Origin: Blasia pusilla
Lineage: Eukaryota
Assembly (NCBI GenBank): GCA_050084515.1
Contig: CM114271.1
Span: 1,178,001 to 1,242,000 of the forward strand
DNA length: 64,000 nucleotides
Direction: 5' to 3'
Positions within the stretch are counted from its first letter, which is position 1, and each line of letters opens with the position of its first letter. The position numbers and the translations under genes were made by a program. This document shows positions 1-64,000 of the stretch, piece after piece. The notes under the pieces were generated by a model, which searched no databases, had not been told where the DNA came from, and saw nothing but the letters and a program-made list of their open reading frames with translations.

Positions 1-5
1 CGGAG

Positions 6-140
6 TATGTCCCCTCGCCGATCGTTGAAAATAGGAATTATGCTTCAAGTCCTGGCTATGTTCCATCGCCGATTTTTGAAAATATGGATAAGGCTTTAAG
101 TCCTAGCTATGTACCATTTCCTATTTTAAAATGGGATTAA
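6..140 (+). repeat. 51-bp (17-codon) tandem repeat, about 2.6 copies
   Basis: Units start at 6, 57 and 108. They translate as YVPSPIVENRNYASSPG / YVPSPIFENMDKALSPS / YVPFPIL. Confidence 0.75.
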
Positions 141-640
141 TGGTCCTAATGTTAGCATAAGCCCTTTGAGAAATGGTCAGAGTTGTAGTTATGATGAGAG
201 TGCATCTAGGATTTTAACCACACCTGGGGTGAATCATCATTCTATTTCACAAGAAGTAGTTGGAGGGCAGGAGGGAGAAGGAGATACAGATTCCACACAT
301 GATTGCATCCCTTCATCAGACCCTATAGCATCTAGCCATTCTTTTGTACGTGATTGTTACGGGTCGGGGTCATGGGAAATTAGTGATTGTCATTCAATTT
401 TCTATGAGGACTCAAGTGAGATGAGTACGGCGGAGTCTCATTGCCCGTTAGAATGATTTTCCTATTTCAGATTTTTATAAAAACTTCAGTTATGTGTAAA
501 TTTATTTTTTAATATAGATTATAATATTCACAGACCAAATCTTGAGTATAAGTTTTTTGTACAAATTTTCTCCTTTTTTCTATTATTTTTTTATATATTG
601 ACAATATATATTTTGGTTGGATGGTTGATATTATCACAAG

Positions 641-3600
641 ATGCATGAATCTCAAGAGGATCCATCGAGGCGAAATGAAAAAAGATTATTCGCAGACATC
701 ACCAATGTAGTCTCTTTATCTAATGTGGAACATGATCACCACATTTCATGTAGTGCTCCATCTTCTATACGGATTTCGGAGGAAACAGAGAAGATTGCAT
801 ATAAAAAGGTTAGAAGGGTTGCTTCTCAAAGAAACAGAAGGGCGCTTCATGATATGCGATTTGTTACTCCTTCAACGATTTTGTCATCTCCAATGTAAGG
901 ATACTTAGCATTATGATTATAGAATGATATCATAACCTTATGTGCACACTCTAGATTTTTTTGTGACTTTAATATCTTTCATGTTTGTGATGTAGACTTC
1001 CAAATCCATCGAACCCGAAACGATTACGTGATATACATCAAATTGTGAGAGCCCAAGGACAAAAGCGAAGACATGCTAAATTAGTTGAATTGAGATCTAT
1101 TGAAGCTGTTGTGAATATTCCATTGATGGAAGAATTACAACCACCCATCATAGATGGCCCACTAGACGCAAATACTATAAGGTATTTATTTATGTATAAC
1201 ATTTCTACTTTTTATTATAATAATATTTATAAATTTTTTTCGTATTATGACTTTTTTTATTCTTTGTTCAGGTTGGTAGCAACACCTTCCAATCAAAATC
1301 TTCATGCTTTAATAGACTCTACATCGTCTCCAATGTACGTTTCATCCACTCATTAATTTCTTTCTTTTTATTGGTTTTTTTAATTTAATTATTTTGACTT
1401 ACTTTTTTTTAATATTGTTTTTCTCAGTCTTCCACTTCCGTCCAACCCTCGGGGATTACATGCTATGCTTCAAGTTGCACGAGCACAAGGCCAGAGAAGA
1501 AGGCACCATAATTTGGCCCAAGCGAATGTTCATCAATTGTCTGTGAATCTTCTTCCTAGAGAGGAAGTTGAGGCTATGACTACTAATGACTTTCATACTC
1601 AAGCTAATACAAGGTATGCTTTACATATTTTTATTATTGATGCTTCTTACTTGGTCTTAAATTTTTATGAATGATTTCTAATAACAATTTTTTTGCAGGC
1701 CAATTATGGTACATCATGAAGTTGAAGCTATTCCAAACTCTGGGATTGTGGTCTTTCCATCTCCAATGTATATTTCTAAACTATATATTCAAATTTAATA
1801 GAGTTATGTTTGTATGTATATTTATTCTTATTATAATCATATATATTAATTTCTTAACCTCTGCTTGCAGTCTTCCAATTCCTACCAATCCTCTACGATT
1901 ATCTCACATGCTTCAAGTTGCTCGAGCTGAGGGCCAAAGAAGAAGACATGCTCATTTGGATGAAGTACATGAGGTTGCACATGTTGGCGATTCGTTGATA
2001 ACGAATGATGCCAATGGTCCTAATCGTGAAGGCGACATGGAAGTGAATGAAGACAATGTATCTGCCTCTATTCCAAATGTGGGATCACATTTGGATGAAG
2101 TACATGAGATTGCACATGTTTGTGATCCGTTGTTTAGGAGCGATGCCAATGCAGCCAATCGTGAAGGCGACATGGAAGAAAATGAAGACAATGCACATGC
2201 CTCGATTCCAAATGTGGGATCTAGAAGGGTTGTGAACTTGAAAAAGTTGCTCAATATTGCACGTATTCCTAACTTTGAAGAGAAGCACATTCGAATTCTT
2301 AGGTTGGGAGATCGTATTGATAGTATGACTGGCCGTTTTAGTGTTGGACTTATGAATGCTGTTTGTCCGACTTGCAATGCTCTACATTGGAAGTGTGAGA
2401 GAGTGAAGTATACTAGGTTTATAAGCTCGCCTTTTAGTATGTGTTGTGGGCATGGTAAGATTCAATTACCATATTTGTGACTTCACCTTCTATACTAGCA
2501 TTACTTTCGGTATGAGTGCAAATAGTCTTCATTTTTTTGCGTAATGCACGTGCCTATAATAGTGCTCTTCAATTGGCATCTCTTGGGGCACATGTGTGAG
2601 CAACGAGGCGGTACAGAAACTTCAGGATTCAAGGTGGTGTATATCATTCTATTGGACCTCTACATGCTTGAAAGTGGTGCTCCTCCACAATTTGCGCAAA
2701 TTTAGATTCATGATGATGAGCATCAGATGGAACATAGAAGAAGGATTATGATTGGAGATTATCAGGATCAATTGAGGCCAGAGATCTTAAGGGGATTACA
2801 AGATATGTTACATGCCCATAATCCATATGTGGCTTTATTTGAAATGTGGCTATTGATCCATGTAATTTGACTTTCATATTGTTCTTAAGGGTAGTGTTTA
2901 GGTCGGATGCAAAATGATACACCTTGCCTGTTGTTTGAGAGATTGAGCTATCTTGCCTCGGAGATGGGAGTGAGCCAAGAGAAGGACGTGATATTATTGT
3001 TCGCTTACATGGAGGAGGGATTCGTGCGTCTGCATCGGACTTGAATGAAGCATATATCCCATTGCACTTTGTTTTGCCTTTTGTTTATGGTGAAGCAGGT
3101 TGGCATCTGGGATACCTTTGCAAGGGCAACATGATCATAGAGATGATCCTCGGTTAAGAGGGTATGCTATGATGGATGAAGATAGAGATGATATTGTACA
3201 AGGAGAAATTCAAGGTGAGGTTACCACTCATGAGGCGAGTTCAAAGACGACATCGCTTTACAATTTGCTTCATCGGACTTCAAATGCGAGCTAACGTAAT
3301 GGATAATAATCGGTTGTTGAGGTTTGGCCGTCTTACTCAAGAATATATGGTGGATATGTATGCGACTATCGAAATGCAACGGCTAACTTGGATACGATTG
3401 CATCAAAAAAAGTTGAGAGCTGATTTATACCAAAGTCGAGATGCCATGACTCGGCATGATGTGAACGGTCAAGGCATAGGGAGACGTATTATCTTACCTT
3501 CGTCTTTCATAGGAGGACCTCGTCACATGCATCAATTGTACCATGATGCTATGGCCATTGTGAGACATTTTTGGAAGCCTGACTACTTTTTGACAATGAC

Positions 3601-6600
3601 TTGCAATCCTAAATGGCCAGAGATTACCTCTGCTTTGCTGCATGGTCAATCAACGTCCGATCGGCCTGACCTGGTTGTACGTGTTTTCCAAAGAAGAAGG
3701 AGTTGTTGAGACTTATATTGGATAAGCATATTTTGGGTCGAGTGGTAGGATGCATTCATGTGGTCGAGTTCCAAAAGAGAGGGCTACCACATGTGCATAT
3801 CCTAATTATTCTTGCTTCGAGGATAAGCCAAGGACAACCTCGATTATGACGATATTATATCTGCTGAGATTCGAATCCCATGACTCATCCTAGGCTACAT
3901 TCTCTGTAAGAAATTGTATGATTCATGGTCCGTGTGGAGTAGCACATCCAACTGCACCTTGCACGGATAAAACGACAAAAAAATGTTCCAAAGGATACCC
4001 AATGCCGTTTGCAACAATGACAATGGAGAATGAGGATGGATATCCTATTTATAAGAGGTAATTCATTGGTTTTGTTTATTTCGTCATTTAATGTTCTTCT
4101 ATTAGTGTGCTATCTTTTTTCCCAACTATTAACATACTTCTATATGTGTTTATGCAGGCGTGATAATGGCAGATTGATAAATAAGTCAAATCATGACTTT
4201 GATAATCGTTGGGTGGTTCCATACAATCCAATGTTATGTACTTTATTTGATTGTCATATCAATTTGGAGATAACAAATAGCATCTTGGCAGTAAAGTACT
4301 TTTATAAGTATGTGTACAAAGGATCTGATGCCATATCATATACCTTGGCAAATACTACATCAGAAAAGGATACTATTGATGAGACATCATTATATCTTGA
4401 TGCAAGGTATTTTGATTCCTTCTATTTTCCAAGGTCTCCCAATTTTTCCTAGGATATTAAATGGGAGTCTAACAATATTTATATTGTATGGTATGAAGGT
4501 ACGTTTCTTCTTCAGAAGCATGTTGGCGAATCTTCAAGTTTAGTCTACATGCAGAGCAACCAAGTATTGTGAGATTGATTGTTCATCTTCCAGACAGTCA
4601 AATGGTATATTTTCATGGGCAAGATTCATTGGGTAATATTCTAGAGCGAAGTAAGGAAACCACTCTTACTCAATGGTTTGCAACAAATGTTTCTGATTCG
4701 ACTGCGCGACAATATCTTTATTTGGAGTTCCCTTCTCATTACTCTTGGAATAAGAAGCAACGGCATCTGCGTAAACGTGCGCGAAAAGGATGTGGACATC
4801 CTATTGGACGTTTGTATATGACAAATCCATGTAAACTTTCGATACTTGTTAAGATACAATTATGTAGGAAAAAATTGAGTTAATGTTAAAATCATATTCA
4901 TTCTTCCTCCCTAATACTTTTTTTTCGCTAATCCTAGCTGAAGGGGAGCGTCATTGGTTACGATTACTTCTCCATCATGTGAGAGGAGCTCAATCATATC
5001 AAGATTTGAGAACCATCGATGGTGTAGTTTATCCTACCTTCAAAGAGACTGCTATTCAGATGGGACTTTTGGAGGACGATAGAGAGATCTTTTTTTGCTA
5101 TGAAGAGGCGGTTGTCATTCGTACTGGCTATTCATTACGTTTACTCTTTGCCATTTGTCTTCTATATAATACACCTTCCCTTCCGGCTATGGTTTGGGAA
5201 CATTTTTTGGTTCCATTGACGGAAGATCTTCTACATCAAAGGCGTGAGGTAATATGCATGGCTTTTGTTGAGTCAAATATTTTCTTATTTCTCTTATGAA
5301 TATTTTAGGTACTTTATTTACGTTTTAACTTCTATATTTGTTGCTTATAATAGAGAATTGGTATTGCGACCCTTCCATTGGATGTTCATATTATTAATCT
5401 TGCGTTATTGGAGGTCCATTACCATCTTCAAGATCATGGTAAAAGTATGGCGGACTTCCCTGACATGCCTCAACCAAATATCCAAACTCGTGATTTATCT
5501 ATTTCACGTCTAGAAGAAGAAGAGCTCTCCTACGATCATGATATTCTTTGTGAACGTGTGAGAGCAGGAGAGATATCTTTAAATGATGGACAACGCGCGA
5601 TTTGGGAAGTTGTTTGTAATGCTTTTCGCGATATCTTACAAGATGCGCCACCTTCTGTAAGTGGATATTATATATCGTATATTTTATTATTAATTTCTTA
5701 CACTTTTTATTTATTTATGTTTTCTGTTAAAGTGCTTTTTTGTGACGAAAAATATGGATTTTTCAGGCAAAACTTTTCTTTATCGATGGTCTTGGCGGAA
5801 CAGGAAAAACATTTTTGTACAACCTTCTTCTTGCAATGGTACGGAGCGAGGGTCATATAGCTCTTGCAGTTGCATCTTCGGGGATTGCCGCTTTATTATT
5901 GGATGGAGGTAAATCGCTCATTCTCGATTCAAGATTCCTATCCAAGTACATGAAAGTTCCACTTGCAAGTAAGTCTAGATTTAAGATTTATTTTCCTTGT
6001 ATGGCATGCATATTATTGTTTTATTTTTTGATTATCCTTCATAAATGTTCCTCAGATATTGTTTGTTATCGATTTTCCAGCCTATCGGTCAATAGTCATA
6101 TGGCCCGCCTTATACAAAAGACGAAGTTGATCGTGTGGGATGAAGCTCCTATGACGCATCGTCACGCATTTGAGGCTGTTAATCGTACTTTCCAAGATAT
6201 CATGGGTTTGATGGATCCTCGATTACGAGATTTGCCTTTTGGGAGGAAAATCATTTTATTTGGTGGTGACTTTCGACAACTTCTTCCAGTTGTTCGTCGT
6301 GGAGATCGTGCCACAGTTGTGCGTGTAACACTTAGGAGATCTCCTATTTGGTTTGACGTGAGATTATTGAAACTTACTACCAACATGAGAGTCAATATTG
6401 TACAAGGTATTAAAGAATAAACTTAATATTTCACCTTTTTCATTTCATGTGGTTTTTGTTTATTTTTAATATTTACTAATTTCTTCATTTTATATTTATT
6501 ATCAAGATATGCACCAGAAGAGCAAGAAACCTTTGCAAAGTGGTTATTAGAGGTAGGAGAGGGTCGGTACCGTTACATTTGGATCTTGAGAGGATTTTAT

Positions 6601-7442
6601 ACAAGTTCGGATCGATAATTGTTAAAACCACAAGGATCAATGATTTCATTGACATTGTTTATGGACATGATGTTCATAAGTGGAGTGATATTGATTTCTT
6701 GAGGGGTACATCCATTTTGTCAACGAAGAATACTAATGTGGATATTATAAACGGAGAAATCATGTCTCGATTTCCAGGAGAGGTAATATTCATATTCTTG
6801 AATATCATTATTCTATTTTGATTGTTCTATTGCTACATTTTTCTATGATCTCTCTTATTTTAATGATTTATTTTGTTTTTGCAAGAGCATACCTTCTTGA
6901 GTGCTGATTTTGTTTCCGACGATGAGATGAGACTTGTTTATCCAACAGAATTTTTGAATACATGTTTACCATCTGGATTGCCACCTCATTGTTTGACTTT
7001 GAAGATTGGAGCTCCGATAATGCTATTACGGAATATGAATGGAGCAAAGGGACAAGCAAACGGGACTCGGCTGATGATAGCTGGCTTTAGTCGACATCTT
7101 ATAGATGCAACAATTATCACGGGAAAAAACATTGGAGCTCGAGTTTTCATTCCACGCATTCCATTGATTGCTTCTGATTCCGGCCTACCTTTTGATTTAC
7201 GACGATTTCAATTTCTTATTCGTCCTGCTTTTGCAATGACTATTAATAAGTCTCAAGGTCAAGCATTAGATAGAGTTGGTATTTACTTGCCCAATCTAGT
7301 ATTTTCTCATGGGCAATTGTATGTTGCCTTGTCAAGAGTAGGCTCAAGGAATTCTATTCATATTATGACAGATAATGAAAATGCTACTAACAAAATAGGT
7401 ATTTACACTAAAAATGTTGTATATAATGAAGTATTGAATTAA
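641..7442 (+). pseudogene. Helitron RepHel (HUH Rep + PIF1-like helicase), intron-containing, with frameshifts and stops
   Basis: ORF pieces 1671-2480 (CxxC..HW..E..CC zinc motif), 3176-3709, 4030-4452, 4569-5299, 5378-6420 and 6873-7442 are separated by AT-rich GT-AG introns. Several frameshifts lie in ~2480-4030. The start is uncertain and coding may begin left of position 1. Confidence 0.85.
1953..2222 (+). repeat. 135-bp (45-aa) in-frame tandem duplication in the Helitron N-terminal region
   Basis: HLDEVHEVAHVGDSLITNDANGPNREGDMEVNEDNVSASIPNVGS is followed by a close copy starting at 2088. Confidence 0.9.
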
Positions 7443-7547
7443 ATTAAAATAACATTATATGTGTGAAATGTAATTTTGACCCATATTTTCTAAATTTTGT
7501 AATGCTTCACTTATCAATATGATTAATTTTATATATGCTAAATTTGG

Positions 7548-7578
7548 ATGCCGATGCATCGGACGGCATTCTTACTAG
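7548..7578 (+). terminator. Helitron 3' terminal hairpin and CTAG terminus
   Basis: Stem ATGCCG (7548-7553) / CGGCAT (7564-7569), with an internal palindrome CCGATGCATCGG. CTAG at 7575-7578 is followed by T, matching the Helitron A|T target. Confidence 0.9.
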
Positions 7579-8025
7579 TATTATTAGAATTCTCCCAAAC
7601 AAAATTGTTTTCGTTACGAGGCACCATATTAGGCACCCATTTAACACGATAGGTTCTACACATGGAATCTATATTATAACTTGCGGAGTGTCTTGACATG
7701 ACAGCACATGCATAACATGATGCATGTAAGGAAGGATGCATATACGATGGGGTTGGGAAAAGAAGGGGGCTTATATGAGGAACATATATATTTTGCGCAT
7801 ATACGGAAGGGTGAATACATTTCGGGTTTGGGGAGACAAAGGGCCGTTCATTGCAAGGTCGTCGGGGCATTAACTAATGCCCCATCTTTCAAGAGGACAA
7901 AATACCACAAGGACGTAGTTTGGGATTATTGTGAAATATTAGTGAGATTATTATATATTATCTCATTAATTATTTCACAAAAATAGTGTATTAAATGGTA
8001 AGTGTGGCATAGATGGAAGAGTAGA

Positions 8026-8037
8026 TTTGGCGGCAAA
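8026..8037. promoter_or_regulatory. Overlapping double E2F-like site upstream of the MORC gene
   Basis: TTTGGCGG on + (8026-8033) and TTTGCCGC on - (8030-8037) both fit TTTSSCGS. Motif match only. Confidence 0.35.
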
Positions 8038-8598
8038 GACGAAATCGGTTTGATTTGCCCGTCACTTTCTTGACGAAAAATTGCTTCGCGCTTTAGGCGG
8101 GACAACACCTCCTCCAACGCCGCTCCCTCTAAAACTAGCAAAGCTCCGCCAATTCGGATACTTCTGACTTTTCTGCTAATTCCAGTCGCCAGCCCGTTCC
8201 GCCACTGTGACTGACTGACCCGACCCACCCCTGCCGCAACGCGCTTGCCGCACACCTCTGATCGCCCTCGGTCGGGTTTCATTCTCGTCCGGGTTACCCA
8301 AGCTGCATTCGTAACCCATGGTCGCGCAGGGCTGCTCCGGTTACTTTCCGTCCACCCAACCAGTGTTCAGTGGCCGTGTCCCGCTTCTTCAGTCGGACGA
8401 CGCCCGACGGGGCCATGGGTTCCCTTCCGCGGCAGGCCTCTCCGCCGAAGTCGAGTCCCGTCGCACTCCCGGCGAGGGTTCGGGGAGTTTCTCCCTGGAA
8501 ACCAGTGCGTTCGTTACCGGCCGTTCACCGCCGGGAGCTGGTACACCGGTGATCCTGTCTGTATGTGATCCGGCTCCCAGTCGGGGAAAAACTAACGG

Positions 8599-8633
8599 AA
8601 ACGGGAAACGGGAAACGGGAAACGGGAAACGGG
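8599..8633 (+). repeat. (AAACGGG)5 heptamer repeat in the GC-rich MORC promoter region
   Basis: Five perfect copies about 290 bp upstream of the putative ATG. Confidence 0.9.
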
Positions 8634-8917
8634 AATTTATGAATTAAGCCGGCCAGATGTAGTGGTAAACGCGGTCCCCAGCAAGTCCCGGCCTCGCCAG
8701 CTTAGTTAGGGTAACTGCTCTTTCCCTCGTCCGCGATAAAATCCCGATCCCCGTGCTCCGGCGTCTGCCCGGATAGCACGGGCTCGCGAGGGCGAGATGA
8801 GCGGAGAGCAGCTCTGCAGCATCTCGGCGACCTGTCACTGCGCGAAGCATACGTAAAAATAGCGAGAGAGGGGAAGGGGAGACGGAGAGAGAGTTCAGGA
8901 AGAGGATCGGGGAGGCG

Positions 8918-11900
8918 ATGGTAATGGAGGGAGAGGTGCAGGGAGAAATATTTGTAGGTGTGGTTTTACTGCTGAGAAGCTGACGGGCGGAGGAGGATGG
9001 GAGGGGCGATGGACACTGGGCGGGCGAGACCGGGAGTGTGGAGTGCTAGACAGCATGGTGATCTGCCGTGAGTTGCAAGTTTTTCCTTCTCAGGAATGGA
9101 TTTGGGTGATTGGGGGACTCGGTAGTTTGAAAGGGACAATTGGTTGCGGTGATGGGTGTGCCGGAGTAGTAGCAGCATTCAGCTGTAGGATTTATTTCTG
9201 GAGGTGTGGGGTTAAATTTCGAGGAGAATTTACATCCTAGTTAGTCGGGTAATCTCTACAGTTCAGAATTGGTCGCAGGGTTTGTGGTTCGTGGTTAATT
9301 GTGGCATCTGCGTGCTCAGAGCTGGGCTTCTGTCTATTGCTTGTGCGTGTTTTTTGATGGTCGTTGTGTTTTGTTTATCGAATGTGTGGTCTGTACAGCA
9401 TAGCCCTCGCTCGTTGGTTTTACAATGCATTGTGGGTAATCCCCACCGACAGTGCAGCAGTTTAGTCGTTTCTCACCCGAATATCTGGGACGGGATTGGT
9501 TTCAGCTAGAAGGTGGAATTTGAGATCGTCGATCCAAGCGCATGTGGCTTTCAGTGAGCCTTCATTCCACGCCCGGGGTGAGTTCTGGACTGTGGGAAAG
9601 ATAACGGACACTATTTATTTGAACTATGATGCGGGGAAGGGATTTTATTCCTCATTGTGAGGATGAATCGAGTTCCATTCGGTAAAGCTCTAACGATAAA
9701 AATGCTGCCTTGGATCTTCTTGCATCCCTGGAAGGAGTGGAGAAAGGTTCGGGCACTAGGTGTGCCAGCAAGCTTGAGCACGATGCGTGCAGCTTCTGGG
9801 GGATTGGTTCTTCTTCTCTTCCAATTAGGAGACCTGCGAGAACGGGTAGACAGCGGTTCCGAGTAAGGGCGGCAAACCGAAGGTATCCTACTTCAAATTC
9901 GAATGCATGGAATAACTTAAGGAATGAGTACAGCGTTGTCATTTGTTTCAATCAGAGGACGTCTTCCTCGTCCCGTTCGATCGTTAGCTTGTCATATTCG
10001 TTTGTCTACAGTTGCAGGTGCGTCGATGGTTATTTGCATTATTTTTTACGTGACCTCGGAAGCTGTAGGCCGAGAGCTTTGTGCCCTGCACTTCTGATGA
10101 CGCGAGAAGGCATGTATGAACTTGGGCTGCATATTACGAATTATAGAGCTGTTCAGAAATGTTTGTGGCACACTAGAACTCCATGGTGGTTGTGCTGATC
10201 GTTGACGGATTCTTCTGTATTGTATCATAGTGTGTGCTTTGGCCGATTGTTTCCCAGCGTGATTGTTGAGCTGGTCGATGGATCGGTTGAGCTTTCTATG
10301 CACTTGTCCACTTAAAGGCTTCCATTCTCGTTTCCAGAAGAGATTCGGTTTCATGGTGTAGTGGAGCAGTCCATCAGTGCACAAAGGATTTTATCGAGCC
10401 GAGTTTGGTGACTTTTGATGATTTAGGATGAACTTCTAGCAAGGTGGAATGGGGGGTAAGCTGATAGCGTGTAAGTTTATCCACATCCCGATGTGTAGCC
10501 TGTGAAGTCCATGCCACTTGGACAAGTAGGGTACGCAGCTAGAGGCCTTTATTCCGTGGTATCATACTTAGGAGAGGGTATGTCTGGATTACCCCCTCTC
10601 TGAAGATTGAAGGATGGAGATTTATGTGCAGAGCTCTAGGTTGATGGCTGTTCTACCAAGTGATGTTGTAACCTACCAAATATTCTTAAATCGTTTATGA
10701 TTGAGGGGAGAACTGCAAAATCCCTTCGCGTCAATCATGATGTGGAACTGAAGGTGCCTCTTTCTAAAACCTTGAGAGGACTGTCACAAGTGTAGGATTA
10801 GTTGTTGACTAGGCACGCTAGTGGTGGAATTTGATGCTGACAGGTTTGTGACTTATGTGGAGATTGAAGTAAGGTTGGTTGTTCTTGAAACCTCAAGACC
10901 TGAAACAAATTGTACATGAAACTACAAGTGCGATGATCATGGAAAGCAGAAGATGCTTGGATGTGAGCCCAAGCTATGAGATTATGAGACTTAGAGAGCC
11001 TTGTGTATGAGAAAATGATTGACCAGCAGAAGTATCCCCTTGTACAAAGTCAGAGCTAGCATCAGCTAGACCATCCATGATTTCAGCTTGTACACAATCA
11101 GCAAATCAGTTCCTATCTCTATTGCCAAATCAGAGCCCTACCATGATGTGACTCTTCTTACTATCTAAGAGATACTAAGAAGGATTCTACTCAGCCACAC
11201 CTTGCACTCACACTACAGGTCCTCACATGTCACTAGCTCAGAGATCAGACATGACTCACCATTGAGCACAAACAATCTCCATCAGCATTCTAGACAAATC
11301 AACCTGCCTTCCAGTGAGGCTCTAGTTTAGTCTCAATCTCCTCTTCCTACTCTCTGATCACTCTGTGCAGGACCAAGAGCCTCAGGAGTCCTCACCAAAA
11401 CTGTGCATGCTGTAGAATTGGCTTGACATTATATACATGAGGGTGAGCACTTCTGGCCCTTGGATCTTCTTGAACAGATCCATACCCTAAATTGAGAATT
11501 GCCTAATTCAAGGTTACCTAAAAGATAGAGGAACATAAGTTATCTCTAGCTAACTAAATTAGTATCCAACTAAGTTGTATTTGACTAACTACTTTTAGGC
11601 ATGACTAAACTAGATATTAACAAATTTCAACACTCCCTCTTAATGAGAGTTTAGAGTAATGCCCATCATAGATATACACTTTCTATGTTTGTCCTGTGAC
11701 AGAGGTTTTCTTCACTCTCTTTACAGTGTCTAAGCTCCCTCCTAGCATCAGAAGATCATCAACATACAATGCTATGTACATAGTGGAGTCTAAGGAGTCT
11801 TGATCTGCATTGCTGCGTTGGAATCCTTTCCTGATCAGGTAAGCATCCATCTTCTCATACCAGCATCTAGGTGCTTGCTTTAGGCCATAAAGGGCTTTCT

Positions 11901-14900
11901 TCAAGAGACACACCTTGCCTGGATGAGTATGGTGTACCTCCATGTAGATCTCCTCTTTCAGTTCTCCATTTAAGAATGCAGTCTTCACATCCATCTGTTC
12001 CACCTCCCAATTATGTTGAGCTGCTAATGCCAAGAGAACTCTAATGGATCCATACCTTGCAACAGGAGCAAAGGTCTCCTGATAGTCTAAACCAGCCTCC
12101 TGATTGAAGGATTTTGCAACCAGACGTGCCTTGTACTTCAAGATCTCATTCTTTGGTCCCCTTTTTATTCTGAAGACCCATTTGCAACCAATGGTCTTTC
12201 TACCAGGTTGCAAATCTACAAACTCCCATGTCTCATTTTTCTCTTGAGACCTTTTCTTCTGCCACAGCCTGCTCCCACTGTTTGAATCATTCCTGCTCAT
12301 AGCCTCACTCAAAGAGTTGGGCTCTACAACTCCTTCTTCAATAGAATGAGCTTGACAGGTTTGGAAATTCTTCCAGATCTCCTTTGCTCTGAGATCTCCT
12401 TGATCACTCCCTCTGTGGACTCATGTGCCTCTAGAACTTGCTTGGCTGCACTTCTCCTTTGGTACACCTTCATAGGCTGATCATTTTCAACATGATCTTC
12501 CCTCTCTTACATTGGGTGCAAGTATCTAATCCTCCACTACATTCTGCAAGTGTATCCTTTCATACTTCCTCCTTATCAGCATCTTGATGTGAGTTGACAC
12601 TACAGGGATGTTTACAGGAGTGACAACAGAAGTGATTACTGGCATCACTTGGTGAATTGACTCTTTGTGCTCAGAGTCTTTCCAAAAACTCTTCTCATCA
12701 AAAGTCACATCATTGCTTGAATTGCCTTGCAGGTTCTAGGATTATACAACATGTATCCTTTCAGCCCTTCTTCATACCCAACAAATATGTAAGCCTTTGC
12801 ATCTAGTTTCCTCCTTTGTGTATCAGGGGTGAGGCATAGCCAACACAACCAAACACTTTCAATCTAGAAATGTCAGGTTTCTTACCAGACCAGCACTCTT
12901 CTGGAGTTACATTCTTCAAGGCCGTGTGGGACTGATGTTCCTCAGACAATTTGCTGTCATGATAGCTGCTCCCAGAATTCTTGACCAAGCTTGGCATGTT
13001 GCAACATGCTCAAGGCTTTTCTTGCAAGGTTCTATTCAACCTTTCAGCTACTCCATTTTGGTGGGGCTGTTGTAACATCTTTTAATATCCCCTTGGCTGA
13101 GAGATATGCTTGAAAGTCTTTACTTGCATATTCTCCTCCTCCATCAGACCTAAGTCTCTTCACTCTTAGTTCAACTTGCCTCTCTGTCATGTTGACAAAG
13201 ATAACAAATTTCTCTAGAACTTGAGCCTTGCTGCTTATCAGGTACACAAAAATGCTCCTCCTAGTGACTTTACAGGCATTGGTCCACACACATCAGAGTG
13301 AATCAAGTCCAATAATCTTTCAGACCTGTTAAGTGACCTTCTGGGAGCGGGTGACTTGTGAGCTTTCCCTTGCACACAAGCCTCACAGAACTCAAGCTTC
13401 TGTGACTTTCAATCTCCACACCACATGACATTCCTTGCAGAGCTCGAATGCTGTGTTCGCCAGGTGCCCCAATCTGCAATGCCACAGATTCAGCAAGCTC
13501 CTATTCTCAGTGAGATTTACCTGCTCCTCTGGATCACATTCCAGCAGTTTGAACAAATTTCCTTGTACCACTCCTCGGCACAAGACTTTCCCATTTCTTT
13601 CAAGTGTGCAAGTCTGGTTTGAGTTCCAGAAGTGCACATCAATTCCTGCCTCCAATAATTTCTTAACTGACAACAGATTTTTTATGTAATCTGCAACATA
13701 TAACACTCCATGCAGCTGCCATTTCATCAATTTGCTTTCATCAGCACTGAAGAAAATAGAAACTGAGCCAACCCCTCCCACAGGACTTAACAATCCAGAA
13801 GCACTTCTCACGTGATGATTACTTGCTGGTTTTAGGTCTGAGAACAATCTTGATAACAGACATGTGATGGAGTCCACCCACCATCCACTGCTCCTCTTGA
13901 GATCTTTCTCACACGAGGCCATCATGAAAGAACAGCAACTTTCATCAGATGTGTATTCAGTAGTCATCACTCCAGCAACCTTTGCCTTATCCTTGTAGGA
14001 GGTACTTTGCTTCTCCATCAACTTCTCTTGATTCTTGACTGCAGATCCACTCCTTTTAACTTTCTCTCCCTTTTCAACTTCTTTGGACAATTGAGCAAGA
14101 TGTCCCTTCTCTGCACAAATGTAACAAGTTCTGGTCTCTTTCCACTTCCTATCCCTGTTGAGCATGACTGTTTCTTCCACAATCACCTCTCGCTTCTGAT
14201 CATATCTCAGGAGCTTGTTGGTCACAGATTCCCATGTAAGCAAATCTGCCTCCCAGGTTTCAAAGATTGTAACCATTGTATCAAATTAGGAGGTAAGGAG
14301 GATAGCAACAGGGTTACCTTCCATATAGGAATCAGTTCCTGTCCAACTGCTTTCACTTGTGCAAAAGTTGACTCCATTTTGGCAATGTGAGCTGCAACTC
14401 TATCTGTGTCAGCCATCCTTGTGAGCTCAATGTCTTCCATCTTTGCATAGCTAGAGTCAAAGCTGACTCCTTGTTCAAACTCTTCAGCTTGGACCAGATC
14501 TCCCAAGCATTGCTTATACCATCCACCAACTCCCTCATAGAGGAGTTCAGGGTCTGTTTGAGTAAGATAGCTGCCAACTGATTTTGCAAGTTTACCACAA
14601 GCTCTTCTAGATTGTGAGGTTTCATCTCAACATACACCCACAACCCTTTCAGCATTAGAATGTCCATCATGGTTCTGGACCATTCTCTATAGTTCCCACC
14701 ATCTAACTTCTCTACACTGCTGAAATCACTAAGAGAAAGGTTTGGGGTGGGCCCATAACCTGAGAAAATGATTGACCAGCAGAAGTATCCCTTGTACAAA
14801 GTCAGAGCTAGCATCAGCTAGACCATCCATGATTTCAGCTTGTACACAATCAGCAAATCAGTTCCTAATTGCCAAATCAGAGCCCTACCATGATGTGACT

Positions 14901-17900
14901 CTTCTTACTATCTAAGAGATACTAAGAAGGATTCTACTCAGCCACACCTTGCACTCACTACAGGTCCTCACATGTCACTAGCTCAGAGATCAGACATGAC
15001 TCACCATTGAGCACAAACAATCTCCATCAGCATTCTAGACAAATCAACCTGCCTTCCAGTGAGGCTCTAGCAAGCACAGCAATTAGTCTCAATCTCCTCT
15101 TCCTACTCTCTGATTCTGCAGCAGGACCAAGAGCCTCAGGAGTCCTCACCAAAACTGTGCATGCTGTAGAATTGGCTTCTGCTCTCTAAAGAGAGACATT
15201 ATATACATGAGGGTGAGCACTTCTGGCCCTTGGATCTTCTTGAACAGATCCATACCCTAAATAACAGATGGTGGCTAGCCCTAACTCGAGAATTGCCCTA
15301 ATTCAAGGTTACCCTAAAAAGATAGAGGAACACTAAGTTATCTCTAGCTAACTAAATTAGTATCCAACTAAGTTAGTATTTGACTAACTACTTTTAGGGC
15401 ATGACTAAACTAGATATTAACAAATTTCAACAGTGTAACCCACCTTGATTGGATAAGCCTTGTACCTCCCTAGAATCCAACCTTATCAGGGGTTGGAACA
15501 AGATTTTAAGTAGATGGAGAATATTTTCGGTTGTTAAGTTACTCAACTGATACTAAAAGAGCACCAGAGTGAGTGTTATAGTGAAAGTGTTCTCAGAACT
15601 TTATGCTGCTGGGAAGACGTTTGGAATTCACGAGGTATGAAATATGTTTACCTGAACCCTCAATGTCGACCCTCAAGGGAAAGAGAAGTATTGTATACAA
15701 TGAAATGTATGGAAAGGGAAGTAGTGTACAATCAATCCCTTTCCATCGCTTCTGTGCGAGGCCAAATTCCCTTGTGTATGTTTCCAGGTTGAGCATCTCA
15801 TCTGGCAGCACTCCTGAGGATGCAATTGTTTAATTGGTGTGTTCCACTTCTGAAGTAACCCTTCAGTTATCAAATCAGCTCTTAACAGAAGCTTGAGCAG
15901 ATTTATGGTGGAGATAATTCACATATTCATATTCAATTATCTCATCTATGTGCATACCATTTGACTCTCACTGGACTATTGAATGGCTGTGTCTGATGCC
16001 CACATTTTAAAAAGAACAGGCTTGAAGTTGGGTAGTAGAAACCAAAGTAAGGCATGAGGAAGGCTTACTCGAGCTGCCAAGGTTGGTGTGGGATTGAATT
16101 TGGAGTGGCGCTTCTGGAGCAGAAACATGGGAGTTGAGTGACAAGTTGAAATGTCGGAAGTAGCTGGAACCAATGTAACCCTATTGCTGCTCTAAAGTGT
16201 TGTCAGGCATCACTTGGGCCCAAAGGAAGCCACGAAAGGAAGTCTTGGATATAAAAGGGTTCAAGAGATGTCAGTGCAATAAAGCTCTCTGCCAGGCCGG
16301 AACTGTGGGAGCAAGATGAGTACTACTTTGTGGAGACCATATCTAAAGCTTTAGGAGAGGGCTCACAGGAACAGAGACTTAAATCAAGCAACTGAAATGT
16401 CAAACCAGTAGAACTGTAGAACTACTTACAGAGGACTGCTTGTTTGGGAATCTTTCCATAGTTCCAGAACATCCATCCATCCATCCACAGGAAGGATGGA
16501 AAATAATCAAAGTCCTTACGTGACAACACAGATGAATTTTCTATATACCACTGGATTATGTTATATTTATCACTTAAATTGCAACACACTACACTGAAAT
16601 TGCTTATCTAGTCTCACGGAGTTGTTCATTGTGTGTGGTGCCCCAAGCCATGGCACTGGTTAGTAATGTCTATTGATGATCCAAATCAGGTAAGTTAGAT
16701 TAGATAGAGTTATAAGGAGTTTTCTGGTTGGTTACTTCAAGCTCCGCACCAGTGCTCATTAGGATAAGATCTCATAGTATATGCGTGTCTTTCCTCGGAT
16801 GTGATACTTGCTTCCTCCTTTCTTCCCTCTTCAATTCTGGGACCATTCCAGCCCCTCTCACACTATCTAAGGCTGGACGCGGGAGCTGTATCTCAAATTT
16901 AAGATATGCAGGACTTGACAATTACAGTCTCTTGGAGAAGTTAGGTATGGTCAACTAAGGCAGTACTAACATGTGCAACAGATTGAGTCACTGAGCACTC
17001 ACACATTTGGCTTGCCACACACAGTGCTTGGTATGCAGCTGACCTAATTTCAGGGTCTGTGTCCCAAGTTTAAGATATGTACCACTTGACAGGTACAGTC
17101 TCTTGGAGAAGCTAGGTGGTAAACAAAGGGAGTTTTAACTTGTGCAGTGGATTGTGTCATTGAGCAATCACACATTTAGCTTGCCCGTACCAAAGTGGAC
17201 ACTCTCCACACACCAAATACAGTGCTTGATATGGAACTTGTCTAATTTTCCAATCAGTGTAATGAGCCTTACACTCGCACAGAACCATACAGAGGAGGCA
17301 GGGAATGCATTAACACTTCCCACAACACTCACAGCCCTCAGCATCACTCTAGCAAATTGAAGCAAAATATGCTATGTGAAAAGATTGTATGCACTGAATG
17401 GGAGTGAGCAGAACTCCATTTGTAAGGTCCCAATGGAGGTCTTTCCCTGTTTGACAGTGTGGCTATATCCCCTAACTTGCACCATTAAACCCAGTTATCA
17501 AACCCTGCCTCTTGGGCTCACATGAAACCCTAGTCGTGAGGTCCCAAAGCAACCGGCTTATCTCAGGAATTTGTTGATTGCTTCCGGACTGAGATACTTG
17601 TCTTGAACATGTGTGACTGTTGGAGACTTGTAATGGACATGCATTTCTTGTGGTCATGACATTGATATTATCCGATCTAATCTGAGTCAGTGTCTTCTTC
17701 CATGATTCATGAGACTTACTGTAAAAAACATTTGTCTGAACAATGCCAAACACAGCACCGTACAGATCTTTCCAAAATTCACGGAATTTTAGTAGGTTAT
17801 TGGGTCCTATGTGTGTTGAGTTGATGCAGTCTATTCGTAGGGTCGATAGAGCCTGAATTTCAATGACTAGTAGATATGTAGACTTTTTTATGTATGGCTG

Positions 17901-20900
17901 GAAGACAAAATCTGCTATTAAACTTTTGTTTGTGGGTGGAAGTTACCCAACAAGGACATCGGACTCTTTGTACAACTGGCAAAGATGTGTGCAATTCACT
18001 CCTTTGTCCAGAGGTTGCCAGTTTAGATTAAATCTTGAAAGTTTCCAAATTCTGATCTGATACACCTAAGGTTGAGTTTATTTACACTCCAGTCTGCAGG
18101 TCCCAAAATATGGTTTGTGGATGACCAGGGAGTTTTCTGGGTTCTGTTTATCCCACTTAAAGTGCTCATCTGTTACAGAACCAAAAGAAACCTTCCCTTT
18201 GTAGCACCATCCTGTGTCAGGCAGTCTGGTTCTGCATTGCTTGATTGAGACACTCTTCTCTTCTGGTCGAGTGGAGGTATTTCATGGGATAACCTTAGAA
18301 CAGTGTTAGCTGGGAGTGCACTCTCAATCAAAAAAGCTTCCACGTTTTGATGGTTTGAGTTATCTTGTTATCTTTTGGCATCTCATCTGCTGATAGTATG
18401 GACTTGTATCTTGTTTGATCCTGGATGTGGTCAAATAGAGAGATTTGATGAAAATATTGCTGGAAGTTGTTGTTTTACTGTGTTGGAGACATGTGGTTGT
18501 GAATATCACAGGTGGTTGGAAAATGGTGGACTTCTATAACCATGTGAAGCATTGCACGACTCATCCCAAATTTCTTCATAGCAATAGTACCAGCCACCGA
18601 TGGGTCTTTGGTGCCATTGCAGAGTATGTTCTGTCCTTGGTCTCTCCCTTGACAATGTATTGGGTTCAATTGGTACTTTGTTGTGAACCATTCACACTTA
18701 ACCATATATTCATGATGTGTTGTAATATGTTCTAAGAACAGAAACTTCAGGTTTCTCTCTTGTATTTCATGTCCTTGTTATCATGAGTGCTTTTTGTGGG
18801 TTGCAACGTTCAAGCTCTTGTAGGCATCTATGAAGGAAAAAGTCCCATACGTTTTGTACTGTATGTAGTTTTGTTCTGCCCATTCTATCAGCAATATGAG
18901 AACCATCATTTTGACTACATTTTTCCGTATGTGTAGCAGTCCTTGTCTCTTAAATTTTTCACAGGCTATGAAGTTCTGGTGTTAATTTTGGCAGGTTGAT
19001 CGATAATGCCATTGATCCAGATGTCAATGCATCTCAGTTCTGTATTGATATGAAGGAATTCAATGGGGAACCTTGTTTGGTATTCATGGACAATGGTTGT
19101 GGGCTAATTCCAGAGAGACTTCACAAGATGCTCAGCTTTGGCCACTCGAAGAAGGTGAGAAATGCAGTTGTATCCCACTGACTTTGGACACTATATTGGA
19201 ATATCGAAGTATCATGGCACGGGAATGCAAAATTTGATTCTCTTCAATTTGTATCTTGTAAGGATTATATTTTCCCTGCTTGACTGTTCCATAATAATGT
19301 TATGGTCGTGTGTTTTTGCAGCAAATGAATCCAGGAGATAGGTCAATTGGGAAGCATGGCAACGGTTTCAAGGTAGGGAGGTCTTCACGTCTCATATTAA
19401 GGATCGTGCTCATGCCAAAATGTTGTATAGCAGACAGTAAAGAGAATCACATTTTTGTACATTGGGCAATCTTGTAGTATGCTGTCAGGTCCTCATATTT
19501 CCGAGCTGTGGATGTTAGCCTGTCTCATCAACTAAATCATATTGTCCGTGGGTCCAGAATACATGTTTGTATCTACAATCTGATGTGCCTGACATGTGGT
19601 TTTCCAGTCAGGGACGATGCGGCTTGGAAAAGATGTCCTTGTACTCACTAAATGTGCCACCAGCATGACTGCCGGGTTTCTCTCACAAACATTTTTGGTA
19701 ACATGTGCCTGTAATAAGATTCCTCAAGCACGTTTTGTGACCTCTATTCTTTCAATCTTGCTACTTGCTTTTCACCTGTCAATCATCCTTTCAATGTGCT
19801 GTAGGTATTTCTGTAGTGTGTATCATCTGAATTGGATACCATTTATAGGTCATTGGATCAGTGGTAATGAAGCCAGTCATGAATCTCGTTTATGAACATT
19901 GTTTGGAAGTGGAAATCTCAAACTTTTGGATTCAACTAACAGAAGGAACCATCTGCTACTCTTGAATTATGCCTACTAATGAAACAATATTTGGACTGTG
20001 ATCATATTTCCAGGCAGATACACAAGCTGAGGATATACTCATCCCGCAAGTTTCATGGGATTTGGAAGGAAATATCCTTTCACCTTGTTTTGTTGTTTTG
20101 GTGATTGTTAGGAAGTTCTCCTGCAACCTGGAAATTAACATTAGACCTTGTTAAGCACATCACTAGTCACTGTACTTTTTTTCTTTTCCTTAGCATGTAT
20201 TGTAATGACTGGCAGGTCGGACATTATCATTTGTCTTGTGTGCCATCTGCATGTGTAATATGGTAGTAAGGTCTTATTCTGTTGCAGAAGATGTCTGCCT
20301 TGACGCAAGGAAACATCGTCTCTCTCCCATGGATCTCGAGATTGAAGAAAGTCTTAAGGCCATTTGTACATACTCTATCTTTCCTGATGAAGAAAGTCTC
20401 CTTGCGCAACTGGAAGCAATACCCCAAACAGGCGCAGTAAGTTTGTCCCTGCACATTCATATTCAACAACTTCCGTGTAATTACAGTCCAGTCTTGTATT
20501 CTGCCTTTGTCTTCATCTCTCTACGTTCTAGTGGGTCTATGGTCGCAAGGCTACAATAGGGGCTACTTAAGGAGTACAGTCTCTTAGTTCTAGTAGGTCA
20601 CCCAAAAATGAGAACTATATTGTTTACTGCTTACCCTAAACCAGTAGACTGAAATACAAGTTCTGGAGGTGCTACTCCCCAGAATCACTAGAAGAGTAGT
20701 ATAGTAAAGGGGTTGAGTCTCTCACCAAAATCTTTCAGATTGGCTGAGGAAGGGATAATACTCGGTTACTTGAAAGAAATTTTCTGTAGAAGAGGAAAAA
20801 CTTGAATCAGCCATCATGGTATTAGCAGAGCTAATTCTCCAAGTTCACTAGTCTATATTCCAAGCCCAAAGTTCCAGCACTGCTTAGTAATGTGTGTTCA

Positions 20901-23900
20901 GGGTCCTGTTTCATGCAAAGTTCATGTTTTTGTGGAGAGATTCCTTACTCAAACTTGGAATCCCTGTATTAACACTCCACTAAGCAAGCACTCTGACTGT
21001 TTAAAAGTCTTCATTTCTTCCTCTTGTTGCACATATCTTAGTCTTTGGCAACATCTGACCCTGTAGTAGACTACAGGACATTTAAGGCTATGACAGCCAT
21101 TATGCACTGGACTGATTCTTACTGTCTTAAGAGGAGTTATGTGTTCTTGTTTCGTAGTGGGAGTGGGAATGGTAGTATACATGGGCTTATTGAGTGCACC
21201 ATCGTGAGTAGAATGAACAAGTGAGCTGAAGGAGGTGACAGCGTGGGGTGGAGAATTTGTGCTTTTTCCCTCCACTGAGAATTGTGTGGATTGAACTTCT
21301 TCATAGCCTCCTTAAAATGAAGTGTATGGAGAGTGGTTTAAGGATATCAACATCTTCTTCCTGTTGGAATTGGTGTTGGTGAGGTGCTAAGAGAAGTACG
21401 GGATTAATTTTCCATGTTCATGTCTTGGGGGTGTGCATTGTCTTGTCAACACTGTTGTAACTGGTGTAGAAATATATCTGACGAAGTAAACATTTTCTAC
21501 TCAGCTGGTGTTCTACTGGGACTACCACGACGGATCCAGATAAGTTCCATAGTTGCCTAAACCAGTTCCGCACTCGTCATACAACTTATCCTCTAGTGTC
21601 TTCCCTGCCCAAGGAACAGAAACGTGTTGGTCAAGATAGAAGAGTCCAGCTATTTACAAGGATGATAATCCCTCAAGAACAAGGAGCTCTACTTTCTGAA
21701 GAAATGTCTTTAAGATTCTGTAGATGTTCAATATCTTGGATTTGATGTTGAGCAAATTTAGTTCTCATGATATGTTAGCATTAATAACTCGTACAGAGAG
21801 AGTTCTCAAAGCAATCGTTGTATATCCATTCAATTTCTTCAGTCTCTGTGGTGTCTTTTTCCCTTTTTACACCTGGATTTTACTCCACCTGTCCAACAGC
21901 TTTTCGGGTCTAGGTCCACCCTTCATCGCTGGAGTGGAGTTAGCCTCGTAAAGCGTGAACTTTCCTTCGCTGGCTGTTTCAAAGGTATGTAGCTCCAGAT
22001 TTGAGTCCATATGCACATACCCTTTGCACTCCACAGCTTTGTAATTTATGGTCGTGCAATTCCAGCGCTTGTTGAGGGATAAAGAATCCCAAGGTATGTT
22101 TTCCATCGTTGTTTCTGGCTGCTGCTTGCAATGACTGAATCTCTGCAAGGAGTTGCAAGAGCTTGTCTAAGTGCAGTACTCTTTACTATCTTAGGCTTCC
22201 TGTTGCTTCCATAGCAATGAGAAGTGCAGAACCGCGGGAGTAATTTTAATCCTTTCCTGGGGGAAAATGGATGGTACCTGGTCAGTAATGATTATGATTG
22301 GTGAAAGTGAGTAGCATCCAGTAACTCACCCACGTTGCATTTACTCTTGGGCTTATTCAAAGTCTGACTCCAATTTCCTTTGTATTCCATTTCTTATAGT
22401 TTCAGTTAACAAAAAAAATTGTACTTATGGACAATCTGACAAACTGGTTTCTTTCTTGTACATTGGGTGGTTACTGGTCTCTGATCGGAAGTTGAACTCC
22501 TGCCCTTTATCATTTTCAATTCAGGGCCACAATCTATTGATTGTATCCTGCTATCTTTTTATACTCTCGTCAGATTTCGTCTCTTACACTTTCTTGTCAC
22601 AGAGCCTGTGTCTGCTTCTTGTACGTTGATGGTCTCCTCATATTTTCATGTTTGTGAACCTTTCTATATGTATCTACTGTACAGACATTCTGATAGCCAA
22701 TGACAAATCTGAGTTTCGCAGTTGTCTTTGGATTAGTAATAGAATCTCTAAGAGTAGGTAGTGCTACTTGAACTTCCGTAGAAGCTGGATATTCAATCTC
22801 TGAATATCCACTAATAGGTGAGAGCCATCACCATAACTATCAGTAGCATCAAGTACTTCCTGCAATTTTTTTCACTCAGCTATGTATCAGAGTGGACTTG
22901 TGATTGCTAACTTTATCAATCAAGAGAATTCTATAAAGAAGTGTAAATTGTACTGCTTTTGTAAAGTTTGAGTATTTGGGTGGGTTAACGAGTTATAACA
23001 TGTGCGCAGATCTTAATTATCTCAAACTTGCGCCGTCATGAAGGTGTTCTTGAGCTTGACTTTGAAACAGACCCACATGACATTCGGATAACTTCTGAGA
23101 TCACTGCATCACACTTCCAACAGCTTCGTCCAAATCAGGTTGCCTTTTATGCTTCCGATTTGTACATGTGCAGACGTAGTGAAGTTTGCTTTATGTACTA
23201 TGACATGAGTCTGATTACCCTCAAGGTTTATCCTTAGGTTGAAACGAGAGACATTACTGTGCGTGCTATTCTGATCCAGATTATGAACCACCCAAGACTT
23301 TTGATTTGAATGTAATATTTCGTAACACCGGCGGCATACATGGAGTATAAGAGTTTCAGCTAGCCATATTTAAATGAGGATGAATGGGAGTGAAGCTGAT
23401 TTGATCTGCATAGGTGATGGTGATGGTTAGTGCATCCATGCCTTCCAGTCATTAGTGGTGTTTTCTGTACTTTGTTGGCTCAATCTGAGCTCAAAATGAC
23501 TGACTAAGTTTCGGCCGACATTTCTTGGGGAATGCAGCCTAATACCACTGAGGTCCCAATGGACTTCTCTTTACGGGCGTATGTATCAATTCTGTACAAG
23601 GTCCCCAGAATGCAAATCTTCATACGGTATGTTCCGCGCAGACTGTTTCCCACATGAGTTAGTGTCCATGGAAAGTAGGAGAGTGAGTGAGTAGAGGAGA
23701 AGTGCCAGGCATATGAGTCAGCCTTTGAACCCTGTGATACTGCACTGTCATATGTGAGTGGTGTTTGAAATTCAGGTGTGATGACACTTGTAATAGGACA
23801 CTTGTGATGACTAGTTCATTATTAACTATAGCAGCGTTAAACCATTCATAGAATGAGTTTATATGGAGTCATACCACTTCCCAGCTATCCACAGGGTTGT

Positions 23901-26900
23901 AGGAAGAGACCTAGAGGTTTCTCTTGGATGCATTAAGGAGCAGCTCACTCTTCTGTCGGGAGATCCAAATCTCTTGGTGGTTGGTTAATCAGGGGACAGG
24001 ATTGGATTAACATGTATATGACATGTAGCCCTGCTTTGTAAACAACATGTCTGATAAGACACTAAGAGACATAGCCCTCATACTTGAGTTGTGATTGTTC
24101 ATGAACCGAAATGAGCCTGACCTTCAGAGGTCAGACTCTGTGTGTTTGACTGTGTTTTTTTATCTTCAATCTTCAATCTGTAGTTCAGACTGAGTGAATT
24201 CTTACAAGTGGCATCAAAAGAGTAGAAATTAGTAACTGGTGTCGTACCATAAGTGAGAGGTTTCCAAAGGCTTGTTTGAGGCTGAACTCACTGTACATTC
24301 ATCAGTGAAATTATTTTGAAAACTTACACCGGGCTACACATCTAGAGAGCTTGTAGTTTTTCTGAAGTTGTATTTCCCATTTCTTGTGATGTGGAAGAGA
24401 TAAGAAGGTGAAGACAAAGAGGATTGCAGGGATTCTTAGTCAGAAGGAAACAGAGACATATAAGCCATATGGAGTGGCAGAAAGCATCAAAATTGAGCTA
24501 GGGTAAGTGTGATCCAACAAGTTTCTTTTGTATTCTCTATTTTTTCTGATGCTACCATGGGAATGCCTTATTTGAGTCAAAGCAGGTGAGATTTGATTCA
24601 TATATCCCTTGAGGAAGAGGCCCAGGATTCTGGATGAAACATATGAGGGTATTGAGCACCTGTTTCTTGCCTTGCAGTTTCAACACTGAAAATAAGAGCC
24701 TTTATGGTATGATGCTTTACCACCGCAATCGGTTGATCAAAGCATATATGCGGGTATGATTCTTATCATGACACAATCATAGACTTATTCTAGACCAAGA
24801 TGTGTACTTCTCTTTGATCAAACTGGCTAATTTGGTTCTGTTACCAGGTTGGTATGCAACTTGAGGAAAATGAAAGGGGGATGGGTGTAATTGGGTTGGC
24901 AGAGGCCGACTTTCTGCAACCAACACACAACAAGCAGGTCTGAAGTTATAGAGTCAGTGTGTATTTAACCTCTGAGTATTTTCTGTTTAGGAAGACTCTT
25001 TCTTTGTGTTTTGTGTCTTTGTGAGTATTCAATAAGCTTACATTGTGTCTGTGGATCATAACAGGACTTTGATGATACAACTGCATATCGTCGTCTACTG
25101 AAGAAACTTTCTGAAGTGTTGGCAGAGTATTGGTGGGTTTGTCTATTCACAATGATATTTCTTTTGTTTTTAATGACTGATAAATGGAAAAGTTAGCATC
25201 TGGTATGTAGTGTTTGTTTTGGACAGATATCGTATTTAGCTTTCAAGTGCAGTACATGAGAGATTCTGCATGTTATCGTAGGTGGGAGAAAAAGGAAAGG
25301 ATTTATACACCTCCAATTCAACAAGAATTACGCACTATAAGGCGAGGTCCTCCGCTGGTAGCTTCAGAGGATACTCCTGATGTGATCTGGGTACCTTCTG
25401 AATCTCTCTGTTGGAAATTTGAGCACAGTTGATGTGCCTTAGACAACAAGCTATCATTTGTTGCTTTGCTTTGCAACATTTGTTTGATTACCGAGAAGTG
25501 AATTGTTTTGTTGACTGTTCTACGCTCTCGTAGTAAATACAAAAACATCACATTTGCAGTGAGTTGAGTTGTACAGAATGTGAAAATTTATTGGTTTTCA
25601 TTCTATGATTATGCAGGTTCAGTGTGATAATCCCACATGTCTGAAGTGGCGTATTCTGCCACCAGGCACAGATGTTTCTTTATTGCCAGATATTTGGTGA
25701 GCTTGCATGGTTTTCCTTTTCGTGTTTGTATGGTTAGATATAAATGCATATTTTGAGAAATCAGGTTAGAGATTCATAAGGTTCGAATTGCTGGAGTACA
25801 TTTGCAAGACCTCTGAAACTATGTAGCAGTGCAACCTATATCTGTATTGTGAAAAGAATTGACCAGCAGAGGTATCTCCTTGGACTAAGTCAGAATTAGC
25901 ATCAGCTAAACCATCTTGTATACAATCAGCAAATCAATTTCTATCTCTATTGCCAAATCAGAGCCGTACCATGATGTGACTCTTCTTATTATCTAACAGA
26001 TACTAAGAAGGATTGTACAGTCACACCTTGCACTCACAACACAGATCCTCACATGTCACCAGCTCAGAGATCAGACATGGCTCACGTCATTGAGCACAAA
26101 CAATATCTATCAGCATACCAGACAAAACGACTTGCCTTCCAGTGAGGCTCTAGCAATCACAGAAGTTAGTCTCAATCTCCTCTTCCTTCTCTCAGATCAC
26201 TCTGCAGTAGGGCCAGTGCTGCATGACACACTGAGAGCCTCAGGAGTCCTCACCAAAACCTATGCATACTGTAGAATTACTTTCTGACTCTAAGCAGAGA
26301 CAATATATACATGAGGGTGAGCACTTCTGGCCCTTAGATCTTCTTGAACAGATCCATACCCTAAATATCAGATGGTGGCTAGCCTTAACTCGAGAATTGC
26401 CCTAATTCGAGGTTACCTTAAAAAGATAGAGGAACACTAAGTTATCTTCAGCTAACTAAATTAGTATCCAACTAAGTTAGTATTTGACTAACTACTTTTA
26501 GGGCATGACTAAATTAAATATTAACAAATTTCAACATGTATCACAAGTGGCATGATATGGATCACCTGTCTCATGACATTCCACTCATACAACTATTTCA
26601 GATTGGAACTTCTAGTTGCATGCAACAATTTTCAATCTTCTCGTTTTGGTCTTACCACATTCAGACTTGCACTCAGAAGGTTTGAATCGCCAAGGAGTTC
26701 TAGCTCAGTTTACAAAATTCGAATTTCTGCCTTCATGTGTCTGGTTTCCCAAGGAGTCTTGGGGAGGATTAGACTTTTACGTAACCATCAGATAGGTAGA
26801 AGTTTATGAAACCAGCCATTCTTTTGAGAGCCATCATGCATGAGTTTGAAGAAGTACTCCATGTAGTCAAGTCCAAACATCTGAAAATTTATTGGGCACA

Positions 26901-29900
26901 TCTCAAATTTGTTTTGTAGGTACTGTGAGTATCATCCAGATGAAAAGTACCGGAGGCATGAAGAACCTGAACAAGAATGGGACGCCTCTGTTCAACACGA
27001 GGTAATGTCCAAGCATGAGGTAATGTTCATCTACAGCCTGCTCATTTACTCCTCCATACAAAAGAATGAGCAAGAATACGAAAAAGAAACATAGCATGGG
27101 TACTCATTCTTTTCTTTGATTATTATGGTACATTCAAAAGACTGGTTGTGTTCTAATACTGTGGCGGATTACACTAAACAAAGATTTGGTATTCATTCAC
27201 GTGAAGTTTGATAGATACAAAAAAGGAGAACAATTTCGATCTTTCTTGGTCCAATTTTCTTATATTCCAGGGTGTCTCCCCACAGATTGTTGAAAGGAGG
27301 AAGGAGCGCAAAAGAGAGTACGACCGTGAGAAGAAGGAGCGAGAAGCAGAAAGAAAACGGCAGCGGCTGGTGATTTTCATTACTTTGAGGAGTAGCTTAA
27401 ACTTTCACAATTTATGCTCACGTATTAAAAGAGAGCCACAAAACCTTATGCAACAAGAATAGTAGTTTTTTTCTAAAGTTTGGAACTTTTGTATTTCAGG
27501 AGGCCCAAACAAGAGATACCCAGGCATTACTGCAGAAACAAAAGGAAGAAATGGCAAAAAGTGTCCAGGAGCAGCAAGAACGAGAACAGCTTGAGCTTCA
27601 GGTTTGAACTATTTCTGTATCAACTCATTAGGTTCTGTGGAGGTAGTATGGGACCGCACCTCACCCACACTGCATTCACCAGTAAACAAAGTGATTTTTC
27701 CTCCTTTCAGTTAAGAGGATGTTCGTTTTTTCCAGTGTTCTATTTCTAGTCACACCAATGCAACCAGGGCACAACTTGTATGACTAGAAGATACAGTAGG
27801 CAGTACTGATCTAGTAGAGTTTGTAACATTACTTCAAACCTGCAAGTTTTCCAAGTGAAACCCGAAATCCTTACCCACATTTGAACTCCTTCATTTGCTC
27901 ATCTCTGGGTGGACTTGGACAGATGCCTCTCTATAGATTCAACTCTCATTTCTAATTTAATTCTTCTTTGTCTTTGATCTCGAGGCCCAGCTAATGTGGA
28001 GTCTGCTCAAACCAGTTAATTCTCTTTTTTGAGCATTTTATCATGCTTTGTGCACCCATTGGGGTTGGGAGGATTTTCCTTTTGGTCTTTAAATGGGCCA
28101 CTTTTGTTGTCTGTATTCACGAAACATCTAATCTGGGCCCATATCATGCAGGAACAAAAACGACGGCAGGAGGCAATGAATAAATTGACTGAGGTAAAAA
28201 CATCATTTGTGAAAGAAACCAAATTTCCTATTTGAAGAGAAGTATTGGCATCAGACCAACAAATTATCCATTTATCTACTGACAGGAATATGCAGCCATG
28301 GAGGCCAAGCGTGATGAAATGCTCAGACAGCAGAAAGAACTTGAGAAGCAATTGGAGCAAACACAGGAAGAACTGACCCTTAAGGCCAAAGAAAAAGAAG
28401 ACAATGCTCTTCTTCAGCTCCAGAAGGTGTGCGACGGTTGTTTTTAAGTACTTGGTCCAATTCCCTAGATAGCTGGCCTTATGCTTCCAGTGTCCTTGTC
28501 TTTTTGATCTCTCAAGTAGTCCATTGTTCACAGTTAAGTTTATTTACTTGGTTTTCGGGTCCATGTAGAGAATGAATCAGTTAATTCATTTCTTAATATT
28601 CTGCTCCTGCTTCGGTTCTTGGTTTCTTCTCCCTTCTTTCTATCTGAAAAGTGAAATCTCAGGCCTCTTCTTACCTTCTTCTGCTTACTTGGTATCCGTG
28701 CTTACTTAGTATCCGTTTGTGAAGTACGATGCTTAAATATTCCATGAAGTGCAGTTTTGACAGTTTCTAACTGCTCAGCTAATTGCAATCCTACAGTACT
28801 GTTTTGGGTGTTACATTCCTTAATCCATGTTATAAAACATCTACTAGGGGGCGCCTTAGATCTTTGAAATAATTAAGCTTAGTTATCCGGTTCTTGAAAA
28901 TCAAATTCAAATGTGTGTGTCGTATGTTGGTATGCAGGCTCCATCAGAGCGAGAGGAATCTCGTGATCTACGGGAAAATGGTCGTCTTCCAGAACCAAGA
29001 CAAGATGATCCTGCTCCTCACAGTGTTGGGAACAAAGTTGGTGGAAGTTCCAGAAGTACTAGAAGACCTCTAGAAAGGGAGAAACCTGGAGCAATGCAAG
29101 AACCGAACCTCCAAGATATTGTTCCCTTGGCTTTGTCTTCACCACAGTCACAACATTCTTACCCTCAAACCAACCAGGGCTCTCATGACCATGCAACAAA
29201 TGGACTACCCCCATCAGACACTAGAGGTGGCCACGGACTTGCTGCATTGACTCCTTCTACATCCCCCCGGAAAAGAGCAAAAGAAGCACAGGTTTGTATA
29301 GCCTGCTGCAAACTTTTTGCTACTTCTATATATATATCAACAAATAAGATTCGAAGTCCTTAAGTGAATGGTGTAAGCCTTTCCTGAACACCGGAGATGT
29401 GATTTTGTGCAGGTATCACAACCTTCTCGCCATGGCAAGACACTTGAAGCTGTTTCCAACTCGAACAGTGGATCTTCTCAGCAAACACAACGCAAGGCAA
29501 GTAAAAAAGGTTTCTGATCTGTGAGAGAGGGCTTATTTCTTTCTTCATTAAAATCTGGAGGGCCGTGTTCCCAAATTTATGTCCTTAGTGGTAGAAGGCT
29601 TGCTACTGTGTGTGTCTTGTCCAATCGTCTCTCTCCTTCAGCACATGAAGCTGTATCCCAAACCTGGTCTATCATTTTCTATACAATCTACATGGATCTG
29701 GTGCTGGGTACTCATGATGAGGTTAGAATCTGTTCTCATGCAGGGAACAAGTTTGCTATCAACATCCTTATGGGCGAATGGTGTTCAAGGTGCACGGGTG
29801 GATGGTGTCAGAAGAAAATTCCGAGCAGTTCAATCTTCCCAATCAGTGCATATTGATAGTTCTCCAGCTCAGGACTCGCACAGATATGAAGGGGGAGACA

Positions 29901-31656
29901 GGTTGTCTACTGGGGAAGACCCTCCCCTTGCCCATCCATCCACCCCTGCAACACCTTTACTAGGTTGTCCTCCGTCAACAGCCCCTTCTGAACGACAATT
30001 CCAAAATCCAATCCAGCATAGTCTTATGAGCCAAATCCCTGCACCAAATGAGCAAATATTGGAAGTATGTACATCTAGCTTAGAACAAAGATCCGCCGGA
30101 GAGTCTGGTGCAGCCCATCAAGAACTCTTAGTTTCATCAGCAGGTGCCAATGGGTCGTGTCTGGAAGGTTTGGATCAAGGCCAAGTACTCCATCATTACG
30201 GTCATGTTGAAGACACAGGAAGTGATCAGCTGGAAAACTCTGGCGGCCACCAGGATTTCTCTGCAAGGTAAGGATCATATAGTCTTGACCCCTGGGAAAG
30301 AGGAACAGATCGAGTGTCTGTGCCTGTACTTCCAAGACATTGTGAACTTGGCGCTCTTTCTTGATGGCTAGGTTTGGGCCTAATGTGTATGAATTTCCGT
30401 GTGTAATGAATGTGTCACTCACGTTTTGTTTTGCAGATTTGATGAACCTCAAGGGAATCTATCATTTGGATCTGGGATGCTCTCTGTCCATCTTCCAATG
30501 GATTTAATGGTGACTTCCAACTGCAGAAGTGAAGCAGAATTGACATTAGACAAAGCAGTTTTTTCATTACAAAGGTACTAAGGGTTGTATTGATTGTGTG
30601 TCCAAATCTTTTCTTGTCTTCTCTGTAGGAGTTTTAGAATTGCCAGGCTGGAAGTCCTTTTGCCAAAAGTTTTACTTAAGAAACCTTCAAGAATTGTTCA
30701 AGTGCCAGTTCCTGGGGTTTGTTGACTTATTTCTGGGTGTCCTGGATGTGTATTGATACATCACATCTGTATTGATGAAAACAGGCGCTTAAGACTTGCA
30801 TTGAACACACTGGTAAGAATTGGAGGATGTGCAGATTCAAACCTCTTTGAGTTGGATGTGCTCCCAAGCACAGATTCTGAAGTGGTAAGTATACTGTTTG
30901 TGACACTCAAATGCATCCAATCTCAAATAAGGACTGGTTGGCAATGCTAATTAAAGCCATAGAAGGGAAGCTTGCTAAAGGCTCTGGTCTTTTTTGGTTG
31001 GTATCTTATGGGGGTTGAGGACGAACTAAGGTAGTCTCATTACAGTCTTTGGTTTGGATGAGATCTTGTGCCAGTTGTTTGGAAGGGTTACTCTAATAAA
31101 GTCTGGGTTGTTGGTTCTGTATGCAGGTAAATCTTTGTGAGAAGGTAACATCATTCCCTGTCTTACTGTAGCAAAATGATTCTGCGCAAGTAGTGCAGTT
31201 CTTGTTTATTGAAGGTTCCATAGTCAAAGGATAAGCAATAGATAGTTGCATTTGGACTAACGTTTGAGGTGGTCCTTCATAATTGCTCAGGCTAATACAG
31301 GTATTGGTAATGTGATGAGATACTAAATGGTAGTTCCTCTTTTTTCAGGCCAAGCTGCATGTGGAAACGAAAGTACAGAACTACAGACAGGAAGTGGCTA
31401 ACTTGAAAGCAGAGTTGGCGTACTTGATGGCCGACAAACTGCAGGTAATCGTGCACTTTGAGTGATGCTGCTTTTCGTGTCTGCTGGCTGATTTTGTTTG
31501 TGCATATTTTAAATTGCCCTTAACTGTCATTTCTGTCGGGACTAGTGGAAGATGACCAATGTATTGAGCAATTAACTTGACCAGTGTAAGTACTTACTTG
31601 AGGCGTGTGTGTAGGACAGCATGGGCAAAGTTGGAACTTTAAGATACAAAGTATAG
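8918..31656 (+). CDS. MORC: MORC family GHKL ATPase with CW-type zinc finger and C-terminal coiled coil (~1090 aa, ~29 exons)
   Basis: Manual exon chain: 8918-8957 and 9506-9577 (these two tentative), 18512-18623, 18995-19154, 19322-19372, 19608-19697, 20014-20071, 20315-20436, 23010-23138, 23538-23626, 24398-24502, 24678-24753, 24848-24937, 25065-25132, 25282-25390, 25617-25696, 26920-27001, 27271-27369, 27500-27601, 28152-28193, 28286-28426, 28938-29291, 29413-29496, 29744-30267, 30437-30574, 30785-30884, 31127-31144, 31349-31444, 31615-31656. All phases are consistent. Motifs: [96 protein letters not shown]. Confidence 0.9.
11008..11632 (-). repeat. 3' LTR of Copia element 1 (625 bp)
   Basis: Direct repeat of 14761-15432, reading TGAGAAA...TTTCAACA. 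Confidence 0.93.
11640..14745 (-). pseudogene. Copia gag-pol, multiply frameshifted, lacking the RT C-terminus and most of RNase H
   Basis: ORF fragments 14353-14814, 14222-14506, 13392-14276, 13044-13289, 12803-12997 and 11683-12312. Shortly after YVDD the sequence jumps to the RNase H tail [17 protein letters not shown]. Confidence 0.85.
14746..14760 (-). promoter_or_regulatory. Primer-binding site complementary to the anticodon arm of initiator tRNA-Met (half-tRNA priming)
   Basis: The minus strand reads GGTTATGGGCCCACC immediately after the 5' LTR. The + strand GGTGGGCCCATAACC matches the anticodon stem-loop of plant tRNA-iMet as I recall it. Confidence 0.85.
14761..15432 (-). repeat. 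5' LTR of Copia element 1 (672 bp)
   Basis: Direct repeat of 11008-11632, adjacent to the PBS. Confidence 0.93.
16886..17250. repeat. Diverged tandem duplication (~171-bp unit, 2 copies) in a MORC intron
   Basis: Shared blocks TTTAAGATATG..ACTTGACA..TACAGTCTCTTGGAGAAG.TAGGT and TCACACATTT.GCTTGCC. Units start near 16886 and 17057. Confidence 0.75.
20072..20314 (+). other. U12-type (minor spliceosome) AT-AC intron in MORC
   Basis: 5' end ATATCCTTT, branch-like GCCTTGAC (20297-20304) 10 nt before AC (20313-20314). Removal gives in-frame [23 protein letters not shown]. Confidence 0.88.
25848..26536 (-). mobile_element. Solo LTR of the Copia element 1 family, inside the intron that splits the zf-CW domain
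   Basis: 689 bp, TG...CA, colinear with LTR 14761-15432 but carrying many substitutions. 5-bp TSD TGTAT (25843-25847 and 26537-26541). Confidence 0.93.
29497..29743 (+). other. Probable GC-AG intron in MORC
   Basis: Donor AAG|GCAAGT and acceptor TTCTCATGCAG|GGA give a phase-0 join into the 29579-30271 ORF frame. Confidence 0.55.
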
Positions 31657-33284
31657 CCAGCAAGTGGGGAATTGGTGTGGAAGTTTCTAAACGAAGCTAG
31701 CCTCGCCATCTCTCCAGCATGTAAAGAATTGAAGCAGCTCACTCACAAGTCAGAATCGAGTCTTCTCCACATCATGTAGCACCAGAAGGATTAGTTAGAA
31801 CACAGATTGTTGTATGGATGGCATTCATCTACAACAACTCAGGACGAGTAGTGGATTGAATGAAGTACGTGGAGAGAATGTAGGAAATTGTGGCAGTAGG
31901 TTTAGGCTTGTCAAATAAACAGTTGGTATCAAAGGTTTGTACAATGCTTTTGTAGATATGGAGGAATGCTAGGAGTTGTACAATATACCCATTTAGAACT
32001 GAGATCTTCCAGAAAGGTGGTATGAGCTCTCAAATTTTGAAAGTTTTGTCCTCAAGTGTAAGGACCTTGACCATCTCAAGTGTTCAAGATGCGTAGATCT
32101 CTGACAGGAGCTCTAATATCTCTTTCATGCGATTTAAAATGTGATATGCCAGACCAAAGTATGCAGGATTCATAAGTACATCCTGGATTGAAGCTTACTA
32201 CCCAGACTGTGTTCGCAGTCACGCCCCAAAATCCAGAAGATGGGATTCTGAGTAAACTTTCAGGTACTGTTGGCTACAAGCTTAGGCATCTCAGGTCCAG
32301 ACCCGCTATGGGTGGTGCAAATGAATCTCATTATTTTAGTTTTAGAATAGTGATGCTTTGCCTTCGAAATTGTGGGTCCTCACCCCCATCTGAAACCTTT
32401 TCCTCACTTCTACACTATGTGTATTGAGGGAAATTTTGATACCCTGTTCGGGAAGCAGAAATAGAAATAGAAATCGTGGAATGAGACAACTGGGGACCTC
32501 CAGTACCAGGGGGAAGGACCCAACTCTGTTTGTGAAGTTACGGTGCCCAACCCCAATGAATGGCCAAAGGGACTAGAGATCCCTTCAAAAGCTCTTCATT
32601 CAACAAAGCTTGGGCATTAGAACTTCTCCCGAGACTTGCCGCTGACTTTATTGAGGTGCTAGTCGGTATTCATGTTATAATCACCTTGATTAGACATGAG
32701 CATTATATCCTGAATCGTCTCTTTTCAAGAGCTTTGGAAGCTCCTAGGTATAATGTTGGTGTTGGGGCAAAGAACTAGTACTACAGTCGTTGTGAGTGGC
32801 TGCCAAAACGAGCCAAAGCATCACTATTCTAAAACTAACCGTGGGTATGTCATGACTTGCCAATAAGCACTGAACTTGAGGTGTTGAAGCAACCATAAGA
32901 CAAGGCCATCTCTATCAATTGAGATTAGCATTTGATAAAGAACAATAATAAATCTGAAAAATAATGTGAAAGGACGGCCCCCACCACACTTTCATGAGTA
33001 TTGGGAGGAACATGAAGTGTACCTCTTACACCTTTGCTTTTATTTCCACAAAGTTCTATGGTACATTAGTTGATCCAAATGTGTGTAAATTAACCTTGAG
33101 ATTGAGGAAGGGAAAATCTTACGTAAGGAAAGAGACAAGAAGGCGTTTGAGCTCATTAATTGTGAACAACGTTATCTTCTCCATTGCACTTTCCAAGACC
33201 CTATGAGATCTTAACTTCCTCATCCCTTTTGAGATGATGCCCTTAGGATCCCTAAGTTCATTGCTAGATAGAAAGACAGCGTAA

Positions 33285-33495
33285 AAAGTTAGGTCTATGG
33301 CATTCACGCTAGCGGGGATATGGGGAGTGAATCATGATTGCTTCGTAGGTCATGATCCTAACCCTAAACCCGATCAAGAAGGAAAGATCTTGGTATGATC
33401 CACCAAAATCAGAACTTAAACTAGCTAGTCCATCAGAGTAAGAGCAACGATGCATCTGACAACATTACTAACATTAGGCGAGACGTGCATGCACA
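33285..33495 (+). repeat. Old dispersed repeat fragment, homologous to 48594-48780
   Basis: Shared ordered blocks TCATGATTGC, AGGAAAGA.CT.GGTATGA.CCACCAAA.TCA.AAC.TAAACTAG and TAGG.GAGACGTGCA. Confidence 0.7.
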
Positions 33496-34729
33496 TTGAG
33501 GTAGTGCATGTGCCAACGAGCTCTAGCATTGTAAGCTCTTACTTTCTCATTCTCTCTTTCTAGATCAAAATCACTCAAAAGTTCTCGAACCCACTCTCAT
33601 AATTGTAGGCTTGGGTTTTGCACAAGATGAGGATCATAGTTCCGCCACATGATGCCAAGAGGTTGAACAAAGAGAGAATAAATTCCAAAACTCCTTTGAT
33701 GTGTGCATACACATTGCTACACAATCCACAGTGATGGTCATTTCCACATCTAAATCCTAAACAACACTCTCGATGCAACTGATCCATCATCAATCTCATT
33801 CGATACCTCAAGAAGAAGTTACATCCAAACCACTTGTTGACCCTATATATCGTCGACCCGATAGAACTCTACATGTCGATTAATTAAGATGTGATACCCT
33901 ATCTTTGGGTATACCCCTTTCTCTCTCCCAAACTCTATCCATGGTATTCTATTCTCATAAATCACCTCCTTGATCTATTATAGAGGGTAAATGATCACTT
34001 CCTATAGTGGAAAGTCCAAATATACTCTTAATAGAAACTTACCAAAAATAGTATATTTCTACATACAACTCCAAATGAACAAAAACGAAAGAGAAACATG
34101 CTCTCTCAGGTTATCCAAGGCCTTAACATGTCCTCCAATCTCGTTGAAGGCACTCTACTAAAACTTGTCAATCTATCCTAAAAGATATGAAAATTAAACC
34201 CCCACTATAGTTGTAAGGCTACGACAAACACCGCGTAATAAGTACAGTCTGTCTCTTTGTATTTATAGCATTTTATTTACCTATTTGACATCATAAAGAT
34301 AATGTTACTCTTGATATCATATGCGCTCTAAAGGATGTTCATTTGATTAAATAACATTATATGCACAATGTTGCAATCTCCTTATGGCTACAATAGAGAT
34401 TGTGATTGTGATGTTGATTACCTCTAATGAAAGATGGTGGAAATCTATGTGTTAGCTACCATGATTTTCTCTCTATCGTCTTACTTTGAAAATTTGTCCA
34501 ACAAGAAAACACTTTTTGGGGACGCATGGTTATTAGCCCAATGATTTTTGATTTTGAAAAAAGACACATGATGTTCATTTATCCCTTTAATAACATTCCT
34601 CAACCAGAAACTATACCATTTAACAAACCACTGCTTCTTGATTACAAGAACTTATTTGCTTAGCACATGGCCTACGAGTTGCAAGAAATATTTCTAGGAA
34701 CAAGCAGAAGAAAATATTCTTGAAGTAAC

Positions 34730-34786
34730 ACATAAGATCTACATAATAATATTTTTATGAAAAATATTATTATGTAGATCTTATGT
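34730..34786. repeat. Perfect inverted repeat, 27-bp arms with a 3-nt spacer
   Basis: ACATAAGATCTACATAATAATATTTTT-ATG-AAAAATATTATTATGTAGATCTTATGT. Confidence 0.95.
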
Positions 34787-35842
34787 ACATGAAATAACTT
34801 GAAATTTTGAGAAAAAATACAAATGTTTGACTGATCTAAAATTTTAAGGCTAGAGCCTCCTTTTTAAGAATAATAAGTATACACTTACTTGAATGGATGA
34901 AGCCTTCTTCATTTAGAGAAGGCCACATAGCTTTTTTTACTTCTTAATGAGAGGACAAGAAAACACTGGTTCACTTCTTATTTGACTCATTTGTGCACAT
35001 GTGTCTCCTTTCAAATGAAAGAAGCATTTTTACCTTTGGCTTATCGCCTATTTACCATAACGAGACATTTTTATGTTTCATTTTTTGGTATTTGCTTAGC
35101 ACTCAATATATGACATTGGAGTTAGAGGGTTAGTCATGTCAAAGAGAAGGTCTTCATGGTGAGTTATGGCAATATGGTGAAAATTTGAAGGGTGTGGTAA
35201 TGTGTGTGAGAGGCAATCTCTGAGTTTGAAGCACTAGCTCATATTATTCATGTTGAATCCTCGTAAGTAGGTTTATTTTATTAGGAAGATCATGTCCATG
35301 GAACCTTGAAGCAAAGTTTGTCAATAATTGCACGTTTCATTTTGGAGGACTACCACATACATATTCTTGACCCATTGTGCACTTGGAGAGCAACCAAATG
35401 CTTGCAATTTGTGAAATATTGATTGATGATGTAGGGATTTTAGAGTTTATTATTAGGTCCTCTCCATTGGATTTCCCCCCTGGATCATAGATGCTGTGAG
35501 GCAAGAGATGTATCATAGGGAAAATCTTTTTAGATTACAAGGAATGATCACAAAGCTCCCTCCTTTGACCATAGCCAACACAAACCTTACAATAGTGATG
35601 AAGGGCAAATAAGATGTGTGAATATGAACCCACAAATGTTGTGGAGATAGTGGTTGATATTGGTAGGACCTAAAATTCTCTTCTCTTCTCGCCTTTGATT
35701 TATCAAGATCACATTATGATCCCAACAATTAGAGTTTCGGATTCCAACACTTCTTCTTCTTCTTCTATATCTTGCAAGAGGTGTCTTAAGACATTCTTCC
35801 TTACATCTTAAATATCTTCAGTGCACTTCCTCCACACATGTC

Positions 35843-35857
35843 GAGATTGAGATTGAG

Positions 35858-35894
<37 letters not shown>
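35843..35894 (+). repeat. Compound microsatellite (GAGATT)3(GA)17
   Basis: Read directly from the sequence. Confidence 0.9.
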
Positions 35895-35897
<3 letters not shown>

Positions 35898-37118
35898 AGA
35901 AAATATCAAGCAATCTATGAGAGGGATAAGATTAAATCAAATGTAGAAATTTTCGAGAAGATAGTCTCTTTGCCAATGTCAAGGATAAGGGTTTTGAGAC
36001 CAAAAAATGAAAGCACGTCATTTCCAATTATAAAAAAAATCCATAGAAATGATTGAAAATTTATGTAAAAGTATTGACTCTATATTAGAATAGAAGTACT
36101 TGTGTGGTTTGCTTGGAGTTGTAGGGACTCCATCTAATAGGGATTCTATATCAGAATATAATAAATGAATGCTAAGGCAAAATGAGAATATTTTAGAATT
36201 AATTTCATTTCTTCTTAATCATTCTCTTAGATTTTCGATTGCAATGCAAATTCTATAATTGAAATGACGATTAAAATGTCATAAAGAATTCTTTTGAATT
36301 AAATTCATGGTAGAAGATGAGAATATGGAAAAGGAAAAAATGAAAACCATTAAAAAAAGGAAGGCATACAAACCTATGAAAAGGAAAAAGAACAAAACCA
36401 CCATAATAGGGTGATGGAGAATCCATCGTAAGTACAAAAGAAGAGGGAACTCAAGGATTTGAGAATGCTGACGCTGAACAAGGCGGGGGTGAAAGTGAAA
36501 ATAAGGCATCCTCCGTAAAGGCTAAACTCATAGCAAAGACAATATTGGTTATACATAGAGAAATATAACTACCACTACGAGGGCCTCTAGCAATGGTGTC
36601 TCCCATAACCCGACTTTAAAGCCCATTGGCTTGGGCACACTACAAAGCTGTGGAGACAAGTTGCTGGCAATGAAGAATCGCATTAGCTAAAGACAACCCA
36701 TTTATTTCATGGAGATGATGAATGTAGTTTGTGAGGAACGAGTCAAACCTCTCCCTCAAAAGCCCACACATCTCTATGGCTAGAGAGGACGAATCGATGT
36801 CCGTTATAAAGTTGACTATAAAGATGGGTCTTCTTTGTAACCGTTGCTCCTTGTAGGAATCTCCGTTATGCCACCACATGAGCTCGGACAAATTCTCATG
36901 TAATATCCGTCACTATAACATCGACCACCACCATCTTAACCTCCCATATTATATAAAAATCACTCTCACGAACAATGAAATATGATGTCAAGTGGAAGCC
37001 ACTCCCGGGAACAACTCAAAATGTGATGTCTCGCACATCATACCTTAATACATCATCGAAGAGGTATTAAGCTAATCCTTTCACTAATAATCACCTCAGA
37101 AAGGACAAATTAGTGGTG

Positions 37119-37133
37119 AGGGTTAGGGTTTAG
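37119..37133 (-). promoter_or_regulatory. Telo-box (AAACCCTA) upstream of the EMB2735-like gene
   Basis: AGGGTTAGGGTTTAG on +, at the border between the AT-rich spacer and the GC-richer leader region. Confidence 0.4.
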
Positions 37134-38050
37134 ACGCGACTTGTACATGTCTAATGGATTTCATGTTTTCATGAGGACGGATAAATCTAATCTTCCAATA
37201 TTCAGTTTGAGGATTGGAAGTGTTGGAATTCGTGGTCGCAGGGGCCTTCGAAAGGAGGAAGCCGGACAGTCGAAAGGAGGTCGCAAGTTTGTGCCGGTAA
37301 ATTCCGACTTCCTCGCATTTTTTTCCTTCTTTCCTGTGAAATGTGGTCAGAGGCGAATGGTTGTGTGGCCGTTTCGAAGAGTGGCAGCCTGGCCCTTTCA
37401 GGATGCCGATCAGTCTGTGTGTGGGATTCAGTAGGTTTCATCTGAATTGGAGTTCTTGTGTTTGTCCTGAGAACCCTAGACCGTCCAACTCCAGTGGATG
37501 CGAATTGATGTGCGCTCTCCAGTGGCGAGTTTGTGAAGCTCTTGGTCCTTCGTCTCTGTGGATCAGAATTAATTACTCACTCATCCACTCGTAGAATGTA
37601 AAGTCGTTCCGCAGCTCAGTCGCACTTGACATCTCAATGCTGACTTAGACCTTGGCGAGCATCACAGAGAAATTCAGTGCTTCATCTTGAGTCGTAATAT
37701 GACGGTGTTACGACATGGAGAATTGCGGACAGTTTTCGCTTTCGTAGGTCTGAACACATTCTTGTGCCTCTCAATCAGCCCTGTGTACGACTTCGTTTGC
37801 GACCTTCCTTATTGGGAACGCCGAGTGAGTGTACCATTACCAGTATTAACTTCTTCTTTCCTTCTCCATTAGTTGCAAGTCAATGATTTGGAACCGGACT
37901 GTTGATCATGATCCCTTATTAAACCCTTGTGAATGAATCGCCATAAGTTCTCTTCGTCAATTTCTCTGATCATGATGTAGAATACCTGAGCAACTAATTG
38001 GGTTTGTTGAAATAAGACTTATCTTTTCTGTCAAAGACTAGCTTTACTGG

Positions 38051-38097
38051 TGTTGGAGCAATTGTACTGACCCTTGGTCAGTACAATAGTTCCAACA
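38051..38097. repeat. Near-perfect hairpin, 22-bp stem and 3-nt loop
   Basis: TGTTGGAGCAATTGTACTGACC-CTT-GGTCAGTACAATAGTTCCAACA, with one G-U pair and one mismatch on the + strand. Confidence 0.85.
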
Positions 38098-38632
38098 TCC
38101 CATCTACTTGAGACAGATGTTGTGATTGTGGATATGCACCAAGTGGACCATGGGAGAAGGAGCTGTGGAAATTGGATTCATGGCCTGAATCTGCTTTGAG
38201 TGCAGAGAGAAGAGCGTCGGCAGGAGCGTGAAAGACCTGCAGTCTTACCAACCGCCGTCCAAGACAAACTGCCCAGGGAGGAAAGCGGTAACTAAAAATC
38301 TACCAAAGAAGGGCCTCAAGCACCCAGGTGATCTATTTGTACCAAGTGGTTCTTTTAGTTTTGGTTTTCTAAGTCCACCACACTTCCATTAATCACTCCC
38401 ATGGGTTCAGGGGGGTGTATGTATGTTTGTTGGAGATCTGGATGCTGAGCTGCCCTATTAGGCAGTCAGCTCGTGGAATCTTTACCCTTTTCCAAAAGTG
38501 TCCTCTTTTCACGTGAATCAGCGGAGTGACAGCCTCAAACAACCACCGGCCCTTGTGACAAAATTCTTACGCTTGAAGTATAATGACCATCTCTCTTAAT
38601 TGGTTGTTTGGCTGGACAGATTTTGTGGACAC

Positions 38633-39882
38633 ATGAAGTTAAGGGTTGTGTTGCGGAATATAGTACACTATGTCAGAACTGATCTTAAAGAGATGCCTTT
38701 CCATCTTCTCTTCCTGATCCACCCTCTGCAAAGCCGAAGCCACGGAAATTGACACTTCAAGAGCACTTACAGGTAATGATGTCGGGATAATTCTCTCATG
38801 GCAAGTCTACTTAGAAGAGTCAATTCAGCTCTACGAAGGAAACCCACTTCTGTATGGATGTTAATATTTAAGACCTAGTTCCACTCCATTACTCTGTGTA
38901 CTATGAGCACCTCAACCAAAAGAGCTTTCCTCACATTTTCCTTTCACTGGGAGAAACTAACAGACAAACGATCATTTTTCTAAGCTCCTGGGCAAGCTTT
39001 CTTCAGTCCAGTAGCTTAATCGAAGGTTGAAAATTGCCATTTTGAGGATGGTGTAGGTGGTGGATATGTAGGTTAACAGTGTTCTGCGTTGTAGGGTCAT
39101 ACTTGGAAGTCCAGCCAGTTTCAACTTTTACTGAACATTTTCTTTCATCCAATCAGACCTGTGAACTCTCTTTCAAGAGCTGGCCATTTTGTTGTCAGAT
39201 CATCAAGCAAGGCCATACCTCAGGCTTTGGTTGAACCGTGTATCACAGCCAATCAGTCTTCTAGGCATTTTGCAGCCTTAGTGACAAGCATTTTTTTCGT
39301 TCCAACTTCTCAAAACTGCCGAATATCCTGTGCAGGTCTGGAAAACAGCAACAAAACTGTATGTACGGAGCTGGAGGACTGGTACCATTGATGATGAGGA
39401 CACTCCAAAGACAACCAAGGATAAAGCTCCTGATGACTTATCAGCTGTAGAGGAACTAGGTATAGTGGTGATACAATGAAATCCGTATTTGACCTTGAAT
39501 ATCTTCATTAAACTAGTCAACTGGTCAACAGATTGAGTCTCTCTTGTCTACAAGTATTCTTGTGTTACCAAAGTTTGGTTTTCTTGACTCGGTTTGTTGT
39601 CTCACAGCACTTGCAGCCAGGGCTGGAGCAGACAATCTGAGGCCTGCACTGCATCGCATCTACATTTCCAGGGCGTCAGCCTATCGGGATGCCTTGAAAA
39701 GCTTTGTGGTGGGATATCGGGAAGGAATTGCGGAAGTGATGGACTCTAAACCTTTTCAAGGCTTCAAAGACCAAGGATTCGGCGGAGAACAAGATGGAGG
39801 AAGTGGAAATTATACGCATCAAAATTCCACATCTCATCAAGAACCAGTGGATGAAAATCTCAAAGAAAAGCGGAGTGAATGA
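38633..39882 (+). CDS. EMB2735: EMB2735-like conserved small plant protein (3 coding exons, apparent 1-nt frameshift in exon 1)
   Basis: Exons 38633-38772, 39336-39459 and 39608-39882. MKLRVVLRNIVHYVRTDLKE[fs]AFPSSLPDPP..RKLT, KLYVRSW and LAARAGADNLRPALHRIYISRASAYRDALKSFVVGYREGI match my recollection of the Arabidopsis EMB2735 family. Not database-verified. Confidence 0.78.
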
Positions 39883-40309
39883 CAAGCAGTAGGTTAGCTG
39901 GATTACCCACCAATTCCTTCATAAAAAGAGACCTTTAGCATCAACCAAGAAGAAAGGCCTCAGAGAGGAAAGAGACCCATCTTGTATAAAGACCCAGGCT
40001 GCCGTAATAGTGCAGATAGATTTAAAAATAGGTGAGGTAAGAATAACAAGTATTCTGGATAGTTTCTTGTGTGTTTAATGGTTGCCTAATTTTTCTGTAC
40101 TAATGCAAAAGTCAAATAAGTCGATGAAAACAGATTGGAAATGTCTCTTGTTGGAATGGATGTCATTGTGTCAAACGGACATATGTAAACATCAACTCTT
40201 GTTATATAGATACAGCAACTCCTAAAACATTTTGATGCGAGGGGAGGTAGCCCAAAGTTGGGATTGCCTTCAATTCTCTGCCTTCAGAGTTGCACTTGTA
40301 TAGGGGTAT

Positions 40310-40635
40310 TGTGAGAATTGCGGAATGAATTGAAATTGTGTTTGTACTTTCTGTGTTCTCTGTATTGATAGATTGAAAGCCCATACAGAAGTAGTAAAGT
40401 CTGCTCTAAACTAAGAGCCGTAATCAAAAGACGTGACGGTAACTGTGTCACTTCAGAAATGTCTCATAGGTATGTATCGTTTCGCAAGATGAAACGTTAC
40501 TAGCAGTAATCAATGGTCATAGACAGAACATTGATTCTAATCTAATCTAGATCGTTCGTATGGATTGATCCGTGTGATCAATTCTTGGATCAGTACTCTG
40601 ATGATTTGTTTCGCTGGACTAATTGATTTCCTACA
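40310..40635 (-). repeat. 3' LTR of Copia element 2
   Basis: Direct repeat of 45169-45494. Confidence 0.93.
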
Positions 40636-40655
40636 CTCCCACTCAGGTGAACAAA

Positions 40656-43600
40656 TCAGCCATTTTCATTACTAGTTAACCCTAGAGATTTAGTATGTTT
40701 CTGATGAGGTCCTTTCTGTAAACCCTTAGTAAAAATGTCTGCAGTCATCTCTGCAGTTGAAATATAGGTCAAAATAATTTCGCCACTTGATACTTGATCT
40801 TTGATATAGTGGTATTGAATGTCGATGTGTTTGGTGCGGTCATGATGTTTTGTAGAACTGACCAAAGCAATAGCACTTTGGTTGTCACAGAAGATCTCAG
40901 TTATCTTCTGAGCAAAACCAATTTCGTAAAGTAATCTTCTGATCCAAATAGCTTCAGTGCTAGTTTTAGTCATTGCAATGTACTCAGACTCGGTACTTGA
41001 AAGAGCAACTGACTTTTGTTTTCTACTTGCCCAACTAATAGCTCCTCCTGCAAAAATCCGCTAGTAGATTTTCGCGAGTCCATATTGTCTCCATAGCAGC
41101 ATCAGAATATCCTTGAAGATGAAAAGGAGTAGATGAGCGCTGATATTGGAGAAAGTAATGTTTTGTCCCTTGGAGATACCTAAAAATACGTTTGACAGCA
41201 GTCCAGTGTATAAGACCAGGATTGGTCATGAACTGTGCAACAGTGCTAACAGAATAGGCAATATCGGGGCGAGTGCACACCATTGCCCACATTAAACTGC
41301 CTGTAGCACTTTTATAAGGAATAGAAGACCTTGCTGCAATGTCAGCAGTATGAACAGGGGATTGATCTTGACTAAGATGAAGGCCAAAATCAAAGGGAGT
41401 GGAGATAGGTTTGCAGCCCAGCATGTTGAACTGTTTGAGTTTGTTGGTGATGTAAGTTGTCTGGTTAAGCCTGATCCATCCTTGTTGTCGGTCTCGTTGG
41501 ATATGAATTCCTAGAACATGATAAGCTGCATCGAGATCAGTCATTTCAAACTCTTGGCGGAGCTTCGTTTTGACAAAATGAAGCAGCGCAGAACAGGAGC
41601 TTGCGATGACAGTGTCATCGCCGTAGAGAGCAAGGATCAGAAAATTGGAGTCCTTGTTCAGAATGTAAATATTAGAGTCAGCAGTGGTGCTGACAAAACC
41701 AATGTCTAGTAAAACATAGTGACAGTGTTCATACCACATATGGGCTGATTACTTCAAACCATAAATGGACCTTTCGAGAAGGCAGACCAAGTTATTATGG
41801 GGAACTGGCAAGCCTGGAGGAAGGGCCATGTAGATCTTGTGTTGCAGGAATCCACATAGAAAAGCAGCGATTACATCTAATTGATGTAGGTCCAGGTTGA
41901 AATAAGCATCGATAGCAATTAGAATACGAAGAGATTGAAGTTTCACAGTAGGAGAAAAGGTCTAGTCGTAACCAAGATCAGGAACTTGAGTAAATCCTTT
42001 AGCAACCAGACGGGCTTTGTACTTGTGGATTGTGCCATCCACATGAGGTTTAATTTAAAAAACCCAACGGTAGCCAACTGTGCTTTGATTAGGAGGAAGG
42101 GGAACCAAAGTCCAAGCCTTCAATCTAGCCATATTTTGAAGTTCAGCAGAAATGGCAGCCTTCCAATGTGAAGAGTCAGGTCCAGAGATTTCCTCTTCAT
42201 AAGATTGGGGTTCAAGAAAAGAACTAGTAGAAGAGAGCAAGGCCCAACGCTTCTTTGTAGCTCGCTTCTTGTTCTTCTCAACTTCAATAAGTGCATCGTA
42301 ATGCTCAACAACCCGAGTAATGCGAGGACTTGTTCTTTGAGCACGAGGAGGAGTAGGAGCTCGTTGTCTTCTTTCATAGTAAAAGAGGGTACGCCCATGA
42401 CCAGTGCACGGGTGTGCAAAGTGGAAGAGACCGTTGGTGAAGGCATAGCCTTTGGTGTGGCGGACTTGAAAGAGGTTGAACTCCCACGAAGATGACATGG
42501 AAGGAGAGGGAGTTCCCATTGAGGGAATAATCGGGAAGGAGCAGGAATAGGCAGGAAGTTTGAGGATTAGGGGATGAGCGGAAAAATAGAGGATCAGATC
42601 GATAGCTAGATCTTCTCCATTAGAAGAAGCGAAAGATGGAGTGGTCTACAAATCGATCTTCAAGAACTACAGCATCACGGGAAAGAATGATAGTTTTGTC
42701 TCTCAGTCTCTCGAGACGCAAGGCTTTGCTTTGGTCAGTGTAACCAAGGAAAATGCATTCCTCAATGCGAAAATCCAGCTTTGAATGAGGATCATTGATT
42801 TTAGCAAATGCAGGGCTTCCAAAAATACGAAGATGAGATAACACAGGTTTACGATTAAACCATAATTCATAGGGTGTTTTGGAAAGTGGAAATGCTTTGC
42901 TCGGAAGACGATTTTGCAAATAATTAGCAGTGACCAAAGCTTCACCCCAATAAGTCTTGGGTAGAGCAGAATGGAAAAGCATAGAACGGACATAATTAGC
43001 AAGAGTTATGTTCTTACGTTCTGAAACACCATTTTGCTGTGGTGTGTGGGGAACAATGAACTGCTTGGAGATTCCTCGAGAATGGCAGAAGTCTAAGAAA
43101 GCATATGACTTAAATTCCCCACCATTGTCAGATCGCAATGTCTGAATGCGTCGAGGTTGATGTTGTGTCTCTACATGAGCCACAAATTGAATGAAACGGG
43201 GAAAACCTTCGGATTTGTAATGGAGGAGGTAAACAATAGTATACTAGGAGAAATCGTCAATAAAGATCATGAAATAGCGAAAACCCAAATGAGTAGGGGG
43301 AGAAATAGGACCGAAAATATCTGTATGAATTAATTCTAAAACATTGAGAGCCGTATAGACTGGAGAAGTGTTAGAAAAAGGTTTGCGAGTCTCCTTGCCA
43401 TGTAGGCAGACTCGACATGAAGAAATCTGAGAGGGATTATGCTGTGGAAGTCCGCCAGCCATTTGCTGATTTTGAAGTTGAGAAACACGAGGTGCGCTGA
43501 TGTGACCCAAACGGTGATGCCACAGATCAACGATCGTGGGAAGAATCGTAGTGGTAGCTGTAATGGGAGAAAATCGGGAGGGTGAAAGGACAGCTTCTCC

Positions 43601-44961
43601 GAGTTTGTACAAATCATTGATTAAATAACATGTTGTGATGATCTGGTCTGTAGAATCACGGAGTATGCACTTTCTATTGTGAATCAAGGCACATCCTCCT
43701 GAAGTGTCTAGTTGCTTGACTGAGAAAATATTTTTCTTCTAGCTTGGTATAAAGAGAACATTCCGAAGAATGTATCGAATACCATTAGTTAGAAGGATCT
43801 CAACGTTTCCAGATCCTTTTATCTCCAGACTAGAGTTATCACCTAGGAAAACATACGAAGATTTTTCATACGGAGTGTAATTGGAAAGTAATCACTGGAG
43901 AAGGCCATATGATGAGCAGCACCGGTATCAAGATACCATGTGTTATCTTGAATATCTGAAGCCGAAGTTGAATAGGCAACGGTAAAGAAGAGATGAGACA
44001 TAAAATTTTCTTTTGGAGCAGAAAATCTGGACTGCATTTGCTGATTTGCAAGACATTTTGGGCAATCTTGAATATGATGCCTCTGCAAATTGCAGTAGAA
44101 ACACTTCATTTTCTTATAAGTGTTCTGCTGATTGGAGGATGAAGCCTGCCAATCAGCTTGATGATTGGACGATTCGCCATGTGGAATCGTCACAGAAGCA
44201 AGAACAAATCTTGATTTGAAAGGACCAAAGCCTTTCTGAGAAGCTTTGCCTTGACCGTAACCTCTGAAGGAGCCCCCTTGCCTCGAATTGCCGAATTTGG
44301 ACTTCGATTGAAAAGGGGCCGAACCTCGTCCAACAAAAAAAGCTGAGGAAGGTTCAGTAGTCTGCGTCTCCATCATTTTCTCCTCCCTAAGAAGGAAAGT
44401 GATCACAGATTGCAAAGTAAGGTTACTCTGACCTCGCAATTAGGTCAATAAGTTGTGGTAACTATTGGGCATTGATCGCATCAATGCAAGATATTAATTT
44501 TCATCAGTAGTCATCGATCCAACAGCGTGGAGTTGATCAATCAATGTCCTAAATTGATGGACATGTTTGGTAACACTATCGCCTTCTTTCATCTTAAGAG
44601 TATGCAATTCATCTTGCAGATACATTTTTGTAACAGCGTCCTGGGCTTGGTATAAAGAATCTAATTTCGTCTAGGCGTTCGTTGCAGTCATAGCGGAACT
44701 GATATGATGAACTTGCGAAGTGTCTAAACGATTCGCTATGAAGGATAAGGCAATTCGGTTGAAAATCTCCCATTCGTGGACACTCCCAACGTTGGTGGCA
44801 GGAGCGGTAGCCGCTGCTGGCTTTGGAGTTGTTCCTTCTACGATGCCTACTAAATCTTCAACATCAAGGTACAATCTCATGCGTAATCACCAGATATAGA
44901 AATAGGTTCCGTCAAATTTCGGGATGTCGTTAATCTTAAGGAACATGTTAGAATTCACCAT
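40656..44961 (-). pseudogene. Copia gag-pol polyprotein with stops and frameshifts
   Basis: Starts MVNSNMFLKINDIPKFDGTYFYIW*LRM. Fragments 44671-44880, 43843-44439, 43244-43687, 42620-43183, 42055-42519, 41749-41946, 41035-41739 and 40656-40973. The RT motif reads YGDD rather than YVDD. Confidence 0.88.
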
Positions 44962-45157
44962 CGTGAATTGATGAAAATGATAGAAAAAGGATCAAGGACT
45001 TCGAAGTCGTAAGAATCATAAGTTTGCAGCCACCAAGCAATCAGAAACGAGAAAGGCATTTGAGCTGAAGGCGTCCCCTCTACTCTAGGAATGTTGAAGC
45101 GTCCCTCAAATTCCAATCCTTTCTTAAAAATCGTAAAAGTAGTGATTAGCGACCAGA

Positions 45158-45168
45158 CTCTGATACCA
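45158..45168 (-). promoter_or_regulatory. Canonical PBS complementary to the 3' end of tRNA-iMet
   Basis: TGGTATCAGAG directly after the 5' LTR on the minus strand. Confidence 0.9.
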
Positions 45169-45494
45169 TGTGAGAATTGCGGAATGAATTGAAATTTCGT
45201 TTGTACTCTCTGTGTTCTCTGTATTGATAGATTGAAAGCCGATACATAAGTAGTAAAGTCTGCTCTAAACCAAGAGCCGTAATCAAAAGACATGACGGTA
45301 ACTATGTCACTTCAGAAATGTTTCATAGCTATGTATTGTTTCGCAAGATGAAACGTTACTAGCAGTAATCAATGGTCATAAACAGAACATTGATTCTAAT
45401 CTAATCTAGATCGTTCGTATGGATTGATCCGTGTGATCAATTCTTGGATCAGTACTCTGATGATTTGTTTCGCTGGACTAATTGATTTCCTACA
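45169..45494 (-). repeat. 5' LTR of Copia element 2
   Basis: Direct repeat of 40310-40635, adjacent to the PBS. Confidence 0.93.
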
Positions 45495-48400
45495 GTATCC
45501 ACTAGTTCCTAGTGAATAAAATTCTCAAATGTAGAAGATTTAAGAGGTAGGTATTGAACTTTAGAAAATTTCTTAGTTTAAGTATGAGGTATAAGCAATG
45601 CGAACCAAATGTGATACTAAATTTAGTATGCTACATCATGTTGAGCATGGTTTAATTTAGTCAATTACTAGTCTTCCTTGTTAGTGCTCTTCTTGTTAGA
45701 CTAGTTAGGACTTCCTAAGCCTTACTTTAATTAGGGTTTCAAACAAAATAAAGTTGAACCCTTGGGGGCTCCCTGTTGAGATTTGGTTATGTGCCTTTTC
45801 TATCTTCTAAACAAAATAGAGAAAGAGAGTTCTACCAATCTTTTCACACAAGCTTAGTAGAACTCTTGCTTACTGCACTCTCATGTCCGTTGCCCTCCGT
45901 ATTCTTTGGACTCTCCCATGCAATAGAGTATTCTCTCTTGTGTTTGGATTCTATAACTGCACTTTTTATGACAACTACACATGATCACATATTCACGTGG
46001 TTACATCTATTGAATATACAATCTCAATGCTTCAACATTTGCATAGTTGAAAGTAATTATTTGAAACCTCTTTCTTGTGTGCGATGTCATGTAGTTGTTT
46101 CGGTTTGTCCTTTGTGTTGCATTACACATTTAGGGTTCTTATGGTATACTCTTTTTTACCTCAAGGGGTTCATTTGGATGGGGGTAGGAAAATATTTGAA
46201 AAGGCTATTTTGGCATGTGATCCAAATACCCTAATCTACTCTCTACACAACTCAAATAAAGCCTCTTTTTGAGAAAAAATGACAATGGATTCAATAACAA
46301 CATATGAGAACGTTCTTAGCATGGTACATGAAAATGAAATGCTATAAACTTGACATGTAATAGTTAGACCTTTATGTTTGACAAATTTGTGGCTTGAAGA
46401 AGTATGGAGGGATATCTCTCATACCAAGTAGTCTTAGAGATGATCTTACTTGTGTTATAATGAGATGAAAAATATTTCTCCTTTCAAGACAATAGAGATT
46501 CAAATTCAAAATAAGTCAAAAGATTGCACAAGATCTTGCTTGTGAAAGGTAGGATTGCCATGTTTAGATTGAAGTCGTGTTTTTCCTTAATCCTTGCTCA
46601 TATGATATGATTTGAAGAAGAAAGTATTATGAATTTATCATACTCATTAAAAATATTCAATTCTTCCTATTTTGGCTCCATACGAGATGATCTAACATGA
46701 AAAAGTCCCAAAATCTCAAAGAAAATTTTTGGACCAAAAAAGTTTTCAATTTTTGGTATCATGCATTTGAAAATTTTTTTGGACTTTGAAAAAGTGTAAT
46801 AATCAACTTGAAACTATTTGATGGTAGTTGAACATCATGAAACTCAAATCCCTAGTTAGATCTTCACTCATCCCATATCCCATAATTGTGGGAATACCTT
46901 ATTTTTATTTGGATATTTAAGTTCCCTTAGGATTTTGCATCAACCTTGTGGCTCCATAACAACTCTTATATAGCTTGACTTATTATTTCCTCTTGTTACT
47001 CATTATAAAAGTCTTATATTTTTAATTTTATAGCTATATGTGGTGCAACCTTGTTTTCGATTTATCTACTCTACATGAAAATATGACACTAAATTTTAAG
47101 TTTTAAAATAACTCAAGATGAAGTTTGCAACTTGGGGAAAAAATTGAGGAAGTGGGAAATTGATTATTATGGAAGATATCTAAGTTTTTCTTGAAAAATA
47201 ATCTCCTTCTATTGTATTATAGGCAAAATCACCTTCTACTTAAAATAATTTGTGTTGAAACAGAGAGATAAGGCTCTATCATGTTTGATTACTAAACTTT
47301 TTGATGAACTTAAGAAAACGAGCTCGTGGATCTTCTCTTTATGTAAATTCTTCCCATGTGCCTTACTTCACCACTAAAACTCTTTGTTGATGTCTTGATT
47401 CCATAATGAAAACTTCCAAAAAGACAAATTCAACTTTAAATCTTAATTAGATTCCAATATCACTTTTGGGTCTCAAAATTCCAAAATAGGCATGACCTAT
47501 GTGCTCATGTCAAATATGCTTCAATATGTCACCTAATATGTATCAAAATCTAGTAACCCAATCTATCATGGCTCCCATGCCATATGATGCTGATATGATA
47601 CTAACTTAAAGGAAATTGTAGAAACCTTATTTTCATCACCTTAGGTCCATATCTATGAATGAAAAGTTATACATAAAGTTGGAAATGCACTTTTTATGTT
47701 TAGAAAGTAGTAGGCAATGATTTAGAAAAAGGTTAGAATATTTCATCTAGTACTTTTTCTTTTCATCTTGCTATTTCTTGTTTGTTGATTTGGAAATGTA
47801 TCGATTTTTCCTTGATAAGGATTTTTTTCATTTTATGGGAAAAGAGATTTTTTTTAATGCTCTATAATAATCGCCAGGCCTACTCTAGGCGGGTCCTGCA
47901 CAAGCCTACTACATGCCAGTGCGGGCCAATACGGGCTACAGAAATGATGGCAAGAACAAGCGACAGATTGCTCGACTGGACGTAGATTAGCCGACCCTAA
48001 GTGTATGTTGCAGGCAGGACACACTTGCATGGACATGTCCATCCTAGAGATGGACATAATTCCACGAACATGGACTTTGTTCGTCTATAACCTTGATCCA
48101 ATTTCCATAAATAGGAAGTTAAAACTCATATAATTGGGGAACTTATCCGGAATAGTAAGTTTCTCAGATGACCTCCACATGGACCCACACAAAGGGTAAC
48201 CTATTCTAACAAGTTATTCAAAACCTATTGGACTCCATTTCTAGTCTCTACTAAAGCGTCGTATGTGAACTTGTTGTTCCACTATAAAAGACGCGATGAA
48301 TTATTCATGACACACCTTGAGGATTAGACTAACGTACTAAGGTTTGGGTGGGCATTTGGTAGAGAATAGCCAAGGCTTAGTGACTGAGCCTTCCTAGGGA

Positions 48401-48593
48401 GATGGTAGGCAACTCGTAAGACTCAAAACCGATTAGTATCAAGCAATTTCATCAGCTTACTTATGGGATGTGCTACCAATTTGATCTTCGAGACTAAACC
48501 TTAAGTCTTCCACTTGTAGGTATCAAAGTCAAGGACTCTTTGTGGGCTAGCAAGGTGAAGTAGAGGTTCAACTCTACGATGTCTCTATGTCTC

Positions 48594-48780
48594 AAATAGC
48601 TAAGTCTATAGGATCCATGCTAGTGGGGATTCCTAAGAAGAGAGTCATGATTGCGGATCCAAGGAGGAAAGACCTGGGTATGACCCACCAAATTCAAAAC
48701 CTAAACTAGTTGGTCGCAAGACTAAGAAAGGTCGTTGAACTAACAGCGGGGCTAACGCTAGGTGAGACGTGCACGTATCT
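48594..48780 (+). repeat. Old dispersed repeat fragment, homologous to 33285-33495
   Basis: Same ordered sequence blocks as 33285-33495. It lies in a GC-richer island (~47870-49560). Confidence 0.7.
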
Positions 48781-49054
48781 TGTGACTAGCCTTGGGTGAG
48801 CTACTCGCTGAGACAAAGGCAAGGCAAGCAAAGCAAGGTTTAAGACTTTGAATCCAAACGCCAAAGTAAGAGTGAGAAGCAAGGACCATATGAGTAGTCA
48901 AGATAGGTGAGACATCACGAGACTAGTCATGAAACACAAAGAACGGCAAGACAAACCATGAAACACCAAACAGGGAGTTAAGATGGGCTAGCCATAAGAC
49001 ACGTGAAATTTGGGTCCAAGCTCCAAGATGTGTTTGAGGAGCGGAGAGTTGCAT

Positions 49055-49113
49055 GATCTGCAAGAAGCCTCTGCCAAGCCATTTAGATGGCTTGCGGAGG
49101 CTTCTTGGAGATC
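49055..49113. repeat. Imperfect hairpin, ~27-bp stem and 4-nt loop
   Basis: GATCTGCAAGAAGCCTCTGCCAAGCCAT-TTAG-ATGGCTTGCGGAGGCTTCTTGGAGATC. Confidence 0.85.
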
Positions 49114-51542
49114 AAACCCAAACGTCGATCTGCAGATCACAAAGCAGATTTGGGTTGAGAGCCAAAATCAAGGGTCCAAGGGGGACACTCTCCCTCTCTA
49201 CTCGCACAAGTCCTTGAACTAGGAACTAACCGTGATGCGTATTTGGTCATGTTTCTGGTTTGAGCTAGGGACTGCACCTTGAGGAATAAATTGACACGCT
49301 CTGTTATAGGTGAGCGAACCAGGAAGATTGGTTGAGGCTTGGGGAAGAGGCTTCCTAGGGAGACAATACGCACTTGGGGAGACTCAACTTGATTGGTGCT
49401 TGTTGTCTTCTTGATTACCTACGGAATGCTCAACCGATTGAGTATTCGGGACACAATCTAAATCTTCCATTTGCAAAGCTCAAGGTTGGGAGTGTTTCGA
49501 GGTAGTGAAGGTCGGGAGTGCTTACGGGCTCAAGGTCGGGAGCACTTCTACACTAACCTCCTTATTTCTAGAAGGCAATGTGGAGGTTTTAGAGGAAGGA
49601 TATTTTTTTTACTCTTCATGGATTCTTCCCTCCTTTAATTCAGATTTTATATTTATTTCAACATCCCTAGACCACAATTGAAATATAATGCAATGGGTAA
49701 TCCCCGAACGACTGAACAAAGAGTGTGCTACATTGTTTGAGGGAGGGTAGCAGGGCAAACAAATAGACACTTTTGACAATCTTGGGTTTCAAATGGAAAT
49801 GATCTTTTTCAAAGAATAGTTTTACTAACCCGTCATGTTTCATTAATTATCGTTGATATCATCTCTACTATTGGTCAAATTAGACTTTATAAGATTCTCT
49901 TTTTTCTTCTCCTTGTGGCCTTGTAATTCTTGACTCTATTAATCCCCCCTTCCTGCCCCATAAACAACCATCTTGCCCAGCTTACCAAAGACAATTTTGG
50001 CCAACAAAAGCTTGCCACATGACGATAGGGTCAAATTTTAAATGACCTTTCAACCCCAAATAAGGTGGCATGGGGGCATCTTATTAATTTATTTTATTCT
50101 TGCCCTATATTATTTTTCCTCTTACCAATGGGGGGGAGGCCATCTAGTCTAAGTTTGGTGGGATGGTGTCCTCATGGACGACCGTTCGCGTACTACATCT
50201 GACGGCGGGAGAGGAACCCACTTGGAAACCAGACCGACTGCGGAAAGCAGTGAGCGCTCTTTTTCAGTATCACAGTTGGTACTTCCAGTGCGAAAGAGAC
50301 ACAATAAATGCCTCTTTGAAGGCATATTCCTTGGACTGTTAGTCGAGTCCGTCAGATCAAAAGATCGACGCCTGGAATGCTATGGTAGCCTCACAACGGC
50401 TCTCGCATAGGCTCTCGCAAGATAAAAGAAGAAAATATGCCAGAATTCCACCGTCCTCGAGTCTCCCTGAGTGCCGTTGGATCCGAATCTACGATGCATG
50501 CATACCCTAATGCCCTAATCTGGAACTCCTTCGGAAGTTCAGAGGGAGGGACTCAGGGAGGGAGAGCTTTTGTACTGTAGTGACTTGGCGCACGAGGACC
50601 TTGGAGAGCCAGGGCTACAGGCTTTTGACCATCGGTCACGGAATTTGGAGGACCGACGGTAGCCTGTAGCCTTCGGAGTCACCCGATGCGCCACTGCGCC
50701 AGTCGGTCTGACTCGTTCGGGGCAAGAGCGGAAAAGAGGACAAGGCCCTCCTGTAAATGTGGAACTGATGAGTGCAGACTGCGAAGAATGAGCCAAGAAG
50801 GATTGCGACGCTGATCGAGATTCACGAATCGGGAGCACTGAGCAGGTGCGGCAATTCACCAATTTCACCGGCGTTTCTTGAGGAATAAAGTTTGTTTCAA
50901 TGGCTATTGTAGAAGGGCTAGATTAAATGATGCTTTTGTCGTTTTCTGTCAGTTTATTTTATGCTGAGCGTAGAGTCGGGAGTCGGGACTGGGACTCTCG
51001 CGCGAATGTGTTCATTGATTGATCGCTGGATCGCATCGATTGAATGCTTTCCCCATCAGCCGAGGTGTCCGGGAAGTAGGTTTTCGAGGGGTTTTCATTG
51101 AGGTTGTAGACGTGCCGCTGGGAATCGAGTGTGATTCTTTGGAGACTGCCACTGCCACTTTGGTCTGTGACTGAATTGGCTCGCCGTTCGGTCTCCCACA
51201 CTCGGTAATTGCTACTGTTGCTTCGCGCGACTCCCTTACTCCATTTACTCTTAAGTTTGCTGTGTCGATCTATCAGGCTTTTTCCCGATAGGCTTGGTTT
51301 GGCATTTTCATTCATTCCTTGCAGTGTCTTTGCCTGTCATCGCCTGGAGAGAATGGTATACTCACGTTTTGTGAGATTTCCGGACATTGTCCGTCTACAG
51401 TTCTCCGAGGTGTTTCAGTAAACAAGCTTCTGCGTTTCCTCTTACCTTAGTCCCACTAATACAGCCTGATCCCGACATTCTCACGATCATCCATTCTTGC
51501 CTGTGCAGACGACGCCGAGTGTCGCGAAGGAACTAGGAAGAA

Positions 51543-52889
51543 ATGGCAGCCGCAAATGCTGGTTTTGTCCAGGCAGCGGTGGCTCAGCTTACCTCGATAT
51601 CCAGCCCTAATGTGGGAAGCAGTTGCGAGGAAGTGAGGTCCTCGGTGACATTGAAATCCGCCATCGGCGGAAGCAAGCTAGCGGTAAGGAGTTTGACGCG
51701 TAAGGCTTCAGAATTCTCATCTCGGCCTCTTGTTACGAGATGTACCGCCACAGTTCCCACGTCTGCGTCCACGAAGTCTCCTGCGGAGTCACTCGCTGAT
51801 GGAAGAGTGTTCAACTTTGCTGCCGGTCCCGCAACTTTGCCTGCAAATGTTGTGAAGCAGGCTCAGGCTGACCTCTTTAATTACCAGGGTTCTGGTATGA
51901 GTGTCATGGAAATGAGTCATCGAGGTAAGGAGTTCATGGGCATAATCCAAAAGGCAGAGGCAGATTTGAGAGCGCTGCTGAATATACCAGAGAACTACGA
52001 CGTTCTCTTTTTGCAAGGAGGTGCTACCAGTCAATTTTCGGCCATTCCTCTCAACTTGTGCAAACCCGATGATGTGGCCGACTTTATTGTTACCGGCTCG
52101 TGGGGTGATAAGGCTTTTAAAGAAGCTGAAAAGTATTGCAAAGCGAATCTCGCATGGACCGGGAAGCCTGGAAAGTACACAATTCTTCCATCTGACAGCG
52201 AAATTAAACTCACGCCTGGGGCTAAGTATGTTCACATTTGTGCAAATGAGACCATTCATGGTGTGGAGTTCAAGGATTATCCTGACGTGGGAGATGCAAT
52301 TCTAGTCGCAGATATGTCGTCGAATTTCTGTTCCAAGCCAGTCGACGTGTCGAAATTCGGAATTATCTATGGGGGTGTGCAAAAGAATATCGGTCCAGCT
52401 GGAGTGACCATCGTAATTATCAGAAAGGATCTCATAGGATCCTCCCGACCGGAGACTCCTGTGATGTTGGATTACAAGATCCACGCCGAGAACAACTCTC
52501 TGTACAACACGCCTCCATGTTTCCCACTTTACGTTTGCGGTCTAGTATTCGACGATCTACTGGCTCAGGGTGGTTTGGAAGGGGCAGAGAGAAGGAACAT
52601 CGAGAAAGCGAAGCTGCTGTATGATTCCATTGACGGGAGTGACGGATTCTACAAGTGTCCGGTAGAGAAGTCAGTGCGCTCTCTAATGAATATTCCATTT
52701 ACCATGTCAACACCTGAACTGGAAGCCCAGTTCATTAAGGAGGCGGCTGCGCAAGGAATGGTGCAATTGAAGGGACATCGTTCTGTTGGTGGCGTGAGGG
52801 CTTCCATCTACAACGCAATGCCCAAGGCGGGAGTGGAGAAGCTCGTTGCTCACATGAAGGCATTCCAGTCCAAGCACTCATCTTCATGA
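51543..52889 (+). CDS. PSAT: Phosphoserine aminotransferase, plastid-targeted (448 aa, intronless CDS)
   Basis: Motifs [49 protein letters not shown] (PLP lysine), YNTPP and [17 protein letters not shown]. Ser/Ala/Arg-rich ~80-aa transit peptide. A likely 5'-UTR intron acceptor TGTGCAG ends at 51508. Confidence 0.97.
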
Positions 52890-55800
52890 TCTTGTCAGCG
52901 AATCTTCAGTCATTATCGGCTACTCAATCTCCATTCCAGTCGCTATTTTTCCACTGGAAGTTACGAATTCGGACATAGTTTTGATGTCCCGTGGCCTTTC
53001 AGGTTTCTTCCTGTTTCGCCCGAATCCGCGGAACTCGCGGGTATTTTGAGAAACTGACAGAAGAAGAGAAGAAGACTTTTATCCGTGAATCCAACAACTT
53101 GTTACGGAATAGAGGGCCAAATGTGACGCGGTTTACGGAAAGTGTACCTGGATTAGATATGGCAACGAGGCATTCAGTTTTCTCGATTGGATCGCCTATA
53201 TCGCTGAGTCTTGGACATAGTACAGCTTTCAAAGGTGGTCGTGAAGGCATGAACAGTCACTGGATACTTGTTTATTCTGGTAGATCTGCCATGATACTGG
53301 GGAAATTACCACGGTCTGTGGTACTGAAGTTACCACAGATCAGCGCACAAGAAGATGCGTGGGCTATGGTTCCTCTGAGATCCATTTTGATGGCTGGCAC
53401 AGACGTTATTCACCCCAGTGATAGTGAATAGAACTAGAAAGTAGTGAACTTGTTGCGAAAGGTCCAAGGGTTTCTTAGTAGATTTCGAGACTGGATCTGG
53501 ATGCGGAACGTTCGTAGATGTTCACGCAATCGGAAGGAGCGTTGGGTTTATCTTTCAGGACAGGAAGAGGGCGTGGAAAGTTGTTCCATGACTTTCGTAG
53601 TCGGGGAAGATGATCGAGAATGCTTGTGGTGAAGTCGGCTTTGGACCACATAACTTGTTGATTTAACATTGACGTAAAATTTGCCATTCCATTACTACGT
53701 GCCCGGAGAACACTGGACGTGCTCTTGAAGCTGTACGAAGGGTTTTATCACTTACGTCTGTAAGATGTGTTGAATATGAAGGCATGATGTGAATTCTTTC
53801 GAGCACAACTCTGGCGATATGTTAGTAGTGATGAATCAAATCTGTGGTTGTTGGAGATACGGTCGCATAGGACAAACAGTCTTGGCAGAATTGGGAGGGG
53901 CGTGTCTGTTAGAAGCCTATGTGTTAAACGTTATGTTGTGTTTCCGAAGTTGCCATCTTCAGGTACCAGGGAGTGTGATTGGCATAACTCAAGGAAGAGT
54001 TTTCCTGAACATTGCATTAATCTGCCCGAAAGCATCCACGTTTCAATCACTTCAAGCCAAATTCTTCGATTCTTCCTCTGCTGATTTTGTACCTCCTCCA
54101 TGTGTGCCTTGACAATGGACTTGCAGTTACATCCGAAGAACTAGGCGCGAGGTCCTTCACGTGCTTAAGATTCTGTGTTGTTTATTCATCTCCGTAATCG
54201 CTATTTGCTTATGATCTACTTCCTGAATATCTCTTCCGCGGAATCAATGCGCTCGGGGTACTTACTCACCTGAGTTGTGCGACGCGCCTTGGTGTCATGC
54301 GTAGAAGAACAAGTGAAATCCTCCTCATACCCATAACCGCTGTGCTTCAATCTCTGCGTCGTCAGTGTACTCCAACGTCTTCGACTCCATCTCGATTTTG
54401 CCCGTCAACCGAAATCGCGCTCTATTTCTCAAGCCTCTGAAGGTCTCGCGCTTCCTCACGAGGCTATCTCACTAGCAGGATCGCAGCAAGCCTTGGATCT
54501 CGGATCTTGGATCGTGGATAAACTGGAACAAATCTCACGTCCGCAGTCAGTGGGCAGCACAGGGGGCTCCAGATTCAAGACTAATCTTCCAAGAGTTCCG
54601 AGGGAACCGCACAGCAAACAGGTACTCTTTCCGCTCCTCATATAGAAGGCAGCCTACGATCATCCGCTCTTACTCCACCTCTCGAGCCCTATGAGAAGGG
54701 GCACCACAAGAAGGCGCCAAAGGCGGATAAAGATGCCAGGAGCCAGGACAGCATTCCAAGCTTCTGACACGAGAAGGTGCGTATCCCTCCCACCATCTCA
54801 TCCTGTACCCTCCCACCCACTCGACTCACAATCCTCGGCAGCCGAGGGAATACCGCCCTCCGCCGAGCACATCCGCGAAGCACCACAGGTTACACCTCCC
54901 TCTCCGTGCATGTCCTGAAAACCACCCCCGTCCCACACTCAGCGCAGCTTTCTCTCGCTGGACTCCCGTCCCTGCCCTCCATTCCATCCCTCCGAAACCC
55001 CACAAACTCCGGCGATCCTCGCAAACCTGACGTCCACCCTCCGATGTTCTCCCATCGCGATCGAGCTCCCCAATTCGCTCCGTCTGCGCTTCCGTACCCC
55101 GCACTCCATCCATCCAATCCAAACCCCACCAACGCTGCACACACACCGCTCTTCGCAGCAGCAGGCGGCGGTCGCGGTGGGAATGTCGGTAGATACCATC
55201 CATCCATCAGCAACAACAACAGACAGCTCTGTGAAAGGGGGTGGGGGGAGGCAGAAAGCCTCTCAGAGCAAGGAGTGGGCCCGCCCCCTCGTACGCAGGA
55301 TGACATCGGACGATCACGAAAGACAACGCCGCGAGCTTTCTGCGACAAACCTTACGCGATAAGATAAGATTAATAATTGCAAGATCCGCAAAAGAGGCGT
55401 AGTGAGAGGATGGACGGAGGAGCTCTGGTGCAGGGAGTGGCGAGGCTGGATGGATTCCTTCGCTTTAGAATGGGGTTCGTTTGCACAAGAGACAAAGTGC
55501 CGTGGAAAGCGCTAAAGCCAGCCATGAATGGATGGATGGATCTCCCGTGATCTGGATATATTGTATCCACGATGGGAGGGTCGTTCGCTCGTGGAAAGGG
55601 CATGGCAAGATGCCAGTCTAGATGTGCAAAGGGAACGAACTCGTTTTGAGGTTTATTTTATAATAAAGTGGCTTCAGGACTCGTAGATTCTTCCAAGAGT
55701 GGATAGGAAAAAACCCAAAATTGGAACGAGTGCACTTGGCTCTATGAAGGACTTGGAATAGGCCCAGCTAGGAAAATGACGAAAAGGGGGTGGGGATGGT

Positions 55801-57411
55801 AAGGTATTTTAGAAAAAAAAAGGTCACGAGTTGTTGAGAGTGGTGGAACCGACTCCAATTGCAAATCATTTGAGTTGTCATGTTAGGATCTATGGCCGCA
55901 AGGTGCTAGCTAAAGTTGCTATGAATTAGGCTACCCTAGTAACTCATGAACACTCAATGATGGTTGGAATCAATTCCATTATCAAACCATTTTGTGCCAA
56001 AACGGGTAAAGTTGGTACAAATTAGCCTACCCTACTCACTTGAACAACCAATATGGCTCCTTCACTCCATCTTGAAAGAAACCATATTAGTTTTCATGTT
56101 CGCATAAGTGCTTTCAAAATTCTTGCATGGATTCTATTTTCAAATGGCGTTGGATATGTAAGGAGTGCTAACAATTGTACCCATAGAATAGACTTGAGTT
56201 TTTGAATTTTAACAAAGAGAATCCTTTCTTTTTTTGAATAATTTCCTCAAAATTTATGTCCATTCCAAACATTGTCAAAATCTTTGGCCTACTTTTACAT
56301 AGAATCCCAACTCTTCATGAAGATTAAGTACAATCCATCACTTCTTCTTTTTTTAATGAAAGGTGGTTCTAATATATTGCAAAAAGTGCAATTCCTACAA
56401 ATTAGGCTTCCCTACACTTGAGGATGTGAACCGGTCCATTTTCAAATCGTTTTAGTTCTCATCTTAGTGTACTCCGCATCTAAATCTTGATCATATTTGG
56501 TTATCCTCCGTAAACATCAACCCTCACTGGTAGAATGAATGCCATTTTCAAACCTCTAGAGTTTTCATATCAGCATATATGCCAATCCCGTCATTTTTTT
56601 TATAAGAGAGTGTTCAGAATTTAAACTATTGTATGGGCTTCAAAGACATTCAAGAAACTCCCAAAGTCTCCCATACATATGGAAAATCCCTCATTTTCCT
56701 TTACTCACTTCTATTGATTTCACGACACTTCAAGGATTTTTAAGGAAATCCTTTCTCCCTTTTCAAATTCTCTTGGAATATTTTTGCATGCTTATTTTGA
56801 TTGTATTACATCACTAGTAATACAACCAAGAGTATATGCCCGATATATCCAAAGATGTCAAGCTTCAACTCTTTTAAGTCTAGGATGACCTAGTAGGGAG
56901 GAGGATAGCGTGTGTGAGCAAATAACCCTTGTTATGGGATCATTTTGGCTCATGTTGACCCAGTTTAGTTCAATATATAATCATTCTTAGGGCCTTCATT
57001 AACCTTTCTTGGTATGGGAAAAATCCATGGCCCTCAACTTGGGATTTGAAAGGGGATTAGTGTTCAATTAAAAATATGTGTGCACATGTTACTTAGGAAG
57101 GCCTTTAGAGGTGAAGGAGGTTGTACTCCAAGGAAAGAAAAGCTTGATCCTTTTCTTGAAGTCTTCAGATCGTGAGAAGTTCTCCTTTTCCTTATTGATG
57201 ACCTAATGTATTTGCTTGATAGAGGTATTATCCTCACTAGAGAGAGTGTTTGCAAGGTAATTGATAACACTAGAGGGAAGACTTGATATGAGAACATACC
57301 TCTTATGGGTAAAAGCATAATGTGAAGAAATCACTGAAATATGTTATAAATCTTGAAGCTACAAAATGGCCGACTCCGTCTGTGCACTTACAGAAGAGTT
57401 GAACGAGGAAA

Positions 57412-57482
57412 AAGATATTGTGAGGAACAAATATGAAGACATTATGAGGAACGATGACAAAGACATTGTGAGGAACAAAGTG
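57412..57482 (+). repeat. 24-bp tandem repeat, 3 copies, in a GAAGAC-rich degenerate repeat region
   Basis: Core AAGAYATTRTGAGGAAC repeats at 57412, 57436 and 57460. Confidence 0.75.
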
Positions 57483-57939
57483 AAGAGTTACGACCTTTCC
57501 AAACATTGTCATGAAGAAGACTACAATCTTGTGGACTTTGTACAATCTTCGTGAAGACTATATCAAGTGCAAAGAATGAAGACTAACAAGATCTTCATGA
57601 AGACTCTAGAGTCTTTGTGAAGAAAAGTGTATAAATATGAAGACCTTTCACGAAGATCTTTCTATGAAAATCTTTTGAGAAGACTTCAGTGGAAGAAAAA
57701 GACAAAAGGACTCTACAAACTATGAGGAGCAAAGACCTTTGAAGAGGACTTTTTGAGAGGTCTTCTTAAAGAAAAACACTTCGTGAAGACATATTTGGGA
57801 AAGAGAGGTATTTAGAGAAGTACATCAATTAGAGTAGGTAGAGGTGCAAGTGCGACCGCTTGATCAAATCTTTAGAAGTCAGATTTGTAGGGACTTGCTA
57901 GAGAGGCAAATAAGAAGGGATCATGGAGTTGGAAGTAGG

Positions 57940-59255
57940 TGTCGTGCGAATCCACATCGTCATACAATATACATTGCTGACATACCATACTCACATACAT
58001 ACATAACATAGATGAGAGCATCCACAAATACAAGTGTACCACAATTGAAATCCGTGAAAGACCTACTGTCATAAAACACGTATAGAATCACATACAATCG
58101 AGCCAAACCCACTCCACGATGGGAGAATCCAGGTCGAAGCTTGCGGGAACCACCATAGCCAAGAGCTCTACTCACTACCAAGGCTAACTCCCAACGTAAC
58201 AGGCTTAACTCAAAGAACTAACTGTTCTTTGAGTGCGCTCCACACTATATCCTCCAACCTAAGAGTGGGCCCTACTGGAAAAGTCACCCTCAAGTGAGGA
58301 ACCCCCAACCCTATGTATGAAACCACATCTCTACCTAGACACTACGGCCCTACATAATTTATGGCCTCTACTAGCACACTATACTCTACGACATAATCCA
58401 CCAGACAACTCCGTGATGACCAACGCCGATGCCGCACCATCACCAAATTACCACCACTAAGTAACCAAGTGACATCGATGTCGCTGTACTATTCTAGCTC
58501 TACTAGCTATGGGTGTAGGCAACCTAACCTATCGTCATCACAAGAAGCCTCCCATGGTCTACTGGTCATCACTCCAGCCTCACTACCGGTAGCACATAGG
58601 AGTAACACTATTCTAGAAATCAGCCTCAACCCTAACAATGGGCGCGCAAGCAAGAAGCAACGATGGAGGGGATCCAAACATAGGAAGTCAAACGACAACC
58701 CTCTAATTGCAAATGGAAATCAAGGTAACACAATCCACCAAACGTGGCACCCCCTGAATCCACAGAATCCACCACACAATTCTAACGCAATAGCTACTCT
58801 GCCGCGGGTCGATGACGTGCTAGTCGGACTCGCAGCACCTGAAAATATCACCTGCATGGAGAGGCTACACCGTACTATGCGCTAGAGGTCCATCAACCAA
58901 AAACCTGAGATGCATAAAGCGCCTAACACATCTCTGAAGAGCACCAAATGAGCTACACTAGTGTGTACACTGGCATAGTTAAGAACTCAGCAGTTAAGCG
59001 TCTTCCAGGCAGAATAGCCCAAAGATGGGTGACCAGTTATGCAACACTCAAATCACAAATCCTGCAAAAACAGCCTCACTCCCAAGCAAGCAAGCTTGCT
59101 TGTTTGCTCCTTTCTCCTTACTCCGCCTCTCATGCCCACTCGCCCCGAGCTACCACGAGTTGCCCCACATCTCTACCTAGACACTACGGCCCTACATAAG
59201 GTATGGCCTCTACTAGCACACTATACTCTATGACATAATCCGTATGGTCATGACA
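57940..59255. mobile_element. Probable LTR (~1.3 kb) with an internal 77-bp direct repeat
   Basis: Ends TGTCGTG...CATGACA. The C/A-rich composition contrasts sharply with the flanks. Repeat copies at 58323-58399 and 59165-59241. No TSD found. Confidence 0.5.
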
Positions 59256-59463
59256 TCCATCCCTTGTGATGAGCTCGATGGCTACCGGGACGGTAGAGAC
59301 ATCGGCTGGGGGCGAGGAGAATAGTATTTTGCATCCTTGGAATAAATGGGATGTAATGGTTGGGTATGTGGAGTTGGTTGCTCATGCTGGTGGAGGAGTT
59401 ATTTGCTCAGATGATGGTGTAGCTAAGGGTGTACCATTTTGTGAGGGGGTTGCCTAGCAGCTA

Positions 59464-60746
59464 ATGGCGTCGTCCTCTCCCTCTAGTGTGCCAGTGGAGG
59501 AGACTTGGGAGCCATTACTTGGGCCCAAGCTTATGGGAAGTGAGAAACGACGCTTGACACAATTCCTACGTGCTTTTAGGAGTTGTTTTGCCTTTAGCAT
59601 GAAGGAGTTGGGTGCTTTGGTTGGACCCGGTATACAGATTGATCTGGCTAGTGATTCGCCAATCTTCCGTCGTCCCTACCGATATAGTGATATGGAGAGG
59701 GACCTGATTCAGAGTAGGACGTTGGACCTTTTGGAGGTTGGATTAGTGGAGTTGTCATATGGAGAGTATGCATCAGCCACTGTCATGCCTGCTAAAAAGG
59801 ATGTGCATGGCAACTATACGGATAGGCAGATGTGTGGAGATTACCGTCCTATCAATCGGCAGACCAAGACCGATAGGTATGCCATGCCTACACCTGAGGA
59901 GATCTTTCATGTGGTGGGACAGGCAAAGATTTTCAGTACTTTAGATCTTCCGGAAGGATTCCATCAGTTTCCGATTCGAGAGAGTGACAAGGCCAAGAGA
60001 GCATTTTGGGGTGTCAACTCTCATGGCAAAAGGATTGTTTGTACCAGAGGAAATTCTTACCCTTTGGGTTGAAGAATGCACCTGCCGAGTTTCAGAGAGT
60101 GATGGACAGGATCCTAGCAGGGTTGGATTTTGTTCAGTGTTACATTGATGATATCTTGGTGTTCAGTAACATGGTGGAGGAGCATCAGATACATTTGCAG
60201 ATTGTGTTTGAGCGATTGAAAGCTCATGGTCTACGTTTGCATCCAAGAAAGTGTAAGTTCTTCCATGAGGATGTTGAGTACTTGGGTCATGTGATCTATC
60301 CATGTGGTTTGGGAGTTCAGCAAGCAAAGGTGGAGGCTATTGCACTTATTCCTCGTCCGGTAGATGTGAGTAGAGTTTGGGCATTCATGGGATTGGCGAA
60401 CTACTACCGGAGGTATGTGAAGGGATTTAGTGCTATGGAAAAGCCTCTGAACCAATTGTTGAAATCAGATCACGAGTGGCATTGGGGAGATGATCAGGAG
60501 AGAGCTTTTGTGGAGCTCAAGGCCTAGTTGGTGGCGGCGCCTATCTTGAGGAGACCTATCATAGGGCGCCCATTTCAGTTACATACTGATTAGAGTAGGT
60601 TGGGACTTGGAGCGGTGTTGACACAACATGATGATGACCACATGGAGTTTGTGGTGGCCTATGCAACTCGTTCGAATAATGTAGCGGAGTCGCGCTACAG
60701 TTCATATGAGGGAGAGTGCTTGGCAGTAGTGTGGGCTGTAGCACAC
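59464..60746 (+). pseudogene. Ty3/Gypsy pol fragment (RT + partial RNase H)
   Basis: RRPYRYS, CGDYRPIN, STLDL..GFHQ, LPFGLKNAPAEFQRVM, YIDDILVFS, YLGHVI, HTD*S..GLGAVL and YSSYEGECLAVVWAV. Contains a frameshift and stops. Confidence 0.92.
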
Positions 60747-62258
60747 CTGGTTGGGGACCGTGGTGCGGACAATGGTGGTTTCACACGGAGTGGATTGAGG
60801 TATCGGCTACCTTTTCCACTTCCGACGGTTGATGAAGAGGAGGACGAGGGTGTTCCAAACACCCAGTCTTCTACGTTGTTATCGAGTGTTGTAGCTTTAT
60901 TGATTTGGGACATGGACGGGATATATGGGGCCATGAAGGGCCCACGACGATACTCGGGTGCAGTGGGCATCATTGAGTTGGAGAACTTCATGCAGGAGTT
61001 TGATAGGTGGTGTGATATGCAGATGTTGCGAAACGCCACGTTGTTTACATCCTTCTTGGCTTGGAAGGGGTTGTTTCAGCACTTGGAGGGACCACCCATG
61101 GATGATTACCATGAGTTTAGGAAGGACCATGTTGTTGTGATTGAGGCATGGAGACAATATTGGTCTCCAGGCTATGTGTCTATCACCCATGGTGGTATTG
61201 GTAGTAGTGCCAGCCAGCCCGACGTTGAGTGGTACGAGTATGTGCCGGAGTGGGGGTACTAGTGGAGGTACTAGTGCCCCACCATCGTTCAGCCCGGTTG
61301 CAGAGTTCTTCAAGAGGTTGAAGAACAACTATCAGGGAGTGAAGACAGAGAAGTTGAGGAGTCTTCAGGAATTTGAGCGAAAGACTGGTGAGAGTCTTCG
61401 TGAGGCATACACTCGTATGGGACACTTGATTTCACTTACCCAAGGTGTGATTGATGCTCAGGCAGTCGAGTTTTGGTATGGGATCTTGGAAAGAGAGTTG
61501 CGCCGCAGGGTACATGATGCTACTCTTATGAGTGATGATTCACCCACATTGACCCTTGTGTGTTTGCTCTATCTAAGAAGATTGAGCTGAACATGGTGAA
61601 GGAGAGAGTGGTGACATCCGCATTCAGTAGGGATACAACTACTACTTTTCGTGTGCTCAGCAGCCCACCTCATAGTCTCATAGCAATGGTGGTGGTAGTA
61701 GTAGTGGGAGTCATGTGGGGTGCACACGACCTCAGTCAGGTCTTAGAGGGACACTTGTGCAGAGACCATTGCCTTCATTTTCTGCCCCACAGCAAGGACA
61801 GTCATATTGGATATGTGGAGGTGATCATGTTACGAGGTTTTGTCCCCAAGAGGATGGGAGGCGGACTTTGGAGGATGGGCCTTAGTCGGCCCCAACTCAA
61901 TGTGATCATTGCGGGAGACCAGGTCATCCTCGAGAGCGTTGCTTTGATCTCCATCCAAAGTTGAGATCAGGCCGCGGCCGTGGTGGAGTAGCTCCGAGGT
62001 GGTAGAGGTGGTAGGGGTGGTAGAGGTGGACCAGTGGTTGGAGAGCCTACGGTGGCTACCCCTACCACTACGACAAAGTCAGCTATGGCTTCCAGGATTG
62101 AGCAGCTGGAGGAGAAGTTGGCTACTATGGCTGGTATCCACCATAGATCAGGTTCGGAAGCAGGGGCTTCCACCTCTTATGGAGGGGATGATCTCTCTTA
62201 TATGGCGAGTGCAGCACAGGTTGAGGCATCAGCTGCAGTTACGAGAGGAGCCACTTGA
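60747..62258 (+). pseudogene. Ty3/Gypsy gag-like region with two zinc knuckles, frameshifted
   Basis: TRSG near the start, capsid-like RKTGESLREAYTRM, knuckles (Y)WICGGDHVTRFC and CDHCGRPGHPRERC (~61800-61945), and an RGG-rich tail. Confidence 0.7.
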
Positions 62259-62611
62259 GCGTCAGAGCCACGTGGTGCTACTATGGAGTTGGACCCACAA
62301 AGGGGTGAGGTGGGAGGCAAAGCTAGATTCCCAAGTCATTCTTGTTGTCTGAGGTGCTTAGGACTCCATCCATGGTTCCTACGCAGCCTATTGAGCCGAC
62401 AGTGGGGATTGAGGCATCTACATTGCGTGTAGTAGACACGGATGCAGCATCCAGTGGAGTATTGCGGATGGCAACTTCAGTGTTGGGATCCCCATTTTTT
62501 TCGGCCACGGAGCTGATGGCTTTAGGAGTTGACTTAGCTCCTGTATTTCAGCTAGTTGCCACATTGTGTGAAGATGGGGGTATTACTGCTACACGTGCTA
62601 AGGTGGATGAG

Positions 62612-64000
62612 TGTCGCGCCCCTACTCTCCTTGAACGTCAATCTTTAGTGTTGCGGAAGCGTGCGTTCAGTAGGTCACGAACTCATCGCCGATCTGCACC
62701 CAAACACGCACTCTCGTTAGTCGGGTTTGGCCAACCAGCGTTCCAACCCACCCAGTCCTCAACTCGGCGTCTCATCAAGCTCAACCTTCCTTAGTTCCTA
62801 GCTCCCAACACATGGCAAGTCCTTCAAGACTTGGAATAGACTTCCTGGTTAGTCCAGGGATCTGAAACGGCACTTACACGCCTAGCGATCCCAACTGTTC
62901 AACAGTCCTCGTGTGAGTTCCGAACCGAGACCCAAGTAATTGAGTCGCGGCGTGAAATCCAAGAGGGATGTCTAAAATCGCCTCAATGGACTTGGTGCAG
63001 GTTTTCCAACCCAACGCCCAAACTCGCGTTCCGTTCCATGCCCTTGAGCCGCCCCGTGGCGCCCAAAGTGGGGTTTGGGTTCCAAGCACTCCCAGAGACC
63101 TTCCCCCTTACTAGTACTTCTGGGGTTCTCCAATAACCCCTCCCCTTTGGGAAAAGAGGTCCGGGCCCTTCATTGTGGCCCTCAACCCGACTCCACTTAC
63201 AGTCGTTTTTGGGTCGTATCTCGGCTGCTGCTTATGGGTTTGCAGCGATCTTTAGTGCGTTTGAACCGGCTCTCCATAAGCTTTCCAACGCACTCTTATT
63301 TGCTTCAAACGCATCTCGGCGCTAAAAGTTATGGCCATAAATACAGTCGGAAACTCTCAAACGCAAGTGGCGTTCCAAGTCCGGATCTTTCCTTTGGCAA
63401 CCCACTTCCTAGACTCGACTTCTTTCAAGTCTCATTCCACGTTTGGTCCAGGTTTCCGAGTCGCGACCATCATATCTGAAACGCGACTTCTCGCTCGCGT
63501 CTCATCTCTTGTCTCCTCTTTGAGACAACTCCAACGCGCAAACCATCTTAGCGTGAGCCCGCTAATGTTCCGATGTTCCGCTTGGCACTTGTTTGGTCAT
63601 GAGGGTCGCGACACTCACCCCTCTTTTAGAGGTTGATGCCCTCATCAACGCAAACCTTTATTATGCCAAGTCTCCTGGGCAGCCTACCCCTTGACATTGA
63701 ATTGCGTTCTGGTGGCTAACCCGCAATTCCTCTTAGTCTTTAGTTGTCGCTTTGCCCCACTTAGAATTATTAGCCTCTCATCTTCGATAAGCCTGGACTA
63801 GTTCCAAGGAACTAACCTATCAAATAAGCTAACTAAGTGTGCAACGTTAGACTCTTTCGACTCATTCGTAAACATCACACCTGCTTACCTGGTCCACAAA
63901 TCGCACTACTATTGGGTCGCTCTCGATTCGACTTAGGCACGTCACTAAATTTACTTATGTGGCCACAAGTAAGATCACCCCAAGCCCCAAGACAGACTTC
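62612..64000 (-). mobile_element. 3' end of another LTR retrotransposon (LTR 62612-63613) nested in the Gypsy remnant, body continues past the window
   Basis: 1002-bp segment with perfect 7-bp inverted ends TGTCGCG...CGCGACA, followed by CTCACCCCTC (minus-strand PPT GAGGGGTGAG). Composition switches abruptly at 62612. Confidence 0.7.

Follow-up and report, generated by a model that had tools for sequence, protein, structure and literature searches.

We identified a candidate U12-dependent AT-AC intron of phase 1 at positions 20072–20314 on the + strand of the window (the whole 64-kb stretch of DNA analysed here), within the ATPase module of a CW-type MORC gene. With a probability of roughly 0.88, the intron is of this type and homologous to the AT-AC intron of the animal MORC3 and MORC4 genes, which would make it older than the split between plants and animals. 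Observed directly are the motifs, their spacing, a gap-free join of the flanking exons, RNA from the gene and a position that matches human minor introns already in print. From these observations, we infer that the minor spliceosome of the liverwort removes the intron at 20071/20315.

The layout of the host gene was derived by tblastn of P0001, a CW-type MORC of 1050 aa from Calypogeia fissa, against the window. The gene is a CW-type MORC (MORC3/4-like) of ~24 exons on the + strand, extending from 18523 to ~31700, where the end is approximate. For the 41-residue translation of 20317–20439, P0001 is the sole database relative among the longer proteins (85% identity). Between P0001 and the window, tblastn identity amounts to 78–97% in the ATPase and CW exons (residues 1–381) and to 44–89% further downstream. 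Pfam assigns three domains to P0001, HATPase_c_3 (29–146), Morc6_S5 (247–380) and zf-CW (416–461), and the window exon 25617–25697 matches zf-CW by itself; P0001 and the window exons together thus contain the architecture of GHKL ATPase, S5 fold and CW zinc finger. The solved chains closest to P0001 in HMMER are MORC3 of mouse (E = 3e-119) and human (1e-118), then human MORC4 (1e-108); MORC2 follows at a wide distance (7e-68). By sequence similarity, the window gene therefore belongs with the CW-MORCs of the MORC3/4 type and not with the seed-plant type that is described as having no CW. The CW finger is usually absent from plant MORCs, including those of the Arabidopsis type, according to the available part of PMC6048995.

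Among database proteins, CW-MORCs of the MORC3/4 type are found in liverworts, lycophytes, several green algae, one red alga and one amoebozoan. The MORC3/4-like proteins with a CW finger from liverworts, lycophytes and green algae (P0001, P0005–P0012 and P0014) belong to a clade that seems under-described and that may be absent from seed plants. In the MORC3-like protein P0013 of the mollusc Biomphalaria glabrata, two separate segments (residues ~15–167 and 343–483) match the N-terminal ATPase exons, which suggests that the ATPase module has been duplicated in tandem or that the gene model is a fusion.

The exons around the intron, all on the + strand, were delimited from the sequence and by tblastn, supplemented by pair scoring for the exon directly upstream and by the alignment for the exon directly downstream. 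An exon of 30 residues (19608–19697) ends in phase 0 before a GT at 19698. It is followed by a 58-nt exon (20014–20071), which is preceded by an acceptor AG at 20012–13, opens with GCA GAT and encodes 19 residues together with the first base (A) of a split Asn codon. The 122-nt exon behind the intron (20315–20436) contributes the last two bases of this codon (A + AT = Asn) and then 40 residues; it ends in phase 0 at 20436, and not at 20439, before a GT at 20437.

Sequence and pair scoring define the candidate U12-type AT-AC intron between these two exons as 243 nt in phase 1. Its 5′ splice site, ATATCCTTT (20072–20080), stands directly at the exon end and agrees with the U12 pattern /ATATCCTT. 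The branch-site box TGCCTTGAC (20296–20304) contains the presumed branch A at 20303, and its core GCCTTGAC (20297–20304) is followed by eight bases (GCAAGGAA) and then by AC. This core agrees at 7/8 positions with TCCTTRAC, which we take to be the branch consensus; the box starts with G where that consensus has T. The 3′ terminal AC (20313–20314) comes directly after the purine-rich GCAAGGAA, with no pyrimidine tract, and the presumed branch A is separated from the last intron base, 20314, by 11 nt. Both the short distance and the missing pyrimidine tract are characteristic of U12-type introns. The 13 RNA-confirmed GT-AG introns of the MORC gene, unlike this one, mostly end in a pyrimidine-rich tract and AG. 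An optimum of 11–13 nt for the distance between branch and 3′ end is given in the available part of Turunen et al. (PMC3584512).

A sequence-only reading of this DNA had proposed an AT-AC intron with these motif elements and had interpreted them as the U12 5′ splice site and branch consensus. All elements are present in the sequence at the positions then proposed, and the 5′ site, the branch box, the branch distance, the absence of a pyrimidine tract and the terminal AC all fit the interpretation. The location of the intron within the gene is consistent with it as well: residue 155 of ~1050 falls within the first 15% of the coding sequence, which fits the placement of U12 introns in the 5′ part of genes (Basu et al. 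2008, PMC2426677), and phase 1 agrees with the known tendency of minor introns to avoid phase 0 (PMC10639083), as far as the accessible parts of the two papers go. Stable minor-intron densities are reported for land plants in the latter, again in its accessible part. An Rfam scan of the 64-kb window returned 0 matches and no snRNA.

We compared the join in the window with 22 homologues in an alignment of 23 CW-MORCs. The 20071/20315 join is free of gaps against the CW-MORCs of Calypogeia, Diphasiastrum, Selaginella and Coccomyxa, and also against two algal proteins derived from transcripts (P0002 and P0009). In the Calypogeia model, the sequence at this point is DLDGN|RLSS, joined as in the window gene. 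The CW-MORC of Riccia sorocarpa (P0012) is without 27 residues that exactly span the AT-AC junction (P0001 residues ~146–172). This gap probably reflects a faulty gene model that arose because the intron is non-canonical, as expected of a predictor restricted to GT-AG, and it fits the earlier statement that gene predictors mis-model such introns.

Minor introns are documented in human MORC genes. MORC3 appears among the U12-intron genes in Table 1 of PMC1874599, PMC4066798 employs MORC4 as a gene whose U12 intron lies in mid-transcript, and the supplement of de Wolf et al. 2021 (PMC8280824) gives human MORC3 and MORC4 one AT-AC and one GT-AG minor intron each; the statement of the sequence-only reading that animal MORC genes have U12 introns is thus correct for MORC3 and MORC4. 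In 12 of the 13 supplement files of PMC8280824, MORC1 and MORC2 were not found. The flanks of the human AT-AC introns, as tabulated in the files available, translate to N-K-H-(R)-Q in MORC3 and Q-Q-N-(K)-K in MORC4, where the bracketed codon is split after its first base and the intron is accordingly of phase 1.

We located the human flank peptides in the solved MORC3 and MORC4 chains aligned to P0001 by HMMER. The split Lys of MORC4 occupies the same column as the split Asn of the liverwort. The split Arg of MORC3 lies one column earlier, beside a two-residue gap in a loop with indels, and this offset is therefore within alignment uncertainty. With AT-AC type, phase 1 and position all checked, the liverwort and human introns agree: the liverwort intron has the alignment position and phase of the AT-AC intron of animal MORC3/MORC4. 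An ancestry shared between plants and animals, which had been put forward as a possibility from the sequence, is supported by phase, intron type, the identical column in MORC4 and the adjacent column in MORC3.

Agreement of this kind could also arise if a U12-type intron had been gained in parallel at one and the same site in plants and animals, or if the plant gene had been transferred from an animal. The loop contains indels of 1–2 residues and the MORC3 intron is one column off, which leaves some room for these origins, but we consider them unlikely: the phase is the same, the AT-AC subtype is rare and the column is that of MORC4. Independent gain of shared U12 positions is further opposed by P < 0.0001 for the set of Basu et al., in the part of PMC2426677 available, and the presence of CW-MORCs in liverworts, lycophytes, green algae, a red alga and an amoebozoan argues against a recent transfer.

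We scanned JGI metagenome contigs for the back-translated peptide L-[IV]-P-x3-W-[DN]-x2-G followed by one free base and RTATCCTT, a pattern that has 1 match in the window at 0.00 expected. The scan returned nine loci, eight of them MORC and one (L001) unrelated. Seven loci match MORC proteins (tblastn, E ≤ 1e-3); the eighth, L004, is too short upstream, but carries the same peptide and the same downstream exon. In all eight (L002–L009), ...VP[MI]VTWDSDG is followed by one base A and ATATCCTTT, so that the intron interrupts the same codon in the same phase as the window intron. These loci are closely related, with 78–96% identity in the exon, and represent few taxa at most. Their introns are ~1.0–1.2 kb long. 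A CCTTAAC branch box is located just before the exon encoding ...ILEKSDKDKALQDILTHSVF... in 3/8 (L004, L008 and L009), the loci that reach the 3′ end, and in these three the reading frame would demand a 3′ terminus AA rather than AC. In a control with the same pattern, 596 Gb of bacterial genomes gave 3 matches, none with MORC similarity, and viral contigs gave 0.

Two of the metagenome loci carry a second U12-type donor in phase 0, FYRPSA|GTATCCTTT, in L008 (− strand, + coordinate ~765) and in L009 (− strand, ~1043); in L009, an TTCCTTGAC box precedes the exon VNKQVKITFGF. This donor corresponds to the GT-AG minor intron of human MORC3/4, and the liverwort gene has no intron there. Because of it, L008 and L009 look like MORC3/4 orthologues of some non-plant eukaryote. 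Summed blastp scores of the metagenome loci did not separate plants from animals, the score of P0013 being inflated by its duplicated module, and a protein atlas search with these loci returned chance-level phage and bacterial clusters only.

We mapped three raw RNA-seq runs of the same species label (X8–X10) and one contig set (X1) on 18400–31800. The MORC gene is transcribed. Reads are present along it, and their first mate maps to the − strand, the orientation that common stranded protocols give for a transcript of the + strand. The best-supported 15 of 32 joints all lie from 23625 onward, and the 20071/20315 joint is neither among those 15 nor excluded. In the bin 20188–20634, depth is slightly above the prediction for the 122-nt exon in two of the three runs, in bins too coarse to separate the acceptors 20315 and 20288 or to exclude partial retention.

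The acceptor at 20288 would be used if the U12 donor at 20072 were joined, mainly or partly, to the upstream AG at 20287, giving an AT-AG intron and nine additional residues in the main form or in an isoform. The site is U2-like, a pyrimidine-rich stretch (20270–20287, + strand) that ends in CAG 27 nt upstream of the terminal AC, and in its phase, phase 1, the in-frame donors all begin with AT. The pair 20072/20287 is in frame and stop-free, the choice of U12 3′ sites is described as error-prone in the available part of PMC3584512, and the slightly high depth in two of the three runs points weakly in the same direction. No branch box, however, is found 10–15 nt upstream of 20287, AT-AG combinations are disfavoured according to the same part of PMC3584512, and nine extra residues occur in none of the aligned homologues. 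We therefore regard this form as quite improbable and retain the terminal AC at 20313–20314 as the candidate 3′ end.

Several further observations concern the gene and its surroundings. An 18-nt microexon, GTAAATCTTTGTGAGAAG, at 31127–31144 (+ strand) in the MORC gene is flanked by cag| and |gtaaca and encodes VNLCEK, which matches ...SEVVAICEK... in P0001; reads that join 30888 to 31347 carry 12 extra letters mapping to this microexon. A GC-AG intron at 29497–29743 (+ strand) has 20–39 reads per run; the joint listed as ‘AG..GC’ at 29494/29742 becomes ag|GCAAGT...TGCAG|g when shifted by 2. At ~25999–26892, a repeat in a MORC intron shows RNA depth 5–10x that of the exons, on both strands. Variant letters and loose ends are numerous there, which is how a transcribed element present in multiple copies should look. 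The ORF translations of 25997–26284 and 14926–15186 are alike, a similar stretch being located near 14926–15300. Two ORFs of 134 and 154 aa at 14225–14817 on the − strand presumably resemble the gag region of copia-type retrotransposons. At 19360, 29795, 30049, 30199 and other exon positions, all X8–X10 reads differ from the window, the change at 19360 (C>T) being synonymous (GGC>GGT), and X1 contigs agree with the window where the X8–X10 reads differ; the pattern resembles polymorphism between strains or individuals more than it does editing.

We enumerated every splice pair that would connect the two exons in frame and free of stops while keeping the downstream frame, and scored these pairs against P0001 residues 135–194. 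A total of 55 pairs qualify (29 GT/GC-AG and 26 AT-AC). The top score belongs to 20072/20314, with 260 of a self-score of 303 and a length difference of 0, and this pair is the only one with zero length difference among the ten listed (the four highest-scoring of all pairs, plus the best six canonical ones). The clean in-frame AT-AC join of the sequence-only reading is thereby borne out as the best of the 55 pairs and as gap-free against homologues. The best canonical pair, from ctt|GTTTTG at 20087 to CAGAAG| at 20290, scores 237 and adds 13 residues.

Use of the latter pair, or of a similar one, would make the intron an ordinary U2-type GT-AG intron with at least 13 extra residues in the loop, and the U12-like motifs would be coincidental. 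As many as 29 canonical pairs keep the frame without a stop, CAGAAG occurs together with a pyrimidine-rich stretch at 20270–20290, and a pair of U12 motifs is not rare by itself. RTATCCTT occurs 9 times in the window, compared to 4.7 expected; for the combination of 5′ splice site, branch site and AC or AG within 500 nt, the expectation is 0.24 per 64 kb, and 21% of simulated windows contain at least one. The other RTATCCTT sites (12552+, 12753+ and 49603−) pair with branch boxes at chance level only, and the site at 49603− has no coding context. The motif pair alone is thus within chance level and not significant; the signal rises above chance because the motifs sit exactly on both exon ends demanded by homology. 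Against a GT-AG intron stand the weak donor ctt|GTTTTG, the score of 237 compared to 260 and the 13 extra residues, which are found in 0 of 22 homologues. In addition, the coincidence would have to extend to the U12 sites of human MORC3/4 and of the eight metagenome MORC loci. We consider a GT-AG intron very improbable, and the earlier assertion that no convincing GT-AG pair keeps the conserved peptide holds.

U2-type AT-AC introns exist, but removal of these AT-AC termini by the major spliceosome is highly improbable with a full U12 box, ATATCCTTT, at the 5′ site and a U12 branch box 11 nt from a 3′ end that has no pyrimidine tract.

If the candidate intron is spliced by the minor spliceosome, the established mechanism would proceed as follows: (i) U11 snRNA would pair with ATATCCTTT at the 5′ end; (ii) U12 snRNA would pair with CCTTGAC and bulge the branch A at 20303; (iii) cleavage would occur 11 nt downstream of the branch A, after AC; and (iv) the join would yield ...SWDLEG-N-RLSPMD.... 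The intron might tie the dosage of a MORC3/4-type silencing ATPase to the minor spliceosome, especially to its A-type-specific factors (CENATAC in human, DROL1 and TITAN LIKE in Arabidopsis), and might hence have been kept since the plant–animal ancestor; it would then be a conserved regulatory valve and not a frozen accident. We regard this role as doubtful. Support for a regulatory bottleneck of this kind is confined to human cells: there, depletion of CENATAC increases the retention of the AT-AC intron of MORC3 from ~0.20 to 0.65, in the data available from PMC8280824.

U12 introns in MORC3/4 and the cross-kingdom conservation of U12 positions are already published. The CW-MORC family was probably outside the comparison of Basu et al., because Arabidopsis-type MORCs are described without a CW finger (PMC6048995, in part), and MORC has 0 occurrences in the accessible text of Basu et al. 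2008 (PMC2426677). The available part of PMC6048995, a paper on the plant MORC family, mentions neither U12 nor AT-AC, and MORC was not found in the one supplement of PMC10639083 at hand. Within the titles and abstract openings retrieved for MORC with U12-type or minor introns, none concerned a plant MORC, and the passages retrieved referred to human or mouse genes. The intron at 20072–20314 adds a U12 position shared by plants and animals in a gene family beyond the classic human–Arabidopsis comparison, and provides a discrete character that connects animal MORC3/4 with the little-described CW-MORCs of liverworts, lycophytes and green algae. The Riccia sorocarpa model, with 27 residues missing at the junction, points to a concrete annotation trap. 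We regard the liverwort intron as a genuine, if rather unremarkable, case of a minor intron conserved since ancient times; no long-standing question is opened by it, and its interest is modest, with practical value for annotation.

Comparison with known systems shows both shared and divergent features. As in the set of Basu et al. 2008 (the available part of PMC2426677), the U12 position is shared between plant and animal and lies in the 5′ part of the gene. The metagenome loci L002–L009 have the same ATATCCTTT donor and phase 1 as the liverwort gene and differ from it in intron length and in their probable AA terminus. The second, GT-AG minor intron of human MORC3 (KFL|SK) and MORC4 (TFT|NK), of phase 0, has no liverwort counterpart; its position falls within the RNA-confirmed exon 24398–24502 of the liverwort gene. 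The liverwort AT-AC intron, at 243 nt, is shorter than its counterparts in human MORC3 and MORC4, for which the tabulated coordinates give 827 and 739 nt, and its branch box CCTTGAC departs less from the consensus than do the boxes TCTTTAAC and TCTTTGAC of the human introns, as given in PMC8280824. In that source, the human MORC3 and MORC4 introns have the donor box ATATCCTTT, the AC terminus and phase 1 in common with the liverwort intron, and in all three cases the host gene has the GHKL-S5-CW architecture.
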